Position numbers and translations under genes: made by a program | Shown here: one piece after another, positions 1 through 64,000 of the stretch | How positions within the stretch are numbered: position 1 is the stretch's first letter | How the letters are laid out: each line of letters begins with the position of its first letter | The notes under the pieces: generated by a model | What the model was told of the DNA's origin: nothing | What the model saw: the letters and a program-made list of their open reading frames with translations, nothing else | The model's database searches: none | Origin: Tubulanus polymorphus | Taxonomy: Eukaryota > Animalia > Nemertea | DNA: 64,000 nt | Assembly: GCF_964204645.1 (NCBI RefSeq) | Contig: NC_134033.1 | Coordinates: 2,128,131 to 2,192,130, forward strand | Direction: 5' to 3'

Positions 1-112
1 CGTATTGATAATTATCCATGATGACAGTTTCACCCATCAAAACCTTTTCAACTAACTTGGTTCGGAAATTTTTTTACTTCAATTAGATTTCTTTCTATTT
101 TTATGCGTACAG

Positions 113-3100
113 TTTTAAGTCGTTTTTCGAGATGTTGCAGTCGTTGAGGCATCATTTCCCGTTGAGCGACGCCGTCAAACAGAAAGCTACGGAAATGCAA
201 CGAAAATATTGCATCAGCGCGGCTTTGAACAGTAAACTAAACAGGTACGAGATCTTCTGTTGTCGGGTAACCTTCAATGTAGCTTGCAATAGATACACCG
301 GGTGGCGCTAGTGTGCAGTAGGACATTAACAACTGCGGCAATAAAGACTGATTTAGCTACGCCGTCTGAGCAGTGAAGTGTGGTTCCGATTTAAATCGTC
401 TGAATGAATTAGTTAGGAAAAAGTTTATTAGAATTTTGTCACCATTATAGAATGTGCCAAGAAATGTTTCTGAGCGAAGCCGATATTGAGAAAATTAATC
501 GCGATATTTGGACTCTGTTCGTCTGCGCTAAAGGTATATAGACCAGAAGGGAATGACCGCTCTGAATTACGAAAACAATTTTTTCCAAACTCTTAAGTTC
601 AATGGACGATGGTTTTTGTGTTTTCAGGAAATTTGCGGCAAGCGAATCAGGAGATCGTATCCGGATTTCATTTGTTGCTCTGCGTCATCGAGCAGATCGT
701 ACGCAAAATACCGTCGTTTCAACTGCAAGCTCCGTATGGTAATTATATTCACAGGATTTTAAGGAATTGTGAAAATTGTAATTCAGAGGCTGCGGTTGCT
801 GAAAAGTTGGTTACAGTTTTAACCAGTGGATAGTTGACATTAGTGACAATTGAGAATTCATTGTTACTCTGGGCCCGGTTTTATAGACTGGTATCATCTT
901 TAACCCGGGGGTTAACTCAATTGAATATGAATTGAGTTAGCCCTTGGGTTAAAGTTGATACCTGTCTATAAAACCGGCCCCTGGTATTTATCTGCCGGTT
1001 ATCTTTAACTAAACCAATCGTTTAGTGACTGTTTTCTTGAGAATCAGAAAAAGTCATGTATCTATTAATTTAATAAAAAACAGTCCCCACTGAGGAGGAT
1101 ATCTTAGAGTTTAATTACAGAATTACAATTTTTGGTGTCTCGTTTGTTCCCTTGACAAGAAACGGCCTCCACTGAGGATATCTTGCAATGCAATCAGGGA
1201 ATTCTAGGGTAGAGCCCTATCATAGAACAATTTGTTAGGGCCACTGGATTGATAAATGGTTTACAAAATTTGACCGATTTTCCGAACAATTCCTCACTGA
1301 TACATGATTTAATGTATTAAACAGATAGTTTGGTGAGAGTTGTAAATACGGTCGCCGCCACAGATTCGTGCGATGTCATTTTACAACAATTGTGCACGAC
1401 ATACGACGCGGACATCGGCGACGTACGGTTGTTACGTACATCGTTTTGGACGTCTTTTAAAACCCGTCTGCTCAAACCGGGTGGCTCCATCAATGTAAGT
1501 TTACCCCTATCGGTCTCATGACTTAACCCTTTCAGTGCTGACTAATCAATACCCTATAGTGCTTGTAAGTGGTAACTTTGGTTTCTTATAGATCGATGAA
1601 ATCAAAAAGATTTACGTCACTGAGTGTTACGAAAAAGAAGGCGATTTCAATGAATTGGAAATATTCCGTCTGCCAACCGCGTCGGAAGAGAATCAACAAC
1701 CGTCTCGAAATCAGTACGTACCGAAACTTGATTTAAAACGGGATTGATTCTTACAATATTGTTAATACATCGAGGCAAACATTAGAAAAAAAAAAAACTT
1801 GGTGAGGTTGGAAAACCTGGAAAACGCAGGGGACCGGAAAAAATTGTGATGAGATTCTGCTGCAGAGTCATGCAGGGAATTTGTCAATGGGGAAAAGTGG
1901 CCACCCTCATTGGGTAACTGAATATCAATTCTACTACCAGCAGTTCAAAAGTCGTTTTAATTGTCACACTGAATCAAGATTGAGTGGGACAAACATAGGC
2001 TACCCCTTGAAAGTATTTCTTCTAAAAGGATTGAAAATGATTTGTTTCAGATGCGAAACAGAAACCGCGGATGAAGAAGAGGCCGACGCGCACGTGGTCC
2101 CGGAAACGCCGGTCAGGTCGGCGTTATCTTCCGTTTCACGGTTAAAGAAACTCGTAGGAGATTATTCGGCGGACTCTTGTTCGGACTGTCGAAAACTCCG
2201 GGTAATTAATGAATGACCTTCACCTCTTTACAGTCTCGGTAATGAAATACAGTCGATACTTGGTTATCAAATCATCATCGAATAAGTCTTCGTTATACTC
2301 AATACGTGTATTTGTAATGGGATACCGGTACTCACCAGATGGCGCAACAAAACGCTAGGTCATTCGTGGTGATAATCAGTTCATTTTCAATGAAATTTGA
2401 ACTTGATTTTTTCAAATTCAAAAATTATCGAACAAGTCATCAGATTGATATAAGATTTCCATTCTCGCTAGACGCATTTCGTATTGGAATTTCGCTGAAA
2501 ATTGATTTTTTACTTATCAGAAACGTTGACTCGGGGATTTAATTTAAATGTAGAAAAAAAATTGAAATGCGGTAACCCAGTGACCACTAGAGCGACACCT
2601 GGTGGAATCCTTGCCACGGTAGAATTGCCGGTAACCCAATTGGATGATAATTCGTCAATGTTAAGATGTTTTTAAGATGTTGTTTTTCACCAACTCAGAT
2701 GACTGATAATCAGTTCATTTTCAATGGAATTTGAACATGATTTCAGAAAGATATAAGATTTCCTTTCTCTCTCAGCATATGGTATAGAATTTCGCTGAAA
2801 ATTGATAAACTTATCAGAAAAATGGACTCGAATTTGATCGGTAACTCCGATGACTAAATCATCTTTCACTGTATAATGTTTTTCGAATTGTTTTCCTGAT
2901 TTTACAGAGTTGTTCGCAGGTCGAAGCAGACGCCATTTCTCGTAGAGTCGACGAATGGCAGACGACGTTCGTCGAGAATTACTCGGCGACATTGACGGGC
3001 GACAGGTCTCGGGCAGACGGACGCTTCAATACGGCGCGAGCGCTGACGTTCCGAGTTCTGGACGTTTTACTCGCGGATTCGAATTCTCCGAACGAACGCG

Positions 3101-6100
3101 ACGTAATTTTGAACAATCGGATGTTTTTGAAATCGTTGCTGGCGTGCGTCGTCGAGGTCGTCTTATCGACGTATTCGCAAAGTAAGTCCGTCTGCTGAGG
3201 ACAACGGCTGAAAAATGATATAACTTGTTTCTCCTAATCGGCTAGGTCATTTTAATTTGTAAACCGCGATAAAATTTGTAACAAGTTCATAGCTGTCGGG
3301 TCTGTTATTGTTAGCCCGATCATGATTTTCAAAAGATGAAGGTTTTAAGGTACAGGGTCGATAGGTGGCCAGATGGTGAGAAACAAAGAATCAATTTTGT
3401 TAAGCCCAATTTAAAAAGAATTTTTCCGTTAATTCCATCCATTTCAACCTTTAGTTTAAGATTAAGGAGTTGAAATTAATAAATTTTCATTCGATTTATA
3501 CTTTTCTAGGGAGTTCGACGCTCATGTCGCCCGGTAATAATTGTGATCTGTTAGCGTTTCCGTGGATACTGCGCGTATTCGAATTGAAAGCGTACGATTT
3601 CTATAAGATCATCGGACAGTTCATAAAAGCCGAGCCCGAACTCGACCCGGAGAGAGCGAAGGTTAGTTCCGAAAGTGGGAAGTGAGGATCCACCGGGCGT
3701 GGCCTATAAATACAAGTTTTTGGTCGATTAAAAATCGTATCATTTTGACTAAGGTTATTATATGAAAGATTTTATGACTCTCCTACCGAGAGCTATTAAC
3801 CAACAAACAAAGTTATGAAATCTTTAATAGTAGTTAAATCTTTATCAATGTGTGTACTACACTATGGCAGATGATCCAAAATTACAAATCTTAACAAAAT
3901 AATTTGATACAAATTATAGAGATATACTAATTATAGAGATGTGTTTGTTAGTAGCATTGCGTAATTACTGTGTCTGACACACACTGCTTGTTGTTGAGTG
4001 ATCTTTGATGACTGTTTGGACGGGTGTCATCGCAGTTTGTGATGAGTTCACAGTTTGTACGTACACCTGTCCTGGCATGTCCTCGACGACCACTCAACCG
4101 GGGCTATAAATAAAGGGGTGGGTTTAGATAAGGGTGTTGAGCTTATTTCGGGATGGAGTCAGTCAGAGTCAGAGCTCAAAGATTCGTATTGCCGCCGGTA
4201 AGAAAAGAGATTGTCGATTAAGAGTTATTAACTACTATATTCTGGCTGATATTGGATATGCAGTCAAACCTGCTTAATCCGGATCAGCTTAATCCGGATT
4301 TTGGTTCAATCCGGATGATATTTGCAGTGCATTTGTTCATTAATACACAAGAAAATTACTTATTCTTGATTTCCCAAAAACTGGATGACATTTGTTGGTC
4401 CCAAATGATCCGAATTGAGGGGATTCTACTCTATAAGGAATTATTGCATAGGCTACCTTCTGCTCGTTGCGATTCCTTAAAACGCCATCTGGTGGGGAGT
4501 GCGGATACCTCGTGGCATTAAGATCGTAAATCGACGATAATTGGATCTATGATGAATCGGTAAAAGGTTTGATGATGTGTTGCGTAACGACCTTCGAATC
4601 ATTGTTTCATCCGACACCGGTATATCCGTTTATCGTACAGACCTAACCGAAGCCATTGTTAGCGCGCTCTCTGTTTTTCCGCGGATATACAGAAAAGCCG
4701 GTCGGATCGCGGTATTCACGGCGGCGTCCGCTCGAGACTCGCGTCGAACGCCGTCTGGTACTAACCGACTACATTGTTGGAAATTTTTTTTTCGAAATCA
4801 TTTTCATTTCGTCGTCACCAGTCATAACGTTCTCATATCGAAACCGGTGTCCGATGGGGATGGTTCAGAGGTCGGTGGCCATCTTTGATGACAATAGCAT
4901 TCTGAGATCAAACTCTAAAAATATTTGAATTTTTGCGCGATTGACTCCTTGTTCTTTTGCGATTCATTTTCTACTGGGGCTGTTAGACAAGTTTTAAGTT
5001 GAACCGATTCTGTCCATTTATGGCCAATGATTCTGAATCAAAGAATCTTAATTTTCGAGAGAAATTTTCAAGGATTTTTAGAACATTTTTAAAGAAGAAA
5101 ATTGATATTTACAAATGTTTCGTTCCAGCACCTTCTGCAGTTGGAGGAAAGAATATTAGAATATTACGTCTGGCTGGATGTAAGTCGACTGTGAACTTTT
5201 AATGGAAATCCTAAAAAATATCCTTTGAAAAATCAGGGAAATTTCATGATTATTTTCGTTTTCATGTTATTTCCGCTCTGTCAGGATTCTCCTGTTTGGT
5301 CGGTGATCAAGAATACTTTGGACCCGACTGAAAATGCTGCGAATTCCGATTCTCGGAATCGACTCGAATCTACGGATGAGATGGAAATCCCCGAGAAGCA
5401 GACGGACGAGGAATCGTCGTCCGTACAGTGCTGCCACCATCCCGTCAATGCTAAACTATCAAGTGCCAAGCAACCGGAGCCGTCTGTCATCATTAAAGAA
5501 ATATCGCATTCGTTGAATTATTTTTACAACAAAGGTTAAAAATTATCCTGATACAAAAACTGTAAAAACAATCAAGCAAGACGCGAGTTTTATTAAAAAT
5601 GGTTTAAAATTGTCTTTTTGTAGTCGGTAAAGTTGCTTATAGTCGCCTTCAAACCCTTGCCGCAAAATTAGACATTTCATCAAACTTAGTAAGTCATATA
5701 TAAAGAGTTGTTAACTTCGCAAAGTTTCTCGAAATCGTAAGTTACCGGTTTTGACTTTTCGAAAATGTTTGTTTCAGTCGATGAAGATTTGGAGATGCGT
5801 CGAAAACGTGATCGTGCAACGTTCGGATTTACTGCGTAACAGACATTTAGATCAGGTACGCGACCGACCCGATTAAATAAAGACGTCTGCCTCCTTTAAT
5901 CCCCCTATGACATCATCAGTTTGCTCGCAACGATTTGTAGATTGTTTTGTGCGCCGTTTACGGAGTTTGTAAAATCTCAGACGAAGAGCGAAAATTCAAG
6001 ACGATCGTGAACGTTTATAAAGACGTGCCGCGAGCGTCTTCGAAGGTACGACCCCCTCAAAATACAATTTCAATCAAATTCTCTATAAAATTTATTTCGA

Positions 6101-8288
6101 ATCGTCGTTGATATTTTCGTCGACAGGTTTATCGAAATGTTTTGATCGACGACGCCGTCTATGATTCGATTATTACGTTTTATAATCGTGTGTTCGTCGC
6201 GAGTATGAGAGGGTATCTGAGCCGTCTGCTTCAGCAACGCGACACCAGTGAGGTTAGTCTGGGCGAGGTCAGTCCGGGAGGGATCAGTCAGGGTAAGATG
6301 GGATCTCAATGAGGATGAGATCAGTCCAGTTCGGGTCAAGTCAGTCAGGGTCAGGCTTAGTCAGGGCGAGTGCAGTTAGAAAACTAAGAAGACAGTTAAC
6401 TTGGCTTAAATGTACTCCTTTTTCAATCGACCCTTTTCATTTGTAGGAAAATTCTCCAGTAGTTTACAACAACATGGAATCCCAAACTTACTCGTAAGTT
6501 CAGCAATAATATTCCGAAAAGACTTAACTCCTCTTTCGAAAAAAGAATTTCTTTCTTAAAAGGAAATTTAAGCTTAAACCGGATAGTTTAGATTCATTTG
6601 AACAAATTATTTTCATCAATCGTTTTAAAGGTTGTCGGGTCAAAAGAATTTCTACATTTCCCCGTTACGGCAGAAGGCGGCGGCGGCAAGCGTTGGTGGT
6701 GGAGACGAGGGTGACTTCAAGACTCCGTTGACTCCGAGTAGAATGACTCCGAGGACTAGAAAACTTTACAGCTTCGGCGAACGTATCGGCGTAAGTCTAC
6801 TGCACACTAGCGACACCTGGTGCAGGGTTGTGCCACTGATCTGGAAAACCAGGACAACTCAGGGAATCAAAAAAACAAACACAGAGAATTTTACAAGTTT
6901 AGTTTTAGCAAAAAAAAACCTGGACAAAAGGGAATCAGGATATTGCTATCAAGCCCATGGAACTCTGAGAATCAAGGAAATCTAGACAAAATATGGGACT
7001 GCTCAGGGAATTAGAAAAACCTAGTCAAAATCAGGGAAAACTCGGGGATTTACCAAATTTTTCAAAAAAAGTACCCGGAAAACTCAAGGAATTTTTATAA
7101 TGTTATTGACCACGTGTTTCTTCATCTGTACGTGATTCAATGATAAATGAATGAATTGTAAATATTTTAAACCTAGAGAATTCTCTGATTCATTCAAGGG
7201 GAATTGTGTGTAATCACATGGAAAAATCAGGGAAAATGGCAGGGCATTTGGAAATGGATAGAAAGTGGCACCACCCCACTGTTGCTACAGTCATTGAAAA
7301 TCCACCTGTTCGGAATTTGATCTATTTTCTGGTTTGAATTTCCTTTCAGCCGTCGGCGGACGTTCTGCGCAGCATCAACGAAACGATGGGAACGATTCGT
7401 CGAATACAACTCCACGATCGGACGCCTCGTAAAAGTCACAAACGTCTTAAATTCGACGACGAACCGTGAGTTAATAACTGCGACTCCTAGATTCCTTAAA
7501 AACTCCTTTCAAAACAGAAAATACTTTTAAATCTGATGAAAACTCCTTTGATCTGGGCAAAATACCTTAAACTCCTTAAAAACTCCTTGAGGCAATTAGA
7601 AATGTTTGTCAACAGAATGTGACCTTGACCAGTGACAGTCGTCTGCGAATCAGGGAAAGGTCAGGGAATTTGATGATATTGTTAGATCACGAGTAAAATC
7701 AAACAGTTTCTGTCTATGTGTTACGTATTTGACTGTGTTAATTGATTGAATTTTTAGCAGATCAACTCAGGGAAAACAACGTGCATGTCAGGGAATAGTC
7801 AGGAAAAAAGCATGTCAGATAAAAGTGGCCATGGCCACCATGCTCGATTTATTGAAATGAAATGTTTCAATCTTACCCGTATCTTTCATCTTTCACTCTT
7901 CCAGGTCGAATTCAAGCGATTTACAAGCAGACGGATTTTGTGTGACATCGTGGCCTGTCAATTTAAATAAAGGTTTGTTTAATCCACGGTATTTGTGATA
8001 TGAAGTAGTGCAGACGCTCCTTCGAAATTTGAAATTTTATCCTTTAAAGTTGCTTGAAAATACAAATGACTGATCCGTAGGGACCCTACATTTGATATCG
8101 AAACCCAGTTGCACTTAAAACCTAGTCCTATGAAGTTAGAATTTATATATTTCCTATTCTATAGAATCTGAACAGCGAAACTGGGGTCCTGCGTAAAATC
8201 TTGCGTAAAATTCATGTCGATACAAAAATATCTTACCGCTTTCTTTTTCACTTCAGTGCCACCTGGTGGAGACCAAGAGAACAAATAA
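113..8288 (+). CDS. RB1: Retinoblastoma pocket protein, RB1-like (5'-partial; start lies upstream of the window)
   Basis: GT-AG exons approx. 113-244, 451-533, 628-738, 1326-1494, 1592-1713, 2051-2201, 2908-3181, 3510-3661, 5129-5179, 5285-5534, 5624-5688, 5778-5855, 5941-6045, 6127-6252, 6447-6493, 6631-6790, 7350-7465, then tentative 7905-7972 and 8257-8288 (alternative stop TGA at 7467-7469). Peptides match RB motifs: IWTLFVCAKG, FHLLLCVIE, PETPVR, KSLLACVVEVVLSTY, FPWIL..FELKAYDFYKII, RNRHLDQIVLCAVYGVCK, YDSIITFYN, FYISPL, MTPRTR, KRLKFD. Confidence 0.9.
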
Positions 8289-8930
8289 GCTCGAGTTCTC
8301 GAAGATGGATCTGAACTTCACCGCTGATTTGTTATTGAATATATTTCTGAAAGAAAAGAATGTTTGTTATACTTTAAAAAAGTTTGTGTTAAGAATGAAA
8401 TGTAAATGAATAATGCACACATTATTGTATAGATGATACATTGTACCAAATAGTTTTGGTAGATCTTTATTTTAGTGCCTGAAATAAGTGGAAAATTGAT
8501 TTTTTTGTAAAAGAGAAATTATCAAACACACCTGTTAAGATTGATTGAATCCAATTGATGGACTTCTTAATTGTCTCACGTTCTTAGCGTACATATTTTT
8601 GTATAAGCTTTTCATATAATTTGGTGGCAATAAACTTTTTATGAACTTGTTTTTTATGAATAAGCTAATGCGTCGCTCGTTTTTTGGATTTTTTTCTGTA
8701 CGAGCGGGTTGTTTATTCAGGAAGGCGTTCACTGATGAGGTGGTTGGTTACGAAGTATCCTAGGAAAAAAATGTTTGAATCAACTCTGAAATAAACTTGG
8801 GATTCGAACCTGCTTGAATGAAAGAACAATGGCGGCTGATTCAAGTGTGAAGTAACGAAATTTTTCACGCTTCGTGAATTTTGGAGACGCTGTTTTGTAT
8901 TCCACGAACAAAAGAGAGAACGAGGGGATA

Positions 8931-11900
8931 ATGGAAGTCGTATTGTTCGCCGGAATAGTTTGTTTAAGCTTTTTGCAGACGGGTAAGCTTGATATTTCTG
9001 CGGATTTGAAGATAAATCTAATAATCAAATAGACGACGGCACCACGCGTCGCTTCCAATTCCATCCATGGCTACTTCGTACCGATTCTTTAAATTACAGT
9101 CTATAACAGACTGACGAGCCCCTTTTTTCCGGATTGCCTATTAAAGTCATTATGAAACAATATTAGAGAGAAGCCCAAACTCCACTTACTTATACCCAGT
9201 CTGACAGCCACTGCTGTGCAGTTGGTGTCCTGCAATCTGCATTTCAATCAGCTTAATTTCTTCTTAAAGTTAAACCAAAACAAACATGGATATTGTCTTT
9301 AAGTTGTAGCAGTGGCCTACCCCCTTCTTGGCTCTTAAACTCCAACGTATTTCATTCAATTTGCCCCCAACCTGAATATATCTGCATATTAGTTTAATTT
9401 TTTTTTCAAATTTCAGCTGCTCTCGACGTCTGCCGCCAATACCCGTGTCACGGTGGGGCGAAATGCGTCGTTGAAAGTTCTGGGTTTTCCCGAATTTGTC
9501 AATGTTCCGAAAATTCCGTCTATAATTACGGTCAAGGAAAATGTGAACCAAAAAAAGTAAAACCTCCGACAGTTTGCGAGCAATACCCGTGTCACGGTGG
9601 GGCGAAATGCGTCGTTGAAAGTTCTGGGTTTTCCCGAATTTGTCAATGTTCCGAAAATTCCGTCTACAATTACGGTCAAGGAAAATGTGAACCAAAAAAA
9701 GTAAAACCTCCGACAGTTTGCGAGCAATACCCGTGTCACGGCGGGGCGAAATGCGTCGTTGAAAGTTCTGGGTTTTCCCGGATTTGTCAATGTCCCGAAA
9801 ATTCCGTCTACAATTACGGTCAAGGAAAATGTGAACCAAAAAAAGTAAAACCCCCGACAGTTTGCGAGCAATACCCGTGTCACGGCGGGGCGAAATGCGT
9901 CGTTGAAAGTTCTGGGTTTTCCCGAATTTGTCAATGTCCCGAAAATTCCGTCTATAATTACGGTCAAGGAAAATGTGAACCGAAAAAAGTGAAACCTCCG
10001 ACAGTTTGCGAGCAATACCCGTGTCACGGCGGGGCGAAATGTGTCGTTGAAAGTTCTGGGTTTTCCCGAATTTGTCAATGTTCCGAAAATTCCGTCTACA
10101 ATTACGGTCAAGGAAAATGTGAACCAAAAAAAGTAAAACCTCCGACAGTTTGCGAGCAATACCCGTGTCACGGCGGGGCGAAATGCGTCGTTGAAAGTTC
10201 TGGGTTTTCCCGGATTTGCGTGTGTCCGCTCGCCAATCAAAAATACGAATACAGCCGCGGAGTTTGTAAAGCGCCACCTGTAAAGAAATTAACCGTCTGC
10301 CAGCGATACCCGTGCCACGGCGGCGCGAATTGCGTCGTCGAGTCGTCCGGATTTTCCCGAATTTGCGTCTGCCCGCGAAAAGGCGCCGTTTATAGCTATA
10401 CCCGAGGCGTCTGCGTCCCGCCGAAAATCACGTCCACGACGCCCGTGACGACAACCAACAATGAGCCGGTCTCTTCCGCATTACCCACGATGACCGAAAC
10501 GGAGTTTGTTTCCACTCGCGGAAAAGTAGTCGATTCCGAACATCAGATTTGCCAGAAACACCGATGTAAGGGCGGGGCGAAGTGCGTCGCGGAAAGTTCC
10601 GGGATTTCCCGAATTTGCGTCTGTCCCGAAAAAGATTTCGTTTACGATTACCGAAAAGGATTTTGCATAGGTCCGAAAGTTTCTACTGCGACAATCGTAT
10701 CCAAGCCAATATCGGTGAATGCAGAAGGATTGCCACGTCGGACGACAACAGTTGCTACAGCACGGAATGAACCGGTTGCGAAAGTTCCGTCTGACAGAGT
10801 TGTAAAGGTGCCTCATATCCGGACAACTTCTCGACCTCTCGCTACAACAGAGATGGCTGAAGAAAGTGTGGTGACTTACAGCGAGGAAGAAGTGGAAATA
10901 ATTCCTGAAACCATCACACCGAAATTTAAAGTTTTTAGAGATTTTGAGGATGCTGAGTCTGTTACTATAAAGACAGTGGAAGATGCTTCTAGACATGAAC
11001 CTGACATTCCGGAAGTCGAGGGCGTGGAAATTGAAAATAAGATGGAAAATCCAGAATCCGAAGAAGTTGTGATTGATAATGAATCTGATGTGGGAACTAC
11101 TGCTAAAACTGGTGAAGAAATTGCAGAAATTCCTGAATTTGTTACAACTGAAATTCCGGAGATTCCTGAAGATTTCGACGTCGATAACGAGATTTTTATC
11201 GATGAAACAATGGCACCGGTTACCGAGCAAGAACTGGAACTTTTTACCGAAGCCACGCAAATAATATCCGAGTCGGAAGGACCGGGAATTGATGATGAAG
11301 TTTTAGAATCTCAGCACAAAGGAGAGCGGAGTGAGCTGGAAGGATCTGAATCTGTAGAGAACACAATTTCTGAAGTTCCGACTATGAAAACTGTACTACC
11401 AGAGGTTGTTACTCGAGGTGGTGATATACCTGAACTATTGACAGAGGCCACAAAAGGGATATCTGATTTGAGAGAGGCAGAAAATGAAGAAATAGAGAAT
11501 ATTGAAAATGTTGTAACGATTAAAAGTGAAGCTGAAGTTGTAACTGAAATACCTGAACTATTGACAGAGGGGAGAGAGGCAGAAACAGAAGAAGAAATTA
11601 CTGAATCCCAAATCGAAGTCCAGACTGTAAAAGTCGTACCTGAGGTTGTGAAGAGTGAAGAAATCCCCCCGTTCAAAGGGATTGAAAATTCGAAACAGGG
11701 TATAGAACCTTCGGTGACCAATATTGAGGATGTTACCCCTCAAAATAGTGAAGAAATCTCCGAGTTTGAGATTGATAATACGGCTGGATTGTCTCAATTT
11801 TCAGCAGTAGGTCAAACTGCAGTTACTCAACATGGAGAAATTGTCAAAGACACAGACGTAAATGTCGAAACATTACCACCTGAGTTAGTAACACTGCATG

Positions 11901-14900
11901 AAGAGTTTGGTGAGGTTGTTACCCCTCAAAATAGTGAAGAAATCTCCGAGTTTGAGATTGATAATACGGCTGGAGTGTCTCAATTTTCGGCAGTAGGTCA
12001 AACTGCAGTTACTCAACATGGAGAAATTATCAAAGACACAGACGTAAATGTCAAAACATTACCACCTGAGTTAGTAACACTGCATGAAGAGTTTGGTGAG
12101 GACGTGGAGGAAATTTCTGAACCGAAAGAAAAAGTTGAAAAAATGAAAACTTTCACTGAACCCGGTGAAATTATTGAGAATTTACCCGAGGAATTCGAAG
12201 CAGAAAGTACAACCGCGATTGGAGGTCAATACGAGTCTGAGGTTGTGTCTGAACACGCTGAAGTGGAGCCCGGTTTAGGGATCGATAATATCGAAGAAGA
12301 GGGCGCTGCTTTAGGTCAACTCGAAGTAAATTTGAAACCTATTCGAGATGAATCAGCAACGAAAGTTTCGCAATACGAAGGAATCAATGAACTTATCGAT
12401 GAACATGAGCCCAGAGCTGTTACAAAGACACCAACAGAAGATGAAATCGGGGTGAAAATTGAATCTGAATTCAGTAGGAAATTTATAGCATCAACTCCTC
12501 AGACGTTCGGACGAAGAAAATCGACAAGAGTTCCATATCCATCGATGAAAGTGTCTACAATTGTTCCTAAGGTGCAGCAGACGGCCTCTGAGCAGACGGC
12601 TACTGAGCAGACGGCTACTGAGCAGACAGCTCCTGAGCTGACGGCTTCCAAGCAGACGGCTTCTGAGCGGACGTTTACTGGGCAGACGGCTGCTGAAGAG
12701 GTTGATGATGATTCGTCTGGTGCCTTACCCCGGAATCAGATTATGACGAATGAAGGCAATGTTTTTGAAGAAGAACCGCTTGAAATCGAACTCGGACAAT
12801 TAACAACTGTTGAAGAATCTGAATCAGATTTAGGAACGACTGTTGCATCATCGCGTGTGAAATCCTCGACAGTAGCGTGTAAGGTCGAGAACTCAGAAGA
12901 ATCTTGCGTCGCTGAGTCGAAATCCCCGATTCCGACGGCGATCGGCTACTGGTCTCTAAACCGAGCGGCAGACGGCACGAGAGATCTGTCCGGAAACGAG
13001 CACGATATGATCGCTGCGGACGGCGCCGCGCTTGTCGAAGGTTGCGGACCCCAGCGTAACTGGACATACTACGAACTCGCCGGCTCGGGACAATACCTGA
13101 AAATCGTCAACGACGACTCCGCTTTGACGATGAACCGGAGAAACTTTACGTTCGTCGCGTATTTCAAATTCGAGAAGCCGTTACGCGACGCGCCGTTGTT
13201 CGAATGGTACGAAGCAACGTACGGGGTTCACGTTTGGATCGTGAACGGTCGATTTTACGTGAATCTGTTGAGCGTCGAGCGCACGACAATGACGACGGCG
13301 ACTCGGTTCTACCACGGCGCCCCGGTCATCCCCGACGTGTGGACTTTCGTCGCGCTCACCTACGATCGTTCCATCGGTCGAATGAAGTTCGTCATCGACG
13401 GCGCCGTCGAAACGCACGACGTCGGCGTTTACGAAATCGATACCGCCGGCGACATCTATATCGGGATGACTCCCGGTCGTCTGCCGTCCCTGCACGGTGG
13501 CGTCACCTGTGTGCAGCTGTACGATGTCGCCCTCAATTCGCAGAAACTTCGACGTATCAGATGGAAATGTCAGCGAGGTAAGTTTTCGATATTAACAAGA
13601 TAATTCACTTAATTCGGATCACTAATTTTGCGTACTTGAAATATCAGGTGTATGTGATAAATGGACGACTTCTTGATTCAATTAGTTAAGAAAATGGCAA
13701 CATTCTCGGCCAGACTGAATTCAAATTTGAAATTCTACTTTCAATCTCTGTTGGGCAAAACTTTCTTACTCTAGTTCGAAAATTTTGAAGAAAAGTCAAA
13801 TCAGATTCGTAAACCCTTTTGAGTCCAGTTTTGACACTAAACTGTAGAACTGGGATTAATTTGAAGATCGATGATTTTTGTTGCAGATCAAATGTTGTCT
13901 CGTGCCGTCCCGAAAACAACGACTATCTCCGAAAGACGTCAGTCTGCCACAACCAGACATCCGTCTGCCACAACCAGACATCCATCAGCCACGAACACAC
14001 ATCCGTCTGCCACAACTGAACATCCCTCTGCCAAGACTAGGCATCCATCTGCCAAAACTAAACATCCGTCTGCCACAACCAGACATCCGTCTGCCACAAC
14101 TAAACATCCGTCTGCTAAGACAAGGCATCCGTCGGCCACAACCAGACCTCTGTCTGCCACAACTAAACATACATCTGCTACAACCACACATCCGTCTGCC
14201 CCATCAACTTTAACTTCTCGTGTTATCGATTTTATCTACTCAACAATCTGGCCGTTGGTCGATGAAACTTCAAAGAAATCAAGTGAAAACGATGCTAGTC
14301 GTCGACAAGGTCAGATTCCCTCCGATTTTTCTGAAACCGTTGAACCTGAAGAGGGCTCGGGTGAAGACACGGCAACAATTAGAATAGCATCGCAGAGTCG
14401 AACAGAAGAAGGGTCTGGATCGAAAGGATTCTTTGAAAAATCTGATCTGGTGACCGAGAGTATTGAAATACCCGGGACTGAGAGCTATTCTGAATTATGG
14501 ATGGGAAAAAACACAGAAATCAAGGCGGATGAGACAACTGAACTGCTGACTGAGGTGCCGAGCGAGGTTTCGACTGAGGTGCCAAGTGAGGTTCCGACTG
14601 AACTGCCAACAGAAGTACCAACTGAACTGCCAACAGAAGTACCAACTGAACTGTCAACAGAAGTACCAACTGAACTGTCAACAGAAGTACCAACTGAACT
14701 GTCAACAGAAGTACCAACTGAACTGCCAACAGAAGTACCAACTGAACTGTCAACAGAAGTACCAACTGAACTGCCAACAGAAGTACCAACTGAACTGTCG
14801 ACAGAGATGCCAGCTGAGCTACCAACTGAAGTACCAACTGAGGTTCCTAATGAGGTCTCAACTGAGGTACCAACTGAGGTACCAACTGAGCTGCCAGAAC

Positions 14901-17696
14901 TCAGTAAAACAGATTCTTCGATCGGGTTAAGGCAGACAGATTCTTCAAGTGAAGAGACCGTTCAATCTACCCTTGCTGCTGCTGCTGCACTAACTGACTT
15001 GGATAAACAAACAGGTTTGTTCAGCATTTCATGAATATTTTTGATGATTTCTATGCCTAAAGAGAACCAAATTTTTCACAAATAAGATTAACTCCTAAAT
15101 TCATTAGATAAACTGAAATGACAAAGAAATTGAGTCAAGTTAAGAACTGAAAATCTTTTTTGAAACTTGACTCTCATTTACTCCTTCTTGAGAGAACTTT
15201 CAGGTCCTTTAGATTAGCAAATTATGGGGCTCTTAACTAAGAAAAGTATTTCTTTAAATATGTGAAAACCTTTTCTCCGAATTGCCATCAGCCTTAGAAA
15301 GAAATCTTTCTCTTTTTTCAGGCGCTGATTTACAAATCGATCCTGTCAGTAAATTGATACTAGTTTTGGACGCTTCAGACGGCGTCGGGGCTCGCAATTT
15401 CAAAACCGTAAAAACCGTCGCCGAAGACCTCGCGAAAATATTCTTGCGTCGTTTCGTGCAATCGCAGATCGGCGTCGTGACGACCGGTCGGCAGACGCAA
15501 CTCGCCGTCCGTCTGTCGTCGGGAGCAGACGTAATCGCGGCGCTCGAGCGAAACGTTTCGTTCGTCGGCGGAGAAATCGATTTTCTGCGCGCGGCGAAAA
15601 TTCTCTACGAGCAACTGTTCAATCCGGTCGACGAGATGAAAAACACGCTCGAAGAACTCGCCGGTCACCACGGCGACAACGGGAAACTGCGACGAGTGTT
15701 GGATTTGTTGCAGACGCGCGAGCAGACGCGGCACCAGGGGGCGCTTTCGCACGTCAATCGACTGGCGGTGATTTTCACGTCGACAGTCGAACGGTCGAAT
15801 CAGGTACGAACGAAAAATCATCGATTTGTTCAGAAATCGGAGAAAACTGATTAAATTTCTATATAAACCAGCAGCCTGGACCCAGAGTCTGTACCCCACC
15901 CACCCCCAGTCAGTACCCCAGCCTGGACCCAGAGTCTGTACCCCCCCACCCCCCAGTCTGTACCTATCCTGCAAAAACTGATCATACAGAACCTCACCTG
16001 AGACAAGTTTTCTATTTTGCGTTTGTAGCAGGTGAATCTGATGTCGGCCATGTTACGAGACGTCGGCGTGCACTTCATTATCATCGCTATCGGAGACATC
16101 CATCGCGGCGGCGGCGGCAACCGCAACAATGTGAAATTTCTACACGATATCGCTGGAAAAAGCGACAATTTAATCATCGCGAGAAATTACGTGAATTTAG
16201 CGACGATGACTTCTCTAATTTATTCGCGGATAACAGACGGTCAGTCGCGATTCACGACAATCGCGGCCCAGTTTCACGAAAAAGTTTAAGCCTAAAACGG
16301 TTTAGTTTGAATTGTTCTCATTGAAAACATGAAGTAACCAATGACAATTACACCTAAAATTTGAGATAAACTTTTTTGTGAAACTGGGCTGACAACCAGA
16401 GTTCGATGTAATGGATTAAAAACACTCGCCCGTCGGGCAAGTATATCTGAAATTTCGCTCGCCCCCTCAAATATCAACTTGCCCTATATAATGCGCAAAA
16501 AGCTTTGAGACGTAAAATTGCACTAGCTCGGCGGACAAGTGATAACGATAACCTATTTGCCCTGATGAGAATATACTTATACCGGGCAATCGGACAAATG
16601 CTTAGATCAGACCCTGAGAAATACTTAAAAGTCAAATTGATCAGGGGTGGATCCAGAGGTGGATCCATTGGCCATTTTCGAAGGACTTGTAACATCCCAA
16701 AAGGGTTATTTGGTGTCCAAAAAGGCAATATAAAGCACACTCCCGTGCGTAATTTGTAATCAAATCGTTTCTATAACTGCTGGGTCTGTTATTGTTAGTT
16801 TGATCATGATTGTTTTAAAAAAGTAACGTACTTATAAGCCCAGCAGAAATTAAAAACAAGGTATCAATTTAAAAAAAATGTTTTTGCCTTACAGTTCTGC
16901 AGTGTCCGAGTGGTTACTACAAGGACGGCACATCTTGTCAAGGTCTGTACGAACTATGCGTATGATAACATTAAATCAAATAAGAGATGAGTTTTAGAAA
17001 TTGTTTGTTTTGTTTTTTACAGCTGAAGAAGTGAGTGCGTATTTCTGTCAGTATCGAGATGGAACCCGATACGCTGCCGGTTCCACGTGGACAGCTCAGT
17101 GTTTATCGTGGAAGTGTGACCCGAACGGAGGCACCATTCAACAAATACGTAAGTTTCGCATTGAGATCTTTCTGAACCCAGTTCCACAGTTCTGGACCCA
17201 GTTTCACAGTTCTGAACCCAGTTCCACAGTTACTGGACCCTGTTCTACAGTAAATATTTTTCCAAATCGACAGGACCCAGTTCCACAGTTCTGGACCCAG
17301 TTCCACAGTTTTGAACCCAGTTCCACAGAAACTGGACCCAGTTCCACAGTTTTGGACTCAATTCTATGGTTACTAGACCCAGTTCCACACTAAGGCGACC
17401 CAGTTCCACAGTGCAGGAGCATTAAGTTAGTTCTTTTTCAAGTTAGGTGATTCTAAGAGACAAATATGCCTTCAGAACTGTGAAACTGGGTACACATGTA
17501 CTGTGTGTATCATTGATGAATAAATTATGTAAATTTTTCAGGATGCGAGACGGCAGACGGACAATGTTTACAGCTCGGAGAGAAATCGTTCAGTTGCGTC
17601 ATCAATGGAAATCTCTATAGAAACTGTACTTGTGAACACGATAAACAATCTAACTCGGTGCGATACAGGGCTCACGTGTTAAATACTGCCCCCTAG
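8931..17696 (+). CDS. Large secreted mosaic protein (~2120 aa): signal peptide, 8 EGF-like repeats, Glu/Thr-rich stalk, LamG/pentraxin-like domain, mucin repeats, vWA domain, Cys-rich C-terminus
   Basis: Exons 8931-8982 (MEVVLFAGIVCLSFLQT, hydrophobic leader), 9417-13577, 13887-15014, 15322-15803, 16029-16239, 16895-16942, 17023-17148, 17542-17696. Phases are compatible and the total is 6363 nt. Seen: C-x4-C-x5-C-x10-C-x-C-x12-C repeats; GYWSL..DLSGN..WTFVALTYD..G.VTCVQLYDVAL (LamG-like); LILVLDASDGVG..IGVV..VIFTS..IIIAIG (vWA). Confidence 0.8.
9428..10425 (+). repeat. Coding tandem repeat, 144-bp unit (48-aa EGF-like module) x7; a diverged 8th copy lies near 10545-10670
   Basis: Near-identical units VCEQYPCHGGAKCVVESSGFSRICQCSENSVYNYGQGKCEPKKVKPPT with period 144 nt. 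Confidence 0.95.
11732..12100 (+). repeat. Coding 186-bp (62-aa) direct duplication
   Basis: VTPQNSEEISEFEIDNTAG...LHEEFGE starts at 11732 and again at 11918. Confidence 0.9.
13942..14200 (+). repeat. Coding 21-bp repeat (SATTRHP)n
   Basis: About 12 units of tctgccacaaccagacatccg-like sequence. Confidence 0.9.
14535..14895 (+). repeat. Coding 12/24-bp mucin-like repeat (TEVP/TELP/TELS)n
   Basis: acagaagtaccaactgaactg(c/t)ca units. Confidence 0.9.
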
Positions 17697-18318
17697 TGTC
17701 CGAATTCAGTACTACAAGCTCTCTCAGGGTCCGAATTCGACAACACTGACCCCTGCCTATCGACGCTCAATTTTCTGTGCAATGTAATTCAACCGTCCGA
17801 AGATTTAGAAATTTTTGTAAAAAGATATTTTGTAAATATTGTTATTAATTTATTGAGTCTTTTTTTGATTTTGTTGTTATGAATAAATTAAGATATTTTA
17901 GTTCTGATTGATAAAGAATTTGTTGTGTTGAAATTGTCTTGTTTTTTTCAAGAGGACAAGAACAGATGGCAAGAGGATGGTCTTTTTTTAAGAGGAGAGA
18001 CTGCTCATGATTTGTCAAACCATCACAATGCCTACATGGACAGACCAACACTGTACACATGATTTAATACTTGTCTTTTTAACTAAAATAAAAAATATAG
18101 GTACATTTAATTAAATTGGATTAATTTCTATTGAAAGGTGGGTTTAAAGTGAGCTTTAGAGACTGGTCCTAAGTTGTTTGATCGGGAAAAAGAACTCAAA
18201 TGAGCCGACGCTGGTTTTCAATCCTGAGGTACAAGGCATTTGACTATAGAAGAAACAATTAACAGAAGAAACAAAAAGAGATTTCAAATAATTACAAAAA
18301 AACATTTTTATTAAGATG

Positions 18319-20629
18319 CTATTTTTTCCCTTCCACCATTATTATGTGATAACCGAATTTCGTTTTAACGGGCGGGTCCGTGTAAACCGGCGCGTTTAAA
18401 TTACTCGTCTGCAAGGCGAAGGCTGCGTCCTGAAACGGTCCTACCATACTACCTCGAGTCATCCAGCCTAAATCACCCTGAAAATAAACATATCAATATT
18501 GTGAGTCTGTGTTGTGGCCGGTCGGGTATAAGCTGACTATAGACTATCTGATTACAAGAGCTTAAATTGGCCTTGAATTGTAAGTTTGGCCATTGTGGTG
18601 ACCATTTAGCTGTGATGACCATTTAGTTGTGAGGTGACCAGTCAGCTGTGTGGTGACTGGTGACCAGTTAGCTGTGTGGTGACCAGTCAGGTGTATGGTG
18701 ACTGGTGACCAGTTAGCTGTGTGGTGACCAGTCAGGTGTATGGTGACTGGTGACCAGTCAGGTGTATGGTGACTGGTGACCAGTCAGGTGTATGGTGACT
18801 GGTGACCAGTCAGCTGTGTGGTGACCAGTCAGGTGTATGGTGACTGGTGACCAGTTAGCTGTGTGGTGACCAGTCAGGTGTATGGTGACTGGTGACCAGT
18901 CAGGTGTATGGTGACTGGTGACCAGTCAGGTGTATGGTGACTGGTGACCAGTCAGCTGTGTGGTGACCAGTCAGGTGTATGGTGACTGGTGACCAGTTAG
19001 CTGTGTGGTGACCAGTCAGGTGTATGGTGACTGGTGACCAGTCAGCTGTGTGGTGACCAGTCAGGTATGAGCTGACTATACACTTTCTGATTAAAAGAGC
19101 TTAAATTGGCCTTGAATCGTAAGTTTGGCCATTGTGGTGATCATGTAGCTGTGGTGACCATTTAGTTGTGAGGTGGCCAGTCAGCTGTGTGGTGACCAGT
19201 CAGGTGTATGGTGACTGGTGACCAGTTAGCTGTGTGGTGACCAGTCAGGTGTATGGTGACTGGTGACCAGTTAGCTGTGTGGTGACCAGTCAGGTGTATG
19301 GTGACTGGTGACCAGTTAGCTGTGTGGTGACCAGTCAGGTGTATGGTGACTGGTGACCAGTCAGCTGTGTGGTGACCAGTCAGGTATGAGCTGACTATAC
19401 ACTTTCTGATTACAAGAGCTTAAATTGGCCTTAAATTATGAGTTTGGCCATCGTGGTGATCATTTAGCTGTGATGACCATTTAGTTGTGAGGTGACCAGT
19501 CAGCTGTGTTGTGACCAGTCAGGTGTATGGTGACTGGTGACCAGTCAGCTGTGTTGTGACCAGTCAGGTGTATGGTGACTGGTGACCAGTAAGCTGTGTG
19601 GTGACCAGTCAGGTGTGAAATGACTCTATTTACTAATTATCTGATGACAAGAGCTTAAACTGGGCTTCATTTGTCTACAGAACCAATATGAGCTTAGAAT
19701 GTTACATAAAATCCCTCACTAATGTAAGAGAGGTCCAATAATAGGTTTCTTTTATTTCTACGTTACACAATTATCCTCTCTGAGTCATATACACGAAAAT
19801 TGGTACCAGTTCCATAGTAAGGAGTTAGGATTTGAGTTATTCATTCATTGAGGATGAACTAATCCAAACTCAAAAAAACTAACTCGAACTCATAACTGTG
19901 TGGAACTGGATCCTGAAGATGATATACAAATTTAATGAAACATTCGCGGAACTTATTTTTCCATTCCTAGATTGGGATTTTACATCAAAAACAAAAATAT
20001 CCCAAAAAAATTTGCTCATTTTCAATATTTCATCTCTTAAGTCAAATCTAATTGGCAGAACTGTGAAACCAGGTCCTGTAACCTACAGAATTCATAATGC
20101 CAATTACATACCCCTTGTCTGGCTTTATCCTCGCTGTACTGAGCAGCGACCTCGTTAAACTTCATCCCGGATTTGATTTTCTCCATCGCCTCCATCACTT
20201 TCGAGTGTTTCTCGCATAAAATGTGCCGCACCTAAAAAAACCAAATCAGAGGGGCATCAAAACTCAAGTGTACGAATCTCGTAAAATATTGAAAAATGAT
20301 ATAGCATGCAAAAGATCATGAAAATATCATATCTAGCCCCGGCCTGGGTTATGAAGGCAGATGAATCGTTGATAACAATTCGAAATCAATTTCTCAATGC
20401 ATTAAACGGATTTTTCAGTTTTTAAAGCTTCCAGAACGGTTTCGTTCGGTAATTAGTGCGATAAACCAGGAAATGAAATAAACCGGCTCCTTACCTTAAC
20501 GGCCGTTCCTCCTTTCGTTTGTTTGCCTCCTTTGCCCTTTTCCTCCTCATCTCCGGCGCCTCCTTTCGCGCCTCCTTTGCCGCCGGCTGCTTTACCTCCT
20601 TTCGCTCCGGATTTTCCTTTCGGAGGCAT
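18319..20629 (-). CDS. PIN4: Parvulin-type peptidyl-prolyl isomerase PIN4 (Par14), 137 aa
   Basis: Exons 20629-20495 (MPPKGKSG...GGTAVK), 20231-20112 ([40 protein letters not shown]), 18477-18319 ([22 protein letters not shown]...[19 protein letters not shown]). Confidence 0.97.
18530..19660. repeat. Compound minisatellite (GGTGACCAGTCAGCTGTGT/GGTGTATGGTGACT) with higher-order units, in PIN4 intron 2
   Basis: Short units nested in larger blocks that restart with gctgactata..ctgattacaagagcttaaattggcc near 18532, 19070, 19390 and 19620. A related reverse copy lies at ~36320-36430. Confidence 0.9.
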
Positions 20630-20759
20630 TTTTCAGAAATCTCGGTGTCTTCGTAACCGGATTTTCGAGAATGTAGGCGGCGCTTCGGTCGAAAATTTTA
20701 GAAATCGACGACAACGAAATCGCGATTATTTCTCGTTTTCAACGCGCTTTAGCTCAACG
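20630..20759. promoter_or_regulatory. Compact bidirectional promoter, PIN4/BAP18
   Basis: Only 130 bp separate the two divergent ATGs; CpG-rich. Confidence 0.75.
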
Positions 20760-23700
20760 ATGAGTTCAGCGAGCAAGGTAATCATTTCTGTTGATAATAA
20801 ACGTCGTATTTTCTTAGAATTGATAAATATTTTCTTAGAAAATCGATTGGATAAAAAAAATGAGATTAAAATGAGAAATCGCGCTACGTACCGAAACATA
20901 ACGATGAAAATTCAATACTTCAATTTGTCTGAGCTTTGATTCGAAACGTACCAATTTATCAGTGATTGATTTCATATCCTAAATCATTGTTTGTAAACAT
21001 TCATAAGGATTTGGTCTTGCAGCGTCACCTTAGGGACGCCTAAACTGTCTGACTGACAGGTCCTGGGCCCCTGGCGGAATTGCAGAAAAAATTTAGGAGC
21101 TTTAACCTCAAAAAGATAATTTCGAACATTTGTAATTTTCATTATTTTTTATCCTCAAAAATTTAATTTCAAACTTTTTTAATTTTCACCATTTTCTATT
21201 CATTCTAGGTTGGTGAGATTTTCACGGCCGCAGGGCTTGCGTTCAGTAAACTGGGTGAATTGACAATGCAGCTCCACCCGAGCGCAGATGCTCCGCCAAA
21301 GTGAGTATCCCAAGAAAGACGAAATAACTTTTTGAGTTTTCCGGAGTATTTTTTTTGTGTTAAGTGTCATCGGATTAAAAAGTGAAAAATTGAAATTTTC
21401 CGCTTTTAATTTTCTAGTCCGATATTAACCAATTCAAGCATCGAAATAAGTGAAGAAACCAGTTCGAATTATTTCCTATTTTTTGGTCAACATTTGTCTC
21501 AATTTTATGAGATAGGTCTAGATACTAGTTTCTTATAGAACCGAAATGAGCTCATGAAAGATCAAACACTTTACCTACTGGGGCCTTACGATTCCTTATT
21601 GATCGATTCCTTCGAAACTCCTCACAGAAAATGCTTTTCAAGGTGCTTTAAACTCCTTTGATTTGAACGAAATACAGGAAACTGCTTTAAAAATCCTTTA
21701 GATCTCCATCAATTTTGAGAAATTATCAATTAGAAATGTTTGTAGTTGTACTGTAAATTATACCTCAACCGATACGGTTCGTTGGGACCAGGATTTGTTT
21801 TTTCCCCAATCGGGCGGTTTCTGAATTGGAAAGAATTTAGGTAATGTATAGGATAGAAATTTGCTTACGAAACCACTGAATTAATGGTTTACTGAGATAA
21901 ACAAGTCTACTGTAATTGAGATATGAAAATAATGCAGACACTGTTTTGAAATTTGAAAATCTTGAAAACTCCTTATATCCAGGAATGACTGATCTGTAGG
22001 CACCCTGTTAAAATTCTTTATATCCAGGAATGACTGATATGTAGGCACCCTGTTAAAACTCCTTATATCCAGGAATGACTGATATCTGTAGGAACCCTGT
22101 TAAAACTCCTTATATCCAGGAATGACTGATATCTGTAGGCACCCTGTTAAAACTCCTTATATCCAGGAATGACTGATATCTGTAGGGACCCTGTTAAAAC
22201 TCCTTATATCCAGGAATGACTGATATCTGTAGGGACCCTGTTAAAACTCCTTATATCCAGGAATGACTGATATCTGTAGGGACCCTGTTAAAACTCCTTA
22301 TATCCAGGAATGACTGATATCTGTAGGGACCCTGTTAAAACTCCTTATATCCAGGAATGACTCAGCTGTAGGCACCCTGTTAAAACTCCTTATATCCAGG
22401 AATGACTGATCTGTAGGCACCCTGTTAAAACTCCTTATATCCAGGAATGACTGATATCTGTAGGAACCCTGTTAAAACTCCTTATATCCAGGAATGACTG
22501 ATATCTGTAGGGACCCTGTTAAAACTCCTTATATCCAGGAATGACTGATATCTGTAGGAACCCTGTTAAAACTCCTTATATCCAGGAATGACTGATATCT
22601 GTAGGAACCCTGTTAAAACTCCTTATATCCAGGAATGACTGATATCTGTAGGGACCATGTTAAATCTCCTTTTATCCAGGAATGACTGATATCTGTAGGC
22701 ACCCTGTTAAAACTCCTTATATCCAGGAATGACTGATCTGTAGGAACCCTGTTAAAACTCCTTATATCCAGGAATGACTGATATCTGTAGGCACCCTGTT
22801 AAAACTTCTTATATCCAGGAATGACTGATATCTGTAGGCACCCTGTTAAAACTCCTTATATCCAGGAATGACTGATATCTGTAGGAACCCTGTTAAAACT
22901 CCTTATATCCAGGAATGACTGATATCTGTAGGGACCCTGTTAAAACTCCTTATATCCAGGAATGACTCAGCTGTAGGCACCCTGTTAAAACTCCTTATAT
23001 CCAGGAATGACTGATCTGTAGGAACCCTGTTAAAACTCCTTATATCCAGGAATGACTGATCTGTAGGAACCCTGTTAAAACTCCTTATATCCAGGAATGA
23101 CTGATATCTGTAGGCACCCTGTTAAAACTCCTTATATCCAGGAATGACTGATATCTGTAGGAACCCTGTTAAAACTCCTTATATCCAGGAATGACTGATA
23201 TCTGTAGGGACCCTGTTAAAACTCCTTATATCCAGGAATGACTGATCTGTAGGAACCCTGTTAAAACTCCTTATATCCAGGAATGACTCAGCTGTAGGCA
23301 CCCTGTTAAAACTCCTTATATCCAGGAATGACTGATCTGTAGGAACCCTGTTAAAACTCCTTATATCCAGGAATGACTGATCTGTATGGACCCTGTTAAA
23401 ACTCCTTATATCCAGGAATGACTCAGCTGTAGGCACCCTGTTAAAACTCCTTATATCCAGGAATGACTGATCTGTAGGAACCCTGTTAAAACTCCTTATA
23501 TCCAGGAATGACTGATCTGTAGGAACCCTGTTAAAACTCCTTATATCCAGGAATGACTGATCTGTATGGACCCTGTTAAAACTCCTTATATCCAGGAATG
23601 ACTCAGCTGTAGGCACCCTGTTAAAACTCCTTATATCCAGGAATGACTGATCTGTAGGAACCCTGTTAAAACTCCTTATATCCAGGAATGACTGATCTGT

Positions 23701-26700
23701 AGGAACCCTGTTAAAACTCCTTATATCCAGGAATGACTGATCTGTATGGACCCTGTTAAAACTCCTTATATCCAGGAATGACTCAGCTGTAGGCACCCTG
23801 TTAAAACTCCTTATATCCAGGAATGACTGATCTGTAGGGACCCTGTTAAAACTCCTTATATCCAGGAATGACTGATATCTGTAGGGACCCTGTTAAAACT
23901 CCTTATATCCAGGAATGACTGATCTGTATGGACCCTGTTAAAACTCCTTATATCCAGGAATGACTCAGCTGTAGGCACCCTGTTAAAACTCCTTATATCC
24001 AGGAATGACTGATCTGTAGGGACCCTGTTAAAACTCCTTATATCCAGGAATGACTGATATCTGTAGGGACCCTGTTAAAACTCCTTATATCCAGGAATGA
24101 CTGATATCTGTATGGACCCTGTTAAAACTCCTTATATCCAGGAATGACTGATATCTGTAGGGACCCTGTTAAAACTCCTTATATCCAGGAATGACTGATC
24201 TGTATGGACCCTGTTAAAACTCCTTATATCCAGGAATGACTGATCTGTATGGACCCTGTTAAAACTCCTTATATCCAGGAATGACTGATCTGTAGGCACC
24301 CTGTTAAAACTCCTTATATCCAGGAATGACTGATATCTGTAGGAACCCTGTTAAAACTCCTTATATCCAGGAATGACTGATATCTGTAGGGACCCTGTTA
24401 AAACTCCTTATATCCAGGAATGACTGATATCTGTAGGGACCCTGTTAAAACTCCTTATATCCAGGAATGACTGATATCTGTAGGCACCCTGTTAAAACTC
24501 CTTATATCCAGGAATGACTGATATCTGTAGGCACCCTGTTAAAACTCCTTATATCCAGGAGTGACTGATATCTGTAGGCACCCTGTTAAAAAACTCCTTA
24601 TATCCAGGAATAACTGATCTGTATGGACCCTGTTAAAACTCCTTATATCCAGGAATGACTGATATCTGTAGGAACCCTGTTAAAACTCCTTATATCCAGG
24701 AATGACTGATCTGTAGGAACCCTGTTAAATCTCCTTATATCCAGGAATGACTGATCTGTATGGACCCTGTTAAAACTCCTTATATCCAGGAATGACTGAT
24801 CTGTATGGACCCTCTGGATATATATTTTCAATTCAGTTTTACTAAGTGTAAGTCGTAGGATAAGTCATCAACGTTCCACTTTTTCTGGGCAACCTTACAG
24901 ACCCCGGGGGTGTGAGAGGCAGGAGGGTCAAACTACAAATGAGGTTTTTCTTTGACCTCGGGGGGGTGAGAGAGGCGGGAGGGTCGAACTACAAGAGAGG
25001 TTTTCTTCGACCCCGAGGGTGTGAGAGGAGGGTCGAAGGACAACGAGAGAGGTCTATCTTCTTAAAACGAGACGATTGTTTTGTTTAATTCAGCAGCGCA
25101 AGCAAGTGGTCGCAGGAAGAGATCGAGATGTTACGCACGGCGATCACGAGGTTCGGCGACGATTTACAGAAACTCAGCGATCGTATCAAAAATAAAACCG
25201 TGTAAGTTGCCGTCGGCCGCCTTCACCCCGGGGCGGTTGGGGGGGGGTGGTGAGAATATATTGTGGAGAAAAAAAGAAAATTTCTGATTTGTAAAATTGA
25301 TCCGGGAATTAATAATCATGAGCTCATTTTGGTTCGCAATTAAGACCAGCTGAAAGATTTCAATTGCTCTGTCAGTCAATGCTTCGATTTTGTTTTTAAG
25401 ACGAACCACCCGGAACAAGTTATGCGTGAAAAATACAAAAACCATTTTTGTTAAGGCTAAAAATATTGATACCTTGTTTCTCATTTCTGCTGAGTTTAAA
25501 AGTTCACCCGACAGGCCACCTATCTACCCTGTACGTTACAATTTCATAATCGTGATCACTTTTACCATAACAGACCCAGCAGTTATAGAAATGAACTGAT
25601 TATAAATTTTATTATATTTTTACAAAATGACCCGGCCGATTGGGAGAAACAAGGTATCAGTTTTGTTTAACCTAAACATAAACTGTTTTAGGCTTAAACT
25701 GGATTTGAATTTAGAACATGTTGAATTAAAAAAATAATTTTCTCAGTATTTTAGACCGACTGGACCCAGAGCTGACCCTGTTTGATTATTTTCCAGATTT
25801 CAAATTCGTAACCAACTTCGAAAAACGGCGTTCGCCAAAGCCGAACTACCGCCGCCGATTCCGGAGACGGTTCCGCCGTTGGAGCAGACGTCGCCGACGA
25901 CGACCGCGACTACGGCGACCGCCGGAGGCCGGGAGAAAGCGTCAAAGAAAATAACGGTCATCAAAACGGAGAGCAGCGGCGCGTCGCAGGGCGGACCGCC
26001 AGCGAAAAAACAGAAAACGTCGAAAACGACGACGGTGCAAGGCGACGCGAATCTGATGACGTTGAACGCGTTGAATTCGGTCGAGGGCGAGGTCGACATC
26101 GAGACGATCGGCGAAACGGCGACCGTTAAAAAACTAGAGTTCGATTCCGGTATGTAGACAACAACGAGATTGTCATCTCTGTTTTCAGAGTTCTTGTCGA
26201 TCGGGAATTTGAAAGTCAGGGGGGACATCAACAGGGTCCCTACGACTCCTTGATTCCTTAAATACTCCTCATAAACGAAAAATGTTTTTAAAGGTGCTTG
26301 GAACTCCTTTAATTTGTACATAATGCCCGAAACTCCTTAAAAACTCCTTCAATCCGCTTTTGAGAAATATGCAATTAGACGCCTAAATCGGCAGTCAGAA
26401 CTAGGATTTTTGTTTTTACCAATTTGGCGGTTACCAAATTATAAACAGAGTTTAGTTAGTGTGAAGTATAAAGGTTACTTACAAAACCACTAGATTACTG
26501 GAGCCAGTTACTCAAAGGTTGGTTGGAGTTGACCAGTGGATAGTTGACGCAGTGACAATTAAAAGTTCATTGTTAGTATGGTATCTATCCACCGGTTAAC
26601 TTAAACCAGCTTTTGAGCAACTGACCCCTGGTTTACTGAGATAAACAGTGGAGTCTATAGTAATTGGGATATGAAAGTGATGCAGATGCTTCCTTGAAAT

Positions 26701-26874
26701 TTGATTAGCAAGCCACAGGTGACTGACAACTATTTGAGAGTAGTAGTCTTTTCTAATGTAAACTATCATCTATTTCAATTCAGCACCTTCTCAATATTTG
26801 CGAGGCGTGATATTTCATATTTTATTTCAATTTCAGAAGAAGAAGTCGTGGAGGAAGAAGCTCCGATTATGTGA
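20760..26874 (+). CDS. BAP18: Chromatin complexes subunit BAP18 (C17orf49), SANT-like domain
   Basis: Exons 20760-20777 (MSSASK), 21209-21300 (VGEIFTAAGLAFSKLGELTMQLHP), 25094-25201 (KWSQEEIEMLRTAITRFGDDLQK), 25797-26149 (..GGPPAKKQK..MTLNALN..VDIE..KKLEFD), tentative 26837-26874. Confidence 0.93.
21965..24812. repeat. 41/43-bp tandem satellite, ~67 copies, in BAP18 intron 2
   Basis: Unit gttaaaactccttatatccaggaatgactgat(at)ctgtagg(a/c/g)accct; no unique spacers. Confidence 0.98.
26232..26705 (+). mobile_element. Dispersed non-autonomous DNA element (CAGGGTCCCTAC terminus) carrying a nested MITE at ~26500-26630
   Basis: Homologous to 21575-22005, 58830-59155 (reverse) and fragments at 7480-7620 and 7990-8090. 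Confidence 0.65.
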
Positions 26875-27256
26875 GAGAGAGCGAGAGAAAACTATTCTGG
26901 CGAAATCCGAGTTTTTCAAAAACTTAAAACATTCGTGGAAATTTCATGATCGCGGTGAAGGAAAGGGGCGTGGCCTAATAACGTTGTATAACTATTATTT
27001 ATTGTTTATGCTAATGAGCCAGAATGCATTTTATTATTAACGATGATACTTCTATTTTGCAGTATAAATTGTAGTCGAAATCTCGATGAAAGATTAGATA
27101 GATTTAAGAGTAATCTATGTTCGTTGGTTCGTTTGTTTGTACGCCCTTGTGTAAATATTTCTAAAATAAAGCTTCGTCTGTCGAGAAATCTATTAGTTTG
27201 TTTGCTTTAAGACTCGAGAAGCCTGGAATAGATTGCGCGAGATTATTACCTGCTAT

Positions 27257-27421
27257 GGGGTCATTCATTTATTACGTACGCATTAGGGGAGGGGGAGGCG
27301 TTAGTGCAATTGCGTACTGTCATGCTTAATGTATATGAAATAATGGCTGATTTTGCGTACAGAGGGGGAGGGGGGTTGAAAAATTCAAATTTTATGCGTA
27401 CGTAATAAATGAATGATCCCC
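27257..27421. mobile_element. MITE with ~26-bp terminal inverted repeats
   Basis: ggggtcattcatttattacgtacgca ... tgcgtacgtaataaatgaatgatcccc. Confidence 0.8.
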
Positions 27422-28472
27422 ATGGATAATGGATAATATACAGTAAAAGCCTTTTATTATGCCACCGTGGGGACCAATAGATTTGGTGATATGAAGAATG
27501 GTGTTTCTGATGAATTTGAGTCATCGACGTAGAATCCATTTTAGAGTCTATGGATTGAGCTAATTTGTTGTCTGAAAAATGTTGGCGTTGAGTGAGCAGA
27601 CGCATTAAAAAGACTTTGACAATCCAGGACTGGTATTTAAAAGGATCGCAACGTTATAACAGACTTAGACTATTGCATTCTTTCGACCTATCCCTGTTCG
27701 GACAGGCCCTGAATTCATGCGGTTACTTTGAGAGAATTTATCAGTCGGAGTCGACTGGAAAATGATTCTTGAGAAAATAGCGAGAAGGCTTCAGTTGTCC
27801 CAAAATGAATTGGATGGAAGGTTACAGTCTGTCAATGAGGATACTATGTTATTCCAGTGGAACCTTGGTATAACAACCTCTGATCTTAAGATTTATCAGT
27901 TATTACAAACATAGGATTTCATCCAAATAGGACAATTTGGATGATCTTATACTGGATATAACTGTTGGTTATAATGGAACAGATTTTCTGGTGCCCTGAT
28001 GTTCATTGCGATAAGGTTCTGCTGTAGTTGGTTTTGTTAGCAATGCAGACTGCAGTGTAGGTGTCCCAACTTGACCTTTCCATACTCAAAACCCTAATAA
28101 CACTAGTAATAACAGTGACCATAGCAGCTGCTGTTACACCCTTTTAACTATTTTGTCAAATTAGACCACAGGGTCCACTTAATTATCAGCACACTTTCTT
28201 ACCTTACAATTCCTGTCTTTGGTAACTGTTAACCAAGCTGTAGTTAGTCTCCTTCCTTCCTCAAGGTCCTTCTTCATGTGGAAATATAATCCTACACAGG
28301 TGTGTCACCTCTAATGTCTAAATCCAAACTGACAATTGAGAGAACATGTTTAACCTGTGTGTAGCAAGTATGAAATGAATGAAAAAACAAAATGGCCGAC
28401 GACATATTTCTGAAAATCTATCATCCCAATTTTATTCTCTCCCTCAAATTACATTCATAACTACAATATTTG

Positions 28473-28503
<31 letters not shown>

Positions 28504-29049
28504 GTAATAATATCTATATTTCAATAACTATTCAAGTTATTAGCAGCTTCAAAATTTATTTCTAGTATAAAAAGATGAGTCAGAAGAAGACAGTTTGTAT
28601 CATACGTGTATGCATCGTGTTCTTAACAAAAAATAAAATAAAATATATGGAAAATTCAGATCGCGTGGAATAACAGAAAATCGTTTTAATCGAACGACTC
28701 CCAGCTCCGCAGTCGACTCCGGAGTCATGTACCGGTATAAATAATCATTCAGGACTCCATAGTCGACTCAAGGAGTTAAAACATTAGCTGATTTTAACTC
28801 AAAAGTCAGATGATTGCTGACTATGGAATCGGGTTCTGGTATCTGAAAATAAACTCAATTCACCTTAACACATATAAACCAAAACAGTAGAACCATGTCC
28901 TAGATATAGCAAGTTAGAAATTGGCTCTAAAAGATGTAAAAGTCAATATTCCTTTGAATTAAAGTTTCCTTTTGAAGTTCAATTCACCTCAAGTTAAATA
29001 TATGACAATAAACTTATTTCGAACAATTTAAAATACAACAAAAGTTTAA

Positions 29050-29268
29050 CTGGATCCAGTTACACAGTTGTGAGTTAAGTCTTAGTTAACTGATTGAAAA
29101 TGAGCTGATTTTAACTCCCGAGTTAACTCTTATTCACAACTTACATGTCACTGGATCCTGGGGCTGGTTTTATAGACTGGTTACCTTTAACCCTGGGGTT
29201 AACTCAATTGATAATGAATTGAGTTAGCCCGCGGGTTAAAGGTAACCAGTCTATAAAACCGGGCCTTG
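29050..29268. mobile_element. Two abutting hairpin MITEs sharing a CTG junction
   Basis: ctg|gatccagt...actggatc|ctg|gggctggttttatagactgg...ccagtctataaaaccgggcc. The second family also occurs at 869-983. Confidence 0.75.
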
Positions 29269-30866
29269 GGTCCAAGCTCTTTATTAAATTCTCTCATACA
29301 ATTATAACTTAATCCCTGGAGAAAATATCATGAGTAAATAAATTACGTGCTGCAAATCTCTAGGGTATGCCTAGTTTTCTGATGTAGCTGCTTCGTACGC
29401 GGGCGCGAGTGTGACCCCAGAGCGCGTCGAGTTCTACCTGAGAGTAGTTTAAAAATACAAATGATAAAATGTTGATTGCGAAGCTAGCTTACGTACTATA
29501 TAAACCGATTTCTTGGATCACAGAGGATAGGGTTGAAGCTCTAACAAGAGGAATAAACACCGCTGGGTCCAGCTACACAGTCGTGCCTACAAATCTAAAA
29601 AAGGTCTTAAGTCTTAAGACTGGTATTATGTTGTTAGATTGGTTATAGAACCAAAGCTTAGACTGGTCTTTAGTGGTTAGATTGGTTAATGGAACCAAAA
29701 TGAGCTTAGACCGGTCTTAAGTTGTTAGATAGGTTATAGAACCAAAATGAGCTTAGACTGGTCTTAAGTTGTTAGATTGGTTAACAGAACCAAAATGAGC
29801 CTAGACTGGTCTTAAGTTGTTAGATTGGTTAATGGAACCAAAATGAAGTTAGACTGATCTTAAGCTTTCAGATTGGCTATAGACCAGAAATGAACTTAGA
29901 CTGGTCTTAAATATAATCCATGACTGCGCAACTGTCCCCTGAAAATGATCAGTAGATAGGCTCGACGTGTTGCCCCTTTTTAAAAGTTTTGAGTAGCTAC
30001 AAGCGGCAAAATGCTGCCTTTGTCGAATTCTGCATATCTGAATTTCAATCGAAACTGCTAAAATTTACACGGTCCAAATATGACGGTAGTGGCTTCATGA
30101 CCAACCGCGTCAATAAAGAGAGGAAAGAGCAAACATTTGAAAAGCTATATAATTTCACAAAAATCTTCATAGAAAAGGGAAGAACACTATATAAATTGAA
30201 AGGTCAAATTTAACAACCAGACCTCACTTCATCTACGAAAGTATTCATGGCAGACGAATGTTTTTGTAGATGACTTCTGCTTCAAACAGCTTAGTAGCAG
30301 ACGCCCGTCTGAAATACTGGATCCAGTTCCACAGTTTGTAAGTTTAGACTTGACTCGGAGTTAACTAATCGAAAATGAACAAATTTTTCTTCAAGAGTTA
30401 ACTCCAGACCAGATCAAAATAGTAGTTTAATTAAAAATGAACGAGAAATCTGAACAAGTATTCTGATTCCTCTCAAAAAGAAGTTACAGCCAGATCGGTA
30501 ACTCAAACTAACAACTGAGGAACTGGATCCTGTTTGAAGCAGGCGTCACTGTAGACGTGAGACTACTATTTGGCATTGGGCGCTAGTTTACCTAAAGGCA
30601 AGAGCAGACGACCATAACTAACGTATACGCATCCTATACACACAGCTATTGGTAGTAAATTATATTTCTAAAAGAGGAATGATTTTTGAAGAGGTACTCT
30701 TTGATATACTTTATATATTCAAAAATTGAAAAAAAAAACAACGCTGCAAATGTTCGTTATTGGACAGAAACGATTTGATAGTTTTTTTTTAAAAATCTTC
30801 GGTCGACACGAACGACCCGAAACCTTCTGCGTCTAAATCTACGCGCGACAACCTCGCGAATCTCGT

Positions 30867-33800
30867 TTAGCCTCTTGAAAGAATCTTGAAGAAATATTCG
30901 ACCTGCGAAAATAAACAAACGAGATTTCGAATTAACTGATTGATCGAGCGTTTAAGTCGATTTCTGGCCTCTCGAAACGAAACGGGGCCCACGGTTTAAA
31001 CCATTTCGGTGCCACAACTAATTTTACCCCGGGGGACTTGATTATCTGAGAAACATGGTCCCCACAGTTGTATGAATTCAAAATTCCCAAGTTTTTCCCA
31101 AGTATTTCATGAGTGATTTTTCAATTTTCCCAAATGGCAATGAACAGATATCCTCATGCTACAATCAAAATTTTAGTGGTGACTGGTTGATAAAGGTGAT
31201 TCTCGAGGGAAGTTGCCGAAAGTAAGTTACCCTTGGCAAATGCAATACATGAAATGTAATGAATTTCCCAAATATTTCCCTGATTTGAGGAAAATTTTTC
31301 AAATTCCCAAATATTCCCAAACCGGGAATTATTATTTAAAAATTCCCAAGTTTCTCCCAATTTCCCAGTTCTGTGGGAACCATGGAGACAATTGATCCCA
31401 GGGCAAACAGTGTCTACTTTATCACTTTACTAAAATCAGACAGCCGCGGTTCAGGATTTCGAATCGTACGCCACCTACCTCTAATAGCGCGTCCTCGGGT
31501 AAATCTGTACAATGAATCGCGTTCTGGATTTTGTCTTTACCGAACAAAGCTCGTAACGTTCGCGGTCTCAAGTGTCGCGCGATCTCCTGAAATATCGAAA
31601 CTGAACGAATAAAATACTTCATTTTCATATCGAAAATTAAGAGGCACAAGTCATAAGCTTGGTCTCTACCGGCCGCTTCTATCAGATTTACAGATTACAA
31701 ACTCTCTACCGGCCGCTTCTATCGGGTTTACAGATTACAAACTCTCTACCGGCCGCTTCTATCGGGTTTACAGATTACAAACTCTCTACCGGCCGCTTCT
31801 ATCGGGTTTACAGATTACAAACTCTCTACCGGCCGCTTCTATCAGGTTTACAGATTACAAACTCTCTACCGGCCACTTCTATCGGGTTTACGGATTACAA
31901 ACTCTCTACCGGCCGCTTCTAACAGGTTTACAGATTACAAACTCTCTACCGGCCACTTCTATCGGGTTTACGGATTACAAACTCTCTACCGGCCGCTTCT
32001 AACAGGTTTACAGATTACAAACTCTCTACCGGCCGCTTCTATCTGGTTTACAGATTATTCTATTCTGGAATAGGTAGAGCGTATTCTGGTCGAAACGTAT
32101 GCACCAGAAGAGAAGATAATAGAGAATAAGTGCTGAATAACAGGCACACTGCTAGAGTACATTTACACCACGGTGCGATGTATCGTTAGTTACTTATATT
32201 TCCCTATGTTTGACAGGTGCTGCCATCTTTCAATAGGGATAAAAACTAATTACTAGTAACATCAATAGCGAAGCCTATCTTTGAATTATGCACCGCAGTG
32301 CGGTGTAGACGCACTGAAACGGTTGACACCATTTTTGAAATTAACAAGTTCGCAAAGTTCAATTCAGCAGCGTCTGCCGCCAAAACGATCGCCCCGCACT
32401 CACCGGATCGGACGGTCCGACGAACTCGCGGAATTTCACCGGCGCGTCCTGCGCTCGTATCTCCATGGCGATGCACGGACCGGTCGTCAATTGTTGCACC
32501 ATGTCGGCGTATTCGGCGACGACGTCCTTGTAAACCTCGAGGAATTCCTCGGCGTTCGCTCGATCGAGGCTGAACATCTCGAGCGCCGAGATCTCGAATC
32601 CGGAATCGATTATCGAACTGATTATTTTACCCGCTACACCTAAAACATCAATCGGTTTAAAAAACAAATGTTTGTAGATTCAGATACAATTTAGGGCCTA
32701 CATCAAGTTTCTTAGAAAAAGGATGGCCGCAAAATGGCCAGGTATAATCTTTAACCCGGGGATTAACTCAATTCATTTTCTATTTGGTTAAACCCCTGGA
32801 TAAAAATAATATCACTTTATAAAACTGGTCCCTAAGTTCCATAGTCATGTGCTAGAATGAGACTAGCATTCTAAGCCTATTATTCAAACTTCCGAGTCAA
32901 ACTCTGGATTAAAATTACTTCATTTTCGATGAATAAACTCTGACATTTTAAGATAATTGAGTCAAAATAGTTAAAATTGGTTCATTTTGAGTTAACTGCT
33001 GCTGCAGAACTAAGTCAAGCATTTCAGGCAGACGTCATCTACAGTTCCTGATGTTATTGATAATCAAAAAACGCCCTCTTGTGTCTTCCAAACTAATTGA
33101 GAATTCTAGCCATCTACTGGTGTCAAGTGCGCCCTCTAGTGTCTATCAAACTGATTAAGAATTCTAACAGTCTGCTAAAGTGTAAAGAGCGCCCTCTAGT
33201 GTCTATCAAACCATCTGCTACAGTATCAAGAGCGCCCACTAGTGTGTTGAATAATTCTTACCGTTTGCTACTGCGTGTGGTTTAATAACGCAGCACGTAC
33301 AATTCGTGAATTGAGCCGTATTTTTACGATTGCTCGGCTGCGAGAAGAAGAACTCGAATTCTCGAATGGCGTCGTCGTTCGTCAGCGATCCGTGGGCCGC
33401 GTTGTGACCTTTATCTACAATTACAAACATAATATATATAACATGGTGAAGCAATGAACACATGTGAAGTGTGGACGATCAGTTTTTGAAAGTATGCTGA
33501 TAAAATGTCTAATGTCTGGTGTTTGTAGTTCATTTTCAATTAAAAATGTCTCAGGTGAAGCACTGAACACATGTGAAGTGTGGACGATCAGTTTTTGAAA
33601 GCGAGCTGATGAAATGTCTAATGTCAGTTGTTTGTAGTTCATTTGCAAAATGGTCCACCAGGCTGCAACTGATTCCTGCGTCAATCTGATGCATTCTCTC
33701 TGAAGACTTACCGGTTCCGAATTCAGCTCGGATGCTCGTCGGTTTCTCCTTGCGAGCCACCGTCGAGTCGGTCGGTCCCAACATATCGCGCCATTTATTG

Positions 33801-36800
33801 ATGGAATCGTGACCCATCAGTCCTAACGCTACGATCGGCGCGCTTGTCATGTAGTGTAACAATTCACTGGAACAATGCAGAAAAAAATAACATTTTTGAA
33901 TAAATCTTTTTTTCATGAAACCCTTTTCGACAGTTTCCTACCCTACGTCACAAAAAAGAACTTAAATAATTGTTTTTGTAAAATTGCATCGCAGTGCGGT
34001 GTATAATGCTCTTACCCTTAGTGCAGTGTATCATTAGTTACTTATATTTCATTGCGTTTGACAGATGCTGCCATCTTTCAAGAGATTAACTAATCAGCAA
34101 TTACATGATACACTGCACCGTGGGGTAAAGCAGTAATGGAGCAGTATACACCACACTGTGGTAAAATTTTCCCAAGTTCTCTAATTGTCGCCAGCATTGC
34201 GTACAGCGATATATGCGATGTAAGTAACTTACTTGAAGAATGGTTTGCTGTTGTGTTCGGCGTAGAACTCTGCGGCCTCCGATCGCGATAGGTGGCACAT
34301 TTTTAATTTCGTCAATAGCAACCCGCTGTCCGCGATCCGATCGAGTATTTGACCCATCTTCGCCGTCGCGTCCGGTTTGATGAGACCCAACGTTCTGAAA
34401 AATTAAACCATGCAGGATTCTTACAGATCACGGAAAATTAGTGAAACCAGGGAATGCTTCGAATTATTAGTGTCTTGTTGTTCGAGTGACGAGTGACACA
34501 AAGAACATCTCGATAAGAAACAGCCCTCACTGAGGATATCTTATAATTTAATCAGGGAATTTGAATTTTTGGTGTCTTGTTGTTCTTGCTGGTGACGAGT
34601 GACACAAGGAACCTCTTGATAAGAAACAGCCCTCACTGAGGATATCTTGTAATTAAATCAGGGAATTTGAATTTTTGGTGTTTTGTTGTTCTTGCTGGTT
34701 ACCAGTGACACAAGAGGAGACCTGAATTCTTTCAACTGTAGCCACTCTCTGTAGCCACCAGGACCTGGGGCCAGTTGCACAGTCGTGACTTAAGTCCAAA
34801 AGTGGTCTTAAATCTTAAGACTGAACTTAAGTCTAAGCCATGACTATGCAACCGGCCTCTGGTTCCTTAGTGAGAGCTTAAGACGACTCAAGACCAATCA
34901 AAGACTATGTTAGTTTTAAAGCAAATCTTACAATTCAAGACCAGTTTGGAGTTTGGACTCGCCTATGGAATTGGCCCGGGAATCCACGAACTCAAGATTG
35001 ACGAAACCACTGCTCAGTTGGAACCACTCAGCCAACTGCTGACGGTAGTATCCAGGGTATCATTGAGGTTTTTTCCTGTTCTACCATCATTGATAAAGTG
35101 AAAACTTACGAATTCGTTTCGAGTTTATTCTGCGTATATTTGTCTCCATAGTCGACTATTTTCAGTTGTCGCGAGTGAACGTTGATAACGCTGTTTATAT
35201 ATAAACTCGCCGGAGACAACGTCTCCGACTTCGAACGCTTCAGGAACAAACGACGATTCTTCAAATCGAACTGAAAACAATGAGACAGAAAAATCTTTAA
35301 TGAATTTTGCGCTGAAAAATTATCGTAAATTTGGATTAAACGTCACGTGACCTAGCTCCACAGTTACGAGTTAAAACCCTTTCAGTGCCGATTAGTTAAT
35401 ACCCGAAAATGCTCGCGATTATTCAAAAATTAAAAAAAAAACCAACCCCAATGTGTTGAATAACGGCATAGAACTTAAAGTGCATCTACATCGCAACTCG
35501 TATTTCACTATGTTTGACAGGTGCTGCCATCTTTTGATGGAGATAAAAACTAATTACAAATTGCACCATGTCGCAGTGTACTAAGTCCATCACTAATCTA
35601 TACACCGCACTGAGGTGTAGAAGCAATGAAAGGGTTAACTGAACTGTGGAATTGGGTCCCGGGGCCAGTTGCTGAAAAGTCGGTTAAAGATAACTGTCAG
35701 ATAAATACAATGAACTTTCAATTGTCACTATGTCAACTATCCACTGGTCAGACTCTAACCAACTTTTCAGCAACTACAGCCCCTGGATTTCAAATCTCCA
35801 AATAAGGATATGTAATACTAACATTATATGCTTCTCTTACCCCCCCCCCCCCAATGCATTTTTTATGAATGGCTTTGCAAAGAATAATTTGGAAGAAATA
35901 TCGAAGTAACAGTTGCAAACAGGTTTCAGAATTGTGAAAAGTGTGTACACTTTTCACAGTTCTGAAACCTGTACTGTTTCAATTGAGAATTCTACTATGG
36001 AATCATTTACGGTTACCCTTTCATTTTGGATTGTTTGCTATTTAAAGAACTTCTGTGTCTCAACAAAAAACTTGTATTCTATTCAAAAGCTTTGAAAGGA
36101 TTTTCTTTCCTATATTAGATCTAGGCCTCTGAATCTCTCAGAACTGGAAATAGTTTATTCATTATCCAGACTGAATATATCATTTTTCATGCCAGACATA
36201 GAGGAGTGGCCCGAATAAAAAATCAACAAAATTATTCAATTCAATTAGAAATTAATGATCTTTCCGCAAAACTAATCTTAAAAACCAGTCTTCATTTTGG
36301 TTCTTCAGCCATTAGAATAGAATCACCACACAGCTGAGCTGACTGATCACCACGCTGACCAGATAGCCAACTGTTCATACCTGACTGATCACTGCACAGC
36401 TCACCTGACTGGTCACTACACTGACCGAACAAACTTACTAACTCAGTGGTCTAGTGGTAGAACGCAGTGGTAGTGGTTTGCAACCTAGAGACCCAGGTTC
36501 AAATCCCGGCCGGGCTAGGTGTGCTGGGTTGAGGGTAGTTACAGCGCTGTTGGCATTTTGAAAAATTGAAAATCTTGATTGATTTTAACCCTTTCAGTGC
36601 GTCTACACCGCAGTGCGGTGTATAAATCAGTGATGGATTTTGCTGGTACACCGCACTGCGGTGTATTGATGTAATCAGTAATTTGTAATTATCTCTATTG
36701 AAAAATGGCAGCAAGTGTCAAACATAGTGAAATACTAGTAACTAACGATACACTGCACTGCGGTGTAGACGCACTATAGTGGTATTCCCATTGTTCAACA

Positions 36801-39800
36801 CACTAGGGTGGAATTTTTTAGAATTTTTAAATTTTCTCCAGCACTATAGGGTATTAATTAGTCAGCACTGAAAGGGTTAACAAGCTTTGATCAGGAAGTA
36901 AATAAATATGTGTCACAGGGCAGTAATCAATAGAGGAATGCTTTTTTTCTTGTTAAATAGATACAGTAAAAATAATAGATACAGTTCGTGTAATAGATGT
37001 AGTTTTATATCTAGCTCAAAAATGATTATAAACGCAATCAATAGTTCATCAATGATAGATTACTAAGAAGATTGCGTGAGTATGTAACAGCTGTAAGAGG
37101 GAGGAGGGGGAGAGTGAGGGGGTGAACCCCCTATAACCAATACTGGTATTATGAGATTTCATGGTGAAACATATGTTCAATCTAATCGACAGCTTGTGTC
37201 GATTCAGTCTGGATTAATGAAAAACTCTCCCCGGAGCGCTGCAGCTTCACGAAATAATTCTAATAACTCTGATTTCTCAGTAATGGCTGATGTAGAATAA
37301 AAATTATATAAGTTTGACTTATTTTGTATTTGTGAATATAGCCAATTTCATTTTGGAGGGCATCAGACCTTTCAACTTTTCAATTTTTTTGACATAATTG
37401 CTGTTTTGTTTCTATTTCATATTTCGATGAGGACAACAATTCAAACTTCACCGCTTTATGTTAAAACGTTTTCGTGAAACTGAAGCTTTTTAACTTCCAT
37501 CGGGCCTAAAGCCCATCGCTGACTGGCAAACACGCTGCGCGACAGGCTTTCAACAGAATCGAAAATCTTTCAAACTTCATCATGCTCTTTTCAAGTCAAA
37601 AGGGAAAATTCATTCATTTCGAGGAAAAAAAAAGATTTTGCGAAATTTAAAACCATGCACAAAAAACAATTCAACACAATTCTTCAACCAAAGCTACAGT
37701 CGAGACTTAAGACCAGAAGACAGTGCCCCATCAGCTGGGGCCGGTGCCCAATCTGCTAGGACCGGTGACCAATCTGAGACTTAGATATCAGTCCGATTCC
37801 ACGTCTGCCAAAACGGATTCAACCAAGTTTGGTTGCAGCGACGGTCTCGTTCAAAACAGTGGTCTTAAATCACGAATGTAGCCCCCGCCTAGATATATAC
37901 GAACAAAAAGCATACGACGCGAGTGCGTTAAACTAAATTATGAACATAATCAGCATTATGTACATAATTTAGTCTCCGAAATATTTATAAGCTTAAAATA
38001 TGATTAAATCCATTGGAGTGAAGAGTTAGTCTCAACTCATGTATACACACATGTTTGTTAGTAGCAGCTGCAGTACCCGCAACCAATTTCAGCGTAGAAT
38101 CACCACCAGAAAATCTTAATTTTTCGAATGGACCTATTTTACGACAAATATTTGTTACACGTAAAGTTGAACAGGCCAAGTAAACCCGACAAACTGCCGT
38201 GTACAGGATTCAGTTCCACAGTTGTGACTCTGAACTCAGGATCCGGTTCAACAGTTGTGAGTTAGAGTTAACTCTGAACCCAGGATCCAGTTCCACAGTT
38301 ATGAGTTAGAGTTAACTCTGAACTCAGGATCCAGTTCCACAGTTGTGTGTTAGAGTTAACTCCCAACTTTATAATTGCATGGATCAGAGTTAAATCCGAA
38401 CTCAGGGTCAGATTTCAAAGTTCTTGAGTTAGATAAAAATTAGCTCATTTTCAATGCGAGATAACTCCCGAGTCAAATCCCAACTATAGAACTGGGTTAT
38501 GAATCCAGTTCCGCAGTTAAAGGTTATTGAAGATGATTTTTTAACTCAGCTTGAATTTCCAACTAAGCGGAGAACTGCAGAACTGGATCCAGCTAAGCTC
38601 GTTCAACCTTCGATGTTGAAAATTCTAATTTCTGCTACACCTGAAATTGGCTGCGTATATAGTTAGTTAGATATCAAACGAAACTGAAAGCAAACCGGCA
38701 TTCACTTTTTGCAGGCTTGGAGGGAAAAAAAAGTTACGCAAGGCACCATCTCTCTGGAGTAGAGCTAGTAATAGAGGGTTACCAGGGCGAGCGGGGTGCC
38801 CCGTGTATGAGAAAATCAAATACAACACCGAAAAGAATGGGGCCCCATAATCACCACAATAACTAGCAGGGGTAAAGTGTGGGGCCCCATAATCACCACA
38901 ATAACTAGCAGGGATAAAGAATGGGGCCCCACAATCACCACAATAACTAGCAGGGATAAAGTGTGGGGGCCCCACAATCACCACAATAACTAGCAGGGAT
39001 AAAGTGTGGGCCCGACAATCACCACAATAACTAGCAGGGATAAAGTGTGGGCCCGACAATCACCACAATAACTAGCAGGGATAAAGTGTGGGCCCGACAA
39101 TCACCACAATAACTAGCAGGGATAAAGTGTGGGCCCGACAATCACCACAATAACTAGCAGGGATAAAGTTTGGGGACCCCACAATCACCACAATAACTAG
39201 CAGGGATAAAGTCTGGGGCCCCACAATCACCACAATAACTAGCAGGGATAAAGTGTGGGCCCCATAATCACCACTAACTAGCAGGGATAAAGTGTGGGGC
39301 CCCACAATCACCACAATAACTAGCAGGGATAAAGTCTGGGGCCCCCGCAATCACCACAATAACTAGCAGGAACACCATGTTCAGGAACACCATGACACGT
39401 AGCAATGCAAAGACGAGGGCACCCCACGATGATAAACGTATTAAAATATAGGCTAAATAAGTAGATATATATATAAATAAAGTGTTGTTACGAATAAACT
39501 GAAGCATGTTCGAAACAGCGACAGTTTGTCGTCTGCCGTCCATTTATAAATACACCAGTCACATCCATTTCATCATTAGAGGAGACCCATTCATTCAATA
39601 ATCAATATGGGCGTTGTCTGGACGAACCAGTAGCAGACGCCGGGATGGAAACGCGACCAACCCCCAGGGGGCGGGGCAACGGACCCGCCAATCATTTTAC
39701 TAGCACTAAAATCTCCCTACATGCAGAAATAAAAGTTACTTTTTTTAAAACCAATGATTACTGTAAGAGGCCTGTTGCATAGACAGTCTAAACACCTTTA

Positions 39801-42800
39801 CAGCAGGTTACTTCAATGACCAGTCCAAAGATTGAAGATCAATTTCGGACTTCATTAAGGCATGACTGTGCAACGTGAACTAGTGTTTAGAGGGTTTAAG
39901 TTAAAACTGATCTTTAGAAGTGAAACAGCAATTCTAAAGATGGCCGTTACTGCCATCAATTTTTTCGTTAAAAGCTGATCTAATTCAAAATCGCAAAACT
40001 CTAAATTTCTAGTCTAAATCAAAAATGGATGCGACTAAAAGGTTAAGAATTAAATGTATAATGACGTCACACGCAAGCGCGCGCCGGGCGGGGGTACACA
40101 CTAACAGACGGTCTTACCGATGTCGGACTCGCGGCGCTGAACTGTCGCCGTGACGACGACGACAATACCAACGAAGCCGACGTCGTCGCCGTAACGACGA
40201 CGCGCTGTTGAGAACACGCTCGATACAACAATCGGTGCACTACTTGCGTAACCATGGTTTCTATTCAAACCGAACGAATTAATGATCCCGTTTTTTTTTT
40301 GGTTTTGTTTTTGGCGTTTTATCGACTACGACTGACACTGTCGTCGCGGTGATCGCGGTCCATGCCTGCAAAAATTCCGAAAGTCGGAAAAACGGAAAAA
40401 TAAAGAAGACGTATTTTAGATGACTGCGTTCGAAAAGACGGGTCCTAGAAACCGGTGAAATAAACCGCAAAAACAACAAGACCAAGTTCTACAGTCGTGT
40501 GTTAGAGTCGACTCTGTGCTGGAGTCGTGATTCCACAATAATTACCGACTCTATTCCATTCCACAATCATTGATGACTCTGGAGTCAATTCTACAGACTA
40601 TATAGTCAATTCCACAATTGTTGACTCTGGAGTCATTTCTACAGACTCTGGAGTCATTTCCAAATTTGTTGTCTCTGGAGTCATTTCTACAGACTCTGGA
40701 GTCATTTCCAAATTTGTTGTCTCTGGAGTCATTTCTACAGACTCTGGAGTCATTTTCAAAATCGTTGACTCTGGAGTCATTTCTACAGACTATATAGTCA
40801 ATTCCACAATTGTTGATTCTGGAGTCATTTCTACAGACTCTGGAGTCAAATCCAAAATTGTTGACTCTGGAGTCAAATGCACACCTATAGTCCTACTACG
40901 GCTCTAGGGTCAGTCGCGCAGTTGCGCGAAGTCCACATACGAACGACCAAAGACCGTCGCATACACGACCGCGAGCAAGATCTCGACTCCGGGAGTCAAC
41001 CGAGTAAGTCGCGCGTCCTCAAAATATAATTCCTCGCAATATTGCCGAAATTCGAACGCTCTCTCCGTTTAAAAGTCAAACGACGGTAACCAACGACTGC
41101 AGAACGCGCCCCTGTGTAGATACATACAAACCCAACTGTAAAACACTAATAAAGACTCACTGTAGTAAAACACCACACTTTAAAATCATATGACTGAAAT
41201 GTTTCTATTTTCGGGTTTAATACCGGTTTCTAGTGAAGGTTAAAGGGTGGTTGTTTTTTGTGTGGTTTTTGTGACGATTTGTGAAACAAACGACGGAGAT
41301 CAGCTTTTAAAAACAGTGTATATTTCAATACGCGAAAAACGTGTATTTCAAAAACCAGACTCGAGACTCATAGTTCGAGAAGAATTATTTCGCGACAGTT
41401 TGTTGACAGATCTAAAGAGAACTGGTCTTTTTGAAAATATAAAACTGATCGAATAGAAATCTAAAGCGCGTTTATTCGTATAGGTACTAGGCGACACCTG
41501 GTGGTAACTTACTGGGAGATGATACCCGGGGTCGGCCAGTTCCTGACTACTGGGATGAATTGCACTGTCATTACTTAGATTTAAGACCAGTCTAAGCTCA
41601 TTTTAGTTTAGCGAAGCTAACAAATTGAGACCGGTCTAAGCTCATTTTGGTTCTATAGCCAATCTAACAACTTAAGACCAGTCTAAGCTCATTTTGGTTC
41701 TATAACCAATCTAACAAACTTAAGACCAGTTTATAAAAGCTCATTTTGGTTCTATAACCAATCTAACAACTTAAAGACTATGAGTCTTAAAGATTTAAGA
41801 CAAGTTTTGGACTGAAGTATCGACTGTGCAACTAGCCCGGAGTCGGCGAGATCTAAGGCCTACGAAATCTAAAGCATAGTTGAAGAGTTGATTGGAGGCG
41901 GCTGATCTGTGATATTTGTTTCACAAGTCATAGTCACTGTAGCTAATATACGACGGAACCTCGTCAAAAATTCCCGGCTGCTCCTAGCCGAGACAGTTTC
42001 ATCGGACCAGTACGAACTCCTACCGCTGAGATTAACTCGATTGAATCGCGGGTGACATTTAGAAAAATGGGTTGAGAGTTTCACGAAAAACTCTCTTAAC
42101 CCTTTCAGTGCTGACTAATTAATACCCTATAGTGCTGGAGATAATTTGAAAATTTTCAAAAATTCCTCCATAGTGTGTTGAATAACGGGAATACCACTAT
42201 AGTGCATCTACACCGCGGTGCAGTGTATCATTAGTTACTAGTATTTCACTATGTTTGACACGTGCTGCCATTTCTCAAGAGAGATAATTACTAATTACAT
42301 CAATATACCGCAGTGCAGTGCACTAGCAAAATCTATCACTGATTCATACACCGCACTGCGGTGTAGACGCACTGAAAGGGTTAAGCTTTAAACCGGGTCG
42401 AGTTTGAATCGTTAACCTCGTAATGAAATAAACCGATAAACAGAAACTAAACCACAAATTTGTGAGGAAAACAATTCAACCTTTAAAAACAGTTTAAATC
42501 TTTTCATATTCCCGAAACTCACGGGCTGCAGTTACTGAAAAGTAGGTTAGAGTTAACCTGTGGATAAATTGACAAAGTGACGATTAAAAATTCATTGTTA
42601 CTGTCGTATTTATCCGCTGGTTATCCGTAACAAACTTTTGACCAACTGCAGCCCCGCGTTTTGATTCGACATCAAAAATCGTAATTTAATCGGAAAACAC
42701 TAAAAATCAGTCCAGTTTTGATAATCTCAAGGTGGTTGCGAAATAGTCCGATCTCTGTTCGTCGTAACGAGGTTCCGCTGTATAGGCAATACGAATTCAT

Positions 42801-43014
42801 CGATCACGGTGTTAGTACTAAGAGAATGAAGCCCTGGCAAGCGGGGACGGCGGCGTCTGCTCCGTACGTCTGCCTGTCTTACCATTTCGATGGATTTATC
42901 TCGCGGATAGTAGAGCAGTAGATAGCGGCGCACGATCGCGGCGTGCGAGTCGTACCACTCGGCGGTAAACGCGTAGCGCTCGTCCGCGCTGTCGTCGCCT
43001 AACGGAGCCATCAT
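30867..43014 (-). CDS. NME7: Nucleoside diphosphate kinase 7 (DM10 domain plus two NDK domains)
   Basis: Exons 43014-42883 (ERYAFTAEWYD..RRYLLLYYPRDKSIEM), 35270-35110 (FDLKNRRLFLKR..SRQLKIVDYGD), 34394-34233 (TLGLIKPD), 33866-33712, 33414-33262 (NAAHGS..CTCCVIKPHAV), 32639-32404, 31586-31479 (ARHLRPRTLRALFGKDKIQNAIHCTDLPED), 30902-30867 (VEYFFKILSRG*). Confidence 0.96.
31662..32057. repeat. 40-bp minisatellite x~10
   Basis: ctctaccggccgcttctatcgggtttacagattacaaact; reverse copies at ~49640-49720. Confidence 0.95.
36440..36520 (+). mobile_element. tRNA-derived SINE head or tRNA pseudogene fragment
   Basis: A-box-like tggtctagtgg and B-box ggttcaaatccc; spacing is too long for a canonical cloverleaf. 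Confidence 0.55.
36589..36876. mobile_element. piggyBac-like MITE (TTAA target duplication)
   Basis: TTAA|ccctttcagtgc ... gcactgaaaggg|TTAA. Confidence 0.88.
38838..39370. repeat. ~40-bp minisatellite x~13
   Basis: gggccccacaatcaccacaataactagcagggataaagtgt units. Confidence 0.95.
40118..40255 (-). CDS. Candidate alternative first coding exon of NME7 encoding a mitochondrial presequence (46 aa)
   Basis: Kozak accATGG; peptide MVTQVVHRLLYRACSQQRVVVTATTSASLVLSSSSRRQFSAASPTS; donor TCG|GTAAGA in phase 0, matching the phase-0 acceptor at 35270. Confidence 0.65.
40570..40878. repeat. Minisatellite of near-palindromic GACTCTGGAGTC units (21/27-bp alternation)
   Basis: Repeated gactctggagtcatttctaca / gactctggagtcatttccaaatttgtt. 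Confidence 0.85.
42100..42380. mobile_element. piggyBac-like MITE (TTAA target duplication)
   Basis: TTAA at 42096-42099 and 42381-42384, 12-bp TIR ccctttcagtgc, internal palindromes tacaccgcactgcggtgta. Confidence 0.9.
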
Positions 43015-44138
43015 CTGTTTTTTTTTGTGTAAATATATCCGACTAGAAAATAACGACCGACGAATCTCGCTGAAACAAAACATTTCATCAAACACCTAAA
43101 CATTCCATTGACAAGTGACTTGTTTATAATTCAATTGACACGAAAGAGTCTCTCAGCCTGCCGTGCTCATGGCTATGGTTTTGTCGATTAAATTTTGGGG
43201 CGAATTTTTTTAGTTAGCACCTTTCAGCGGCAGTGTTCTCCACAATAGGTTTTAGAGGGGCGACCACTCCTTTCATCCTCATTTACATCCACCCCTCTGA
43301 GATTCAGCCACCCCTTATAGAATATCTGCTGCCCCTAACGGTGTGGACGTCAATATTCTATCAATGCTGATAATTACTGATGAATCGTGGTTTTTAACAT
43401 GAAACATATTGAGCTAATGTGAAAAATAGAAGATTAGACCAAACTTTAGCTCGATAATGGTCTGTATTTTGGAGGATCGAACAGCCGCAATGTCATGACA
43501 TGCAGCCCCTTTAAAATTCTAGCATATGGAGAACATTGTGCAAGGCCCACCGTGGCCAAAAAATCTAAAACTAGGGGGGGGGAGGCTAGAAGCAGGGTTT
43601 GAATTCGAACAAATCTGACCTAGACAGAAATGCTATCATAGAATCCTGCCTCGGGTGGCCACGGCAACCCAAACATAATATATTCTTTTAAACCCTACAA
43701 TATTTTTTCTAATATAAAATTTCCCGTCGTCATTGAGACAAAGAGTGCTCTAGAGACCCTAATCAACATATAACAACCATATTTTTTTTAACGATAACTT
43801 ATGACAAATAAACTAAAACTATTCTACCACTTTATATATAATTATCTAACCACGGTCAAAATAGATTCATAATTCGGGCTCCAGTGTAGTGTTCAAACTA
43901 CTCAGCCTACAGTTGAATAGGTTGTTAACTAGGAGTAATTATCTCAATAGGCTGTACTGTACTGTCTAATACAAAGAACTGCTATCAGCTCAACTGTTTT
44001 CATACGTTATAAAAATGACTGAGTTACAAATCGTGGATAAAAACGCCTATCCGTAGACAGTGTATATAAATCTATGGCATTTCATGAGACAAACTGACAG
44101 TGATGGTTTTATTACCTACAGCTGCCATCTCTAAAGAC

Positions 44139-44250
<112 letters not shown>

Positions 44251-45679
44251 AGAAGGGTTATCCCGATGGAGGGAGCACCAAGCACTGACTAGGATAACTA
44301 CAATCAGGTGGTTCGAGAGTCACTTTTTTTTGAAAAGGCAGTGGATATTTTGCCAATGCGGCATTATTTTAGTAAACATTGATTTGCCAACATCTAGATA
44401 CTGATCAATCAGGGTCCAGTTCCACAGTTCTGAGTTCAAATTGACTGACCATTGAAAATGAACTAACTTTAAACTCAGAGTTAACTCTAACTCACAACTG
44501 TGGAACTGGGTCCTCATGATTTTATTCGGTTTATATCTAGGAACGGCGATATTTGGCAAATTGTCGCTGCGCACATAATTGCATCTCAACTTCCTCGGCA
44601 CATTCAGGATCAGAGCTTGTTCATTATTTAAATAATTAAGGCACAGACACCCCACGAGCAGCGCGGGAAAGTGTGTATCAACTAACTATAATCAAGTGAC
44701 GTGTGATTAGAGAATCTGTGAAGTGCTTAGGATATACAGAATCCCTTCAAAGTCAAAGACCTATAGGCCCTACGGACTGAAAGAAAAACTGTCAACCACT
44801 GAGGACACTACTGTTGGCAAATTTTGGTCGTCTGAATATGAGCGGTTCTCTTTTTTGGTTTTTGACCAGTTTTCTGGTGGTTAGTCGTCAGAAATAAAGA
44901 CCGTCACATTCCGATTATTTACTTTTTGGTAAAAGTACAGATGCGCGCACCTCTCCGCGTAAACGGTTCAATCAATTACATTAAATATCATTGTTTCAGA
45001 TTCAAAATGTCATCGGCAATTTAGTACATTGCCATTGGTTAATTTTAAGATATCTTCACTAGAAAGATTTTAGCCCGGATTCTGTCATTCAGCAGATTAC
45101 GTCAATCACGAGAGGTGCGCATCTGCACTTTTACCTACTTTTTTATCGATGAGTTTCCAATGACTTTCGATACAATATCGAACAGACAATTTTACACTTA
45201 TATTTACCAACATTAAATCCACCGAAATACCACTAATTTCCGGCAAGGCCAATGGTGGAACTTGAACCAGAGACGCTGCACTAGCTAGCATAGCATAGGA
45301 ATGCTGATTGAATACTGGGGCCTCCGGGTTCGAGAATACGGCTCCATCAACTGGACCGCTCAGCCTCTCATGTCTGTTCTCCACACTTCCCTTGAGTTTT
45401 AAGTTTTAAGTTATCTAAGTCTGTGCACATGCGTGGTATAAATCAGAACAGCCATTGCGCAAAATAGCGTTAGCCGTTAATACGAATAATGCCGCATCGG
45501 CAAAATATCACCAGGGTCAGGATTTTGAAAAAGGTTGAAAAAAAGAAGGGAAAAAAAATTTTCATTTTTTTTGGAAGTAGTAAGATAGGTTTCCTACATG
45601 TTTCCAGCAAATATTCTAAACCAGTAACATTAACACAAGCCTAACACGCATCACCGATTAGTAAGGGAAGATGTTATTT

Positions 45680-46090
45680 ACCTGTTGAGTTGTTTTTGAA
45701 GCGGGTTTCAGCGGCAGTTCCAGTAAACACTGACCAGTCCACACTCGATCTTTCAAAAAGTTGTTGTGGCAACCCGAACTTTTACAACGAGCTCCCTGAT
45801 TGGCCCGCATCCCTGACCTTACAACGAGCTCTCCCATTGGTTCACCTCCGGAAATCTATAACCAGCTCTCCGATTGGCTTAGTTAGCAAATCTACAACGA
45901 GATCGCTGATTGGTTTAAAGTTTTTCAAGTCACATGACCCATGACTTGGACAAAATGGCGGACTGACAGTTGTAAATTTTGCCAACTTGGTTTTTGACAC
46001 GTTTTTCGAACATACGGCGCTCCGTGAATCGTGGTGGGCCCCACCACGATTCACGGAGCGCCGTATGTTCGAAAAACGTGTCAAATTCAA
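45680..46090. promoter_or_regulatory. Putative NME7/BLZF1 bidirectional promoter
   Basis: Minus-strand donor (CAG|GTAAAT) at ~45680; X-box-like GTTGTTGTGGCAAC 45760-45773; ATTGG at 45799, 45836, 45873, 45909; GTCACATGAC ~45929; YY1-like AAAATGGCGG ~45952; palindrome 45993-46085. Both first coding exons begin right after splice acceptors, so non-coding first exons are required. Confidence 0.65.
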
Positions 46091-46863
46091 ACGTGTTAAA
46101 TTCATGTTTAATCGATGCAAAATTCATGAAAAATATCGAAAATTTGCCTTTTTATTCCCGTTTTGACAGTTCATCTTCATCAAATGTAATTTATTGCGGA
46201 TACGAAATACGCAATATTGTAAATATCTTGGAAATTACCGCAGGATTTGAAGTATTTGAAGTTTTGGGGTGGAAAGTAGCTCAGATCATTCAATATCCTA
46301 GATACTTAATTCTTTTTATAGTAAGTGGTATGTGTGGAGATCTTAAAAGCTACTTGGCCTATAATGTATTCGCACTTGGACCCTTGGTTCGTTGGCCCCC
46401 AAACTTCAATTGCAAGCTCATTGTGGAAATTACCTCATAAAGACTTCGATCAATCACTTGTAGTTTCTTCAGGCTACCTTAACACAGGTACTTGATTCAG
46501 TTCTTGAATAGACTGGTTACTAGGATGGATTAGGATACACATGATTTTCATGTCTACACCATCAATCAATTGCTTACTGGCCGTATGGATGGGACAAAAA
46601 TATTTAGACAATTTTCATTATTAATTCAGCCACCTTTCAGCACGCTCTTGAGGTTGCTTGAAGCAATACTGCCATCTGAGACACTAAACCGACGAACAAA
46701 TTTTGTTTTTAGGGGTCACAACCAGGTCTTAAGTTGAGCAATTGTGACTTAAGTCCAAAAGTGATCTTAGATCGTAGTTTTCGGTAAAAATGAAAGTGTC
46801 CTCTATAGGCCTATGCCACTCTCAAAAACCTGTTATGGAGAACACTGAACTTTTAAGACCCAG

Positions 46864-47001
46864 AGGCCAGTTGCACAGTTGTGACTTAAGTCCATAAGTG
46901 GTCTTAAATCTTAAGAATGGTCTTAAGTTGTAAGACTGGCCATATAAGTAATTTGGTCTTAGACTGGTCTTGAGTCTGAGCCATGACTGTGCAACCGGCC
47001 C
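46864..47001. mobile_element. Harbinger/Tourist-like hairpin MITE (CAG target duplication)
   Basis: cag|aggccagttgcacagt...actgtgcaaccggccc|cag; same family at ~34768-34860, 50077-50215, 52615-52751, 62640-62833. Confidence 0.75.
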
Positions 47002-47073
47002 CAGAAAATGAACTAAGACTGGTCTTAAATTAACCCCAAACCCATCAAATGAAATTGTTATGTATTTCAGAAA

Positions 47074-50000
47074 ATGTCGTATTCTGTGACCGGTGATAGA
47101 TTAAAAACGGCAAAATTCATTCCTTATGAGCCGACGAAGGCCGCGACCAGTCCGCCGATTTCCTCTACCCCGACTGGCGCGCGAAAAACCAACAATAACC
47201 TCCGCCGATACGACAACCATCGAAAAACTGACGCCCTGCGAGTTCGCGTCGGTCCGCGACGCCCCGACAACCTGATCAGCTACCCGAAACCTTACACGGT
47301 CGTGCAGCACGACCGCCAGAAACGGGAATCCCCCGACGAGAAAACGTTGTCGTTCGCCGAAGAGACGTCGATATCGGCGATAATCACGCCGGAGAATACG
47401 CCCTCTGTTGAGAGAAAGCTCGTACTACAAGACAGCGTTATCGCGGAAACGGATGATTTCCCGGTCGCCGCGACGACGGTGACGGCGAAACGCGAACTTT
47501 TCTCGGCAGACGGATATTCGTCGAAATATTCCCAGGTGGCGCCGCCGGCGAATAAAGATGTTACGTTCTCGGCTGACGATCGGAGTCGACCAGTTAATAA
47601 AGTCGACCCGCTGGTCAAATCGGATGACCAGTCGTCGACCGTTATCGATATAGGCGATTTGGAGATGCACGAAATCGATCGTCTGCGACGGCTGAATAAA
47701 AGTTACCTGACGCAAATCGAACATTTGAATCAAGAGCGTAACGAGTTTAAAAGCGAGTTGGACGCTCAATTTCAGGTTCGTTCGATTTCAAAACGCTTCA
47801 TTTCTTGATTAATAACTTTTCAGTCTCAATACCCCCGAGCGCTGGGCCCAGTTTCACAAAAAACTTTAACTCAAATTTGTGGTTTCATTGCTTTTTTGGT
47901 TACGTCATGTTTTCATTGAGGACAACAAACTTAACGTTTTTCGTAAACACTTTTTCGTGAAACTGGTCCCTGGAGATAATTTGCACTGTCGTAACTAAAG
48001 TCCATAAGTTGTCTTAATTCTTATGACTGGCCTTAAGTTGTTAGATTGGCTATAGAACTATGTTGGTCTTAGACCGGCCTTAAGTCTAAGCCATGAATGA
48101 CTATGCCACCAGCCCAATGGAGATAATTTGAAAATTTTGGAAAATTCACCTTGTTTTCATGATAATGAATCTCATTCTCGTTTCAAACCGCTTTAGGTGA
48201 ACACGGAATTAAAGAAGCTTCTCGTCGCGTCGGTCGGTGAAGATTTACAACACAGAGTTGAACGAATAATCAGGTAATTATTTCATCTGAATCCTGGCAC
48301 TGGTTCTATAGTTATGATTTAAGTCCGACTTAAAACCGTGAGACTGGTCTTAAGCAGTTCGATTAGTTATAGAACTAAGATGGTCTTTGACTGGGGTTAA
48401 GTCTAAGCCAAGAACCAGCCCCTGGAATTGATTCATATTTTCAACAGTGGTCTTAAATCTTAAGACTGGTCTTAAGCTGTTAGATTAGCTATAGAACTAA
48501 GATAGTCTTTGACTGGTGTCAAGTCTAAGCCATGACTATAGAACTGGCCCCTGGAATTAATTCATATTTCGAGAAATTCATATTTGTTTCGCATCCAGGC
48601 TATTGTTACCATTATTGCGGTATTTATGAAGTTAAAGATTTGATTATTTATTTCTTCTGTGTTTAGGGAGAAAGCTCACATGACGAATGAGATCGGTGAC
48701 TATCACAGACGCATTTCAACAGACGGCGAAAACCTCGATAAAGTTTCCATTCAAGCCGACATGTGGAGAAGTAAATTCCTCGCCAGCAGGTTAGACTTCT
48801 ATATTCCCCTATGACATGATGGTATTACCTTTCAAAATAAGATGGCTGCCTTCATAAATATCCCTATGACATGATCACATTAACCCTTTCATTGCGTCTA
48901 CACCGCAGTGCGGTGTACGAATCGGTTATAAATTTTGCTAGTACACCGCACTGCGGTGTATTTATGTAATTAGTAATTATCTCTCTTGAAAGCAGGCAGC
49001 ACGTGTCAAACATAGTGAAATACTAGTAACTAATGATACACCGCGCCGCAGTGTAGACGCACTATAGTGCTATTCCCGTTATTCAACACACTAGGATGGA
49101 ATTTTCAAAATTTTCAAATTATCTCCAGCACGATAGGGTATTGATTAGTCAGCACTGAAAGGGTTAAGTCTCTAGATAAGATGGCTGCCTCCATGAATCC
49201 CCCTATGACATCATCTAATTGCCCTCTAGTGAATTGACCTACGTTTAGACACTTTTAGAAATGACATCATCTACAAGGAATCCCAACTTGACGTCATCAA
49301 AATTGTTGTAATTTTTTTGGAAAATCTTTTTAATGTTGAAATATGTCGTACATTGAACAGAGTTATGGTTGACGAGTTGGCGAAATGGAAAGCGCATTTA
49401 TCGGTGAGATACAAAGAAATTCAGAAAACCCTCGAAGATTTATTGCACGAAAGACAACAATTACAATCGAGTTTACTGCTAACGTACAGGTAATAAATCA
49501 TCGGGGCCCCAGTGATGGCTTAGATTTGAGACCGGTCTTAAGATTAATCCTCGTAGTAGAGTGGAAACAAGTTCTACCCTGAGATAACGGTTAAAGCTCT
49601 CAAATATAATTTTACTCTCTACCTACTCCGGAATAGCTTTAATCTGTCAACCTGATAGAAGCGGTCGGTAGAGAGTTTGTAATCTGTAAACCCGATAGAA
49701 GCGGTCGGTAGAGAGTTTGTCAGGTTTTGATTGGTTTCAACCAATTCCGGAATTTTCTTCTGGTGCGTTTGTGTTGCGCAGAATACGATCTACCAATTCT
49801 GGAGAATAGCGTTATCTATAAACCTCATTGAAGCTGCCAGTTTGTAATCCCAAACCGAAATACGTTCAATCAAAATCTGAATTGAAATCTGTTGAATTCG
49901 ATGAAATTCTTAGCATTCGAAATTAGCTCTATTTTTCCAATGATTTTTCTTCCAATCGAAACCTGCCTCATGTTTTCTGTAACATTCAGGCAGCACGGAA

Positions 50001-51195
50001 TAGAATAATTAAATGATAATAATTCCACACAATATATCAACCTTATTGAAGCAGCCCGTATATCTATAATCCCCAGGGGACCAGTTGCATAGTCATGACT
50101 TAAGTCCAACAGTGGTCTTAAATCTTAAGATTGGTCTTAAGTTGTTAGATTGGCTATAGAACTAAGTTGGTCTTAGACTGGTCTTAAGTCTAAACCATGA
50201 CTATGCAACCGGCCCCAGAGGATATAATTGATATAGCAAATAATTTCGGGCCACCCGAATTTCACAGGGATTTCTCGTGTTGTTATTTTTTTTTCGGCAT
50301 ATTTCTCGCAGGCATTTACAACTGGTTAAAGACGCGTTTCTGCCGAATCCTGTGAAAATTCACCCGCTACAATCGCAAACCGTCGACAATCTGGCGAAGA
50401 TGAATTCGAAACTGGCGTCGGATTTGAAACAGCAATTACTCGGAAACATCCAGTCCGTAAACGACCTTCATTTAGTGTTAACCGGCGACAAGTTGACCGC
50501 AGCTGAGCAGCACGCCCAACAGGTAGGTGAAAATGACCATCTTCTTGCGGTGAATTTGACCCACATTTCTAGGGCTACTGTGGCGAGTGAAGATCCACCA
50601 GGTGTCACTAGTGTGAAGTAGGACATCGGTAACTGCAACAATACATGCCTTCTATTTACAATACAGATATAAAACAAACTATTTATGATGCCATCTCAGA
50701 GTGGCCACTGACCTGGAAAACTCAGAGAATCAGAAAAATCCGCAAAAACTCAGGGAATTTGACAAATTTTACTAAAAACCTGAGAACCGGGGGAATTGGC
50801 ATAATGTTATTGACCGCGTGTATCTTTATCAATACATGATTCAATGAAAAATGAATGAGTTGTAACATTTTAAGCCTAGAAACTTTTCTGATTCACTCGG
50901 GGAATTTTGTGTAATCACATGGAAATGTCAGGGAATTTCTAAATTGGTGGAAAGTGGCGCCACCCTGCGTCTGTTGTTAGAGCTGGTGTTCCCTAAATAA
51001 GTAATGAATCGACGATTCTTCGATTTACAGATTCTGATCAGCCCGCAGTTTCAATTGGACGATAATGAGCCGGAGACCCAGTCGATGGCGGGCGCGGATT
51101 TCCGCCCGATCGAGCGCTACCACCCGCACGCGCGTTTCGAACACGTCACCGTGAATTGTTGTGCAAACTGTAACGGCGATATTCACGTCGTCTAG
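47074..51195 (+). CDS. BLZF1: Golgin-45 / BLZF1
   Basis: Exons 47074-47775 (KFIPYEP..coiled coil), 48197-48273 (VNTELKKLLVASVGEDLQ), 48667-48789 (IQADMWRSKFLASR), 49361-49489 (VMVDEL), 50312-50522 (LTAAEQHAQQ), 51031-51195 (RYHP..VTVNCCANCNGDIHVV*). Confidence 0.93.
48884..49163. mobile_element. piggyBac-like MITE (TTAA target duplication)
   Basis: TTAA|ccctttcattgc ... gcactgaaaggg|TTAA. Confidence 0.88.
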
Positions 51196-51301
51196 GGCGA
51201 CGCGATCGCGAATTAACAATCGGGAACGTAGCAATTTACTCACATATTAAAGAGCAATAATATTCATAATCACGAGGGCCAGGTTTTATAAACCAGTTTA
51301 A

Positions 51302-51583
51302 CCCTTTCAGCGCCAACCGATTAATACCCGAATCTGCTGGAGATAATTTGAAAATCTTTAAAATTCCACCCTTATGCGGTGTATAGCGGTAATACTGCTT
51401 TAGTGTGTCTACACTGCGGTGCGATGTATCATTAGTTCCTAATATTTCACTATGCTTGACAGATACTGCCATCTTTCTTTAGATATAAAAACTAATTACT
51501 AATAACGTCAATAAACCGCAATGTACTAGCAAAAGCCATCTTCAATTTATATACTGCACTTCGGTGTAGATGCACTGAAAGGG
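51302..51583. mobile_element. piggyBac-like MITE, apparently nested in an older hairpin MITE
   Basis: TTAA flanks; preceded by gggccaggttttataaaccagt and followed by ..ggagttaaagctggtt, halves of the family seen at 869-983. Confidence 0.8.
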
Positions 51584-52758
51584 TTAACTTCATTTGACCT
51601 GGAGTTAAAGCTGGTTACTAAGCCTTGGTCGAGTTTTGCAAAAAAGTTTTACTCCATATACTTGATTAATTATATAATGTTTGGATTGAGTAACTGTTAT
51701 GGATAAAAAGGTAATGTTGAGGTATTGAGTCAATCATTTAAAGGGTTCCGTCTGCACTGGTGTTGTATGCATGTATGTGTCAATTCAATTACGGTGGCCT
51801 GTAACGGGTTTTTAGGGGTTTCTTCAATGTCGGGAACGGGATTAGGTCGCAGACTAATTTATTATAGGGCCAGAGTTATTGTTCGATTTAATGTCATCAG
51901 TATTTCAACTTAAATTTGAAGTATTAAATTTATTATATGCAGACCCAGTACCACAGTTGTGGCGCCTGTTGATTTTGACTCTAACATTGATTATTGGGAA
52001 ATGAACCACGGGTAGCTTGAACTGTAAACTAAAATCAATACAGGGGTGGATTCAAGGGGAGGGTGCAGTGGATGTTTAGGGGTAGGTCACCTCTTCAGGT
52101 CATTAGGGGCACCCTGATGTTTAGTGCAGTAGTTTAAATTGATAATTAAAAGCTTAGATTCATAAGCTTGTTCTCTATATTTCCGCAGAAATGAGCGAAT
52201 GGTTTCCAACTAGCTTTCCTCGATGCCCTTTTAATTATATATGCCCAATTTCGGGGGTGCATCTGACCCTAGATCCGCCCCTGGGTCACAACTGTGGAAC
52301 AGAAAATCTCGAGTAACCGGTCGTCAGTTTTACAAAGCCATCTGAAACCGCAGAACTAGTCAAAAAGCAGTTCAAATATTATTTGATCCTCCTCTAGACC
52401 CCAGGAATCCATTCCTCTATCAGAAGCATATGAAAAAGCATAAAAACGTTCTTTTTGCTCCACACTTTCATGAATATGCAAATCAAATATTTTAACAAAC
52501 CGAGCTGTGATCATTTGTAATATGTGTCAAAAATAAAAGTTATATTTTCCTTAAACATCGATTGTTTTTTCTCATATCAGTGGAGAGTGATAATAAGCAG
52601 ATGCTAGTCCTCTGGGGCCAGTTGCATAGTCATGGCTTAGACTTAAGACCAGTCTAAGACCAACTTAGTTCTATAGCTAATCTAACAACTTAAGACCAGT
52701 CTTAAGATTTAAGACCACTTTCGGACTTAAGTCACGACTGTGCAACTGGCCTCTGGTT

Positions 52759-53250
52759 GTTTACAGCATGCGGGCAACAGTTCAAAGGCTGTGGTCCAGT
52801 TAGTGAGGTTAAATGAACAATCCAATACGGTTCGTCTTAGGAAAACAAGATCACTGCTAATTGACAAGCGGGTTCGAGTCCTGTTGGCTGCTTACAGCAT
52901 GCGGGCAACTATTATAAACCGCTGTGTTCCCCTTGTAAGGTTAAATGAATAATCCACAGTTAGTCTTAGGAAAACAAGATTACTGCTAATTGACAAGCGG
53001 GTTCGAGTCCTGTCGGCTGCTTACAGCTTGCGGGCAACACTTCTAAAAGGCTGTGTTCCCATTATAAGGTTAAATGAATAATCTAATAGGGTTAGTCTTA
53101 GGAAAACAAGATCATTGCTGAGTGAGGCATGCAAGAATCCTGTGCAACGCTTCAAGGCTACCGTCCAGTCCTTTAAATGAACAATCCAAAGGGTTAGTTT
53201 AGGGGAAACAAGATCATTGCTGATTGACCGGCGGGTTCTAGTCCTGGGCT
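52759..53250 (+). repeat. Degenerate ~128-bp tandem repeat x4 carrying a B-box-like GGTTCGAGTCC
   Basis: ttacagcatgcgggcaac...gtcttaggaaaacaagat...gcgggttcgagtcctg units; a further partial copy at ~53415. Confidence 0.8.
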
Positions 53251-53959
53251 AAGTTCCATAGATGTGGAAGGAAGATAATCCGTGGAAACATTTTGAAATT
53301 CATCAGTTATAACCATGGTTTCTCATTGTAACTATGGTGGTTGTCGCCCAGATTTAGGATTTGCCCCCAGGGATAACTTTGATACTCGGTCTATAAAACC
53401 GGGCCCTGGTGACTGCTTACAGCGTGCGGGTAACACTTCAAAAGCCGAGGTTTCGTCGCGAGATTAAACGAACAAATATGGTTAGTCTTGGGGAACCAAA
53501 GATCTGAATCACAAACCAAAAACGAACGCTTAATTTACCGACAATATTATACAAATTATTTTATTTCGTATAAATAAACATTCAAATGAAGTTGATAGTC
53601 ATATTTACAATGAAGAAATGCATATTAGCTCTTTCAGTGCGATGTCAAATTCAATGATGTCGTTTGCCTTTACGCCGCGGTGCGGTGTATTTAGTGTAAG
53701 CATGATCATGATTTTGAAATGAGTAATGTAATGTACAGTGTAGATAGGCAGCGGCCTTTTTTAATTCAGCAGAAATGAGAAACAAGGTATCATTTTTAGC
53801 CTAAACTTAACTTTTAGCCTTTGAGGCTTTTGGCCTTACAGACATAACTGCTGTACAAATAATTTTATTCCGTACAAATAACCTTTCGAGTTTATTCTCA
53901 TTTTTAAAACGGAAGAAATGCATTTCAACGAGCCGCAAAATAAATCGATTCACGAATTA

Positions 53960-60237
<6,278 letters not shown>

Positions 60238-60399
60238 CAATACAGCCTATAATTTTTGGAATTTTAACCGATAGAAATGTCGACTAAACTGATCTCGATT
60301 CAATCACAAAAACAGTCTCGATACTTCAAACGACATCGAGGGTCGACGAGCTATTCAAAAATTGCGAAAATGCTCAAATTTTGAAATTTTTGTTTTACA

Positions 60400-60830
60400 T
60401 GGACGCGGCCATCTTTAGGTCACGTGACTCGTAGTTCGGCTTTTTGTCGCCGAAGGGGTACTCGACCCGATCGAGGGACAATTGGGCAAAAATTCCACCT
60501 TGAGGGATTCTTTTTTGAGTATCGTAAATAAATTTGGGAGGGAGGCCACGTGCTAATCACTATCTATTCTAAAAGTGAAAGGCTCGGTGCCCGATGGATA
60601 GAAAAGAACTGGATGGGTTCGAATCCCAGAACCGTGTTTATTTTATCCATCGACTTTCACTCGAAAATACGCAAAATACAGATAATACGAGAGCTTTGTA
60701 ATGTTTTTATTCCATTCCGATCGAATACAACGTTTTAATTCGATAGAAAGTTGTAAATAACATTGGTGGAATGAATTTGCTGTCAAAAATCGATGGTTGC
60801 TACATAAACAACATGGCCGCCGTCTTACTG
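60400..60830. promoter_or_regulatory. Bidirectional promoter, TAF6/CAP-Gly gene
   Basis: Oppositely oriented YY1-like sites (GCGGCCATCTT ~60405; AACATGGCCGCC ~60810) and palindromic E-box GTCACGTGAC 60419-60428. Confidence 0.6.
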
Positions 60831-61196
60831 AAATCGACTTCAGTCCACTGAAGATTTAATTCGCCCAGTTTTATAGGAGGTATGTGTCTTCTTAATGTGA
60901 AGCATCCAGAAATAAGGAAATTTGAATGAAAGCAATACAATTTTAATTATTTCTGTTTTTTTCTTCTAGTTTGTAGATAGAAGGCCCAAAAGCCAAGCCA
61001 ACTCCAAGTTCGTTGCACAGACTGACATGACAGACAGATTTAATTTGTCCTCCAAAAACAAGAACTAAGAGTAGGAAGAGAGAAGAAGGCAAAAGAGCAA
61101 GGCAAAAAGAAGAAAAGGCTGAATTAAAGCCAAAACACATTCACAACATTGAGATAATATTCAATCTGCCTCTGTCTAAAAGGCGTAGTTCAGTTG

Positions 61197-63883
61197 ATGA
61201 TGGTTCTGTTTATAAATGTGAATATTGGACAGCGAGTTGAAGTGAAATTGCCGTCGGGGATTTTCAAAGGGACCGTTCGCTTCAAAGGTTCGATCGTTAC
61301 CAAACCGGGAGAATGGGTCGGAATCGAACTCGATCAACCAGGTATTCATTCCAAACAACCCGTGTATCGTCTGCTATTGATCTATGCATGTTTAAATTGA
61401 GCTCGAACCAGTCTGGACCCTGCACCCCTACTAGACATTCAACGCTTAATCAACATTCTTCCAATTTGTGATCGTCCACACTTCACATGTGTTCAGTGCT
61501 TCATCTGAGACATTTCTAATTGAAAATGAACTACAAACACCAGACATTAGACATTTTATCAGCTCACTCTCAAAAACTGATCGTCCACACTTCACATGTG
61601 TTCAGTGCTTCATCTGAGACATTTCTAATTGAAAATGAACTACAAACACCAGATATTCAACATTTTATCTGCACACTTTCAAAAACTGATCGTCCACACT
61701 TCACATGTGTTCAGAACTTCACCTGAGACATTTCTAATTGAAAATGAACTACAAACGCAAGACATTAGACATTTAATCAGCACACTTTCTAAAAATGTGT
61801 TCAGTGCTTCACCTGAGACATTTTTAATTGAAAATGAACTACAAACACCAGATATTAGACATTTTATCAGCACACTTTCAAAAACTGATCGTCCACACTT
61901 CACATGTGTTCAGAACTTCACCTGAGACATTTCTAATTGAAAATGAACTACAAACACAAGACATTAGACATTTAATCAGCACACTTTCTAAAAATGTGTT
62001 CAGTGCTTCACCTGAGACATTTTTAATTGAAAATGAAATACAAACACCAGATATTAGACATTTTATCAGCAAACTTTCACAAACTGATCGTCCACACTTC
62101 ACATGTGTTCAGAACTTCACCTGAGACATTTTTATTGAAAATGAACTACAAACACCAGATATTAGACATTTAATCAGCACACTTTCTAAAAATGTGTTCA
62201 GTGCTTCACCTGAGACATTTTTAATTGAAAATGAACTACAAACACCAGATATTAGACATTTTATCAGCAAACTTTCACAAACTGATCGTCCACACTTCAC
62301 ATGTGTTCACTTCTTCACCTGAGACATTTCTAATTGAAAATGAACACTTTCAAAAAGAGAAGTTTGTATTTTGCGCAAGTGAATGTCTATAAAGGGGTTC
62401 TAGATTGATAACTCTGTATAAACACGCTTTCTGTCAGTAAATGATCATAATTTAATATCGTGAGGTTATTATCTATTTTAGTTGGTACTCACAACGGTTG
62501 TTATATCGGTCGCCGGTATTTCCAGTGTCCAGACAGACACGGAGTATTCGTATCGGCGAATCAAGTTCGATTCATTCGTCTCAAGCGAAGGTAACTAAAT
62601 CTTTACGAAGACATCGATTCACAGAATAATACCTAGCAGGGGCCGGTTCCATAGACAGGGCTTAGACTTAAGACCGGTCTAAGACGAACTAAGTTCTATA
62701 GCCAATCTAACAACTTAAGACCAGTCTAAGACAAACTTAGTTCTATAACCAATCTAACAACTTATGACCAGTCTAAGATCATTTTAGTTCTATAGCCAAT
62801 CTAACAACTAAAGACCAGTCTTAAACCGGCCCCTGAACAGGGATGAGATGGTTGTGAATAGTGCCAAAAGTTCTGCAAAGTAAATTTTTGTGTTAAGAAT
62901 GTGAAAATCTTTGGAAAAATCTTTTCATTTCAAATTGATCCCTTGATATTTACCTGACCTTGACAAAATAGTCCATGGATTAGAAATATAAATCATGAGA
63001 TATCCAAATAGGGTTCTTACAGATCAGGGAATCCTAAATTCCCTGATATTTCCCTGATGCTTGACCAAAACTTGCCTGATTAAATTATAAGATATCCTCA
63101 GTGAGGGCTGTTTCTTATCAAGAGGTTCCTTGTGTCACTCGTCACCAGCAAGAACAACAAGACACCAAAAATTCAAATTCCCTGATTAAATTATAAGATG
63201 TCCTCAGTGAGGGCTGTTTCTTATCAAGAGGTTCCTTGTGTCACTCGTCACCAGCAAGAACAACAAGACACCAAAAATTCAAATTCCCTGATTAAATTAT
63301 AAGATGTCCTCAGTGAGGGCTGTTTCTTATCAAGAGGTTCCTTGTGTCACTCGTCACCAGCAAGAACAACAAGACACCAAAAATTCAAATTCCCTGATTA
63401 AATTATAAGATATCCTCAGTGAGGGCTGTTTCTTATCAAGAGGTTCCTTGTGTCACTCGTCACCAGCAAGAACAACAAGACACCAAAAATTCAAATTCCC
63501 TGATTAAATTATAAGATATCCTCAGTGAGGGCTGTTTCTTATCAAGAGGTTCCTTGTGTCACTCTTCATCAGCAAAAGTTTAAATTAAAATCTATCTATT
63601 CAAGAAAGGATCTAATATTCCCTGCAGGGAAAATAAATCCGGAATCTGGTAATTACTGGTAATTATTTCAATTTTACAGACTTTTCAATAGTTACCGAAG
63701 TGTCAATCAATCAACAGTTGATTCAACGTTGTTCAATAGTATAAAAGGTAAGTGTTCGCCCGAAATTTTTAGCGGAATTAAAAAATTAACTACTTTAATT
63801 ACAAATGAACTTTTTTTAATAAGATGAAGCGATGCAAAACGCTGAACGAAATCGAAAGTCGAAATCAACTGAAGATTTATCCG
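61197..63883 (+). CDS. N-terminal CAP-Gly domain protein (3'-partial)
   Basis: Exons 61197-61341 (IGQRVEV..GTVRFKG..GEWVGIELDQP), 62482-62590 (GTHNG..YFQCPDRHGVFV), 63680-63747, 63824-63883; continues beyond the window. Confidence 0.85.
61468..62345. repeat. 110/89-bp higher-order tandem repeat
   Basis: tgatcgtccacacttcacatgtgttcag..gagacatttctaattgaaaatgaactacaaac units; reverse copies at 33455-33645 in an NME7 intron. Confidence 0.95.
63075..63570. repeat. 112-bp tandem repeat x~4.5
   Basis: cctgattaaattataagatatcctcagtgagggctgtttcttatcaagagg.. units; reverse copies at ~34470-34710 and ~1085-1200. Confidence 0.95.
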
Positions 63884-64000
63884 GTGAGTACGAAAACTCC
63901 ATTGCCGCAGCAGCCTTTGTGGGTCCTCGTTCTCGGATACTTTCCGGCGGAATAGGGAGATCGTATTCTGGTCAAAACGAAACGCACCAGAAGAGAATCC

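Follow-up and report, generated by a model that had tools for sequence, protein, structure and literature searches.

A RefSeq-listed alternative N-terminal exon of ribbon-worm NME7 may exchange half of the DM10 domain for a mitochondrial presequence

The first intron of the NME7 gene of the ribbon worm Tubulanus polymorphus contains an alternative N-terminal coding exon, and in the most likely reading of our analysis, with a probability of about 0.55, the choice of this exon yields a matrix-imported NME7 that has a broken half-DM10 domain and an intact NDK pair. One of two phase-0 N-terminal coding exons would be chosen to give two useful NME7 proteins. The canonical exon would complete the DM10 domain and so give the axonemal/centrosomal protein, while the alternative exon (probably 40365-40118), entered by way of a promoter within the intron or a leader exon further upstream, would put a basic, acid-free peptide of 46 residues in the place of DM10 strands 1-3. 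This peptide would serve as a matrix presequence, with import through TOM/TIM23, an MPP cut after Arg-Gln and subsequent removal of Phe by XPNPEP3/Icp55, leaving Ser40 in front of the broken half-DM10 and the two intact NDK domains. The window analysed is a stretch of 64,000 nucleotides of contig NC_134033.1, and its NME7 features are collected in Table 1.

The coding part of the alternative exon comprises 138 nt, or 46 codons, on the minus strand, and lies within the 7612-nt intron that runs from the canonical exon to the acceptor at 35270. It begins in the start context ACCATGG and ends at the donor TCG/GTAAGA, and both it and the canonical N-terminal exon have consensus splice sites and are in phase 0. 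The encoded peptide contains 5 Arg, 15 Ser/Thr and zero Asp/Glu, with an RRQF-S motif that includes Arg37, and has no Pfam match. Every one of these sequence features listed by an earlier note on this DNA (138 nt, ACCATGG, G/GTAAGA, five Arg, no Asp/Glu, RRQF-S and phase 0) is indeed present. The same note had called the exon hidden, which it is not, as RefSeq already lists an NME7 isoform, X2, made up of the 46 residues followed by exons 2-8.

Table 1. NME7 exons and associated features, in window coordinates except for the acorn-worm row.
Feature	Coordinates	Strand	Basis
Coding part of alternative N-terminal exon, 46 aa, presequence-like, RefSeq X2	40118..40255	-	sequence, codon use, RefSeq
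Probable 5' leader of alternative exon, with 14-codon upstream ORF 40363-40319	40256..40365	-	best-scoring intron-1 acceptor; acceptor use inferred
Perfect CRE palindrome just 3' of alternative-exon donor; one of two in window	40062..40069	.	sequence
Candidate intronic promoter or non-coding first exon for X2; single-copy, partly CpG-rich	40870..41560	-	inference; top intron-1 donor after 41513
Canonical first coding exon, 44 aa, DM10/PH strands 1-3, RefSeq X3	42883..43014	-	Pfam, RefSeq, predicted structure
Upstream exon annotated as X1 coding start; probably non-coding leader exon	45682..45837	-	RefSeq, codon use
Shared exon 2, second half of DM10; phase-0 acceptor common to all three N-termini	35110..35270	-	Pfam, RefSeq
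Exon 3, NDK domain A	34233..34394	-	Pfam, RefSeq match
Exon 4, NDK domain A	33712..33866	-	Pfam, RefSeq match
Exon 5, domain A end (His211) and domain B start	33262..33414	-	Pfam, RefSeq match
Exon 6, NDK domain B	32404..32639	-	Pfam, RefSeq match
Exon 7, NDK domain B	31479..31586	-	Pfam, RefSeq match
Last coding exon	30867..30902	-	RefSeq match
Acorn-worm NME7 extension, three exons	L023:8001-9262 (Ptychodera flava); L003:8001-9249 (Glandiceps talaboti)

A homologue search with the canonical NME7 exons retrieved XP_074658553.1 (T. polymorphus NME7-like isoform X2), in which the 46 residues are joined to exon 2 at 35270 and continue through exon 8. This is exactly the junction that had been proposed, and the protein is identical to the proposed isoform; it is an automatic model, present in RefSeq under a name that is silent on targeting and without comment on it. 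RefSeq holds three forms of the protein, X1 with its start in the upstream exon, X2, and the canonical X3 with two transcripts, and the exon coordinates joined here reproduce all three proteins exactly. Under the NCBI rule, as described for an earlier release, rare introns are filtered and a variant of a multi-variant gene needs full support from one long alignment or from RNA-seq of one sample (PMC5737279). Because alternative variants are kept only with such RNA support, the 40118 to 35270 junction has very probably been seen in RNA, a support for splicing that is indirect and that says nothing on translation. X1 satisfied the same rule despite intron-like codon use at its start (codon score -18.9 bits), and on this score we rejected the X1 start as a genuine coding N-terminus. 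The upstream exon is probably a non-coding leader exon read in frame, and the X1 N-terminus probably arose as an artefact when a transcript that skips an exon was annotated.

The alternative exon is a real one, with exon-like codons in its proposed frame only. With a synonymous-codon model trained on 1177 codons of the T. polymorphus genome, the 46 codons score 27.6 bits in this frame, the best of the six (0.61 per codon), compared to 0.20-0.63 per codon for the canonical NME7 exons, while intron windows average -20.5 and reach a maximum of 9.2 bits. Only 1.2% of dinucleotide shuffles attain 27.6 bits (p about 0.012). Intron 1 holds no other mini-exon that runs from an ATG to a donor and is phase-0, acid-poor and basic. 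On a small home-made splice matrix built from the window, the donor of the segment comes third among the 523 GT sites of the intron. A search of the 268-Mb genome assembly found the segment to be single-copy, and a repeat origin was rejected on that basis. Exons are CpG-rich relative to introns in this genome, and CpG-rich DNA scores positive in all frames, with one antisense frame at 19.5 bits, as would be expected if the segment were CpG-rich by chance or belonged as an exon to some other nested or antisense gene. We regard this as very improbable, since RefSeq joins the 46 codons to NME7 exon 2, stops interrupt the antisense frames, and the surrounding sequence showed no other chain of exons.

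Splice-site scores suggest how the alternative exon begins. The best of the 412 AG sites in intron 1, on the small home-made matrix, is at 40365, 110 nt 5' of the ATG, and for this reason the alternative exon is probably 248 nt long with a 110-nt leader. Within the leader, the 14-codon upstream ORF lies ahead of the X2 start, which counts against the import reading. The highest-scoring donor of the intron follows 41513 and lies within a single-copy stretch; X2 transcripts may start at a promoter within the intron, near 41.5 kb, or run in from the leader exon at 45.7 kb. Around that upstream exon we also observed four CCAAT boxes (45600-46200) spaced at about 36 nt, which face a plus-strand gene at 47074. 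This gene may be golgin-45/BLZF1-like; in humans, golgin-45/BLZF1 lies head-to-head with NME7.

Reading in phase 0 from the canonical exon through 40365 meets a stop after 28 codons, so the canonical and alternative N-termini cannot share one protein. The same stop opens the way to a different explanation, in which the 46 codons go untranslated and the exon serves as a poison or regulatory cassette, or belongs to a minor transcript, and its inclusion after the canonical exon via 40365 leads to a stop and nonsense-mediated decay, the annotation having simply taken the next long ORF. The strong acceptor at 40365 and the premature phase-0 stop are what such a cassette would have, and RefSeq X1 is a case in which the pipeline chose a start whose codon use looks non-coding. 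Furthermore, human NME7b, a form without the first 36 residues that can be expressed, was not detected as an endogenous protein (PMC4072575). However, a poison exon has no need of frame-specific, exon-like codon use or of a good start context, and the phase-0 frame of the leader scores -6.2 bits. We consider a cassette of this kind unlikely.

The part of NME7 that is exchanged can be placed with some precision. Of the Pfam model PF25364 (the NME7 N-terminal PH/DM10 domain), positions 2-37 fall within the canonical exon and positions 38-88 within exon 2, so that DM10 is complete only in X3 and is halved in X2. An AlphaFold model of X3, with a mean pLDDT of 94.3, has strands at 14-22, 27-36, 41-46, 51-58, 72-75 and 78-85 and a helix at 88-94; as the canonical exon ends at residue 44, X2 is predicted to be without two strands and most of the third. 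The claim that half of DM10 is swapped is thus borne out by the predicted structure, which assigns strands 1-3 to the canonical exon, and in this model it is these strands that the 46-residue peptide replaces. The remainder of the protein is shared. PF00334 matches two tandem NDK domains in exons 3-7, and structure matches include a solved chain with E 3e-147 and a chain named NDK 7 with E 5e-141. The residues that characterize NME7/FAP67, the phospho-His of domain A and the Arg of domain B for gamma-TuRC binding, are present: domain A has retained His211 and Arg178, and domain B has Arg325, the equivalent of Arg322. As a separate observation, Leu214 (P0271 numbering, in exon 5) replaces the Asp of the HGSD motif of NDK domain A; this position reads SD in 187 fetched homologues and SL in 3, which is the number of Tubulanus isoforms. 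At the other end of the gene, a single-copy, phase-0 ORF of 25 codons with a stop (29360-29437, minus strand) lies 1.4 kb beyond the last NME7 exon and opens with the same two residues as that exon. It is a candidate alternative last exon, with a weak acceptor (3.6 bits) and a codon score of 0.27 per codon, and is absent from the three RefSeq proteins.

The breakpoint of X2 within DM10, at a conserved intron, is that of human NME7b and of NME7 forms of about 340 residues annotated in many animals, among them frogs, fish, birds, a crinoid, a sea urchin and corals. That NME7 without DM10 strands 1-3 can be expressed, as is the case for human NME7b (PMC4072575), supports the import reading of X2. 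The human NME7b and 340-residue forms start at a junction Met without a leader peptide, unlike X2. The shared breakpoint would also suit an X2 protein that stays outside mitochondria. As a form without a complete DM10, comparable to human NME7b, it would lose the axonemal seam site, could still bind the gamma-TuRC or ELLEn-module partners through its NDK domains, and would have the peptide mainly as a source of a start codon. Indeed, NME7 can bind the gamma-TuRC without DM10 (PMC4072575), TCHP attaches to the C-terminal NDK domain (PMC10973386), X2 retains the equivalent of Arg322, and the amphipathicity of the peptide is ordinary. Such a protein would, however, leave both the absence of Asp/Glu and the R-x-F-S motif unexplained, and we think it unlikely.

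We compared the properties of the peptide with those of open dinucleotide shuffles. RefSeq X2 places it at the protein N-terminus, and codon use agrees. Its net charge is +5, with only +3 in residues 1-30, and the first acidic residue of X2 is at position 48. No Asp/Glu occurs in 3.8% of open shuffles. The sequence R37-Q-F-S40, 7 residues ahead of the exon junction, fits RX(F/Y/I/L)-(S/A), the two-step MPP/Icp55 consensus (PMC8847149), and an R-3 cleavage motif of this kind is found in 14% of open shuffles. The combination of no Asp/Glu, an R-3 motif and five or more basic residues occurs in 0.6% of open shuffles and in none of 692 real-exon windows; these features were picked after the peptide had been seen, and the 0.6% thus overstates the case. 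CpG richness accounts for the five basic residues (96% of open shuffles), and the helical hydrophobic moment of 0.68 at residues 6-16 is attained by 28% of shuffles. The peptide also has two Tom20-type patterns. Examined for the Leu-rich hydrophobic core of an ER signal peptide, it has its best 13-residue hydropathy, 1.87, over a Val/Thr/Ala/Ser stretch. The earlier note had seen in the peptide the hallmarks of a matrix presequence; the missing acidic residues and the R-3 motif are what carry this signal, the helical moment being unremarkable and the charge of residues 1-30 modest. Mitochondrial targeting of X2 is a plausible inference.

The idea that NDK activity is rerouted to the mitochondrion fares less well. 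Human NME7 has no NDP-kinase activity in vitro (PMC4072575), and the T. polymorphus genome encodes NME5, NME6 (G000:C2:22.76 Mb) and a tandem pair of Group I NDPK genes on the minus strand (L027, G000:C5:4160500-4168500). Ahead of the first Group I copy is a short exon-like ORF, rich in Arg/Lys and acid-free, that is a candidate mitochondrial presequence, and this NDPK is likely to be mitochondrial. Elsewhere in the genome, a large gene carries several degenerate NDK-like repeats (L026, G000:C6:6688000-6696000). With NME6 present, we rejected compensation for its loss as an origin of mitochondrial NME7, and with the candidate mitochondrial Group I NDPK also present, a mitochondrial NME7 would replace no missing enzyme. 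NME6, the likely mitochondrial Group I NDPK and the inactivity of human NME7 all count against the import reading.

We also looked for the exon in relatives. The earlier note had proposed looking for a conserved exon in related species, and none was found in intron 1 of Lineus (413 nt) or Owenia; three acorn worms likewise have no such mini-exon in this intron, all of these being distant relatives, and the closest NME7 in the database is 66% identical. Most of what a 50%-cluster search returned were artefacts of read-in from introns, and it gave no alternative N-terminus that resembled a presequence. In a set of 237 fetched NME7 proteins with 360 or more residues, a basic and acid-free start was seen only in X2 and in a protein of Glandiceps talaboti (P0151), and, counted separately, Ptychodera flava X2 (XP_070539278.1) also starts in this way. 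Both acorn-worm proteins carry an N-terminal extension of about 107 residues ahead of an intact DM10. The two extensions are 41% identical, have their first acidic residue at position 33 and a net charge over residues 1-30 of +5 (Ptychodera) and +6 (Glandiceps), and end in R-x-(L/F)-C-T.

The middle exon of the acorn-worm extension overlaps, on the opposite strand, the first coding exon of RNF7/RBX2, where both strands appear to be coding, and for this reason its conservation, also seen in Saccoglossus, was rejected as evidence. In exons 1 and 3, which lie outside this overlap, the ATG, splice sites and frame are kept with one 6-nt indel, 25 codons specify the same residue compared to 16.1 expected (p 0.00045), and 13 are synonymous compared to 6.5 expected (p 0.008), while the flanks are 23-27% identical. 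On these counts, exons 1 and 3 are under coding constraint. Exon 3 was not found in Saccoglossus, where the 10,000 bases upstream include 2494 N. A search with the extension gave itself as the sole match and missed even Ptychodera, and is thus uninformative; a single-sequence fold of the extension (pLDDT 34) was of no use. No similarity was detected between the extension and the ribbon-worm peptide (E 1.0), and acorn worms are likely to have acquired the presequence-like start of their NME7 separately. As an independent parallel, the extension supports the import reading of X2. Acorn-worm NME7 resembles X2 in its basic start with few acidic residues and in having a motif, here R-x-(F/L)-C, immediately ahead of the mature protein. 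In contrast, it adds three exons to a whole DM10, while X2 replaces half of the domain. We tentatively suggest that mitochondrial forms of NME7 arose in animals on two or more occasions, in ribbon worms through an exon that takes the place of half of DM10 and in acorn worms through three exons added ahead of an intact DM10.

Dual targeting by alternative first exons is a known and ordinary mechanism, in which an alternative N-terminal exon adds a presequence and the domain usually stays whole. X2 would differ from this in that the presequence replaces half of a folded domain. What is new here is apparently the use of a known targeting mechanism on NME7, at a cost of half a domain, and its appearance twice. 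The NDK fold is found in mitochondria as NME6 and NME4, which are separate single-domain genes; T. polymorphus NME7 would be, unlike these, a tandem-NDK ciliary gene dual-targeted by exon choice. NME6 is the sole exclusively mitochondrial Group II member, and NME7, regarded as purely ciliary/centrosomal with an unclear catalytic role, is listed only in cilia and centrosomes (PMC13256974, a 2026 review). Our literature searches found no paper on a mitochondrial NME7, and in none found was the acorn-worm form described as mitochondrial. If the import reading is true, the tandem NDK domains would have a matrix job, and a separate origin in two phyla would mean that there is a use for the NDK pair away from microtubules. 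It would also provide a simple test system, a single gene whose two isoforms are alike except for their first 44-46 residues.
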